Of a stretch of 64,000 nt of DNA, positions 1-64,000 are shown in pieces (positions within the stretch are counted from its first letter, which is position 1; each line of letters begins with the position of its first letter). Both the position numbers and the translations under genes were made by a program. The notes under the pieces are model-generated. The model did not search any database. It was not told the origin of the DNA and saw only the letters and a program-made list of their open reading frames with translations. This DNA is from Sphyrna mokarran (taxonomy: Eukaryota), in the NCBI GenBank assembly GCA_024679065.1, contig JAGIQG010000004.1, positions 47,802,001 through 47,866,000 of the forward strand. The letters are read 5' to 3'.

Positions 1-1060
1 CATTGCCGCAGAGATAGTGGATACAATGGTAATGATTTTCCAAAATTCTCTAAATTCTAGAATGGCCTCAGCAGATTTGAAGTTAGCAGATATAACTCTG
101 CTATTCAAAGAAAGCAAAAACTGTACTCTGGTGACATCAGGTGTGAGGAAAATGCTGGAATCTTATTAAGGAAGTCTGAACAATGCACTTAATAAATCAG
201 AGTATGATGAGACAAAGTCAACATGGTTTTACAAAACGTGAATCACGTTTGACAAATTTATTGAGTTTTTTGCAGATGTAACTAGCAGGGTAGGTAAAGG
301 AGCATTAGTAGACGTACCTGGATTTCCAAATGCTTTTGATAATGTGCCGCACAAAAGGTTAATGTGCAAGACACAGGCTGATGGAATTAGTGTTAATATA
401 TTAGCATGGATACAGGGGTGGTTGATGGTGAGACACATCTGGCATACTGTGTGGAAGTTTTGTTCTCCATATTTAAGGAAGAATATATTCGTCTTGGAAC
501 TGGTGCATAAAAGGTTCATTCGATTCAGTTCCTAGGGGGGGAGAGTTCCCCTATGATAGGAAGCTAAATAAATTGGGGCTATTGATGTATGAACGTTCAT
601 AAGATATAAAATTCTGCACAAGACCATATCAGCAAAAATGAAAGTGCATGGAATCCGAGGTAACCTTTTAATGTAATTGGTAGGAGGTTGGGGACAGAGT
701 AAGGATAAAGGTAATATTGGGGGATTCAAGTTTGTACTTGACAGTCAGTTAGGAAGTATGTTGTGTAAAAGGAAATAGGAACTTACAAAGGGACATAACG
801 CATGGTCAAAACTGGCAGATTGAGTTTAATTTGGGGAAGCCAGCAAATCTTGAATAATTTTAAATGGTGCTAGAATAGGTACAAGGGAGAAGTAAGAGGA
901 TTTGTGTGTCTATGTAACTGGATCACTAAAAACTAATATAAGAGTACAGAACTAATTAAAGAGGCCAATAGAATTCATGCTGAGAGTTGGAGATGGCAAT
1001 AATACTTCAGTTGCACTTATTCAGAATCTCATTTGGAGAACAGCAATTAATGTTGATGCT
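1..1060 (+). mobile_element. Degraded CR1/HER1 LINE RT fragments
   Basis: Remnants of LTNLLSFF, YLDFPNAFDNVPHKRL and HIWHTVWKFCSPYLRK; many indels. Confidence 0.75.
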
Positions 1061-1369
1061 GAACTTGAAACATTTTATTCATTTGCAGAATGTTCAGTTT
1101 CTCATAATATTTTATAAGAAAAAAGTTGTTTCAGAGATTGTCTGAAACCAGTATTTATTGTTCATTCAAAATTTCCCTGGAGAAGGTGGTGGTGAGTTGC
1201 CTTCTTGAATTGCTGTAGTCCATGTGGTGAAGGTACGTCCACAGTGCTGCTAGTGAGGAAGTTCCAGGATTTATGTCCAAGTGACAATGAATAAATGACT
1301 AATTGTCACAGTCAGGATGGTAAATCACTTAAAGGAGAACTTGCAGGTGACAGTGTGTCTGCGGTTGTT

Positions 1370-1750
1370 GTACAAGGGTTAAATCATAAAGATCCGTTGC
1401 AAAAATATGATTTGCATTTCTTTAAGTTTGGAAAGTTGATGGTTGATTTAATCAAGGTTGCTAAAAAGCAATAAAGGCATTGGAGAGGGTAGACGAATGC
1501 TAAGAAATTCTTGTCCTCTAACAATGAAATTTAGAATGAGAGGGCACAGCGTAAAATTAGAACTAGGTCACTTACAAACACTTTTTTTCACAATAGTGAA
1601 TATCTGGAAGTCACTCTTCAGTTCGCTGTGGGTGATCAAGATGAATGTGGAGCAAAGAAAGGTAATTTGGGCTGAGGTACAAATCAGTTATATTCGAAAT
1701 TGGTGGATGAAGCTTGAAGATGCTGGATAATCTACTATATTTATGTCCCT
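1370..1750 (+). mobile_element. Old CR1 3' fragment
   Basis: RMRGHSVKL / FFTIVNIWKSL C-terminal CR1 ORF2 motif in ORF 1458..1730. Confidence 0.6.
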
Positions 1751-3514
1751 TTATGCTTGGGAACAAAAATAATACAATCTCCTCATCTAGGTTTAGACTA
1801 CCTCCATTTTAAGTGCATTTTAAAAAGCAAACTACTTTTCTCGCTAAAATGGATTGGTGAGGGAATAGGGAAGTTGGGGAGAGAAGAATCTAAAGAGTGA
1901 AAAGTAAAGAAAATAAAAACCTGGAAAAAAAACTAGTTTGAGAGGTTAAAAAATCAATTTGCAATAAAACAAAGTGAGAAAAGACTGAGCAGAGGAATAA
2001 AAATAACTGCAGGGTGAATGCAGGTGAAGTCTTTCAATTTTTTGTTCAGGACCTATGTTTTTTTGAGTGTAATTGTTTTTTCAGGATTTATATTACTTAA
2101 GGGTCAGTGATGGTGACATTATTTGTAATGAAATCAGTGGATTTTAGTGTCTGTTTTGTCTCTGCCCATCAACCAGTTAAGTTTTTTTTGTCCAAATCAA
2201 ACTATCACTGCTGATGTTCCATTTTCAAGAAAAATGCTACACTGAAGGAATCTCTGTGATTCTAAGAATAACTTAATTTGATAGGACAAGGTTTCTGATT
2301 GCTTTTGAGCCAAAATGCATGGCACTGCTGTATGAATCTTGTAAATGGCTCTTTCCGATCTCTCAATGCCCACCAGCCTTCCTTCCTACTGAATGCTCTC
2401 TGGTCTCCAGCCACAGCCCAACCACAAATAGTGTCTCTTTCCCAATCTGACTCCTGCTATGTTCTGAACCAGGCTCTGATATAACTGGGCCCATCAGTAT
2501 ATGTACAAGGTCACATCATATGGCTGATCCTAGAGTTTCTTCAATGTGGAATAAATATTATTACAGTAATCAGGAGTAAATAAGCTGAAGGCAAAGGAAA
2601 GTTGTTGATTCATGGAGCTTGGAATTTTGCTGAACCAGCTGGCAATCAAAAGGTTAATTGTCTATCTTCAAAACTTTAATTAACTTTCCAGTGCTGCAAA
2701 TATAGGCAGTCAAGAGAGCACAATATTTGCCTTGGTAGCAGTGGGTTAGCAGCTTAATACTGCTTCAGCTAATAGTCAAGTTAATCCTCCCTTGAGGGGT
2801 CATGTGGGTATCTTGTTTATACAGCCATGATTCTATCTAATGTAGCTGTAGGAAGTGATCATTTTTATATTAAAGAATGTACACTGTTTATATTTCTGTG
2901 CTGCAGATTTTCCCAAAGCCAGGGTGTGAAATAAATGACTTGTGATGTGCTTGATATTTAAGGAGGTCACAGCCGTCAAGGACTGATCTTTTGGGGTGAT
3001 ATTGGCTGCAGCATTTCTCCCTTTGCATACCTGTGACCACAGGCTCAAATCCCAGCAGCATCCTAGCAACACTGTGTAATGAGATTAAAGAGTTGCTCAT
3101 TTGGAGAATGGTATTCATTTTTCTTCTGTGTGAATAGATATTTCTCACTGCTCAATCTGTTGGTATGGAAGAGTCTATTACCTTTCAAACCAAGTCTCAG
3201 TCTCATAGCTGGCTTTGAAAATGTGAAGTGATTTTTTTTGTGAGGACTTTCTGGTATAATATTGAATAGATTGAACAAGAGGAAGAAAACTCCTGTGTCA
3301 CTATATCCAAGTGCTTTTAATTACTGCCACCTCAAGTTTCAAAAGTAGGCAAAGTTTCAAAGTAGGCAAATGGCAGCATTTGAAATGGGAGTGAGATTTT
3401 AACTATATAGGGCACAATTTAGCACACAAGATAATGGAGTGAGTGTGTAAAAAGAGGCTTGTTGATGATTGCAGAAGAGAGCTTTATGGTGGCAAGTTTA
3501 TTGGATACTCCAAC

Positions 3515-4900
3515 AAAATAAACATTAGCTTTGATTAAAGTCACAAATGACATCCTATGTGACTATTCCATGGTGCACTATCTATCCCTCCTCACCTTTC
3601 TCAATCTATCTGCAACCAGTGACATGGTTGAGCACAACACAGTTCTGGAAAACCTCACCATTGTCACAACAGGTAAAATTGTCCTTGCCCTGCTCCATTC
3701 TTGTTATAGCCAGAAAAATCATCTGCAATGGTTTCTCTCTCTCCTGCACTGTTACTTCCACAAACTCTCAAAAATGCATCCTACGTCCCTCCAAATTTTC
3801 ACTTATATGTTACTCCTGGGTTACCTCATCCAAAAGCCCTGCGTCATGTTCCACAGCTCCACCATCTACCCCTACAATATCACCACCCCTCTCAACGTCT
3901 CAATTGTCTTGGATTTTTCACACAGCTTGTCCAACCTCTTGTACTGGATAAGCAGAAATGAATAAATATTCAGAAGACCAGAGCTGATGTCTTTTGGTGC
4001 TTGCCACAAACTCCATTCCCTCGACACTGTAACATGAAATCAAGTTTTCTTTTTGTCCCTGTCCCTAAAATGAAGTATTGAGATCCTGACTTCTTCTGAA
4101 ATTTGGGTGATGCTACCCAGACCCTTACTGAAGCCTCTCACCTGGCTATAGATTCCACCATCCTGTCCATAACTGCTGTAGCCCTTATAACCATGTCACA
4201 CATTATACTCTCTTTTACCTCGTCCTCGAAGCATCTCATCATTTTCAGAGCCAGTCATCTCTGCTTTAAAATTTTCATTTTCCAATGCCTGCGGAGCTTC
4301 ACTCTGAGATTCTCTTTGAGATATCCTCATTCCTCTCCTCTCAATCTCCTATGTTGAGCAATTCCTCATACTGATTTAAACTTTCATCTCAGTTCCCCTT
4401 TCATTTTCTCCTCTAAGTTCACCAAATGTAATTCTTTCTATACTTAAACTCACCTGTCTCTATTCATTGTTATCTCCTTGCCTCATGATTATTGGTCAAG
4501 ATGTTCTCTGATCACATCTCTGTGTTGGTCAAAATCTGCATTCCAAGACCTGATCCTTACTGACCCACACTGAATCCCGGTTCCCCAATGACTCAGACTT
4601 ATAGTTCTTGTGGTTCAATCCCTCTTTAGTAGCAATTCAACCCACCATTTCCTGGCTGTGCAAACACCAATCTATGATTTCTAAATGTCTCCCTTTGAAG
4701 CTCTCAACTCTGCACCTCCTCCATCACCTCTTCCGCACCGCATCTCCTTTAAACCCCTCCTTCATACCCATCTCATAGGCTAATTGTTTGACGATTCCTC
4801 CTAGTATCTACTTTTGGTTGGTGTCAATTTCTTCTTTTGTACCTCAGTGAAGCATTTTGGGAGTTGTTCACATAACACCATCAAATTAGAGATTGTTGTT
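3515..4900 (+). mobile_element. Degraded L2 LINE (RT region to 3' end)
   Basis: KVTNDILCD...LLTFLNLSATSDMVEHNTVL resembles L2 LLVLLDLSAAFDTVDH; pyrimidine-rich plus strand; L2-like 3' tail near 4850-4900. Confidence 0.7.
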
Positions 4901-5577
4901 CAAATAGTTCTTTCACAAACTTAACCTCAACAATGTGGATAGAAATTGAAAGTTCGGGGGTATGGTCTATACATTTCCCATTATGAATGTCTACCCTTGG
5001 GACTCTTCAAATACACCAGGGAGCTGCTCTCAAGAAGCAAGAAGCAATGCTGAGCACTTCTCTGATAGGCAAGCCAATTGCAATTTGTTTTTTGGTCTAA
5101 CAGACCATTGTGCTTAGCTGGCTCCTCTTAAAAATTAAAATAACTGTCAATGTAAATGATGCAGAGAATGTTTTCTGTTCACTGAAGCAGAGTTCTCTCA
5201 CTGGATTTGCAGTTTTCATACTATTACTATAAAAATGGCCCAATTCAAATTTCTTTTGCTGCTGCAAAACTCTGGAACCCTCAGAACGTGTCATCGGTGA
5301 GGAGAGGACAATGGCTGAAATATGTTTATGTCTCAATACTTGTTTCATTTCAGCCCACACAAAAGCTGAATTAATTTTCCTCAGTATATGTTCTAAAAAC
5401 TGTAACCCTTTTTTTGGTTTAGGATCTGGCAGAAATTTGCAGCCTAGTTTTGGTTCTAGGGGAGTAACTATTGGATGTCTGAATTCTCTTCATTTAAGCA
5501 CCTTGCAGTTGCCATCCCAGTATGACCCAAATGCCATTTTATATTTTTTCTAAATTGAGAACAAGATGAAAGATTAA

Positions 5578-6393
5578 GGCCTAGATTTTTGCTCCCTATT
5601 TGGGTGCACAGACACTGGAGGGAGACATGGTTTTGTGAACCCAACCTTCATCCACAGCTTCCATTCGGGGACAGGTTGGATTTGAGGTCAGGCCTCCTAG
5701 AATGAGTGAGGCGACTCTTTAATTTGAAGTTAGGCTGAAGGGAAGATTTGTCTTTGCACTCCAGCACTTTGTATAAGTTACTTAAAAAAGATTAAAAACA
5801 AAAAACACTTCAGTCCTCATCCTCCTCTCACAATCCCTATATCCTATCCATGCTAACCTATACTACCATATGCCAGCCTTCCAATTCCTGTGGCCCTGTA
5901 TATCTCCTATGCCACCCCCCCCCAGTCAATTTCATGCTAACTTGTACCCCACCCAACACCCTTTGCCCTTATCCCAATGCCAACTCACCTTGCATGCTTT
6001 GACAGTTTCAGTGAGTTTACATCCTGTTTACTTTTAACATTCCCAAAGGTTGTGTTACATCTCGCAAAGGTGTCCCAGGACCATAACCAAAGAGGGACCA
6101 CATCTCTTCAAGTTAGCAAATGGATCCACCAGCTTCAAACCTCCTCTTACCTGGTCTAATCTGCACATTTTGGGTTTCACAATCTTGACCTATCAAAATC
6201 CCTCTTCAGTGTAAGTGATTTAACTGATCAGCTGGCTCTGTAAACTGCACATGCACAAACCCTGACCTGATTCCAGTTCCACCACTGCCAAAATAGGAAA
6301 GGTTGTGTTGGGGGGTGGGATTTTGCATTTCCAGCCATTTCTGGGATTTTTGCCATGACAGAGATGCTCTCCATTATTGTGACAATCTGGACC
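5578..6393. mobile_element. Harbinger-type non-autonomous element
   Basis: Imperfect TIRs GGCCTAGATT / AATCTGGACC flanked by TAA on both sides (5575-5577, 6394-6396). Confidence 0.55.
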
Positions 6394-7349
6394 TAATGGT
6401 CGTTGTGTACACCATAATCAGGACAAAAGAGAAGTAGATCAGCAAGTAGTGGTTAGGTAATGAGAAGCATGAGCCTTAATGGCTTGAAAAGTATAGGACC
6501 AAATATAGAATATTGCAATGCAAAGGCATAGACCAGAAATCTTAAGTTTCTCCCTCTCTCCACAGATGCTGCCTAACTTGCTGAGTATTTCCAGCATTTT
6601 CTATTTTCATGTGTTACACGGTTGTGTTATGCGAGGAGAAGCAGAATATGGCATCTTTTGTCAGGCAGGAGATATTCAGACAATCATTTGCCATTATGCA
6701 TATGTTTGGGGGTGGGGGTGATGGCATTATGTTGGTAATTTATACTGAACACCCTCTCCATTTCCTATTCTTCTCTTTATTTAATACAGACAGTTTTCAT
6801 CCAATTCTGAGCATCACGGATTCACAGCAGTAAGCTGTTTGCAACTCATCACCAGTTAGTCATTTCCTCTCAGATATTTTGTGAAACTATCTACAGCGCA
6901 AAAATGTAAATTTATTTGCAATTCCAGGGCTGAGGATCAAGTACTTGGTGCAAAGTGAGGGGCTCAAAGTTACTTCTTTCCAGTGCTGTACTTGGTACCC
7001 ATAAAGATTCTTTCCTTAGAAGTGACCTATCTTCACTTTGAGAAAACCAGCTATCTACGGTGTCATGTAAGACGGATGGAAAGTAAGAAAACTAGACAAG
7101 AATCTGTGAAGGCACTAGGAGCTTGAATACAGATTTTGTTGGTGTCAGAAGTTGGTGCAATCTGGGGGCAGCTGTTCTTTTCTTATTCTGAAGAGGTTGG
7201 CTGAATGTGTGTGGGGAAGGTTTGGGCCAATATCCCAGGCATTAAACTGCCCCTTTGTGGTTGCAAAGGCAAATAGAAGCTGAGAAGGAGAAGAGGCCAG
7301 CAGGGGAAAAGCTGATGAGAGCGTTACAGTCTGAGTCACTAAGCCCAAG

Positions 7350-7548
7350 GCAAAATCCTGCGGATGCTGGAACCTGAAACAAAAACAGAAAATGCTAGGG
7401 AAACTCAGCGGGTCCGACAGCATCTGCGGAGACACAATAGAGCCAATGTTTCAGGTCAGGGTGGCCTTTCGTCAAGCAACATTGGCTGTATTTTCTCTTC
7501 ATTGATGCTGTAAGACCTGCTGAGTTTTTCCAGCATTTCTGTTTCTGA
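7350..7548. mobile_element. PLE-derived fold-back repeat (family 1) with degenerate hammerhead core
   Basis: aaacagaaaatgctagggaaactcagc...gctgagtttttccagcatttctgttt arms are inverted; minus strand reads TGACGAAAGGCCACCCTGACCTGAAACATT. Confidence 0.7.
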
Positions 7549-7616
7549 GTCTGGAAACCACTGCTCATAGTGGAATACAGAGGGCTGGCTTTCACTTGGG
7601 AAAGACTGAAAATGCA

Positions 7617-8758
7617 GTTAGTGACTGGTGGCTGGGGGACCAATAAGATTTTCTTTAAAGTAGACAAAGTTTGAGATTTAAGACACTTGCTCAGTGAATA
7701 AAACCAAATGACTCTCCAGGTTTCAAACAAACAACAACAAACATTTCAAGATCAAAAAGATAAAATAATTCATAACATCTATCTTTTACTCTAATATTCA
7801 GGATTAATATGAGGTATCTAGGAATTAACATGCAAGCTGTAGTTAAATACACCACATCGCACAATAAGTGCCAAATGTGACCCAAAAAAGAGTCCATGGA
7901 TTTCTCAGCAGCTGAGCTGCAAGTCAACAATCTCAGTGAAATTCTGTCCCTCTGAAGGGATTCCAATAATCATCTTCCAATTCACTTGGAAATTCTCACG
8001 AAAGATCTCTCCAGCAGAGATGGCATAAAAGTCCATCTCACAGAGGTTCAATCTCACCTCCCAAGATTCTGTTCCCCTGGATTCCCAAGCCTGCACATCA
8101 AGATCTACTCACAAGCACAACTTCATCTTTTTGGCTATGTTGAGCAGAACACTCCTGCTCCAAATGGGCACCTGTACCCCAATGGCTTGCAGCATTGAGT
8201 CACCATCATTCTGCTGTCTTTCCTGCTGAAACTCTGTTCCTCAAAGGCCTTTTCCTGTTTGGAACCTGCTATTCTGTTCCTCTATGTTAACTAAACTGGA
8301 ATATTTTCCTGTCTCTGTCCCCTGTCTGGGACTCTTCTGCTTGATAGCTCTTGAATCATGAGCATAACACTTAAGTTTCTTCCAACATTTTTCTTCTATG
8401 AAGGTACACTGGGCCCAAAGAAGCTAACAATGTAAATTTGTGTATTTTAACAAAGATTTTGTTTTCTCCATTCTTAAAGTTACAAAGCCAATGCTCAGAG
8501 TGGACTGGGCAGACACTAACTTAATCCTTGCTTGTTCCAAAAATCAAATTGAAATTCCAGCTGAATCCAATTTATGGTCCCCACAAGGGAGACAAGCAAG
8601 ATCCAAGCTGACAAGATGAAGCACTGCATCCCATCTGGGGCTTGATCTGACACTTGATTTTTGCCAGAAGGTATATGTGCAGTCCAATCCCAGTCCACAC
8701 GCGGGTAACAGCTTCAACATCTGAGGGGAGTTGAAGTTCCTGATTGTTGCTCTTAACA
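7617..8758 (-). mobile_element. Possible solo LTR
   Basis: Minus strand starts TGTTAAG and ends ...GTCACTAAC; no coding similarity; no TSD found. Confidence 0.35.
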
Positions 8759-11242
8759 CCAAGGTAACAGTAAACATTGCAGCAGACAACACCAACTCCC
8801 CTCCATCCTCATTGCCAACTCTGGTACAATAAGTAAAAATAAAGTTGACGGAAGTGCTAAATTCACAGAGGATCTGGATCCATGAACAGATGCAGGTTTG
8901 ACAGTGCGAACTTCACTGTTGGTACAAAGCAGTTATCGTTTCCTGTGTTCAAAGAGTAGCAACAGCAACATTTTCACAGTTGGCCGTTTAGAGCAGCCAT
9001 GCCATAAAGCCATTGCTGTGAACAGCTTCTCAGATATAACTTCCCTCACAATCTGCCACCTTTCTACTCACTCCTTACAACATCAAATCATCAGCTGGGA
9101 AGTATGTTGGGATGTGTCAAGGATAGGAAAAGCTTACACAAACATAAATTCATTCTCTCTCTCCATTCTGCACAGGTCCTCCAGATGCTTTCTCTCAGAC
9201 GAAATGTTACACCAAGCTTCATCTGTTCTTTCTGGCCCTATGGTATTTCAAAGAAGAGTAGTGGAGTTTGCCTGGAGTTCTGGCCAGTACTTAAAGCTCA
9301 AATAATGTGACTGAAGTGGATTTTCTGTCCTTTATCACTTTGCTGTTTATGGATCTTGCTATGCACAAAAGGGCTGCCAAGTTTTCCACTTTGGCATTGA
9401 TGCAATTTATGGGCAGGATTCTTCCATGACCCACCGGCAGATTCAATGGTGGCTGGTGGGAACGGGCAGGTAATTTGGCAGGAGATACAAAGATCGTTAT
9501 ATACCAGCGAGAACTTCTCACAACGTCTTCCGCTGGTGCACATATCACGGACTGGGAAACCTGCTGGAGGTTAGCATGAGACTTATTCTCATCCTGCTAA
9601 TGCAATGCAAATGAAGGCTCGGCCAGATTCTTCCACTTCCACTCACCTGATCCTCCACGGTGCCTGTAGGAAAACAAGCCCGTGCAAAACACCTAATGAA
9701 CAATGTAGCGGGCAAAAGTCGGAACTCAGCTGAAGAATGCCTGGGCTGCCTCTGGAGTTTGGGATTGGGGCTCCCAGCCCCAGGGCACCAGAGCAATGGG
9801 TAGGGGTAGCACCTACCAGTTAACTCTGTTTTTCTGCATAGAAACTGCATAACCTGCTGAATGTTTTCATCTTTTTACTGATAAACTGTCAGCAGATATG
9901 CAATTATGCAGGGTAGAAATTTATTTTTAAACTGATGCCCATATATGCACATTTTACAGTAGGATTGTATAGATGGTGAGCAGAAATGTAAGTCTTGGTC
10001 TAATTATCTTCCTTGTCTAACCATACGGCTTTATCATCCTCAGTGAGAGTAGCTTTTGGAGCAATCAGGGCTCAAACATGGGAACTTCCAGTTCCTTATG
10101 GATTAGGAACATGCAGTCTTTAACATTGACATGTCAATGGAATTAGTGGCAAAGTCATGGATTCAGGAAGAAACAATATCAAATGCATTAGGTGGAATTT
10201 TCCTGTTTTCGACAGAATGATGCAGCAGGCTGACATTACAAGATTCAAAATAGACAGTGCTAGAATTAGGGTAGGAGTTGTCAGCTGAGAATTAAAAATA
10301 ATGCCCTCATCTCAATATGAATGGATTATGTAATATTGGGCGGCTTATCAGAGTCCGTTAATCAGATGTAACTTTATTTTAATGGACTTCTCAGCATTGA
10401 AGATCGAATTCCTATTATATCATTAGTGAGGGTGGACAATCGCAGTGGGAAATCTAACAGGTGTAAACTGAGTTTTAGGCCTCTTGTGGTATTTCCTGCC
10501 CTCATCGTTGATCTTGCTTGCTGAAAATGGGAGCACAAACCCTCCCTGTGTGTTTTTATTTAAGCATTAGTTCTGAAACGGTGATCTCAAAATGCCTGTG
10601 TAAACATTCGGAGTGAAAAGTTATGTTCTCGGTGTTTACTGGTTAGAGATAGGCATGGAGGAAGGTTGTGGTTTTGTAAATGGGGAAGGCTAGAACACAA
10701 TGTTAGAACAAAGGTGTTTATTCAGGAGAAACTGTGTTACAGTAAACTGTTAGAAATGAATACACCTGTTCTCGCCACCACAAACTGTGACACATTTTCA
10801 TGAAAGCTGAATTTTACAAGATGATAAGGTGAAAAATGTCCCCTTTAACTTAAGGAAAAACAGAATGCTTTGAAAAGGAGGAGGAGTGAATTCCTGATAA
10901 ATACCTCAGTTTGGAGAAATGCCTATGCAATCTGGTTGCCATAAGGAGAGAAACTCAAATAGAAACTCATTTAGGCACTGGGTAGCAATTTTAACACCTT
11001 TCATAGTATGTCATGGAAAAAGGACAGCTGCAGCTGAAATACAAAAGTATCTATGCTACTGCTGCGGAAAAGCAGGGACAAACTGTTCCATACTAAAGAT
11101 TAAGCGGGATGCTTGTAACAATTTGGTTTCTGTTCCAAAGAAAGGGACCAGAGCAGCTCTGCTCTTGAAGTCTTAATGAACGGGGAATTATTGAGATATA
11201 GTTTATTGTTGATAATCCTACATGGAAAAACATGACTGTCGT

Positions 11243-11555
11243 AAGAACATAAGAAATAGGGGCCGGAGTAGGCCATCTAGCCCTTCGAGCCTGGTCTGAC
11301 ATTCAACAAGATTATGACTGATCTGAAGTGGATCAGTTCCACTTTCCCGCTTTCTCCCCATAACCCTTAATTCCTTTGTCTATCAGAAACCTATCTACCC
11401 GTGACTTAAATATATTCAGCGAGGTAGCCTTCACCACTTTAATGAGCAGAGAATTCCAGAGACTCACCACCCTTTGAGTGAAGAAGTTCATCCTCAACTC
11501 TGATCTAAACTGCAACCCCCCACCCCCACTTACTTTGAGGCTTTACCCTCTAGTT
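11243..11555 (-). mobile_element. CR1 LINE (copy A) 3' end
   Basis: ORF 11333..11515 FFTQRVVSLWNSL...GIKGYGEKAGKW; tail cctatttcttatgttctta. Confidence 0.9.
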
Positions 11556-11812
11556 AACAAAAAACAAAGAACAACACAGCACTGGAAACAGGCCCTTCGG
11601 CCCAACGAGCCTGCGCCGCCGTCTTAATGACATATAGGGACCAATTTGTTACCCAATCAGCCTAAGAGCACATTTTTGGGATGTGGGAGGAAACCAGAGC
11701 ACCCGGAGAAAACCCATGCAACCACGGGGAGAACGCGCAAACTCCCGCAGACACAGGCCCAAATCCATGTGTCTGCACAGCAACAGCGATAGTCCCTGAG
11801 CTGTCATGGTGC
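11556..11812 (-). mobile_element. HE1/V-SINE-like element with CR1-type tail
   Basis: Core GGGTTTTCTCCGGGTGCTCTGGTTTCCTCCCACATCCCAAAA; tail GGGCCGAAGGGCCTGTTTCC...(tgttctt). Confidence 0.75.
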
Positions 11813-11974
11813 CCATCAGATGGTCCAGTTTAAGCATACACTGACGACATGAAGCACTAGGCAACTCCTGAAGCAACATCCAAGAGCAGCTCTCGCACGA
11901 CCTGCCGCATGCATGCCCTTGTTGGTCAACAAGGTGGACTGAACATCCTGTGGAAACAAATAGGATATTTAAAC

Positions 11975-13117
11975 AGTCCTACTATATCCTTCTATCTGCA
12001 GACCGCTCATGTGGCTGTCCAAGAGACCCTTAAACAACCCTAGCGTGCCTGCTCCCACCACCTTACTCGGCAGTGCATTCCACACCCCACTACCCTTTGT
12101 GTGAAAAACTGGCCTCTAATATTCATCTTATACATAGCCCCCCTCACCCTGAGCCCGTGACCCCTCATTCTATCCATTTCTAATGGTGGAAAAAGCTTAC
12201 CACCATTTACTCTATCTATACCCCTCATAATCTTATATACCTCTAATAGGTCCCCTCTCAGCCGACGTCTTTCAAGGAAAAACAACCCCAGTGCGTTCAA
12301 CCTTTCTTCGTAAGACAGCCCTTCCATACCAGGCAGCATCCTGGTAAATCTCCTCTGCACTCTCTCCAGGGACTCCACATCCTTCCGGTAGTACGGCGAC
12401 CAGAACTGGACACAGTACTCCAAGTGAGGCCTAACCAACGTTCTATACACTTGCAACATTAGACTCCTACTCTTGTATTCTATACCCCTTCCTATGAAGG
12501 CTAACACACCATACGCTTTCTTTATCACATTCTCCATCTGTACTGACACCTTCAGAGACTTGTGAACCTGCACCCCCAGGTCTCTCTGCATCTCTATACT
12601 CCGGATAGTTTTACCTTTTATCCTATAACTCCCCCCTACATCTTTCCAGCCAAAATGCATCACCTCGCATTTATCCGGATTAAATTCCATTTGCCATCTA
12701 TCTGCCCAATCTACCAACCTATCTATGTCCTGTTGTATTGCCTGGCACTGCTCCTCAGTTCCTGCCAATCCAAGCATCTTAGTGTCATCATCAAATTTGC
12801 TGATCACACCACCTACCCCCTCTTCCAAGTCGTTTATATAAACCACAAATAGAAGAGGTCCTAGTACTGAGCCCTGTGGCACACCACTAGTGACACACCT
12901 CCAGTTGGAAAAAGAGCCTTCCACTACTACCCGCTGTCTCCTCCTCCCAAGCCAGTTCTCAACCCATCTACATACCTGGCCCTGTATCCCATGCGCCTTC
13001 ACCTTTTTATCAGCCTACCATGGGGAACCTTGTCAAACGCCTTACTGAAATCCATGTAGACGACATCAACGGCTTGTCCTTCATCAACCGTTTTTGTCAC
13101 CTCTTCAAAAAATTCCA
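11975..13117 (-). mobile_element. CR1 LINE (copy B), 5'-truncated RT, relatively young
   Basis: ORF 12040..13002, 320 aa, with [19 protein letters not shown] and RPHLEYCVQFWSP. Confidence 0.95.
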
Positions 13118-15430
13118 CTAGTTCTGCTATCTTTTCTGGGTTTTTGCAATTCATGCACAAGGACCCCGGGTCCCTCTGCACTGTAGCACGCTGCAGCTTT
13201 TCGCCCTTTAAATAATAATCCTTCCTACTATTATTTCTACCAAAGTATATAACCTCACATTTGCTAACATTATACTCCATCTGCCAGGTCCTTGCCCACT
13301 CATTCAGACTATCCAGATCTCTCTGCAGATTTTCTGCATCTTCCATGCAATTTGTTTTTCCACTCATCTTTGTGTCATCAGCAAATTTTGTTACCCTACA
13401 CTCAGCCCCTTCCTCCAGATCGTCTATGTAAATGGTAAACAGTTGAGGCCCCAGTACCGATCCCTGCGGCACTCTAATAGTCACCAACTGCCAACCAGAA
13501 ATAGCACCCATTGATTCCAACTCTCTGCTTCCTATTAGATAACCAATCCTCAATCCACGCTAACACCTTACCCACAACTCCGTGCACCCTAATCTTTTGC
13601 AGTAACCTTTTGTGAGGCACCTTATCAAACGCCTTCTGGAAATCTAAAAACACCACATCCGCCGGTTCCCCTCTGTCTACTGCACTAATCACATCTTGAT
13701 AGAAATCCAATAAATTTGTTAAACATGACTTCCCCTTCACGAATCTGTACTGCATCTGCTTGATCAAACCATTCTTTTCTAGACGCCTTGCTATTTCTTC
13801 TTTGATGATGGATTCTAGCATTTTTCCAACTATGGACGTTAAGCTAACTGGCCTATAATTCCCTGCCTTTTGTCTGCTATCTTTTTCAAATAGATAGCAT
13901 TTATTTGAAATAAATAAATGCTATTATTTATTTACTTATAATAAATAAATTATTGTTTATTATAGCTTAATGTTAGCTGTTTTCCAATGCTCTCGCACTT
14001 CCCCAGATTCCAGCAAATTTTGATAAATAATTACTAAGACATCTGCTATTACTTCTGCCATTTCTTTCAGAACCCTGGGATGCATTCCATCCGTCCCCCG
14101 GACTTGTCTACCTTCAGTCCCGTTAGTCTGTCAAGCACTACCTCTCTAGTGACAGTAATTGTATTAAGGACCTCATCTCCTACCATCCCTCTATCTTTAA
14201 TATTCGAAGGCTATCTGTGTCCTCCTCCGTGAAGACCGACACAAAATACTTATTTAAAGCCTCAGCCATTTCCTTGTCACCCACTGCTAAATCCCCCCTA
14301 TTGTCCTCCAAGGGTCCAACATTCACCCTAGCCAGTCTCCTCGTCTTTATATATTTGTAAAAACTTTCACTATCATTTTTTTATATTTAGAGCTTCATAC
14401 TCTATCTTTCCTTTCTTTATCGCTTTCTTAGTCATTCTTTGCTGTTTTTTAAATCTTTCCCAATCTTCTAATCACCCCACTATTTTTAGCCGCTCTGAAC
14501 GCTTTTAATTTAATACTCTCCGTTATTTCCTTCAATAACCACGGCTGATTCTTAATGGTAAAGAAGGACTGTAACTTACAGTCCTTCTTTACCATTAAGA
14601 ATATATTTCTGCTGAGTACTGAAAAAGATCTCCTTAAAAATCTTCCACTGTTCCTCAGCTGTCCTACCAATCAATCTGCGCCCCCAATCTACATTTGCCA
14701 ATTCCGCCCTCATCTTATCACACTCCCCTCTGTTCAAACAGAGGACACAGGTTCGGAACCCTACGGTCTCATCCTCTATCTGCATCAGAAATTCAACCAT
14801 ACTATGATCACTCGTCCCAAGAGGATCCCTCACAAGAAGATCCCTAATTCCACCTGCCTCGTTACATAGTACCAGATCTAAGATAGCTCGCTCCCTCGTA
14901 GGTTCCATTACATATTGTTCAAGGAAACTATCCTGACAGCATTCCAAGAACTCTTCCTCAAGCCTATCACGTCTGACTTGAGTCAACCAATCAATATGCA
15001 GGTTAAAATCCCCCATAATTATCGCCGTTCTGTTTCTGCACTCATCAATTATTTGTTTGTTTATAGCCTGTCCTACCTCAAAATTATTATTTGGGGGCCT
15101 ATGAACCACACCCACCAGTGACTTTCTCCCCTTACTATTCCTTATCTCCACCCACAACAACTCCACGTTTTGCTCCTCGGACCCTTTATCTTCTCTTACT
15201 ACCGCCCTGATATTATCTTTTATTAACAGAGCTACCCCACCTCCTTTTTCCTCCTGTCTATTCTTCATAAATGCCTGATATCCCTTGATATTCAGTTCCC
15301 AATCCTGGTCACCCTGCAACCATGTTTCCATAATGGCCACTAGATCATACCCATTTGTGCTGATTTGCGCCATCAGCTCATTCACTTTGTTCCAAATGCT
15401 TCATGCATTCAGGTAAAGTATCTTTATACC
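13118..15430 (-). mobile_element. CR1 LINE (copy A) ORF2: APE endonuclease and RT, frameshifted
   Basis: ORF 14576..15385 (ETWL, GGGVALL, IIMGDFN, SDH) plus RT ORFs 13474..13821 and 12999..13553. Confidence 0.95.
14548..14602. repeat. Perfect 27-bp-arm palindrome with 1-nt spacer inside CR1
   Basis: ATTCTTAATGGTAAAGAAGGACTGTAA-C-TTACAGTCCTTCTTTACCATTAAGAAT. Confidence 0.97.
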
Positions 15431-15659
15431 AGCCTTTACCTGGACCTTATTTGTAGAAATGCTACTAACTTTTCTTGTGCCCCCTACTCCTTTAATTAGT
15501 GGAATATCCTCAATATTAACCTGCACATGTACCCTCTCCTTTACTTTAGATTTTGTAATTTCCCCACCCCTGTACCCTCCCCTCCACTGTCCTTACAGGT
15601 TGAAACCATGATTGGCTAAAATTAAAACAAGCCTTGTAACTCATCTGTGGAAGAGAATT

Positions 15660-16215
15660 GTCGTTGGACTAATAAGCTGGAGATGCAGGGAATGCTCTGG
15701 GACCTGGATTCAAATCCCACCACTGCAGATGAGAAAATCTGAATTTAATAAACATCTGGAAGTAAGAATCTACTGATGACCATGAAACTATTATTAAAGA
15801 ACAAACAACAAAACAGCATGGGAAACAGGCCCTTCGACCCAACGAGCCTGTGCCACCACCCCGATGTTCTCACCTCTACCCGTGATCCCTGTTTATGTTT
15901 ACAGATCTATGGATTAAAAACTAAATTTGAGACAATTTAGGGAGCATTTGTTTTGCCAATTAGCCTAAGAGCACATCTTTGGGATGTGGGAGGAAACCAG
16001 AGCACCTGGAGAAAACCCATGCAAGCCTTGATTGTTGTAAAAACCCATTCAGTTCACAGATGTGCTTTAGGGAAAGAAATCTGCTGTCCTTACCTGGTCT
16101 ACATGTGACCCCAGACCCACAACAATGTGGTTGGCTCGTAAATGCCCTGAATGATGAGGCCCAAATGCTGGCCCAGCCAGCGATGCCAATATCCCACGAA
16201 TGAAATTAAAAAATG
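15660..16215 (+). mobile_element. tRNA-derived SINE with a nested minus-strand V-SINE fragment (about 15797-16027)
   Basis: B-box-like GGATTCAAATCCC; tail aaatgctggcccagccagcgatgcc...gaatgaaa; related pieces at about 21420-21560, 53640-53815 and 59220-59470. Confidence 0.65.
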
Positions 16216-17183
16216 CCAATTGCAGGTTAATGGTTTACATTACAAGGTTCAAAATAGACAGTGCTAGGGTTAGGGTTAGAGGAATAAATGGGTCTATGAA
16301 ACATTCTAAATTCTTAAGAATCAAATTGAAAGGTTAGAATATCAATGATCAAAAAACATTCAAGAAGAGTGAGAATGATATAGTGACCCAGAGGAGCGAA
16401 CAAAAAAAGTAGGGTGTGCAAAATATTTGTTCTAATATTTTATGTTCTTATTTTTAAAAGGTTTAATGTGCTTTGTTGAATAGAGTTAATATTATATTGA
16501 TAAAAATACTTCAGACACTTGAGCATCTTTATGAATGTGAATTGAATTATTGCAAGAAAGAACTCTTCTATTTGAGGGATAGTGAAGCAGCTATCGCTTG
16601 GAACCCGGAATTGCTGTATTACGACTAATTTATTTTTAGGAATGCAGTTTCATATTTACAGCAATGGGATTGTTCCATTAGCTCAATCTCCCGTCATTTT
16701 TACTGGCTGGGGTCCTAAACACATCCAACAATTAAACTGACATTTATAGTGCTCAGAATAAGGATTTGGATAACACAGCATCAGATATCACAGGAAATTA
16801 TCCTCCTCATTATTTTGGTCACAAATTATCCTGGCCAGTAACATTAATATAAACATTTAGCTTTTATTTAATATAGACCTATGCTAACACGAACGGGGTA
16901 TTTTGTAAAGAGTTTTGCATTCACACTTCTCTTTGGGTAATGTCACCAATGCTGGTTTGAGAGAAGGGCACCCCATTTAGAATGCTGCTATTTCAGTACA
17001 TGCTTATTGGTATGGTATGGTTCAATCACAGGGTGCAGCCAGTGTCTGATAGTTTGGCAGCTAAATACAAAATTCACAGATCTCAGCAACTTCATCCACC
17101 CAACCGTTCTAAAGTAACATTTGTTTCACCCATACCAGCTGTCAGTGCCAGTTACCACTTCCATGAAAAAGTAAGGAAAGGGT

Positions 17184-18153
17184 TGTTATGATGACCACTG
17201 AGGCCATGGGAGATTGTCAATAGATTTACCGTTGGGCTTTGTGGAGTATGAGTTTGGGAAGCAGCTAGTGGGGATTTTCAAACCTGTAACTTTACCCGGA
17301 CCAGAGTAATAGGTCCTGAGGTGAAGATTACCTGAATATAAGCTGTACGATCTGACTTTGCCTTTGATTCATAATAAAGGGTGTTGGTGATGGGAACTAG
17401 CGTTTGGCTGATTGGTGATGAGGATGGGACGATGGCTTGGTACAGCTTGAGACTATTATTCCCAAACTTGGCGGGGAAGGTGATGTCCAAATAGAAAAAC
17501 AAAAACAGAAACTATGGTTCTGCAAAGACAGAAAGAACTTTTATAATGGGTGGTCTGGACTTTGTGGAAGATCTCATTTGGTCCCTGGAATCATGGAGAA
17601 AGCAGGATCAGTATCTTACAAGGTCAAAGTTCAGGGTAAAACCCTAAAGACATAGTTAGACCATCTTAGGTCAAGGAGTCTTTACTTGAGCATTCCCCAT
17701 CACCAGCCACAGAGATAACCAAGACAAATGCCAATGGTCAGCTTGAAACTGATACTGCATTGGACCCTCCAGATAGCAAAAATATGATTTGGAGGTGAAG
17801 GCTGAACAAATAGGCCTCAGGGCTGAAGTGGAACGTGCTTCGGCAACTCTGTGATGCTCCTTCCCAAAAAGAAAGTCCCCTGTTCGGTTTACACCGAAGT
17901 ATCAAAAAGGATATCCTCACAGTGGAGGTGCTGGAAGAAACATGACCCTAAGTGTGGAAGGATTTATGACAACCACAAAAACCGGGGGAAATCGTCAATA
18001 GATCTCTTCGTGGGCATTATGAAGTATGAGCTGTCATGCTGAGTGAGCAGAGGCTTGCACAATAGGAACAGCTAGCGAGGGGTTTTAAGCCCATAACTTT
18101 ACTCAGTCCGGATTTGTAGGTCCCAAGGTGAAGATTGCCTGACTGTAAGCTGT
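17184..18153 (+). mobile_element. Heavily deleted Gypsy-type LTR retrotransposon (LTR, integrase tail, PPT, LTR)
   Basis: Diverged direct repeats from 17184 and about 17962; between them LVPGIMEKAGSVSYKVKVQGKTLKT*LDHLR resembles a Gypsy integrase C-terminus; purine-rich stretch before the second repeat. Confidence 0.65.
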
Positions 18154-19224
18154 GGGCAACAACATAACTAAAAGAAAATGCAAACAAAGATGCATAAGGT
18201 GCACAATTACTGGTGAATGGATAAGATGCAAAGAACAGCAAATGATGTATATAGAACTACAAAGAAGTATTGAAAGAAACTTGCAAGGGATGATACCTGT
18301 TGTAAGATATTGTTTGTCATTTGGTTGATCTCACAATGAGGTTGAGTCTTGTATAATTTAACAATAAATGTTTATTAACTACTCACAACCAAATACATCT
18401 CCAAAGTTTAGCCTTGCAGGTTACTGATTCCATGGCTTCTGTTAGACTACCAACACACACAGTCTACTATCATGTTACTCTCTATATTGCCCAGTCCCAT
18501 ATTAAGTCTTGCTCTGCCAAATATGCTTATTCTACAATATTAAATCCACAGAAAAAAGGTTTACAATTGCATTACGAAAAAAAAGTGTGGTCAGGAACAA
18601 TGTGGGCCTCTTAAAATTTAATTACGATGACTTTGTCAAATAAAAATAAGGAAATGAGGAACATGCTGATTCATACATTGCCAGTACTTATACTAGAAGA
18701 AGAGATCAGAAAGTGAGGTATCCAAAGAAACTCTATGCCAGATGAATTGATTGACTTTTCTGAAGAAGTGACTGAAATAGTGGACAGGGCAGTGTTGAGG
18801 GATGTTACTTATATGAACTTTTAGAAAGCATTTGACAAGAGACTGTTCACTAGAGTTGATGCTTATGAAATTGACAGAAAACGATTAATATGATTAGGAG
18901 GCTGAGTGGGAAGCTGAGCGACAGAAGACAGAGGATAGCTCAGCAGTAGAATGGGGAGGTACTCTATTTGATAGGATGTGACTAGTGTGTAACCCACATG
19001 GATTTGTTCTGGGTACTTTATTATCAACTTAGATGATAGGATAAAGCCACATATCCAAATTTTCTGTTGACACAATTGTAAGCAACATTGTAAGCAATGT
19101 AAATGAAGGCGCAATATTAGAAAAGATACTTATTTATTAAGTGAATGGACAAAACTGTGGCAAATAGACTAAATTTGGCAAATGAAGTCATCCATTTTGG
19201 ACCTAAATGGATGGTACCTTCCAA

Positions 19225-19495
19225 ATCATAGACTCGTAGAATCCCTACAGTGCAAAAAAAAAGCATATTTGGCCCATTGAGTCTGCACCAACTATAATCC
19301 CACCCCTGTCCTATCCTTGTAACCCCATGCATTTACCCTAGCTAGTCCCCCTGACACTAAGGGGCAATTTAGCATGGCCAATCCACCTAACCTGCACATC
19401 TTTGTGCTGTGGGAAGAAATTGGAGCACCCAGAGGAAACTCACGCAGACACAGAGAGAATGTACATTCAACAAACAGACAATGGCCCAAGCTGGT
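19225..19495 (-). mobile_element. HE1-like V-SINE (5'-truncated)
   Basis: V-core and tail ...GGTGCAGACTCAATGGGCCAAAT...CACTGTAGGGATTCT. Confidence 0.85.
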
Positions 19496-19933
19496 GAAAA
19501 GTTATAAATGGTGAAGATCCAAAGAGGCTTGGAAATCTAGGGAAACAGTTTATTAAAATGTCTTGGACTGAAACAGTTTATTAAAATGTCTTGGACTGAT
19601 ACAGAAAATAATTTAAAAGGCTAATGGAATCCTGACCTTTATATCTAGAGAATTAGGAGACAAAAGTATACAAGATAAAATTTCAGCCATACAAAGCCCT
19701 ACTAGGCATCACCTGGAGGCCAATGAGCAGTTGTAGGTCACCTCAACTGAGGAAGAGTATATTGATTTTGGAGGGCAGGGTAGATTTACCAGGATGATAC
19801 CTGATGACCAAGGGTTACATTTTGAGGAGCAATTACACAAACTAGGGACATTTCCTGGAATTTAGAAAGTTAAGGGGTGATTTAACTGAAGTTTGCAAAG
19901 TGTTAGGGTGAATGGACAGGTTAAACGAAGAAC

Positions 19934-20300
19934 GGTGCCATAGTGGTTAGTACCATGCTGTTGGACAGCACCAGGGATATGGGTTCAATTCCAGCCTTGG
20001 GTAACTGTCTGAGTAGAGTCTGCATATTTTCCCCACGTCTGCATGAATTTCTTCTGGGTGATCTGGTTTCTTCCCACAGTGAAGATATGTGCTGGTTAGA
20101 TGGATTAGCCATGGTGAATGCATGGAAATATGGTTTATCTTATTTATTATTGTCACAAGTAGGCTTACATTAACACTGCAATGAAGTTACTGTGAAAATC
20201 CCCTGCTTGCCACACTCCAGCATCTGTTTGGGTATAGAGGGAGAACTTAACATGGTCAGTGTACCTAACCAGCAGGTCTTTCAGACTGTAGGAGGAAACC
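19934..20300. mobile_element. HE1-like SINE (+, 19934-20130) abutting the 3' part of a Rex1-tailed SINE (-, 20133-20300)
   Basis: tRNA-like head GGTGCCATAGTGGTTAG...GGGTTCAATTCC; second piece is the reverse complement of the tail at 55290-55385. Confidence 0.75.
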
Positions 20301-21673
20301 GGAGGAGTGGAGGGGAGAGCCAGGGTGGGTTGTTCTTTTGGAGAGTCAGTGCAGACTCTCATGGCTGAATGGTCTGTTTCTGCAGTGTTAAGATTCTATG
20401 GTTTAAAATTATTACTGCTGGTAGGGAAGGCTAGGACCAGGGGATAGTCTAAAGGCTTGAGACAGATCTTTCAGGAGTGAAATTATGAAACATTTTTATT
20501 CACAATGGGTCCTGCTCACATCTCCTCTATCATGGGGGATATATTTCCGAGTTGCATGCACCAAGCATTACAATGTTCCAATGTGAGTAGCCTGCAGTTT
20601 GCCACCTTACACGTTTCATAAAGTATATTAAGTAAAGTGAATGTCAGGATAATGTGAATGAACATTTAACTAAGATTAGTTCTTGGATAGGCTGTGATCT
20701 AGCACATTGTCACATCCAAATGTTGTGACATGGAGTGGTGCGATGGCAGTTGGTGGATTTTCTACACAGGAAGGATAACACAAAAGATATGACTGTCGTA
20801 TCAATCCCTCCTGCCCCCAACCAACCCTGGTAAGAGGCAACTTTATTGCTGCCTTTTGGTCGTGGGCTTGTGTTGGCACATTGATGTGTCAATACCACTT
20901 TGCTCAGAGGGATGTATCATTCCTCAGCCAATCTAGTTTTCACTTGGCACCGCCATAGTACTGTTTACTTTAAATTGAAGTTGAGGTGTGTGTGAAATGA
21001 TATATTTCAGCCAAATCATAATGCAGCACAGATTGGTGTTCTAATGGCGGACACTATTTAAAACATTCTCTCCTCCTTGCTTCTGTATTTTCTTCCAAAA
21101 TTAGAACTTGCCATTTATGAGATCATTTGACCAAATTGGTGAAAAAAGCTCCCTTCAAAAGATAGTCACTGGGTCAATTGAAATGTTCGTGACATTTGAA
21201 CAAACTCCAAGCTATTGCATGTGGTTCTGTTTTTTAAGTGAAATTTAGAGACACTTCAGTTTTCTTTTTAATCGATGAATAACTTCTTTCAAATCTACTC
21301 ACCATTTTTCACATCCTCTCCCACCAATAGTTTGCACAAAAACCATCCTGTGTGAAAGGACACGGGGTGTCTTGTTTGTAGGTCACTGAGAACGCCATTG
21401 TGAGCAATGGCTGAAGGAAGATGTCCCACTTAACGTTTCCTTCTCTGATGAACCAGATCGACAAAGATTTCATGGTCATCATTAGACTTTTAATTCCAGA
21501 TTTTTACTGCATTCAAATTTCACCATCTTGCTCTGGGTCTCTGGATTACTAATCCAATGAAAATATCACTGCTTCCCTCCATGGGAAATGCCTGATCTCT
21601 GCTTGAAACCTCCCCATAGCACAGCTGAGGTGAAACTTCTCTCTCTAAAGGCAATAAGATACAGTTTCTCTCA

Positions 21674-22039
<366 letters not shown>

Positions 22040-22359
22040 TTAGATGCAGCCAAAGGGGTGGGCCTGATATTGGATGGTAATGGACCGTGCAACTTGGTAT
22101 TAACTAATTATTTAAATCAAACTTGCTTGGCATTTTGTATTGGCTCAAAATAAAAAAACTTTCTGGTGTGCCAAATATCAAAGTAGGATACTGGTGAAAA
22201 TATTGTGGCAGCAGTGCCTGATTTGAAAAACTATCGCAAAACCAGGGAAAACCATTCACTACTGTCTAATGAGTAGGGAAATGGTGTTTTCTAATACCCA
22301 CATTAACAATACTTCATTGTATCTATGAAAGAGAAAAATGTGATGATGTAATAGTGAGA

Positions 22360-23070
22360 AATATTGCTAAATGAGGATTAAGTATAATACCTACAGGTAC
22401 CGGCAGGAAGCAGGCAGTAAAGAAGACAAATTGAATGTTGGTCTTAGTGACAGGATTTGAACACAGTAGCAGAGATGTTTTGCTGTTTTGTATGGAGCAT
22501 TGGTGAAGCCACATCTGGAATATTGTGTGCAGTTTTTTGGTGTCCTTATCTGAGAAAGGGTGTCCTTGCTATAGAGGGAGTAGAACAAAGGTTTACCCAG
22601 CTGATTCTTGGCATAGCAGGTCTGTCATATGAGGAGAGACTAAGTCAGTTAAGATTACATTCAATGGAGTTTAAAAGAGTGAGAGGGGACCTCATAGAAA
22701 TTTATGAAATTCTAACAGGGTTAGACAGGTTAGATTCAGAAAGAATGTTCCCAATGGTGGGGGAGTCCAGAACTAGGGGTCATAGTTTGAGGATAAGGAG
22801 TATACCTTTTAGAATTGATGTAAGGAGAAATGTTTTCACCCAGAGAGTGGTGAATGTGTGGAATTCACTATATCACAAAAAAAAGCTGAGGCTAAAATGT
22901 TGTCTGATTTCAAGAAATTGGATATAGCTCTGAGGCCAAAGGGATCAAGGGAAATGGGAGGAAGGAAGGATGAAGATATTGAATTCAATGATCAGTCATG
23001 ATCAAAATGAATGGTACAGCAGAGCCGAAGGGCTGAATCGCCTACTTCTGCTTCTAGTTTCTATGATTCT
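22360..23070 (+). mobile_element. CR1 LINE 3' fragment
   Basis: ORF 22457..22927 GLSYEERLSQL...TRGHSLRI...FTQRVVNVWNSL; tail tttctatgattct. Confidence 0.9.
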
Positions 23071-23913
23071 AACAAATCAATCGCTTGACGTGTTTCCACA
23101 TAAATTGTACATTTGACAAAGTTAAAAATAACCTTTCAAAACAATGTCTGAACAGTGCTGATTCCTCATTCTTTTCAGTAGGGTAAGGATTATTACTGTA
23201 CCACATACCTGATAAATACTGATTTGTTCATCTCAGTGGTGAGGTACACTTATACCTTTTATTATGTGTGTGCAAGTACAGACAATTAATCCAGTTTTGT
23301 TTGTAAATGTCCTCTCATTTCAATGAATTATTTGAACTTGAGGACAGGCATTGGTTTACCTGCTGGCCCTTTTCAGCTGTGGGATGAGCAGGAGAATTAA
23401 GAATAAAATTGGAAATTCACCAACATTGTAAATCATTCAGATTTCTCTACAATGACCCACTGGGAAAGGAAGTAATAGTCATATAGATCAGAAAGTCCCA
23501 GGTTCAATTTCCAGCCTCCTGGTCTAGGGAGATGAGAAACAGAATTGTGGCCTTTGAACATTAGGATTGGTCATTCGATGGAATACTAGAGAGAGGTAAG
23601 CATCCATGGATCTGTACCCCAGAAGAGCCAATTAAATAAGATGCATAAAAAAGTGAAGGCAGCAATCTATGAAGAGAATCAACAACAACTAGCACTTTTT
23701 GGTTCTTTCCAAAAGCATACAATATCCCACAGCACTTCACAGTAAAATACTGATACCAAGCCACATAAAGGGATATTTGAATAAAAGCTGTTTCGAAGAA
23801 CTGGGGTTTGAGGAGTACTTTAAAGGTGGATTGGTAGAAAGAAAAAAAGGCTTGCATTCATGTCAATGCCTTTCAGTACCTCAGGGCATTCTAAATACTT
23901 TACATCTAATGAA

Positions 23914-24164
23914 CATTTGATCCACAAAGGATGTCAAGCTCACAATGCAAGTTGTATTGCTGAAGCACAACTTAAGCACGAGCAGCGCAAGTCCAGAGAC
24001 ACCAGCACAACAATAGTGTCTACACAAGTCTGTCCAATGTGTGTCAGGACATTCTGTGCCTGAATTGGCCTGATCAGTCATCTTCAGACACATCGCAATC
24101 AAACTTCAAAATGACTTCAAATGGTGTCGAGGTCCTCATCAATGACGATGGACGAACAACAACA
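23914..24164 (+). mobile_element. 5'-truncated RTE-clade LINE 3' end
   Basis: C2H2-like CPMCVRTFCA*IGLISHLQTH, (CAA)n tail, 12-bp TSD ACATCTAATGAA (23902-23913 / 24165-24176). Confidence 0.8.
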
Positions 24165-27100
24165 ACATCTAATGAAGTAGTTTAAAAACGTAGTTCTTCC
24201 TGCATTTCTGGCAAAGAAGTGGATGAATATAGGGAGAAAATTCCAAAACTTAGGGCTTACAGATTCAAAAGTACATTACCAATGATGGAGTGAAGAAAAT
24301 TGGAGATGCATAAGAATATCTCACAAATGCTTTACCGTTCTAATTAACATACAGCTGTTTTTTGGGACCTGACAACATGCATGGCATTTCCAGCTTAAGA
24401 TCAAAGCATTCATAATCCTTTACTGTTTGCAATATTTATTAGCAGAGGTAGAATTTAAGTAATGTTGAAAAACTCTGCTTTTTGGTACATTTTCACTGGC
24501 ATGTTTATTAATTATTATGCTTTGAAATTTACTGTTTTGACATCTATATTTTTAAAATTCATTTTTAACGTTGTTTGAGACCTTATCTTTCTGCAATTTA
24601 ATCATCTGCCCCAAGTGAGAAAAAAATTGAATTGTGCCTCACCACACCTCCCACCCCCATTGACATTCCCCCTGTAGTGATTGGACCATCCTGAATTAGA
24701 TGGTTTGGTGAAGAAACTATACGATGTTCTTGAATGGGCAATCCAACGGGCTGAATGAGTACTTCACATCGCTATCTACCTTGAGTTCATGTGGCACATT
24801 ACAAGCCCAAACTATCTACTGAGTAGATATTTTAAAGAAAAGTTTAAAAAACTCATAGATCATTCTATTTGTAGGAAAAGCTGAACCAGGCAGCTAGTGA
24901 TGCTGCTCTTAGACATAACTGTAGTTGATGACTGCGATGGCAAGGAGCCAAATTCAATTAACATTTGAATACAGTCCTGAGTCTTGCTGCTTTTTGTTTA
25001 CACAGAACTACCAAATGGAAAGTGCTGAGCCCCATAAGTGATTTTGTAGTCTAAGGGTGTTCTGCCCTTTCTGAAAATAATAGGTTTAGAAGTAAATGAC
25101 TAAGATGAGCCATCAAAGGCAGGAATATGTGAATATGGAAAATGTGCTTTATATAAAGAGCCTCAAAATAACACACCTAAACCCTTTTCATTTGTTTTTC
25201 CTCAGTGAATTTGATGATGTTGTATTTACTAAACCATATACCATAGAAGTTCACCAGCTAAGACTTAATGGCAGATAATGCAAGGACATGTGCCTAACCA
25301 TTTCCAATAATCTTGTTTCGGGCAAAAATATTCTGATATCTAATAAAACTAGAAAATTCTGAAAATACTCAGCAGGTCAGGCAATTTCTGTGGAGAGAAA
25401 GACAGATCCAGCAGTTCAGTCGACGAGCTTTCATTAGAACTTGTTGTGTCAAGTTCTAAGTTGGTTGCTTAAGTCACCTTGTTACTAGTGTTTGACAGGA
25501 ATCATCCATTCATCCATCTACCCTCAGTGGCAACCCAGAAACATTATTAAACATTTGAGATGTGATGAGGTGAACTTTTTAAAATTCATTTATAGGATGT
25601 TGGCATTGCAGACTAAGCCAGCATTTATTGCCCATCTCTAATAGCCCTTTGCAAGGTGGTGATAACCTGCCTTCTTAAAAGGAAAGCCATCCTTTTTAAT
25701 TTCTCCTAGAAGTATTTATATGGACTAGGTTGCATTCATCATCCAGATAGATATGCCCTGGGAAAGTGGTGGTGGATCTTCTCCTTAAACCATTTCTGTG
25801 ATGTTGCTTTTATAAGGGGTGATTTTGAGTTCACACTCTCTATCTGCGGGAGTGCCAGCACCCACCAAAATCCAGAAAGTGCAATTCGTGCTGGTGAGTT
25901 TCTGAGTTCAATCTTCATGGCCCCTCATCAGTGGAGTAGCATGAAACATGATGTGGGACTGTAGAAAGCTCATTTTAATATATTAGCATGTCATTAGCTA
26001 GCAGTCCTCTGGGACTTCCTCCATAGCGGATATTTGGTGTGCAGTCACGCCAATACCATTTACAAGAGCTCTACATAAGCTTGAATACGGCGCCTTCAAT
26101 TCGGAGGGGGAGTCCACAACTGAGCACTCAAGCAACCTGCACTCTGCTCAGGGGGTACAGGAGAGGACATGGGTGACACAGATAAGTGACATTCAGGGTA
26201 AGGGTCGGGGGGGGGTCCCACAATCGCCATATTGAGGGGAGGGTTTCACAGGGGTTACTTGCAGGCCTCGCCTTCCCTTCATTTCAAGGTACTTCTTGCT
26301 CTAAAGGAGCTGTGAGGCTGGCGTGCAGGCAGCACTTCCTATTTTCTACTTCCTGGGTTCCTGTTCATATTGCAGCTGGACAGCTGAGGGAGAGTCTTTC
26401 TCCAGTGGGAACTGGCCAGAGGATGGGAGGGTTTGAAAACAAGAGGCCACTTGTTTGAGCAGCCAGCCCAGCCTCCCTTTCCTTGTGGTTATGCCATTAA
26501 ATAGTGTGCAGCCAAAAAACATTGCCATTTGGTACAGGCCAACTGTTAACCCTTCACAAGCCAATGGACCAAACACTGAGCTGACATTTGCAGCAAGACT
26601 GCAACAACAACACAGATAACACTGATGTGCCCCCTTATGCAAAGCATGATGCTGATATCTGTTATTATGCAAGGTCATAAAAATGATTATTAATGAGACA
26701 TAAGAAACAGTTTGAAAACATGCTGACACTGTCAGGAAACACTCTATAAGATTTTGCCCAGAGGTAACATTCCGAGTCCAAAAGACTCTTCTACAGACAG
26801 TACGAATGTCTATAGTAGATGGGTCATGTGCACTTGAAGTGTTAACTATGTTCGAAATCTTCTGGCCATTCATGCTGGCGGGATTCTCCACTCCTGCTAG
26901 CAACTCACCCCCACCCATAGGTTCCATGCGGCATGGGGTGACATCAATGGACAATCCCATTGACAACGGTGGGACCAGAGAATCCCACCGCCAGCAAACA
27001 GCAGGCTGCCTTCCACCACTGAGAAGCAGGCAGCTGGGAGACTGGAGAATCTCACTCTGTTTTTCTCTCCAGTTTTTGCTAGATCTGCTGAGTTTATCCA

Positions 27101-28129
27101 ACATTTTCCGTTTTTATTACTAACTATTAGGGTTATTCCCTAGCCCTGAGAAACATTGGTGATATTTTAGTCAGAAAGGGATGAATGTTGCTGTTTGTAG
27201 AGACAATAAAATATGAACAGAATATGTAATGATTATTTAACAAAAAAAACAGCCTTCAGAAAATAAGGGGAAAAAAACGATTTAATTATATGAATTCATT
27301 GGGGTTGTGTTTGTTTTACATAGTGGACATGGTGAAGGCTGATAGCAATTCACATCAGATGCATGAACTACAAGCCCTGTTCTCTCAGTTGGAAATGCAT
27401 GAAATTCCATATTTTAATGAAGATAAAATAAGGGATGGCTGAATGGAGAGATCAAATACAACCATGACATAGCTGCTTAATAATTCAGCATTTTAAGATA
27501 GGGACTGCATTTCTCTCGTTATTTTATGCAACTTTTTTATTTTTAGAACAATCCTCGGCCTATCATTAGATGACAACTGGTTTAAAAGAAGTAACAGTGT
27601 TAACATGGAACCTGTAGTCATAACAATAGCAATGGAAGATTCTGAAATATGTATTCTTTTATTTATCTGATATTTTACTTGCACTGCAGCATTGATGGCT
27701 TCTCAAGGAACTGCAATAACTAGATCAGCTATTTCCCCCTGATCCATCTACTCATGATTTGTTTACCCCCCCAAACCCTTCACATGTATAAAAGTAGTCA
27801 AATATAAAAATCCTCAAATTTTCAACTAAACTAAGTTGGGAATACTTCCAAATAACCAGTCCCTTGCCAGAACTATCAAATCAAGTGAATGACATGGTCT
27901 TTTGACCAAGAAGTTCTCAATAACTTCTGCAAATCACTCACTTGACTGATTGACTTGTTCCACGTGAAGGGGCATTGACCGCATCAATTGCCTACTTAAG
28001 GGCCTCAATTGGGACAGGCGACCCAGCCGATACTTTCCTGGCACCTATAAGTTGTGGAAAAGGCAGGGAAGATGTACAGGTGGTGGGTACATTGTCGATG
28101 GCATGCCATCCTCACCCAGCTCCCTTTCT

Positions 28130-28560
28130 ACATGTTCAGGCCTTAATGTGGTACTGCACTGGGTGCTATTGTCTAAATAAACAATTGAATAGTTCTATTT
28201 TGAAGAAAAGCCAGAGAGTTATCTCTGGTGTCCTGGCTAATGTTAATCCCTCAGCCAACATCATGATAACATTAAGTTAAAAGCAAAATACTGTGGATGC
28301 TGAAATCTGAAACAAAAACAGAAAATGCCGGAAAATCTCAGCAGGTCTGATGGCCTCTGTGGAGAGAGAACAAAACCAAAGTTTCAGTGAGCTCTGTTTT
28401 CTCTCCACAGAACCTGTGCAGTGGGAGCGGCAGCTTATGGGAGCTTATACATGCAAATTGGCTGCTGTGTTTTCTATACTTCATTGGCTGTAAAGCATTT
28501 TGGAATGTCTTTGAAGCCACGGAAAGGCTTCATATAAAAATGTAAGTTTGTCTTCTTAAT
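28130..28560 (+). mobile_element. Deu-domain SINE (SacSINE1-like) interrupted by a PLE family-1 fold-back (about 28279-28412)
   Basis: tattttgaagaaaagccagagagttatctctggtgtcctggctaat...ccctcagccaacatca resembles the Deu domain as I recall it; L2-like tail to 28558. Confidence 0.55.
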
Positions 28561-31500
28561 ATGCTTCCTAGAGCTTCAACAGCAGAAATACTCCTTAATT
28601 CCGTTCTAATTAGTTAGAACAGCTCATTCGTCAAAGGTCCATCTGTCTTTTAGGTCAGCCTGACTCTGACTCAGAAACATGCAGATTTCGTTTCCTACTC
28701 ACGTTCTGATACCCACAGCCAAACAATTTGCCCATTGACTGCATTTACTCCCCAGGGAGGTGATGCTAAGTAACACAGGCAATTATTTAATTTAGATCAA
28801 TAAGATTGGGATTGAATTTGATATCTTGTGTAAGCGGAGTAATTGACAGGTCCGGGGAGGAAATCAAACAACCTTTCCGCAGTCATTAATCACAATCAGA
28901 TCAATCACATTGTCCTGCAGGGATTCCGTGTGGTTAGTGCACGTGTTGAATCATTAATGGGCAAGTAGGTCTTTGTATTTAACACTCTCTATACACAGTA
29001 CTCTCATTGGAGTGCTCTCACTGGAGCATTGTAACAGTGAAAGTGCCTGGCAGCAACTGCAACTGAATACTAAACTCAACTCTTACGCATTCATCACTCG
29101 AACACTGAAGTTAATCTTAAGAGACCCCACTTGTACATTTTATGTTTTTTCCTAGGATACGCATTGTTGCCTTACACCTTAAGCATCAGGATGTGAAATG
29201 TGTCCCATGGCTAACACAGATGTTACTCAGGGAGCAGGAAGATTTAAATGGACCAGATTCATTTGGTTTTTCCAATAAGGAATTACAGAGCAACCTGTTT
29301 GCCCGGAAAGTGTTCAGAATGTGAAACTTACTGCCATCAAGTGCAACGGAGTATAGACATAGTTAAAGAGAAGCTGGATAAAAAGAAGAGGAAGAAAGGA
29401 ATGGAAGTATATGCTAATAAGTTCAGATGAAGAGGGCAGGACAAGTCTCATGTGGAGGGTAAACATCCTGTACAGGTCAGTTAGGCTAAATTAGTATTTC
29501 TGTGCTGCAAGTTCTTCCTAAGAGAAAGTACTAACCATCTATTTGGTAAATCCAATAGCACACATCAGAATTAGAGAGGCAGATTTGCATTGTGCTAATC
29601 ACTGGCAGATCATAGAAGTGTCAGCCTGAAGTAAACACTGCACACAATAACAACTTGCATTCATATAGCATCTTTAGTAAAATGTTTCAAGGTGCTTTGC
29701 AAAAATGTTAGCAGCCAAAATAAATTGACATTAAAGAAGTACAATATACCAAGGACTCCAACAGAAGTAAACCACAGCAGAATATCACTCCCTTCTTTGT
29801 GTTGTGCAGAAATTGGGACATTTTTCCCCCTTCCTTATTGTCTTCTTCTCACTGACCCCTGCTGCCTTCTAGTATCTCACTCTAGTAAGACCATTCTTCA
29901 TGTGTGAGTTCACAATGAGTAACACAGCTGAATGCACCTATTATCCTTTCCAACATTCCTAGATACGTTCCCAACTGTAGATAGATCACAGGACAGTGAC
30001 TGGGGTCAGGAGTTTCAGTTTAATTTTCCCCTCCTGGACTGAGAAAAGTGGGGTGGGAAGCAGTGTTGGGTTCTAGGGGTGGATATTGCAATCAGTCTGG
30101 GTGGGATCAGATAACTCAATACAAACTGAATGTGGGAATGATGATTTGCAATGACTACACCTGGTAAACTGGCACATTTAAGCAGCCAAATTCTGAGCAT
30201 TGAGACTGTGTGAGATTGAGAGAACTGTGGGCAAATTTGACGTTGGCAGTGGACAACATTTTTTTTAATGTTGAGAGTCTTGCACATTAAATCACCTCTT
30301 TCTAAAGGCCAGCAAATAATTCAAAACTTCTACTGTGGAATGGTTGTGGGGTGAGTGGTGATCTGGTGGCGGGAATTGGCGGAGTGGGGGAAAGGCAACA
30401 CGAATAAAAAGTGAGGTCACTCCTGTGTTTCTTGAAATGTTAATAAAAATCTTAAAGGCCACATATTTCCTGACAAGGGAAAAGAGGAAAGGGAATTGTG
30501 ACCTTGTACAATCTTTTATCTAAAGTATTTTTTTACAGCATAGCAAGAGGAAATAATTACTAAACGCAAAGAAATTTCACTGCCCGTGGGGTACTTTGCA
30601 ACTCTGTTCTTAACTCACACTGACAGGAGAAAATAATCCTTTTATGCTGGAGAGAACTGGTTCAATCATGTAACATCTCCACAAAGGCCATTGTCTTGGA
30701 AACGTTCTCAAGGTTACAGTTTAGACACAATGGGGTGAATGACCTTCTTCTGCACCGTAACAATTCTGTGATTTTGTGAATTTCAATAGGTCACTATTGC
30801 ACACCATCTCAAGGGTAATTAGGGATGGACAATAAATACTAACCTAGCCAGCAAGACACATATTCCGTGAAAGAATAAAAAATACTTTAACTAGACAAGT
30901 ACAGAGAGGCCTTAATAGCAGGATGACTAATAGTGTCAGCACCAGGAATGATCACGTAATGCATGCACAGTAGAAGTGGAAGAAAAGAGCCTCTTATTGC
31001 TGACATTAACAGATAAATGGTAGGGGAGGTAATAAAGAGCTGGAGGGACTTTTTCCCTAATGTTAGTTTTCCATTTTTTGCTGAATTTTTTTGGCAATAA
31101 AGTACAGCTCACTGATATTAGAAGGCCATTCAACCCATTCAATGCAATCTTGCATAGAAAGTTACAAGACAGAATTTTCCCATACCACAAATTGTAACAG
31201 GCACAAAGATCCAAGCAAAGTCCATTGACCCCAGGTGAGATTTTCTGGTCTTGCGACTAAGGCTGCCAGAAAATTGCCCCCCGCACTCCCCACAGTGTGT
31301 CCCATCATTATATTCAACTGCCTTCTGAATGATTCCAGAGCTTTTAGTTCTGCTACTGCCCTGAAAATCATTCCAGCTTTTAATCACTTTGAGGACATTT
31401 TTCCTAACATCAGTTTTGAACTTGCCTATTATCAAGTTTCTATCTATGTCTCCTTGCCTTGCAATAAGGGTTTAAACTCAAAATAATCCTACAGATGAAG

Positions 31501-31611
31501 ATTTTCCATTCCCTGTCAGTACTTTATACGCTCTTGTGACATCTCCTCTCACCTATCTCCTGCCTAGACTGAAAATATCAGGTTTTTCCTCTGAACTCAG
31601 TTTTTTGATAA

Positions 31612-31960
31612 AAGTGGCAAGTAACATTTATGCCATGCAAGTGCCAGGCAATGAATATCACCAATAAGAGAATTTAATCATTGTCTCTTGACATTCATGG
31701 CATTACCATCACTGAATCTCCCACTATCAACATCCTGGGGGTTACAATTGATTGGAAACTGTACTGAACTAGCTACATAAATATTACAAGAGAAGTTCAG
31801 AGGCTAGGAATCCTGTGGCAAGTAACTCACCTCCTGATTCCCCAAAGCCTGTCCACCATCTACAAAACACAACTCAGGAGTGTGATGGAATACACTCCAC
31901 TTGCCTGAATTGATGCTGCTCTAAAAACACACAAGAATCTTAACACCACCCAGGACAAAG
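31612..31960 (+). mobile_element. LINE RT C-terminal fragment (clade uncertain)
   Basis: KWQVTF..KCQAM, ITITESPTINILGVTID, SLSTIYKTQLRSVMEY motifs with frameshifts. Confidence 0.7.
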
Positions 31961-32859
31961 GGGTCATCAAAATGATCATTCATATCATTGTACTGTCATT
32001 GCCCTGTCACCAAGAGAGGGAACTTCTCCCTATCCACTCTTCCCTGCAATGCATTGTGAATGAAGTCATTTATATCTCTCTCTCCCTTAACTCTGACTGA
32101 GATCAATAAACTCAACATAAGTCAGAAGCTGAAGTGTGGTCCCCTCTGATCATTTAATTTCTTTTAAAATGACCTTTCACTTCTTAAAAAATAATACCCG
32201 GGTAGGATTTGGGTAAGGGGAATATAAATTATGATGGGTGTCACAATTCCAAGAGAAAAAGTGCTTCCTGATTTCACTCCTGAATGAATTTAGATCTAAT
32301 TGGAATATTGCACTTTTGTTCTGCTTGTCCCATAAGAGAATATCGCTTCTCCATTCACACTCATATATTCTGAAAGACTTCATCCAATCACCAAGCCCAC
32401 TTGCTGGTATTTCCTGGTCTTGCTGCACTACATCAGCAGTGCAAGTGGCTGGGAAAATCACGCCTAACGTTTTGATCTGTATGATGCTTCTTCAGAACTA
32501 AGAGATTTCCAGCATTTGCAGTATTTTGTCTTATTTATCACTTTACACATTCTCCAATTTGTCTACCAACTCTCTATCTCCTATCTCTCGATCAATTAAT
32601 GTATGTCACAAGATTATCTTACATTATAACTTCTCCCATGTTTTCTAATAAACTGTTATATGGAACATTATCATTTGCCCTCTGGAAATAAATCTATATT
32701 TATGGATTTATTTCCATAAATTTATGGAATAGATGTCATCCATAAATATTGCCCCATACATTTTGTTAGTGATCACCTCAAAACACTTAGCGTAACTAGT
32801 CAAGTATGATCTATTCTTCACTAACGTTCAGTCACTCTGATAGCTTCTAGCTTTCTGGC

Positions 32860-33142
32860 CAAGCAACATCATGAATTTAAGTTTCTCATTCTTGTTTTCA
32901 AACCCCTCAAAGGTCTTCTCCACTCTATCTCTGTAATCACCTCCAAGCCCACTACCCTCCGAAATATTATATTCCACTAATTCTGGCCTCTTGCGCATTC
33001 CAAATCATAAGTACTCCATCACTGATCTTCAGTTCCCTTGGTCCTAGATTCCATAAATCCTTCCTATTCCCTTCACCACTTCCTCGCTTGCCTCGGGACA
33101 TTTTATGATGTTAAAGGTGCTACATAAATATGTAATTGTTGT
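32860..33142 (+). mobile_element. L2 3' end
   Basis: FKFLILVFKPLKGL-like coding remnant; tail gggacattttatgatgttaaaggtgctacataaat...tgttgtt. Confidence 0.65.
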
Positions 33143-35561
33143 TCCCTATAACTGACACTCTGTCTTTTCCTGGTTTCTCCATCCACTATTAAACAATACA
33201 TTGATTATTTTGCATAGGAGTGCAGTTAATGATGGTGATATGACACGACTGCTGCCGGCTGCACAACATTCATAAAAAAAACTCTCAGACTGCATGGAAA
33301 CATCTAGATTCTATTATTAGGCAAATCTATCAAAACTTCTGAAAAAGTCTCATTTTAGGACTGTCATTACCACCTAACCATATTTTTAAAAGACAGCAGT
33401 TATTAAATTCTACTGTTCTATGATATTAGACAAATCCATTAAAGGCATACTGATAAATCATGCCCTTTGACAAGCACTGTCTAAAAAGCTTGCATGTAAT
33501 GTACATGCACTGTTTGTAGATCCATCATTAATATAAAACCCTTTCAAGCTAGAAAGCATAGAGAACTTGTGGTACAGTGGATAGCATTGCTGCCTCTGAG
33601 CCAGAAGTTTCGGGTTTGAGCCTCACTCGAGGTTTTGATCGTAAAGGAAGGTGTGTTCATAATGTGGCCAAACAGAATCATAGAATCAGGATCCCTACAT
33701 TGCAAAAGCAGGCCATTTGGTCCAGCGAGTCTGCACCGAAAACAATCCCACCCAAGTAAAAGCAAAATACTGCAGATGCTAGAATCTGAAACAAAAACAG
33801 AAAACGCTGGAAAATCTCAGCAGATCTGACAGCTTCTGAGCGGAGCGAATAGAGCAATATTTCGAGTCGAGGTGACCTTTTGTCAGAGCTGAGAGCAAAG
33901 AAATCAACAGAGTTTTATACTATAAAGATGGGGAGGGAGGTAGTGTGGGTGGAATGAGACAATAAGAATCTAAATGAGGATACAGAAGGTTGAGAAGTGC
34001 AAAAAAAGTGATCAGAATGCATGAATGGCAGAACAGAGGTGTGGATTATTAAAGGATTGCCTCAAAAATGTGGCAGTTGCCCTGTAAATGGCTGAGGGAA
34101 GGGGTGAGGGGAGGGGGGGCAAGAAGGAGAGCTGGGATGAAAAGTGGAAATATGAAGGTGAGAAAGAAGGATGAAAAAATGGATGAATAGGGTGAAATAA
34201 AAATAAAATAAATGGAAAAGAGGTGAAGGTGGAGGAGAGAGTTCATCCTATGAAGTTGTTGATCTTAATGTTCAGTCCAAAAAACTGTAAAGTGCCCAAT
34301 CAGAAGATGAGGTGCTGTTCCTCCAGTTCCTCCTTAATGAGTACTTTGCATTGGTATTCACAAAGGAGAGGGACACGTTGATTGATGGCATCTTGGAGAG
34401 GTGTGTAAAGCCTGTACAGCAAGTCATCATTATGAGGGAGAAACTGTTAGGTGAAAAGCATTAAGGTAGACAAATTCTCAGAGCTAGATGGCATCTATCT
34501 CAGATTACTGAGGGAGATAAGAGATGAAATTGCTGGGCCTCTAACAGATATCTTTGTTTCTTCGTTGACTACTAGTGAGGATTGGAGGATACCAATGTGG
34601 TCCCATTATTTAAGAATGGTAGGAAGGACAACCATCAGTGATAGTGAAACTGTTGGAGAAGATTCTTAGGAAAAGATCTATACACATTTGAAATTGAATG
34701 GTCTTGTTGGCGGCAGACATCATAGTTTTGTACATGGGAGGTCATGCCTCACTAACTGGGTTATTTGAGGAGGTGACAAATATGATTGACAAAGGAAGGG
34801 CTATAGATATTGTCTACATGGGCTTAGTAAGGCATTTGACAAAGTCTCTCATGGCAGACTGGTGCAAAAGATTAAATTTCACGGGATCAGTGGTGAATTA
34901 GCTAAATGATTCAGAACTGGCTTGGCCACAGAAGCCAAAGGGTAGCAGTAGAAGGGTGTTCTTCTGAATGGAGGTCTGTAACCAGTGGTGTTCCGCAGGA
35001 ATCAGTACAGAGACCTCTGTTGTTTGTAACACATATAAAGAAGAAAATGTAGCTGGTTTGATTAGCAAGTTTATGGATGACACTAAGATTGGCAGAGTTG
35101 TGGATAGTGATGAAGATTGTCGGAGAGAACAGCAGGATATAGATAGACTGGAAAATTGAGTAGAGAAATGGCAGATGGAATTTAATTCGGACAAATGCGG
35201 GGTGATGCATTTTGGTGAGTCCAATTCAGGTGGGAGCTATAAAATAAATGGCAGAACAATCCGGAGCATAGACATACAGAGAGATCTGGGAGTATAGGTA
35301 CACAGGTCCTAGTGAAGCACAGGTGGAAAGGATGGCGAAGAAAGCACTCTTTCATCAGACAGGGCATCAAGTATCAAAGTTGGCAAATTATATTACAGTT
35401 GTATAAAACATTAGTTTGGCCACATTTAATGTCTATTGGCCTGTGGCTCTGACATCCATCATTGTGAAGTGCTTCGAAAGGTTAGTCATGGCACGAATCA
35501 ATTCCAGCCTCCCAGACTACCTAGATCCACTACAGCTTGCCTACTGCCACAACAGGTCCAT

Positions 35562-36642
35562 GATGTAGAGATGCCGGCGTTGGACTGGGGTAAACTCAGT
35601 AAAGTTTGACAACACCAATTTTAAATCCAACCGATTTAATTTATAGTAAATCCACGAGCTTTTGGTCTTTGTGGTCTTTGTCAGGCGAATGGGGTGTTCT
35701 GGTCTCCAAAAGCACACATATCAGCACAGACAGTTTACAGATTGCTGATTAGAATGCGAATCCTTACACCTAACCTGCTATTCAAGTCTTAAAGTGGCTA
35801 ACAGCAGAGGTTAGAGGGATGTGTACTCTCTCCAGACAGCACAGTAAGTGAGGTTTTTTGCTAACCCAGGCAAGTCATGGGGGTTACAGATAGTGTGACA
35901 TGAAGCCAAGATCCCTGTTAAGGCCGTCCTCATGTGTGTGGAACTTGGCCATCAGTCTCCGCTTGGCGGCTCTGCACTGTCAAGTGTCGTGAAGGCCCCC
36001 TTGAAGAACATTTACCCGAAGATCGGAGGCCGAATGTACCATTAGTAGTCTACCTAATACGTTGCAAGAAAGGATGTCCCGAAGCATGGTACATTGGGGA
36101 GACCATGCAGACACTACCACAGTGGATGAATGAACATCACTCAACAATCACCAGGCAAAACAGTTCCCTTCCTGTGGGCGAATACTTCAGCAGTCACGGG
36201 CATTTGGCCTCCGACCTTCGGGTAAATGTTCTTCAAGGGGGCCTTCACGACACATGACAGTGCAGAGCCGCTGAGCGGAGACTGATAGCCAAGTTCCACA
36301 CACATGAGGACGGCCTTAACAGGGATCTTGGCTTCATGTCACACTATCTGTAACCCCCATGACTTGCCTGGGTTAGCAAAAAACCTCACTTACTGTGCTG
36401 TCTGGAGAGAGTACACATCCCTCTAACCTTTGCTGTTAGCCACTTTAAGACTTGAATAGCAGGTTAGGTGTAAGGATTCGCATTCTAATCAGCAATCTGT
36501 AAACTGTCTGTGCTGATATGTGTGCTTTTGGAGACCAGAACACCCCATTCGCCTGACGAAGACCACAAAGACCGAAAGCTCGTGGATTTACTATCAAATA
36601 AATCGGTTGGATTTAAAATTGGTGTTGTCAAACTTTACTGAG
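35562..36642. mobile_element. Penelope-like element (family 2) with 442-bp inverted arms around a GIY-YIG segment
   Basis: Arms 35595-36036 and 36201-36642; ORF 35934..36257 VVYLIRCKKGCPEAWYIGET; 13-bp TSD ACAACAG(G/A)TCCAT at 35549-35561 / 36643-36655. Confidence 0.92.
36548..36586 (+). ncRNA. Degenerate minimal hammerhead ribozyme motif
   Basis: TTCGC-CTGACGA-AGACCACAAAGACC-GAAA-GCTC-GTGGA: core boxes and helix I present, helix II pairs poorly. Confidence 0.5.
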
Positions 36643-39600
36643 ACAACAGATCCATAGCAGACCATCTCCCCGGCCCTGCACTCAACACTGGAACACCTAG
36701 ATAACAAGGACACCTGTGTCAGACTTCTATTTATTGATTTCATCTCAATCTTTGGCACCATTATTCCCATGAGACTCATCTCCAAACTCTGGGCCTCAGC
36801 ACCTCCCTCTGCAACTGGATCCTGAGCTTCCTAACTCAGAGACTGCAATCAGTAAGAATAGACAACACCTCCTCCACAATGATCCTTAATACCTGTGCTC
36901 CATAAAGCTGTGTTCTCAACCCCTCACTATACTTCTATGACTGTGTAGCCAAATTCCCCTCTAATTCAATTTTCAAGTTTGCTGACGACACCACCATAGT
37001 TAGTTGGATCTCAAACAATGATGAGACAGAGCACAGGAATGAGATAGAGAATCTGGTGAACTGGTGTGGCAACAATAATCTCTCCCACAATATCAACAAA
37101 ATGAAGGAAATTGTCATCGACTTCAGGAAGCATAAAGGAGAACATGCCCTGTCTCCATCAACAGGGATGAAGTAGAAAGGATCAAGAGCTTCAAGTTTTT
37201 TGGTGTCCAGATCATCAACAGCCTGTCCTGTTCCCCCATGACGAAACTATTGTTACAAAAACCCATCAATGCCACTACTTTCTCAGAAGACTAAGGAAAT
37301 TTGGCATGTCAGCTACAACTCTCATCAACTTTTACAGATGGACAATAGAAAGCATTCTTTCTGGTTGCTTCACAACTTGGTATAGCTCCTGCTCTGCCCA
37401 AGATCGCAAGGAACTAAAAAAGGTCATGAATGTAGCCCAAACCGACCGCCCATTCATTGACTCTGGCCACACTTCCCGCTGCCTCGGCAAAGCAGCCAGT
37501 ATAATTAAAGACCCCACCCACCTCGGACCTTCCTTTTTCTCCTTCTTCCATTGGGAAAAAGATTCAAAAGTCTGAGGTCACGTACCAACCGACTCAAGAA
37601 CAGCTTCTTCCCCATGCTGTCAAACTTTTCAGTGGATTTATCTTGTATCAAGTTGATCTTTCTTTACATCCTCGCTATGATTGTAACACTACATTCTGCA
37701 CTATCTCCTTTCCTTCTCTATGAATGATATGTTTTATCTGTCTAACACGTAAGAAACAATACTTTTCACTGTATGTTAATACATGTGACAATCAAATCAA
37801 ATCAAAAATCAAAACATAAAATACTGTGTTCAGTTCTGGTCACCATACTACCAGAAGGGCGGGAGGCTTTGGAGAGGGTGCAGAAAAGGATGTTACCTGG
37901 TAAAAAAGGTATTAGCTATGAGAAGAGATTGAATAAACTGGGATTATTTTTCCTTTAAAGATGGAGGCTGAGGGGCAACATAATAGAAGTTTATAAAATT
38001 ATAAAAGGTATAGAGAGGGCAAACAGTTGGAAGCTTTTTCCAGGGCAGAAGTGACAAAGGAGCACGAGTTGAAGATAAGGGGAGAAAGGTTCAGTGATGT
38101 GCGGGTGAAGTTTTTTTCACACAGAGGGTGGAATGCACTGCCAAGTGAGGTGGTTGAGACAGTTACATTAGCTACATTAAAACTTATCTTGATATATGTA
38201 CAAACAAATGGGGAATAGAGAGATATAGGCCATTGACATAGATAAACAAACGTGATTGGCACAGGGTAAGAGGGCCAAAGAGTCTGTTCCTGTACTGTAC
38301 TGTTCTTTGCGTTGGGGTTTACTAGAACATTGCAGAAGGCCAAGGACGGACTTGTGGATAAGATAGCAGGAAAACGATCACCCAGTCTCCATTTGGACTC
38401 TCCAATGTATAGTAGATTGCATTGAGAGCAGCGAATGCAATAGACCAGATTGAAGGAGGTGCAAGTGAAAGGGGTATTTAGGACCTGACAGCGAGCAGAG
38501 AGGAGGTAAAGGGGCAGGTGTTGCACCTTCTACGAAAACATGGGGAACTACAGTGGACAGGAGATGAGGTGTTGGGTATGATGGAGAAATGGACAAGAGT
38601 GTCCTGGAGAGAATGGTCTCTGTGGAATGCTGATGAGAGAATGGGAGGAAGATGTTTGGCATGGTGGCGTCGTGCTGGAGTTGGTGGAAATGGCGGAAGA
38701 TGATCCTTTGAATGCGGAGACTGGAATGTGAAGACACCTAGTCCCTATCTCCATAAATCACATATTTACCCTGCTAAAACTCCTGACATTAAGGAACAAT
38801 TTGTCATGGCTAACCAGCCTAACCCACACATCTTTGGACTATGGAGGGAACCCATGCGAACATGGAGAGACAGTGCAAAATCCACACAGTCACCCAAGGC
38901 TGGAATTGAACTCAGGTCCCTGGTGCTATGAGGTAGCAGTGCTAGCTGTAACAGATTGAATATCAATCCGCAAAAAGCTTCCAACATGCCAAAGGCAGAT
39001 GGGAAGAGCGGAAGAGACTCTTGGTCAGCCACGTGTGATGCAGAATGGTATTCCTAAAGCTATAGGTAAAAATTAGTTCCAGATGACCATAGTTGCAGAT
39101 GACCACGGGCTGTTCTCCTCTTTGAGGGGGAAAGCTGACTGATGGTGATTTAAGCTGGGGATCACCACATCCCAGGCCAGAATTAAGATTGAGGACGGCC
39201 TTCCTAAATAACCTCAGCTGCTATGAAAATTGAACCCTCAAACACAAGCCTTTGGCGTTAGGCTAGCAAGCTATTCCAGGAAATAGTTCATTATGGGAAT
39301 AGTTTGCCGTCTTGTGCATCACTAGTGCGGGAAGTGAAACAACAACAGAGTAGAAATTATACAAAATAACACGGATGAATGCAGAGAGTTCCTCACTGAA
39401 TTTGGACTTTCATATGCACTCTAGCCATTTGTGCAATCCACAATGATTACCCATTAATCCTATATTGAGGAATATCTCTATCATCACAATCTGTCGGTGT
39501 TAGATCATGGTCATTGATCTGCAGGTTAACATTCGAATAGTTGTCACATAAGATCAAAACAAGTCAAAGAGGACAGTGTCGATAAAGCCTATTTCAGAAT

Positions 39601-39924
39601 TGATTCTCCAACACCAGGAAGCTGAATAAATATCACACACATTTACACCTGAAATTGTTTACATCTCTGAGAAAATCAACAGCTTTTTTCCCCGTTAACT
39701 CCTTGAGTCAAACTGTTGAATTGTAAAGGATTCTTAACATCAGCATCTCAGATCTAACTGCACTTACCTCCATTTATGTGTTAACTGGCTGCTGTTCTTG
39801 CTTCCATAGAAATACTTTATATGTAATATATTGGCTGTGAGGCAGTTGAGGATGTTCTAAGGCCATGAAATGTGATTAGTATAAATGCAGACACTTTATT
39901 TCTATTGGTTATTCTTAGCAAGCA

Positions 39925-40096
39925 CATTATTCTAACCAACATGTCTTTTGAACTATAGGAGGAAACAGGAGCATCTGGAGGAAACCCATGCAGGCAAAGG
40001 GAGAACGTGTTGACTCCACACACAGTCACCCAAACTGGGAATCAGAACTGGGTCCCTGATGCTGTGAGACAGCAGTGCTAACTACTGTGCTGCCCT
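39925..40096 (-). mobile_element. V-SINE head and core
   Basis: GGGCAGCACAGTAGTTAGCACTGCTGTCTCACAGC...GTTCTGATTCC on the minus strand. Confidence 0.8.
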
Positions 40097-40454
40097 AAGT
40101 CCATTGTTTAGGTGCTATTTCCCACTGCAAATTGGGGAATTCTACTGCCTTCAGCCTACTGCAGCCTACTCAGTAGCTTATGTTTCCAATCCTGGGCTCC
40201 TGAAATCTCAATCAACAGTAACTAACTGCTTCGCCTCCACTTCTGTACAGCTAACCGAGCAATTTTACCATCACTTAACTCTACACAACTCTTCGCTGTG
40301 ATTAGGGAGAATTGTTGGAGTAAAAAGCATCTCACATACAGAAGTATAATTCTGAGAATGGATCATAATTTTCCAACTCATCCTAGCACTGCGCAGACAC
40401 ATGATTCTGAAGGGATTCCATTGTCAGCACAGAGAAGAGTGGTGGTCACGGGAG

Positions 40455-40860
40455 AAAGTTAAGGAGGAGGGAGGAGAGAGTGGGAGTGAGGGGGAAAATG
40501 GACTGAGGGAGAGCATGGAGTTCAGCGGATGGTGAGAATGAGGAAAGGCTGGGAGTGAGGACTGGGGTGAGGGTGGATTGAGGGTGGAATTTAGAAGAGG
40601 GAAGCAAAGTTAGGGGAGAACAAGGAATAAGTAAAAGGGAAGTGGTAATGAAGGGGAGGTTGGGAATGAGAGGTGAGTAAGGGAGAGGGCAGGAATGAGG
40701 GATGAGCGAAGGGAAAGGTGGGGGTGGATCAGAGTGAGGGGAGAATGAAAGGGTAGTGGGTGAGAGTAGATGGAGGGAGGAGTAGTGATGAAGGTGGGAA
40801 TTAATGGGGAGTGGAAATGTTGGGGGTGAAAGTGGGAGATGGCAGGAGTTGGTGATATGG
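40455..40860 (+). repeat. G/A-rich low-complexity tract
   Basis: About 400 bp of degenerate GGGAGTGAGG / GGAATGAGG units with very few C. Confidence 0.8.
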
Positions 40861-41824
40861 AAAAGCTTTCTTGCTAATCATCATTATGTGCTTTAGTTGT
40901 ACAACGCATCCCTACAATGTTAAAGCAGCCTGAACTACAAACTGGACATCCTTATTAATGGATAAAAGGAAATTATTGTGGATGCTGAAAGCCGAAACAA
41001 AATCAGAAAATACTGGAAAATCTTAGCAGTTCTTATAATATCTATGGGGAAAAAAACAGAGCTAACATTTCAAGTTGGGATGACTCTTTGTCAGAGCCTC
41101 ATTAATACAGCTGATTGTTTACTATAAAAGGGCCACCCTCTTTTTCTGTAACCATAGCAAATCCAGTCTACTCATTAATGATGCTTAAGTGAAGCATCAC
41201 AAAAATAATTCATTCATTTTTCAATATGAAGTTGCAATACTTATCTGCTTTTAATTGCTCATTAAGAAAGCTCAGATATTTAAATCAAATGTTTTTAGTT
41301 GAGTTCCAAGAAAGAATGCTGCTTGCAAGAACAAAGACAGCACGGAAAATATGATGGTTCCAATTTGGCCAAGAACATTTCACATAATAAGAGCTTTTGA
41401 CCTTTGGCTTGGTTGGTTTGATTCAAGAAAAGATTCATTAAATGTGGATGAATTCTCTCACTGAGTTGTACATCAAAAGATCATTTTACAAATAATGACA
41501 AAGAAACAGCCTGCAGAATATGTGTAAACTATATTTAGACTCATCTTACCTTCTCACTATGCATTCAATGAAATTTCACAGATAATACAAAAAGTTATCA
41601 ATAGAAAAGTATTTTGCAGGGAAGTAGCTTATTACTGTTCACACTTGGGCAGTTCATCTAAAGGCCCAACCTTTTTGACAGACCCGACTTTTGGTTGCCT
41701 CTTTTAATCTTCCCTTTTTAGGTCTGGCTTACATTGTTCTTTGTGACAATATATGACATTATGAATACTGTATTCATCTGTTGCCTTCAGATGTGTCCGG
41801 TCAGTGAGTGGTGGTCGAGTAGAG

Positions 41825-42522
41825 TACATATACACACTCGCACGTATACACATACACACAATTGCACCCGCAAACATATGCACACACACACAACATGCAC
41901 ACATGCACGTACACACTTGTGCACGCATGTACATAGATGCATACACACACATGCGCCTTGGAAAAGGTCCAAAGGGGATTCATAAGAATGATCCTTGAAA
42001 TGAAGAGCTTGTTGTTTGAGGAACAGCTGAAGGTTTTGGATCTATACTCATTGGAGTTTGGAAGGATGAGGCAAGATCATACTGAAATTTACAGGATATT
42101 GTGAGGTCTGGATAGAGTGGATATGGAGACTAGTAGGAAAAACTAGAACCAGAGGGCATAACCTTAGGCGAAAGGCACTATCCTTTGAAACAGAGATGAG
42201 AAGAAATTTCTTCAGCCAGAGAGTGGTCAATCTGTGGAACTCTTTGCCGCAGAAGGCTGTGGAGGCCAAGTCATTGAGTGTCTTTAAGACAGAGACAGAT
42301 AGGTTCTTGATTAATAAGGGGATCATGGTTATGGGGAAAAGGCAGGAGATTGGGAATGAGAAAAATATCAGCCATGATTGAATGGCAGAGCAGACTCGAT
42401 GGGCCAAGTGGCCTAAATTTGCTCCTGGATCTTATGATTTTATATACATGCACATACACAACGCAGACACAGACACATAGATACAAATAATGCACACACT
42501 CAGAGATGCACACACACATGCA
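41825..42522. repeat. Degenerate (CA)n microsatellite split by a CR1 3' fragment (+, about 41957-42440)
   Basis: CA-rich tracts at 41825-41955 and 42440-42522 flank ORF 42196..42381 MRRNFFSQRVVNLWNSLP. Confidence 0.85.
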
Positions 42523-42769
42523 TAAGATACTGGAGACAATGCAAACAGTCATCTCCCTGATTGTCAACAATCAGTACATTGACAAATAGGGAAAAAAGGG
42601 TTCCTTACCCTTGAAAAGTAGCAAATGTAGGGTATTGCATGGGATATACAAGATAGGATTTGAAATAGAAAAAGTGTAGTCACAAAACCAATTCATGCTA
42701 TAGATAAGACAGTAGAACAACATAGTGTTAAACTTAGTAAAAAGATACTTTGTACTGAAGCCACATTAC

Positions 42770-43340
42770 AGGATTGCTGGTTTCCCTATATTTCAGGATT
42801 CCTTTGACTATACGAGCAATGCTTTGTGGGCATCACAATTCTGAAATGTACTGGAACTGGCTGACCTATGATCAGATGCAGTGAATCATATAGGTCAATG
42901 CCTGGTCACCTGGCAACAGTCATGACAGCTTAATTCTGTGGCAGTCCACACTGACAACTGAGTTAAGCCACAATGATTACCCAAAGAGTGACAAGGACTA
43001 TCTGCTGGCAACTTTCTCATGCAACTCACACACAGGTGGGCAGCATACTTACAATGAGAATTGTGCTATCACACAGAATATGATAGAGCAGACCACTGGT
43101 GAGCACAAACAATACTTTGCACTGCTTGGACCACTCTGGGGAAGCTCTGTGGAGGCCGGCTGAGTGGGTGCATAATTCATGGTGGTCTGCTGCATGTGGC
43201 ATAACCTGGGCATCATGATAGGACAAGCGCTCAGCATCAGATAAACGGTGCTTGGCTGAGGAGCAGAGAGAGCACAGAAAAAGGAAGAGGAAGTGAGAAG
43301 GCAATGTAGAAAGCACCTTTTTGCCTGGATCTTGCACTCG
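42770..43340 (+). pseudogene. Harbinger/PIF DDE transposase (HARBI1-like) fossil
   Basis: Manual translation across frameshifts: IAGFPIFQDSFDYTSNAL, VNAWSPGNSHDSLILWQS, DKDYL, YNENCAITQNMIEQTTG, CLDHSGEAL, VVCCMWHNLGI, then an acidic tail. Confidence 0.85.
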
Positions 43341-43437
43341 AGTTTGACACCATAACTGCAACTCCACTTGACAATTTGGCAATGGTTCCACATCGTACCT
43401 TCCCTCTGTGATTGACCAGTACCATTCAGAGTGTCAA

Positions 43438-45772
43438 CACAAAAAGGAACATAGAACAATACAGCACAAACAGGCCCTTCGGCCCACGAGTTGCGCCGAT
43501 CACATCTACCAATCCACAGAGCTATCTATAACCCCCTATCCTATTCGTTTCCATATACTCATCCAGAAATCTCTTAAAAGATCCCAGTGAGTTTGCCTCA
43601 ACAACCTCCGACGGCAGTTGGTTCCATTCACTCACCACCCTCTGAGTGAAAAACCTACCCCTAACATCTCCTTTGTATTTGCTTCCCTGCACCTTAAATC
43701 TGTGTCCTCTCGTAGTAACCATTTCAGCTCGGGGAAATAGTCTCTGAGAGTCCACCCTATCTATCCCTCTCACCATTTTATAAACCTCTATCAGGTCGCC
43801 TCTCAACCTATGTCTCTCCAGTGAGAAGAGTCCCAGCTCCCTCAACCTATCTTCATAAGGCCTGCCTCCCAATCCAGGCAGCATCCTTGTAAATCTCCTC
43901 TGAACTCTCTCAATAGCCTCTACATCCTTCCTATAATGAGGCGACCAGAACTGCGCACAATACTCCAACTGGGGTCTGACAAGAGTCTTATAGAGCTGCA
44001 TCATTACCTCCTGACTCCTAAACTCTATTCCTCGATTAATGAAGGCCAGTACACCGTACGCCTTCTTGACCACTTCCTCCACCTGCGAGGCCAATTTAAG
44101 AGTCCTATGGACCCGGACCCCGAGATCCTTCTGCTCTACAACACAGCTAAGACTCCTACCCCTTATATTGTACTCCTTCATCCCATTATTCCTGGACCAC
44201 TACACATTTATCTGCGTTGAAGTCCATCTGCCACTTCTCCGCCCAGTCTTGCATCCTGTCTATGTCCCGCTGCAACTTTTGGCATCCCTCCAGACCATCC
44301 ACAACACCACCAATCTTTGTATCGTCGGCGAACTTGCTAACCCATCCCTCCACTTCTTCATCCAGGTCATTTATGAAAATGACAAACAGCAGGGGTCCCA
44401 GAACAGATCCCTGGGGCACTCCACTGGTTACCGACCTCCATGCAGAACAAGACCCATCCACAACCACTCTCTGCCTTCTGCTGGCAAGCCAGTTCTGGAT
44501 CCACGAGACCAAAGCCCCTTGGATCCCATGCCCTCTCACCTTCTCCAGAAGCCTTGCATGGGGGACCTTATCAAACGCCTTACTAAAGTCCATGTACACT
44601 ACATCCACGCCCTTCCTTCGTCAATGTGTTCAGTCACATTTTCGAAGAACTCAACTAGGCTCGTAAGGTATGACCTGCCCTTGACAAAACCATGCTGACT
44701 ATTTCTAATCAGTCCAAACTTCTCCAAATGTTCATATATCTTATCCCTCAGAAGCCTCTCCATCAGCTTACCAACCACTGAAGTCAAACTCACCAGTCGG
44801 TAATTTCCTGGACTATCCCTGTTCCCTTTCTTAAAGATAGGAACCACATCCGCAATCCTCCAATCCTCCGGAACCTCTCCTGTTTCCACGGACGACGCAA
44901 AGATCATCGCCAGGAGCTCTGCAACCACTTCCCTCACCTCCCACAATAACCTGGGGTACATCCCATCCAGTCCCGGCGACTTGTCTGTCTCGATAGAATT
45001 TAACAGGTCTAACACACCCTCTTTCCTAACATCCACATACTCAATCTCTTCTGTATGCCATAAATCTGCAGTGCAATCTCCCAGTTCACTTTCCACTGTG
45101 AATACCGAGACAAAGTACTCGTGAAGCACCTCTGCCATTTCTTCCGGATTCACACAGACTTTTCCCCCTTCACATTTTATAGGCTTCTCTTCTCATCCTT
45201 TTACTTTTCACATATTGGTAGAAGGCCTTGGGATTCTCCTTAATCTTACCTGCCAAGGCCTTCTCGTGACCCCTTCTGGCTCTCCTAATTTCTTTTTTAA
45301 GTTCCCTTCTACACACCTTATACTCCTCTAGATCCCTAACATCCCCTAGCTCTCTGAACCTTCTATATATCTTTTTTTTTCTTCCTAACTAGGTTTACCA
45401 CTACCTTCGTGCACCACGGTTCTCGCGTCCTACCAGAACCTCCTTGACTCCTCGGAAAGTTGTCTTGCAGTGCCCCAGACAAACATTCCTTGAATATCCG
45501 CCACTTTCCTTCTGTACTCTTCCCCAAGAACACCTCCTTCCAGTTTATGCGTCAAATTACCTGCCTAATGTTTTCATATTTCCCCTTACTCCAGACATAC
45601 ACCTTCCTAGCCTGCCTGATCCTATCTCTTTCCATCGCTATCGTGAAAGAGATAGAATTATGATCTCCATTCCCAAGATGCTCACCTACCGTGAGATCCG
45701 ACACCTGTCCTGGCTCGTTAGCTAGCACCAGGTCAAGTACAGCCTCTCCTCTCGTAGGCTTTTCCACGTACT
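43438..45772 (-). mobile_element. Young 5'-truncated CR1/HER1 LINE (about 2.3 kb)
   Basis: Long, nearly clean ORFs 43522..44181, 44186..44608, 44599..45153, 45552..45779; intact 3' tail; candidate TSD GTGTCAA (43431-43437 / 45773-45779). Confidence 0.95.
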
Positions 45773-45867
45773 GTGTCAATCAAAGGAAATCAATATATGT
45801 AAACTCCCCAAAGATCAAGCTTCTGCTGCTGCACCCAAGCTGCTGCTTGCATTGTAAAGGAAGCTGG

Positions 45868-46077
45868 AACATAGAAAATGCTGGAGAAACTCAGCTAGTC
45901 CAACAGCATCTGCAGAGAGAGAACATAGCCAGTGTTCTGAGTCTGGATGACCCTTCGTCATACTCAAAATGTTGGTTCTATTTTCTCTCCCCAGATACTG
46001 TCAGATCTGTTGAGTTTCTCCAACATTTTCTTTCTTTTGTTTCAAATTCCAGCATCTGCAGCATTTTGCCTTTATTA
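45868..46077. mobile_element. PLE family-1 fold-back repeat
   Basis: agaaaatgctggagaaactcagc...gttgagtttctccaacattttct arms are inverted; minus strand reads TGACGAAGGGTCATCCAGACTC. Confidence 0.75.
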
Positions 46078-46454
46078 CAGATGCTGCATTACATTTATTT
46101 CCACCACAAGTGCACGAGAGGAAGTCATCACATCTGTGCTGGAGGCAATGGATACCAGCTCCAGAGCCCTGTGCAAAGCTGGAGTCAAATTCCTCTGTGT
46201 TCTTTGAAACAGATGGTGGGCAATAAGCTTTTTGCTATACATAGTGTTCTCCTGCAAGCAGCCCATCAAAATCTTGTATCTGTAAGTTGTGAGATTCGAG
46301 TGTGAGAGCTATAGCAGTGTTAAGTGTGCTGTGAATGTCAGGAATGAATTCTGACTGATTAAGGTTGTTGGTGGGTGAGTGAGGCAGGGGTATAGTGAGG
46401 TTAGGGCTGCTGTTACTGCTGGATGTAGGACGTTATTTGATGCATTTACTAACA

Positions 46455-46677
46455 TTGACAACTTGTGAGGCTATTAGATTTCTTGCCACAATGCACCCAG
46501 ATTTGAGACTTGATTTCTGACATTGACCTCCTTGGTTGATTGTTCCTGCTGCCTTTTGACTGCATACGAAGAGGGTCTTCTGGACTTCTATGGATACAGA
46601 ATATTTCTGCTACCTCCCACCTCCTCCACTAAGACATCCAGTGTAATGTCCGCAAACCTGAGGGCTGGTACTCGCAT
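46455..46677 (-). pseudogene. Harbinger Myb/SANT-like DNA-binding protein fossil
   Basis: MRVPALRFADITLDVLVEEVGGSRNILYP*KSRRPSSYAVKRQQEQSTKEVN..., then a frameshift to WVHCGKKSNSL; resembles the Harbinger MSANTD4-like domain. Confidence 0.75.
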
Positions 46678-47961
46678 GTGCGTTCACTTCCTACGTGACT
46701 GCCTGTGCCAGCATCAATACAGCTACATTTTAAGAGATGCAGACAGCTTTAAGCAGTGCAGGGCAGATCTTACTGTTGCCTCCTGCTATGGTGCATAGCT
46801 AATTAACTGCATGGTTGACAATGGCTGCTTGCAGCAATCATTCTAATGAGTAGGCAGTACAAGGTTGGCATGCTGCCTACATTATAATCAAAGGGCCTGG
46901 GTTAATCGCACATCACGATTCCCACACCCATTTCCAGGGAAATCCAACTTAGCTCCCGGAGATTGTCAAACACTTGTCTTGTCCATATGTTTATAACTGC
47001 CAGAAAATTGCATTCATTAATGGAATTCTGAAGTATGATATGAGTGAGTTAGCAATAAGACAGTTTGCTGTGTGCCAGATAATCGGAGATCCTGTAGGCA
47101 GCTCCATTGAATTGTGAACCAACCAGATGTGACATACAATTCTTGTCCACATGAATACAGATTAATCACATGATGAAATCGGTCAGTCTCGCACACTATT
47201 GCTTCTGTTCATTTTGTTCAGGAAAAGAGGAACATTTCACTTAAAGTTACCTTCTGATATTGCTTTAAGGCCTTTAACTCTTTACACTGACTCTTTGCTA
47301 GACTAAGTGGCTGAATGGCCTGCCTTTGCTCCTAATTTCTATGACTAAAGTTAGCAGTCTTTCATTAACACAAACACCACTTAGCATATCCTTCACTTCA
47401 GCATGGTTAAGAGAGTAACAAGTGACAGGTTGAATGCACTGAATTCTGGCATGTCTGTCAAACACTGGTAACCTTTATTAGCTATATTCAGGATCAGCTG
47501 GATTTCATTTCGATTACTGCTGTTCGGTATTCTTTCTGTTTACGTTACTGATCAAACTGTTGATCATTTTTCCCATCTTCTGTGTTTACTCTGGGTTTTG
47601 TTTAATCTCCTTCTTGGTTATTTCAATTGTGGAATAGTTGTTCCATTTTTACCCAATATCAATTCCCACATGAAATCAGTGTTAGCTATTAATGTGAAGG
47701 ATATTCCTTTCACAGTCTTAACGCACAGCACAAAATCAAATTGGGAAAAACATACATTCATCACACCTCTACTGGGAAGTTTAGATTTCAGGTCACTCTA
47801 TATAAATTAAATACTGGCACAGATTTTATGGGGAGAATGATGAAATTGTCAGTATTTGCCATCATTCCTGCTGTAAAATGTTGGATATAGTGCAGTAGGT
47901 CTTAAGGTATTTAAGTCTTAGGCAGAACAACTGTAATTACTTATTAACTGCTAGAAACTAT

Positions 47962-48708
47962 GGGCTGATTCTCCCGTCCCAATGTGCATGTTTTTTGGCT
48001 GTTTCGTGGGATTCACGCATGTGTTCTGACGCATGCTGTCTCACACAGCCGGAGAACAGCTGCAGTTCGGACCGTACTGGAAACTGGCGGAAAGAAATGG
48101 TAAATCAATTACATTTATTTTTAATGTATTTTAAATGTGATTTTCATGCCCGGCACAGAATTCTCTGGGCCCAATAGCATCTCCCATTCCGCCAGGAATA
48201 TTTCACTCTAGTGAGGTTTAGAGTAGCTCCCCACTTGAGGGGAACTAGTGGAAAACCCTGCTTGGAGTGAAGGGGGGAAATCAAAGCCCCCCCTAGGGAT
48301 CAGGCAGTGCGGGATGGTCACCTGGGCATGGGCACCCCAGCAGGTGCCAGCCTGTGATCCTGGTACTTCTCTAGGGGCAAAGTGTCCATGCCCAAGGGCC
48401 TTGGTACTGCCCACCAGGCATGAAGCAGTGCCAAGGGGGTGGGGCCTGGGGGAAAGTTGGCAGGACCAAACCTGCTGACTAGCAAAGTGCAGTCTAAGCT
48501 TGGGGGCCACTGTGCATGCGCAGAGTTCCAGAACGGTCAGATTCTCAGGTTCCACCCCTGAGCTTTTAATGAGATTCACAATTTTGACCTCTGCATTGCA
48601 CAGAGTTTGGGAAATTCGAGTCTGAATTCCCACTGAGAAAACAATTATGATTTACACCATTTTTCTCACCCATTCAGCATTTACAATTTTTTGTGGAGAA
48701 TCGGGCCC
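47962..48708. mobile_element. Harbinger-type MITE, family H1
   Basis: TIRs GGGCTGATTCTCC / GGAGAATCGGGCCC, 3-bp TSD TAT; GC-rich core. Confidence 0.75.
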
Positions 48709-48715
48709 TATGTCA

Positions 48716-50160
48716 ATAGAAACATAGAAAATAGGAGCAGCCATAGGCCATGCGGTCCTTCAAGCCTGTTTCATTGATCATGCCTAATCCTCTCAATGCC
48801 ATACTCCCACATTTTACCTATACTCCTTGACACCTTTAGAACTTAGAAATCTATTTTCCTCTTAAATATATTCAGTGATTCGGCCTCCACAGTCTTCTGT
48901 GGTAGAGAATTCCATGGTTTACCACCCTCTGAGTGAAGAAGTTTCTCCTCATTTCCATCTTATTGCGTATCCTGAGACTGTGACTCCCTAATTTGTCCAT
49001 GTATTCAGTCTGTCCAGCCTGTCAGAATCTTATATCTTTCAATTCGATCCCTCTCATTCTTCTAAATTCCAGTCTGAGACTCCGGCTGTTCACATTATAT
49101 ATTAATGATTTGGAAGCAGGAACTGAATGTATTATCTCCAAATTTGGATGGGGGGGGCGAGCTGTAAGGAGGATGCAGACTTACTTCAGTGTTATTTGGA
49201 CAGGTTAAGTATGTGGGCATTTGCATGGCAGATACAGTAAAATGTGGATAAATGTGAGGTTATCCACTTTGGCAGCAATTATAGGAAGACAGATTATTAC
49301 CTGAACATGTGTAAATTGAGAGAGTTGGAGACTCAATGAGATCTTGAAGTCCTCATGCACCAGTTGCTGAATGTAAGGGCACATGTACAGCAGGCAGTAA
49401 AGAAGACAAATGGCATATTGGTCTTCATAACAAGAGGATTTAAATGTAGTTTAAGGATGTTTTGCTGCAATTGATGAGGCCACATCTGGAGTACTGTCTG
49501 CAGTTTTGGTGTCCTTATCTGAGGAAGGGTGTCCTTGCTACACAGGGAGTACAGCGAAGGTTTTCCAGGCTGATTTCTGAGATGATATGTCTGTCATATG
49601 AGGAGAGACTAAGTCGGTTAGGATTATACTCTTTGGAGTTTAGAGGAGTGAGAAGGGATCTCACAGAAACTCATAAAATTCTAATAGGGTTAATTAGACA
49701 GGATAGATTCAGAAAGAATATTCCCAGTTGTGGGGGAGTCCAAAATTAAGAGTCATAGTTTGAGGATAAGGAGTAAACCTCTCAGAACTGAAATGAGGAG
49801 AAATTTCTTCACCCAGAGAGTGGTGAATATGTGGAATTCACTACTATAGAATGTAGTTGAGACCAAAATGTTTGATTTCAAGAAGAAATTAGATATAGCT
49901 TGAGAGACCAAAAGGATCAAGGTATATGAAGGAAGGAGAGATCAGGATGTTGGATTTGATGGTCAGCCATGATCAAAATGAATAGCAGAGCACTCTTGAA
50001 AGGCTGAATGGCCTACATCTGCTTCTAACTTCTGTGTTTCTATGTTTAATCCTGCCATCACAGGTAACAGTCTGATGAAGTTTTGTTGCACTCCCCATAT
50101 AGTTGGTTTACCCTTTCTTAGATAGATAGGCCAAAACTGCACACAATACTCCAAGTATAG
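48716..50160. mobile_element. Minus-strand CR1 3' region (48716-49070, 50046-50160) with a nested plus-strand CR1 (about 49071-50045)
   Basis: ORFs 49462..49749 (+) and 49963..50154 (-) both carry EYC.QFW.PYLRK; CR1-type tails at 48716 and 50045. Confidence 0.8.
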
Positions 50161-52792
50161 TAATGGCCCAAGCTAGGAGCTATCTCCACGTTTACTTCGA
50201 TACATGGCGATGTTCAATTCAACACAATGTGTGCTTTTACATGATTGTGTGGGCAGTACTGTACTTAGTTCCATGTTAACTCTTTATACACTAGACCATT
50301 ATGCTCCAATTACTCCACTGAAACTGGCAGTAATTTCAGGAGTCTGTGCATATACAGAATAACGTGCAAATACAGAAATTGCTGTCAGTAATTTCAGACT
50401 TCTCCAGATAGGGTATTGTTGAAAAGCACTCCTATCCCACCTCCCAGACTGAAATTAATGGAAATGAATTGAATCGATGAGAAGATCCATTGTCTCACCA
50501 TTTAAACCATTGAAACAGTTACGTTTCATTGAATGGAGTATTAACCGCATAATTACTCCTGAACATCCTCCAAGGTCTGCAAAGCTAATGAAATATTTGT
50601 GGAATGTCAAATTCCTTTATCACAAGAACAAAATGTAAATTTAAAGAAATTATTTTAAAAGTTGTTTAAATAGATATTCTAGCTTCTATCTTAGCCCAAT
50701 CATAAAATTTTCTCTCCAAAAACCTAAAACAAAAAGCGAATGGTAAAATGTTTTTACATCTTGGGATTGCTATCTGTGTGAATACATTAATGTGACTGGT
50801 TTATTTTCCTTGCTGACATCACTGTTGCTGCACTACTGGTGATCTCTTCTAATTGGTGGCAGATTTAAGCCATCACTGGGGAAAGGGGAAAACTGCGCCA
50901 TAGAAATCGTTAAATTCCGTGAGGTCAGCAGTGAACACTTTTGCTTTATCATTAATTGGAAGATCAGTTTTCCATATCTCTCTGCCCACAGGAAGCTATA
51001 GTTACCTTGGAGTCCCATTACAATCCATTTGACTGAATCCCATCTTTAAACACTTATGATAAAACACGCTGATGTGATGTCAAGTTGGGGAGGTTTGAAT
51101 ATTTAGTGAGGGGGGAAATCATGTGGCAGGATGGCCCGTTAATAATATCAAATGTAGTCAAATGTATTTAAATGAAGTTCCTGCCTTTTGTGGACAAAAA
51201 CCTCATTATGTCATCAGCAAGGGGCCAGGAATATCAGGAAATGAGATCTTGACGAGAATCTTGTTTCCTGACTTTGTGCCCACATTGCTGTTTATACTTG
51301 CATCAGATATGGGCATAAAATCACCTGAATGGGATTGATTGATATGTGTGGTATGTTGCGCTAAAGGACCTGTTGAAGGTATTAGAGGGCAAGCAGATTC
51401 AGAATGGGTTAGCACTGTGTAGAGATTACTGCTGCCTAGTCGTATGAGTGAAGTTGGCACGCATTTAATTTCTAGAGCAGCTATATCCTTATCTGATAAG
51501 AAATAGAAATTGCATCGCTATATTATCTCAGCTTCCAGTCGCACTAATGGAGCATCAATCACACAAGTTCAGTCACTGCTGAAAGTACAGTCACTGCTAA
51601 ATGTGAATTCAGCAGTAAAGTGTCACTTCAGAATGCATTAGCAAATCTGAAAAAGGGAGCTGCATTTGCTCTAGATATTTCAAGAGGATTAGACATACTT
51701 AAAACAGAAAGAATTCAAAATTCCAGCTAAGTTACAGACACAAATATCTTATGTACAGAACAAAACAGCAATACGAAAGATACATTTCTGCAATTAGCTC
51801 ACACATTTCTTCTTGAGGTTTGTATACTTATAATAAAAAAATTCATCATTGGCAAGATTAGCATTTATTCTCCATCCCTAGTTGCCCTGAGAAAGTTTGT
51901 CTCCCTTTATGAAGCACTGCAATTGTTCAATAAAACTGGCCACATCACTATGAACTATGTCAGTGTGGGACTTGAGTCTTATATAGGCTAGATCTGATCA
52001 GCCTGATCACATTTTCATCCCTTCTCAACTCCACACCAACCCACCTTTTGCAAATCTTTATTGAGCAGAGGCTTGGTAAGATGGAGCCGGAGTGGTGAGG
52101 GTGAGAGAACTAGCAATTGAAAAACTATTGATGAGCCTTTATGGTTTTAAAGCTGCAAACTTAAAACACTGCAGACATTTGATGTGGTTTGAAGCACTCC
52201 TAAAATTCATCAGGTACATTGGAATGCAAAGGACTGGAAAAAATGATGTTCATCTCTCTGGCCAGCCCAGAATTTCAAAAATAGTTAAAGGTATTTGCAT
52301 CATTATCCATTTGACTAACTGCTCGTGTCTCTTGAACACCCCCTAATTATTGCAAAATGCAAAGGTTTCTGGGCATGAAGTAATTTTCCACATGGTCTAC
52401 AGTTTGAATTTCTATCTGGATCGTGTGCACTCGAGCTAAACTGCTAATGTTCCAGACTAGGTCATGCAGTTAACACTGGGTAGAAATTGTGAGCTTCTAC
52501 GTATTGGAGGCAGCTATTCCTGGGAAAATAACAGTTCCTGCGGAACAGGAACTCCAACGTTAAAGATGGGGCTCCATGTCTGCCTCTCTCTTCACAATTT
52601 CCTTTCTCTGAACAAATACACGAAAAGAAGCAACTGTTAACTGTAAACCGATAAATTACTGCTTCAATTATTAGATCTCTGACGGAAGGAAATTCCTTTT
52701 CTTCCTGGTCATTTTTAGCCCACACCCATTGAAACTGAAGATAATCCTTTGCATCCCCTCCCAACTGCAGCAGCAAAGCTGTTCCAGAGATC

Positions 52793-53028
52793 CAGTAAGA
52801 AGTCTCACAACACCAGGTTAAAGTCCAACAAGTCTATTTGGTAGGAAAGTCACTAGCTTTCGGAGCACTCACTGCTACTTTGTCAGCTGAATCACCTGAC
52901 GAAGGAGCAGCGAGCGCTCCAAAAGCTAGTGGCTTTTGCTACCAAATAGACCTGTTGGACTTTAATCTGGTGTTGTGAGACTTCTTTCTGTGTTTACCCC
53001 AGTCCAATGCCGGCATCTCCACATCATG
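52793..53028. mobile_element. Miniature palindromic PLE family-2 element
   Basis: About 95-bp inverted arms (52793-52888 / 52891-52990) plus a one-sided tail TGTTTACCCCAGTCCAATGCCGGCATCTCCACATCATG. Confidence 0.88.
52892..52932 (+). ncRNA. Minimal type-I hammerhead ribozyme motif (one core substitution)
   Basis: TCAC-CTGACGA-A-GGAGC(loop)GCTCC-AAAA-GC-TA-GTGG; helices I and II pair; GAAA reads AAAA. The opposite arm keeps GAAA but has CTGACAA. Confidence 0.65.
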
Positions 53029-53331
53029 ATAGACATGCAGCCCAGAATTTACCACCTTTTATGCCAGCGAGATTTTCCCATCCCGCTGCAGGGAATGGAG
53101 ATTTGGCTGGCCACCAAATTCTAAAACCTCGCTGCAGCGGGAATGTAGCATGAACAGCCGGTAAGAACATGCCTTCAGTGTCACGTTTACAATGAAACCT
53201 ATTATATCCTAAACTCCAGCTATTGAGACTACCTAGATACTTCCTTGCTACATGTGGGGCAATCATGGGTTTGCATTAACATTACACAGTCACAGAACAC
53301 TTATGCTCAAGGGTATGACAGACTGCCCCTA

Positions 53332-53556
<225 letters not shown>

Positions 53557-54319
53557 TCAGACACATGTAGTTTTTATACAAATTCCTTTGTAAATTCATC
53601 CAGTTTTAGGATAGGCCAGTTAAAGGTAGCATTTGAGGGACACTGTGCTGGTCTTACTGGAGCAGTATTGTGAAAATCTAAAGAGTACAAGTTAAAATCC
53701 TACCAGAAGGGTAAATTAAATGAAGAAAAATCTGCAAATCAAACACTGAAAAGTGACCATTTAGTGGTCAGTTTATCCTAAAAACCCAAGTACTTCAAAA
53801 TGTCCTTTATGCAGAGAACAAAAACAGAAACTGCTGGAAAATCTCAGAAGGTCTGACAGCATTTGTGGGTAGAGAATAGAGCCAACATTTCGAGTCTAGA
53901 TCCTACTCCATCAGAGGAAGACTGTGAGACTCAACAAGTCCACAAACTCACTTAATAAAGAAAAGCCGTGTCAGCTTCACCAATAGGCTTCAATTGTATT
54001 AACAATAAGGATGTCACATGATGACTCCAATGCAATTTACATATTCAGTTCAAATCATTGTCTCAGACGAAAGTATATTCTCTTTCAATATAGTTTTTTA
54101 ATAAATATTGGAAGCACTCTAACCTAAGATTGGATAGGATACAAAATTTTGGTGGAAGTGAAATGTCTTCATATACTTTGATTTCAGGGTCTATGAGGTG
54201 TTCGTGACAATGTACGAAAAGTTTTGTCCAAATCACTGTTAAGCATAAAAGTTTAAGGTCCAATTAAAGCTGCAATAATTCATCAAAAAGAGGATGAACT
54301 ATAAACAAGTCATGAAATT

Positions 54320-55090
54320 TCTCACAATGTGAACATGGAAAATATTTAAAGGGATATTTCAGAAAACGTAAAATAGACACATTCCAATGAGAAAAAAAGT
54401 CCTGGGGAATGGCCCATCATCTGTGTTTCACTAGAAAAGTTAAAGACAGTGTTTAATTTAAAGAAAAAGCATATATTTGCACAAAAACAAGTGAGCGGTC
54501 AGAAGATTGGAAACGATACAAAGAACATCAAAGAATGACAAAAAGATTGATAAGGAAGGAAAAGCTAGTGTATGAGATAAAGCAGGCTAATACACTTTTA
54601 ACATTGACCAGTGAATATAAAGGTGGACACATTCTATAGATAATTAAAAATGAAAAGAGTAAGCAAAATGAGTATTGCTCCTATAGAAAGCGTGTCCAGG
54701 GAATTGATAATGGAAAATAGGTCTATAGTGGAAGAATCTGTCTTCACAGGAAACACGTAACATCCCAGAAATAATTGTAAATTAGGAAATGGAAGGGAAG
54801 GAGGAATTCAGGAAAATTACAATCACCAGGGAAGTGATACTGAGCAAATTCATGTAGCTGCAGGCTGAAAAATCCCACTATCCGGATGGACTTCATCCTA
54901 AGATCTTGAAAAAGATGACTAACGAAAGGCAAAAGGCAGCAGAAGTAGAATCTTTGAATATTTTTAAGACAGAGCTAGATAGATTCCTGATTAACAAGTG
55001 GGTGAAAAGCTTACTGGGGATTGGCAGGAATGTATGGTTGAGATTATAATTAGATCAACCTGATCTTATTGAATGTCAGACCAGGCTCGA
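54320..55090 (+). mobile_element. Degraded CR1 with internal deletions
   Basis: Linker and PDGLHPKILK motifs, then IFKTELDRFLINK near the 3' end. Confidence 0.7.
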
Positions 55091-55092
55091 GG

Positions 55093-55385
55093 GCCAAGTG
55101 GTTAACACTGCTGCCTCACAGGGCCAGGGACTCAGGTTTGATTCCCGGTTTGGACCACTGTCTGTGCGGAGTTCCTACGTTCTCCCTTATCTGCGTGGGT
55201 TTCCTCTGGGTGCTCCAGTTTCCTCTCACAGCCAGAAAGACATGCTGGTTAGGTACATTAGCCATACTAAATTCTCCCTCAGTGTATCCAAACAGGCACC
55301 AGAGTGTGACGACAAGGGACTTTTCACAGTAACTTCATTGTAGTGTTAATGTAAACCAATTTGTGACTCTAATAAATAAACTTTA
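55093..55385 (+). mobile_element. V-SINE with a Rex1-like 3' tail
   Basis: tRNA head AGTGGTTAACACTGCTGCCTCACAG...GGTTTGATTCCCGG, V-core, tail cttttcacagta...tgtgactctaataaataaac. Confidence 0.75.
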
Positions 55386-55714
55386 AGTGAACTACTCCTG
55401 CTGCTAATTCCTGTGAAAAGATTAAGCATTTCTCACAGAATCATAGCCAACTCATAAAAGGAAATGCCACAAGACTCTTGGTGATCACAGTTCCTGACAA
55501 AGCAGATGGTTCCACAGAACCTAAAGAAATTTTCAAATCCATGACAGTTCAATGGAGCAACAAATTCCTGAGTCATAGTGCCAACCCTCAATAACAATAA
55601 AAATACTCCTCTTATTAAGTGCATCTCTGACGAACATAGTTTAAAATGTTCTGAATGAGTAGAAAATGCAATTGTTGCTATTTTCTCCAAGTTAAGAGTT
55701 ACAGGAAACAAAAC

Positions 55715-56470
55715 GGGCGTAATTCTCTCAGCCCACTGCCCTGATTTTATAGCTCCACCGGCCTGGAGACTCAAGTGGAGGCAATTTAGCAGGCTTTCCG
55801 CTGGGTGCCAAGACCTCTGCAAGTCTCCATGTGCTGGATTTCTGATGCTATCAGCACCATGCAAGAAATCACCCCTTCCCAACCCCCCACTAGGAGTGTT
55901 TCACTCCAGTGGGGTTAACCACAGCTTTTCATTTGCAAGGACCTGGTATCCCGACCCTGCTGGGGTGAAGAGGAGTCATCAAGGCCCCCAGGAGGTCAGG
56001 GAAAAGGGAGAGTCAAAGTGGCAATGCCCAGGAGGCACCTTGGCAATGCTCACCAGGCATCAGGCAGTACAAAGGGGACAGAGCCTAATGGGACAGGGCT
56101 AATAGGGGGCGGGACCTCTAGGGGATCCCATTGCCATTTTGAAGACTGGCCGCATGACACAAGGAGGGAAGCCATCGGGTTGGGATTTGACTTATGGGGG
56201 GAATGTGGGAGGCATCAGGACAACTCTGGGGGGAGGAGACTAAGGGGAGTCAAGGCTGGCCCATGCATGTCCGGAAGTAATGGGGCTGGCCAGCCTCTCC
56301 AGTGGGAATAGGTCCCGCCTCTGGATTTTTCGTGTGATTCATGCTGAGGCACACTGCAGTACACAGAGTGTGGGAGATTCATTTTGAAACTTCCACCTAA
56401 AAACTAGTGGATTTATTCCAGTTTTTACATGAATTCAACACTTACAATTTTTTTTGGGAGAATCACCGCC
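55715..56470. mobile_element. Harbinger-type MITE, family H1
   Basis: TIRs GGGCGTAATTCTC / GGGAGAATCACCGCC, TSD AAC; 3' region matches 48560-48708. Confidence 0.75.
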
Positions 56471-56978
56471 AACACATCTCATAGGCAATTGAAAAATGGA
56501 AACAGAAATAGAAATTGAAATATTTTGTCAATGAAAACATAAATTTTTCCTCTTCTATTTTGTTATAGAGGCCTTGTATTGGATCAATGCTTCATGGTTT
56601 AAAGCTAAGCACTAAATATTTGAGCAGCAATCATATGAACAACTTTCTGAAGTGGGAGCAGTTTGCCAGGATTATTAAGCCATTATTTTCCGACATAAAT
56701 TGCAGTAATTCATAGGCATTCTCATTGTACAGCAAAGTCACATGATCGCGGGCATTATTTCACAACAGCAATGCACTCAGAGAATAACATTAGCAGTAAC
56801 CAGCACAATTGAGAGGAATTAAGTAGACTGTGTCATCGTACTGATTATTGTTCATAACCAGGAGCTGGAAAAATCCAAATACAACCAGCTGAAAATACAA
56901 GGATGTCTGACTTGGAAAATTGTAGCGAGTAGAGACAGATGGAAAAAGTTATAGGAACTTTCACCAGAATGACTACTA

Positions 56979-57092
<114 letters not shown>

Positions 57093-58399
57093 TTACAACA
57101 GCTTATTTTTGCTCTTACTGGATTGTTTCATTATCCTGTTCACATTTCCACATGCTTATCTTAGTATTATTTTCCTTACAGCCCCACTATCTTTGCTCTT
57201 AATGACAAAGGTTGTGAATTACTCCATGGTAAATGTTAATGCAACTCTATGACTCGTTCCTCGGTTCCGTGTGTGCATGAGAGAGCCTGGTCCAGAGTAC
57301 TGTATTCAACATTAGATAAAGAGCACAAATACTAATCTATCTCCACATTCCTTCTGAGAACCATGCCCCATTAATGAGAGGGAAGTCAATCTCCAGCTTA
57401 AGTGTGTTGAAATATTGAAAAGCTGGATGGAAACGCTTGAGGGAGCACAAGCTAAATCTAAAGACAGCAAAGCACAATTTATATCAGCAGCTTTGGTGCT
57501 TATTTATGGAGATATTCTGGAGTTTGCCTCAATTTGCAAGAATACAGAGCACCTGCAATGATCTCAACGTCAATTTGGCAATGGTAGTGAAATACTGTGT
57601 GCTCATCATTAGTGCTCTTCAATATAGCAATGAAGGCTGGAAGGCAGGAGGAAGTCTCCTCCTGCTCAAGGTCAAAAGAAAGTCACAAATCAACCGCAAT
57701 AAGTTCGAGTTCCAGCATCCCATAATGCAAGCTCTTAAAAGCACAGATGTAAATGGTAATTTCTCTCAATTTGCTGATTGTTTGACTTTTGAAACTGCAA
57801 CAATTCTCCATCAGCCTTTTAGCTGTTAAAATAACCAGCCAGGTGGATAGAGAATGCACATGTTATAATGTAATATATATATTTCAATGTGGTTAAAACA
57901 ACCGTTCCTGCTTTCAATGGGAGCTGTATCCATTAACTGACTCACTGGGACGCTGTTAATTAAAGTGCTTTTCAATTTTAGTAGCAGTTCATGATGCATG
58001 TAGCTGTACTGGCCTCCCATTGCCTCCAAATTTAAGATTACCTTTGTAATTGATTTTTGGAATATGGAATTGATTTTATAGAGTCACTGGAATAATAAGA
58101 GTTCTAAATTATAAAATAGAGATTGTGCCTTAGGGGAAGAAAGTATTATTTCTACATGGGCGCAGGTGGAAAGAATGAATCAGCTGACACTTCAATCTCC
58201 TTTTGGCTTACCAGTGCTTCAAGTGACAAACAAGTATCTCCATGTAATGCATGACTTGGATTTACTAACCCATGAAATCACAGCTAACATCAGTCTATTT
58301 TTATTCATTCATGGTCTACAGGTAGGAGCTCTTTTGACGCAGTAGGTAGTGCCACTACTCCTAAGCTCTGGTTTCAAACCCCACTTCTGGGCTTGATGG

Positions 58400-59008
58400 C
58401 TTTTATTTGATTTAATATTAGTCACATATACGATCATACAATGAAAAGTGTTGCTTCTTGTGCGCTATGCCGACAAAGCATATCGTTCATAGAGAAGGAA
58501 ACGAGACAGTGCAGAATGTAGTGTTACAGTCATAGCTAGGGTATAGAGAAAGATCAATTTAATGCAAGATAGGCCCATTCAAATGTCTGATGGCAGCAGG
58601 GAAGAAACTGTTCTTGAGTCAGTTGGCATATGATCTCGGACTTTTGTATCTTTTTTCTGATGGAAGAAGGTGGAAGAGAGAATATCTGGGCTGCGTGGGG
58701 TCCTTATTTATGCTGGCTGCTTTGCCGAGGCAGTGGGAAGTGTAGAGAGAGTCAATGGATGGGAGGCTATTTTGCATGATGGATTGGGCTACATTCACAA
58801 ATTTTTGTAATTTCTTGTGGTCTTGGGCAGTGGAAAAATCATACCAAGGTGTGTTACAACCAGAAAGGATGCTTTCTATGGTGCATCTGTAAAAGTTGAT
58901 GAGAGTCGTAGCTGACATGCAAATTTCCTTAGTCTTCTAAGAAAGTAGAGGCATTGATAGGCTTCCTTAACTATAGTGTTGGCATGGGGAGACCAGAATA
59001 GGTTGTTG
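58400..59008 (-). mobile_element. Rex1/Babar-like LINE 3' fragment inserted in a tRNA-SINE
   Basis: ORF 58619..58918 MSATTLINFYRCTIESILSGC, near-identical to ORF 37306..37575. Confidence 0.88.
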
Positions 59009-59991
59009 ACTATCGAAGATAAGTTGGTAATGTTGATCATTACCAACAGATCAATTATGAGTCTGCAAATCCTTCTGATGCATCTGACAAAGGTGAGAGT
59101 GGGAGAATTTCCTGATCAGCCATGCTAAGGAAGGCAATGGGAAAGCAATATTGCCAATCCAATGCAAGTCCATGGTAGCCAATCTTACCTGAAGGAGGAG
59201 AAGGAGGGCTTTGAGCATTGCAAACCCAACATTTATTGCTTATTGGCATTGAGAAGGTGTTGATGAGAGCCTTCATGACAACTGAATGGTTTGCTAAGCC
59301 ATTTCAGTGGGTCTGGAGTCACATAGGCCAGACTGGGTAAGGACGGCAGGTCCTTACCTCAAGCACAATGAACCTGATAGATTTTCAAAACAATCCAGTA
59401 GCTGCATAGACTTCATTACTGAGACTAGATGGCTATTATTTGGTTAACTGTATTTAGATTCCCTGGTTGCCATTCAAGTAGGAGAATATGATGTTTACAC
59501 ACAACTATCAGAGATAGGAAAGTTTGCTCTGCTTTATAATATTACACTTCAGTCTACAGATAAATCTCAAGGAAGATTTGGTGTGAGGCAGATTTCAATA
59601 CAACTGAATTCAGACAATTAGCATGTCTCATAACTGAGTAGCTTCTGAAACCAAAAAAAGCTTTGTTCCAAACAAGTGAGCATTGAGCAGTCAGGGCCAA
59701 ATACTTGATTATTAAAGATAAAATCAAAAAGCAGGCATCAAAATCCAATTTGCATCAAGACTCTTATTCTAATGAAGGGTCCCACCTCAGACCCTAGTTT
59801 ATCACATATTTTAATCAGCCTGCTGTGTGTGTTTGTAGTAATCTGATTTCTGAATATAACGTGTTAATTCAAAAGCACAAACCCTTATATCTCATTGTGA
59901 CACATCCGGAAAATGTATCAGATGAAAACAGTTTGGACCTTTTATGTGGTACACAGCTTATTTTCCTTGTTCAGGACAGTGGTACTCCATG

Positions 59992-60323
59992 TGGGCGGCA
60001 CAGTGGCATAAGCAGCACGGTGGCACAGTGGTTAGCACTGCTGTCTCACAGCGCCAGGGATCCAAGTTCAATATTCGGCTTGAGTCACTAACTATGTGGA
60101 GTTTGCACATTCCCCTTGTGTCTGCGTGGATTTTCTCTGGGCGCTCCGATTTCCTCCCACAGTCCAAAGATTAGGTGGATTGGTTATGCTAAATTGCCCC
60201 TTAGCGTCAGGGGACTAGCAAGAGTGAATGCATGGGACTAGGGGGATGGGCCATGGGTGGGATTGTGGTTGGTGCAGACTCAATAGACCTAATGGCCATC
60301 CTTCTGCACTGTAGGATTCTATG
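59992..60323 (+). mobile_element. Full-length HE1-like V-SINE with CR1-type tail
   Basis: Partly duplicated tRNA head, V-core, tail CTTCTGCACTGTAGGATTCTATG. Confidence 0.88.
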
Positions 60324-60454
60324 TGAAGGCAGAAATGCTTGGACATAAGTGAGGGGCCAGCAAATAAAAAATAGCACGCGTGCACAGCTTTAAAAGAGAA
60401 AGTAGTTCCAAGGTGATTACACAGTGATGTAATCAAAAAGCAGAAAAAGATATT

Positions 60455-60579
60455 GGCTGGAATTTTACCAGCCTGTCTGTCACGGGAATTGGAGTGGGCG
60501 AGGGGCGGACAATAGAAAAGTTGTTGATCTCGAGCGGATTTTATGGTTTCGGGAGAAGCAAAGCCATAAAATTCTGTCC
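60455..60579. mobile_element. Short Harbinger-type MITE
   Basis: TIRs GGCTGGAATTTTA / TAAAATTCTGTCC, TSD ATT. Confidence 0.7.
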
Positions 60580-60960
60580 ATTATGAGAGAGATGACTAAA
60601 AGAGATGGATTTTAAGGAGTATGTTAAAGAAAGAAAGAGAGATGAAGAGATTTAGGGGACAAATTCCAGATGACATAAGGCACAGGAGCAAATTATGCAA
60701 TAATGTGGGTTGCACAGGAGGAACAGAGAGTGAGTGAGTTGTAGGATTTAAGAAGATTACAAAGGTACAGAAAGGCAAAATAAAAAATTTAGTTTGGAGC
60801 TGATGTGGGAGCAGGAGTTAATGTCCTGTAATTCAAGGACAGGAGTGATTAATGAAAGGAAATCTGTAGCAAGGGCAGAATACAGAAAGTCGAAATTTGA
60901 ATGAATTGAACCTCACTGATGCCAGCGAAGAGCCCTGGAACAGTCATAGCTGGAGATGAT

Positions 60961-62283
60961 GGCTGGAATTCTCCCAAAAAAAATTCGAAGTGTTGAATTT
61001 GTGTGAACACTGGCAACATTCACGTTTTCTTCATGTGAGTTCAGAATAGAATCTCCCACACTCTATGCACTAGAAAGGCTGTCAGTGTGAATATCATTAA
61101 AAACTAAGGGGCAGGGCCTATTCCTGAGCTGAATGGACTACCAGTGCTGAGATTGGCACATGTGCAGTGGCCCTGCACTGCCAGCTCCTGACTATAGGCC
61201 ATGCCTGCGATCCCACATCGTCGGCTGTGTGACTTCCCCCACCTCCAATGGCCTGACTGCTGGCCCCCACCTGACCATTGTAAGAATTCTCACAACAACA
61301 GATTAAAGTCCAACAGGTTTATTTGATAGTAAATGCCACTAGCATTTGGAACGCTGCTCCTTCATCAGGTTAGTGGAGAACTCTCCACTCTTGACGAAGG
61401 AACACCATTCCGGAAGCTAGTAGTGTTTACTACCAAGTAAACCTGTTGGACTTTAACCTGATGTTGTGAGATTTCCTACTGTGTTTACTCCAGTCCAATG
61501 TCGGCATCTCCACATCATGACTATCCCTGACTATTTCAAGGCCCACCCCCTCCGACATCCCCCCTCCCAACCCGCCCCGATCTCAGCTCTTTCAATACCT
61601 AAACCCTCCCCAATCCCCAACCTCCCCAGCTACCCCTCCCCCCACCCCGCGGTAATTCCGACCCTCCCAGCAGGTTGACTACAAAACTCCAGCACGCCTG
61701 ATCGTTGGCCTCCCTCCTTCCCCTACCGATTCTTATGTAGAATGGCAGCAGAACCTGCTCCCCCATTTCCACTGATTACCTCCTAGGCCTTGACCTTTAA
61801 CAAGCCCACCCTATATGCCCCGCCACCTAGCACTGCCCTGTGCCCGATGGGCAGTGCCTAGATTCCCCTATGCATGGGCATTTTGCCCTTTGGACAGTGC
61901 CAAGGAGCACAGGAACCCCTGACCCGTTGGGGTGCCCTGATTGCGCCCCCTTCACTCCAGCGGGATCAGGCATTACCTCCTCACTGGTAGAGAGCTAATA
62001 TAAACCCCACCGGAGTGAACCATTCTGTTGGGGAAATGGGGCGGGGGAGAGATGCTTGCGAGCCTGGAGACTTCAATCTCAGAGTCCATTAATTGTATTT
62101 AAATCACATTCAAATGATCATTTAAATGGCCTTTGTGCCTTTTTTTGACACCACCAGAAATCCAGTGGTGGGAGACGGTAGTGGGTGCGAATGCACATGT
62201 GAACCCCATGAACTGACCAACGTGACAATCTCCCAGCCCGCCGCACTAAAAAATTAGAGCAGTGAGATGGGAGAATCACAGCT
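60961..62283. mobile_element. Harbinger-type MITE, family H1 (reverse orientation), with a nested mini-PLE
   Basis: TIRs GGCTGGAATTCTCCC / GGGAGAATCACAGCT, TSD GAT; the start is the reverse complement of the ends of the other two H1 copies. Confidence 0.75.
61280..61519. mobile_element. Miniature palindromic PLE family-2 element
   Basis: Inverted arms with hammerhead-like cores (minus: CTGATGAAGGAGCAGCGTTCCAAATGCTAGTGG) and the same one-sided tail as 52793-53028. Confidence 0.88.
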
Positions 62284-62757
62284 GATGTGTGGGGCTAATG
62301 TAGAAGTGGAAAATGTTGCAGGGGCAGGAAGAGGCCGATTTTGTACTGGAGTGCAGAGAGTCAGTTAAGAACAGTCCTGCTGAGCTGGAGGGAATAGATT
62401 GGAAAGGGGATGAAATTACTGATTAGAATTGAAATTTCTGTGGGGCTAAAAATTAAGACTTTGGTTTTCACATTAACAGGTGAAGGAAATTGTGGCTCAT
62501 CCAAGTTGAACAAACAGTCTGGCCCCAACAAAGCTTTGTGTGGTCAATGGACATCAGAAAGCTGACCCTTAGTGATGTCGCTAATGATAGCATGATTTGA
62601 GGAGGAGGAGGATTAGAGTCACCAAAGTTGGATCCATGGGGAACTCCTGAAGTAGGACTCCTGTGAGATAGGACAAGAAACCATTACTGGGTAACTTCCA
62701 GCTACAATTGAGCGGATAGAAGAGCAACAAGGTAAAGGCATTCTGAATGAGCCAGGT

Positions 62758-63604
62758 CAGGCTTTTTCAAAGTGGGGTTTGCAATCTATGGGTGGATCGC
62801 AGGCAAGTATTAAAAAGGTCGTAATATTCCCCAAAGATCACCTTATTTAGGTGCCAAGAACTGCACACACTACAGTTGCAGCCAAATACCTCTCCCTTGG
62901 CACCTCCAACTGTAAGAGGCAACAGTGAACAGGTCAGCATGTTCTGCATGTACATTACTTAGGAACTGCACACACTACAAATGCAGCCAAATATCTCTGC
63001 CTTAATTTATACTCCTTTGCAATCTCCAAGAGGCAACAGTGAGTAGGTTAGCATGCCCTGCATGATTCTTTGGCACCAAGCTTCCTGTATGTATATGCTT
63101 CTGGCAGGAATTCACTTCAACGCGAGCTTCTTCTATTTGCAATCAAGGCAACAGGACAGTCAACAGGGACCATTTTTTTATAAGAGATGGCCAGACACTA
63201 ATAAACAGTGTACCCACTAACCAGGATTTCACATTGGAACCTGCTGGAGAGTGCTGCTCCAGAGAGTCCACAACAGGATACAGCAATGTTTGCTCTAGTA
63301 AGAAATCTCACAACACCAGATTTACGTCCAACCAGTTTATTTGATAGTAATCCCACTAGCTTTCAGAAACGGTGTTCCTTTGTCAGATGTGTGGAAGGTA
63401 TGCTGGCATCTCTACATCATGACTGTTTGCTCAATACAGAACACCAGGCTCTCCAGTGAACAGCCTACAAAGAAAAAACTAAAATCGGGAACAAATCAGC
63501 ATAAAAATGAGTTCTTAAGGTATGGTTTTGTTAATATTGCCAACACAAATCAGGATGCAAAACCCATGTGCATTATATGTGGGGAAATACTGGCGAATGA
63601 GTGA
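62758..63604 (+). mobile_element. hAT (Charlie/Buster-like) DNA transposon 5' part
   Basis: TIR-like CAGGCTTTTTCAAAGTGGGG; peptide NEFLRYGFVN...KPMCIICGEILANE resembles the zinc-finger N-terminus of Buster/ZBED5-type transposases. Confidence 0.78.
63297..63423. mobile_element. Mini PLE family-2 element with most of the right arm deleted
   Basis: Left arm plus tail ATGCTGGCATCTCTACATCATG; 9-bp TSD TGTTTGCTC (63287-63295 / 63424-63432). Confidence 0.82.
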
Positions 63605-64000
63605 ATGTGGTATAGGTTCCAAAGCTCGGTCCATGTGGAAAAGTGGGTCCCAGGAAAAATACTTTGAAAACAAAGCTGCAAGAGAACAGCAAGTGAGTCT
63701 TAGGGTAATGAATTTAGGGAGGACATGAGAAGAAATGAGAGAAAGTAGAAAGGGATATTAATTCAGGGTTAGAGCCGTGGGGTGGGGTAGGGAGTGATGC
63801 CTCTGTAAATAAGGGGGAAGCAGCAATTCATGAGCTCCTCACATCTGTTAGATTTGAGGATGGATGGGGTCTGAGGAGAGGAGATTTAGAGGTCCTCATA
63901 TCAATTTGTTTTGTTATAATTTTATCCTGCAGCATAATCGTCATGTATTAAAATCCTAAATCACCAAGGATACCCTTTGACTGCTAAGTTAATTTATTAC

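Follow-up and report, generated by a model that had tools for sequence, protein, structure and literature searches.

Layout of four related insertions

A stretch of 64,000 nucleotides from Sphyrna mokarran (contig JAGIQG010000004.1, positions 47,802,001 to 47,866,000 of the forward strand; hereafter the window) contains short non-coding hairpins with a hammerhead-like motif in either arm. The locus raises the question of whether such hairpins are copies of a small mobile unit, as proposed in the initial annotation, or fragments of a larger retroelement that took this shape anew at each site. Searching the window with the arms (BLAST and nhmmer) returned four insertions, copies A, B, C and D, and no other; all four were examined whole (n = 4).

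Copy A (52793–53028) is composed of two inverted arms of ~98–100 bp and a one-sided tail of ~38 nt: a tail-less arm at 52793–52892, which is a pseudo-LTR (pLTR) end with its sense on the minus strand, a tail-bearing arm at 52893–52990 (plus) and a 38-nt tail at 52991–53028 (plus). Copy B (61280–61519) likewise is an inverted pair of arms, ~98–100 bp each, with ~38 nt of tail on one side (tail-less arm, 61280–61379, minus; tail-bearing arm, 61381–61481, plus; tail, 61482–61525, plus). Both thus have the layout first ascribed to them, and they are predicted to fold into long rods from which the 3′ tail hangs free (folding z of −17.4 for A and −14.3 for B, with none of 200 shuffles as good). Copy C (63297–63423) retains a single tail-less arm (63297–63402, minus), joined via a 3-nt overlap to the last 22–24 nt of the tail (63400–63423, plus). 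It had been described as a deleted copy; its content of one arm and part of a tail agrees with that description, and the overlap is compatible either with a deletion or with a primary lopsided insertion, either of which may have produced it. No ORF is present in A, B or C, which measure only 127–240 bp.

The tail is ~36–38 nt long in A, B and D and occurs at one end only. On the tail-bearing arm of copy A, the top-listed loose ends of contigs fell at the arm end and at the tail end in all four public DNA runs; among the positions listed for X1, 1121 contigs ended at 52986, and 1066, 1295 and 1065 at 53026–53028. The flanks at these loose ends are unrelated (agreement 0.33–0.37). Fixed loose ends with unrelated flanks indicate an abundant family with two fixed 3′ ends, in keeping with the consistent outer ends noted at the outset, and by the counts of contig loose ends sharks hold thousands of such insertions. 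An ATG closes the tail in A (at 53026–53028), B, C and D; that an ORF might start at this ATG is an idea suggested by the letters, and no full-length shark ORF with its DNA was found among the protein relatives described below.

Target-site duplications (TSDs) are clear in two of the four insertions. The duplication is an exact 9 bp in C (63287–63295 and 63424–63432) and 13 bp with one mismatch in D (36643–36655, plus, the partner at 35549–35561 overlapping the tail end by 3 nt); both score 9, and none of 299 random pairs reaches 8. Copy B is adjoined by a possible, weak TSD of 10 bp with one mismatch (61270–61279 and 61526–61535), matched in quality by 22 of the 299 random pairs, and none is convincing for A, where the best score of 2 is at chance level.

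Rare joints between tails were also seen, in which an arm end (52982–52992) is connected directly to a tail end (53026–53029) on the opposite strand. Of the joints listed, those of this kind are found in 23 contigs of run X1 and in 42 of run X14. They could be tandem hairpins, insertions of the element into its own end, or products of self-priming on sense RNA.

Copy D is a long, coding member of the same family

Copy D (35559–36642), which lies in the opposite orientation to A–C and was absent from the initial list, consists of two 442-bp arms, between which there are 11 mismatches, together with a spacer of 164 bp and a one-sided tail. The tail (35559–35594) and its arm together span 35559–36036 on the minus strand and comprise the end of an ORF, a 3′ UTR and a hammerhead remnant with G8A and G12A; the plus-strand spacer (36037–36200) begins with an 11-nt filler and continues as GIY-YIG coding sequence that runs into the plus-strand tail-less arm (36201–36642), which holds the same ORF end and 3′ UTR and a hammerhead with an intact core. 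Over its terminal 110 nt, D shares 80% identity with A (E = 6e-22), DNA identities of 77–80% tie A–C to D, and the arm end and tail end of D align with those of the three short copies. Copy D interrupts a reading frame, presumably that of a LINE RT, and the peptide NRS is repeated on its two sides. A search of the window for empty sites, made with the flanks of A, C and D, found no second copy of any of them.

Read through spacer and tail-less arm, the coding sequence is the closing part of a GIY-YIG protein; it is interrupted once, by an in-frame stop at 36255, ahead of the true stop at 36351–36353. Pfam PF01541 matched this coding piece weakly, below its cut-off (E = 0.011), and 21 of 27 candidate proteins matched the fragment, the best named ones being from Mustelus and Scyliorhinus at 81–86% identity. 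Longer protein relatives carry an RT together with GIY-YIG and a CX4CxxC linker; this linker, of the CX2-5CxxC type that precedes GIY-YIG and is described as marking the Neptune and Nematis clades (PMC8557442), is present in close relatives and falls outside copy D itself. Taken through the D fragment and these relatives, the sequence points to an element that combines a PLE-type (Penelope-like element) RT with a C-terminal GIY-YIG domain. The ends and tail that D shares with A–C, together with its GIY-YIG fragment, bear out the Penelope-like pLTR origin first proposed for the hairpins. They also bear on the notion that the hairpins are a MITE derived from a DNA transposon, a reading for which their short, palindromic, non-coding form and high copy number might speak: the asymmetric tail, the variable TSDs of 9–13 bp and the continuity with a GIY-YIG/RT ORF all argue against a MITE, and copy D refutes it unless its similarity to A over 110 nt were a matter of chance, so that we regard this reading as barely credible.

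The in-frame stop and the broken helix II described below are common to both arms of D; its template therefore probably carried these defects beforehand and was mobilised in trans, and with 11 mismatches over 442 bp the copy is young. Among the positions listed, the two arms agree at 15 of 17 picked as carrying X1 minority letters. This counts in favour of the twin-priming account given below; shared letters of this sort are also compatible with homogenisation at a later time or with a subfamily of small size. The filler (36037–36047) is not family sequence. Five of its nucleotides (36041–36045) are complementary to adjacent coding sequence (36054–36058), and it may have been templated locally.

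Hammerhead motifs are decayed in every arm

The complete motif that the initial annotation assigned to each arm has no exact match in the window. The core is broken in six of the seven arms, and the seventh, the tail-less arm of D (C3 at 36553), combines an intact core with changes at 36562 and 36571 that disrupt helix II; a CUGANGA plus GAAA..UH core with both helices I and II intact occurs in none of the seven, and only the majority letters of the family provide it. The two arms of A do carry distinct core lesions, as had been noticed. In the tail-bearing arm (plus strand; nucleotide numbers as used in PMC4209133), the remnant consists of helix I (52893–52895 and 52929–52931), the core (52896–52902) and helix II (52904–52908 and 52916–52920), with G12A at 52921 and the predicted cut after 52928, and the left, tail-less arm (core C3 at 52886) has G8A and, in addition, changes in helices I and II. 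Copy B shows G12A and A15.1U in its tail-less arm (core C3 at 61368), and C3U, A13G and a mismatched helix II in its tail-bearing arm; copy C, which holds one hammerhead remnant only, has G8A (core C3 at 63386). A hammerhead search, which had been suggested as a check, likewise gave no match with Rfam at gathering score in the window and none at E ≤ 10 around A. The best of the 10 Rfam matches around A are miRNA models far below their gathering scores, which is explained by such models fitting any long hairpin.

At positions of D, the letters in the majority in X1 (36562, G, 88%; 36571, G, 96%; 36583, C, 64%) bring back a helix II of 4 bp along with Watson–Crick pairing in helix I. Between the A/B type and these majority letters three pairs are changed on both sides, namely helix II pair 3 (A-U to C-G), helix II pair 4 (G-C to C-G) and helix I pair 2 (A-U to G-C), in a comparison of two subfamilies only, with the X1 letters unphased. 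Covariation in helices I and II, as the initial annotation had anticipated, suggests on sequence grounds that the ribozyme has been under selection in the source elements, and it sustains the assignment of the motif to the minimal type-I hammerheads of Penelope-like pLTRs. With those of metazoan PLEs, as described in PMC4209133 (Cervera and de la Pena 2014), the shark arms have in common the core, the extra nucleotide before helix II, G10.1-C11.1, a palindromic 15.2–16.2 and a short helix I; they differ in a helix II of 4–5 bp and in being decayed. Sharks are not named in the available parts of that paper.

Minimal PLE hammerheads are reviewed as cleaving in dimeric form (PMC6765202). Within the full hairpins, helix II is predicted to form with a probability of ~1e-14 in A and ~1e-13 in B, and forcing helices I and II to form would cost 40.5 (A) and 38.1 (B) kcal/mol. 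Given this folding cost of ~40 kcal/mol, and given that an antisense arm is transcribed first whichever strand is read, cleavage within the hairpins appears unlikely from the modelling, and we infer that their ribozymes are inactive. The expectation that a transcript of either strand would contain a ribozyme accordingly holds at the level of the letters and fails in the predicted fold.

All seven arms include the core and pass through the predicted cut, and the RNA templates were therefore uncleaved there. This speaks directly to the possibility that ribozyme cleavage sets the 5′ ends of the copies, which would sit well with selection on the source element's ribozyme, as the covariation suggests. 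With every arm extending beyond the cut, the seam of copy A lying 36 nt upstream of it and cleavage reported as unnecessary in vitro for an anole PLE (PMC11167929), we consider that possibility very improbable.

Seams differ between copies and, in the short ones, cluster upstream of the core

Counted from the first base of the core, the arms of copy A end at −5/−6 (tail-less) and −3/−4, and those of B at −11 (tail-less) and ~−12, the tail-bearing arm of B starting 10–12 nt before the core. In C the tail-less arm ends at −16 and the other side is tail only, and in D the arms end at −352 and ~−505 nt. The three short copies hence have three different seams. Nonetheless, the five short-arm ends all fall 3–16 nt upstream of the core, level with helix I or slightly beyond it, and the ends of the tail-less arms in three of the four insertions span no more than 13 nt; four simple truncation models put the chance of such a cluster at 0.004–0.05, for a window that was picked afterwards. 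On this basis the clustering of short-copy seams upstream of the ribozyme core, one of the checks proposed in the initial annotation, is probably real, and it perhaps marks the 5′ end of the RNA, as read from the sequence.

Alignments of read contigs break near the hammerhead, at the longer loop II of A and the variant helix II of D, and the joints that they sample lie elsewhere. Among the joints listed for D, 8 of 15 pass from one strand to the other; these lie scattered, with an asymmetry of 37–400 nt, and each is represented by one contig per run. Depth along D in X1 is ~3–4 million at the ORF end, 0.8–1.1 million over the hammerhead and 6–7 million after it. We rejected these depth profiles as profiles of truncation: summed contig depths follow subfamily divergence, and there is no clean step at the hammerhead on D.

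If the 235-bp hairpin were a non-autonomous unit, transcribed and re-copied whole by PLE protein in the manner of a SINE, the similar size of A and B and the clustering of seams would follow, the rare tail-to-arm joints listed for X1 and X14 could be tandem units, and there would be precedent in the non-autonomous derivatives reported for PLEs (bioRxiv 10.64898/2026.07.22.740005; PMC8557442). Three short copies with three seams, however, are not one SINE-like family. Moreover, loop II is 4 nt longer in both arms of A at once, both arms of B being free of the extra nucleotides, and the outer ends are also those of the long coding copy D. Amplification as a unit, offered at first as one of two readings, thereby becomes improbable. 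Arm identities are 88.8% for the A pair, 81.4% for the B pair and 89.5% between the right arm of A and the left arm of B; arms being no more alike within than between these insertions, a same-template origin of the two arms is weakly supported for A and B. One letter, at 52949, is present in both arms of A and makes up ~2% of the depth in X1.

A narrower version, which we find just as doubtful, would have a subset of the shark 235-bp hairpins existing as a mobile fold-back RNA of its own, a ‘retro-MITE’ copied by Penelope protein with both ribozymes locked in the rod; the rare tail-to-arm joints might then, with equally slight probability, be traces of tandem or circular copies. If true, such a unit would constitute a non-autonomous retroelement of a new kind.

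Twin priming as the probable origin of the hairpins

We consider it probable that the hairpins are extremely 5′-truncated, head-to-head insertions of an abundant shark PLE, formed separately at each site and not as a unit. The endonuclease would nick both target strands ~9–13 bp apart; one target 3′ end would prime a cDNA at the position in the RNA corresponding to the end of the tail, and the other would prime a second cDNA ~38 nt further upstream on the RNA. Both cDNAs would extend toward the 5′ end of the RNA, where their free ends would be joined, and the product of such twin priming would have inverted arms, a one-sided tail and a TSD. For the short copies the template would be an uncleaved RNA that starts just upstream of the hammerhead, with run-off after ~100 and ~140 nt, whereas long copies such as D would derive from a longer, read-through template. 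In Drosophila virilis Penelope, a start site is reported 46 bp ahead of an intron that ends next to helix I (PMC2377424; PMC4209133).

The steps that we infer from the structure of the copies are the priming of both strands, the run-off at the 5′ end of the RNA and the joining of ends. Copy D bears its tail on one arm and a 164-nt extension on the other, and no single cDNA that folds back on itself makes both; D is thus a useful case that excludes the simple single-cDNA version of the fold-back during reverse transcription put forward initially. Both arms have the appearance of antisense copies that proceed inward, each starting at a target 3′ end of the strand it lies on. The anole PLE was reported in vitro to nick and extend both target strands, with starts at the two sites that bound the tail and an unprocessed RNA as template (PMC11167929), and these two tail-bounding starts favour two separately primed cDNAs; the 11-nt filler of D fits end joining. 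The anole element, the Poseidon element PAc of Anolis carolinensis (Frangieh et al. 2024), has in common with the shark element a two-ended tail and a template uncleaved at the hammerhead. Judged by the CX4CxxC linker of the shark relatives, PAc probably belongs to another clade, and the assay as described did not reconstitute inverted insertions.

The main rival is that self-priming of an antisense RNA makes the hairpin, as modelled by Arkhipova 2013 (PMC3846280), and that the endonuclease trims the tail off one arm, the origin of the tail being as in Craig et al. 2021. The near-palindromic seams of A and B are in its favour, and it fits C and D too: the unpaired spacer of both belongs to the tail-less arm, as the model requires, and both of these asymmetric copies are longer on that arm, as it predicts. 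Against it stand the two RT starts that bound the tail in vitro, with both target strands extended (PMC11167929), and the filler at the seam of D, which is foreign to the family. We hold this rival to be unlikely, while taking it seriously.

Alternatively, two cDNAs might be primed as in twin priming, with the RT stalling or jumping at the hammerhead structure or a bound protein while the RNA continues beyond. The five short-arm ends at or just past helix I would suit such an obstacle, but at that point the RT has already passed the whole motif, and the 3-bp helix I is weak, with a modelled probability of 0.0015 in a lone arm. Stalling therefore also seems unlikely to us, if anything a little more so than antisense self-priming.

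Relation to known elements

Under the preferred reading, the shark hairpins are ordinary debris of a known class of retrotransposon. Several hallmarks of EN+ PLE insertions are found here, namely an inverted 5′-truncated pLTR copy, a 30–40-bp tail at one end and a short, variable TSD. As far as the published descriptions extend (Craig et al. 2021, PMC8557442; PMC3846280; PMC2377424), such insertions and the shark copies have in common head-to-head arms, a 30–40-bp one-end tail, TSDs of 8–10 bp, a palindromic seam, a pLTR hammerhead and GIY-YIG at the C terminus; an inverted 5′-truncated copy with a 30–40-bp tail at one end is given as typical of PLEs (PMC8557442; PMC8969392), and in Pen2a_Av of Adineta vaga the pLTR is inverted, the tail measures 31 bp and the TSD 9 bp (PMC3846280). 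Copies A, B and C differ in having no ORF, in their size of 127–240 bp and in seams that crowd upstream of the hammerhead. Dual minimal hammerheads on opposite strands, 100–700 bp apart, were tied to truncated PLEs as early as 2014 (PMC4209133). The architecture is accordingly not new, contrary to what had been supposed: it is already contained in PMC4209133, PMC8557442 and PMC3846280. A description of this particular hairpin family was not found among listings of the literature on Penelope elements in sharks, elasmobranchs and catsharks and on non-autonomous inverted pLTRs.

Non-LTR retrozymes (bioRxiv 10.64898/2026.07.22.740005; PMC7229834) are, according to these sources, similarly small, non-coding, hammerhead-bearing and derived from PLE pLTRs, and are likewise present in a chondrichthyan. 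They are head-to-tail tandem repeats with intact ribozymes, whereas the shark hairpins are head-to-head and dispersed with broken cores, and a retrozyme identity was rejected for this reason. The hairpins are useful as a record of how inverted PLE insertions form, a mechanism treated as unsettled in PMC8557442.

Other features of the window

A domain scan of 21 of the 41 long ORFs in the window returned LINE domains and one ALKBH8_N match, and no host gene. The ALKBH8_N match (Pfam, E = 5e-7) lies at 37171–37572, immediately downstream of the reading frame into which D is inserted, and is probably repeat-derived and not a gene. A decayed LINE with endonuclease and RT domains occupies the minus strand at 12040–15400, with related pieces at 34900–35300, 37200–38040, 43750–44600 and 58400–58990.

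A second short repeat family is represented at 45868–46036 and 7345–7547, with further copies at 6553, 25342, 27060, 28278, 33757, 40963 and 53784; BLAST gave no kinship between it and the hammerhead arms. It too occurs as close inverted pairs, with 78-nt arms 13 nt apart. Immediately to the right of copy A, at 53060–53120, starts another repeat, less abundant than the hairpin family, with loose ends at 53071 in all four runs.
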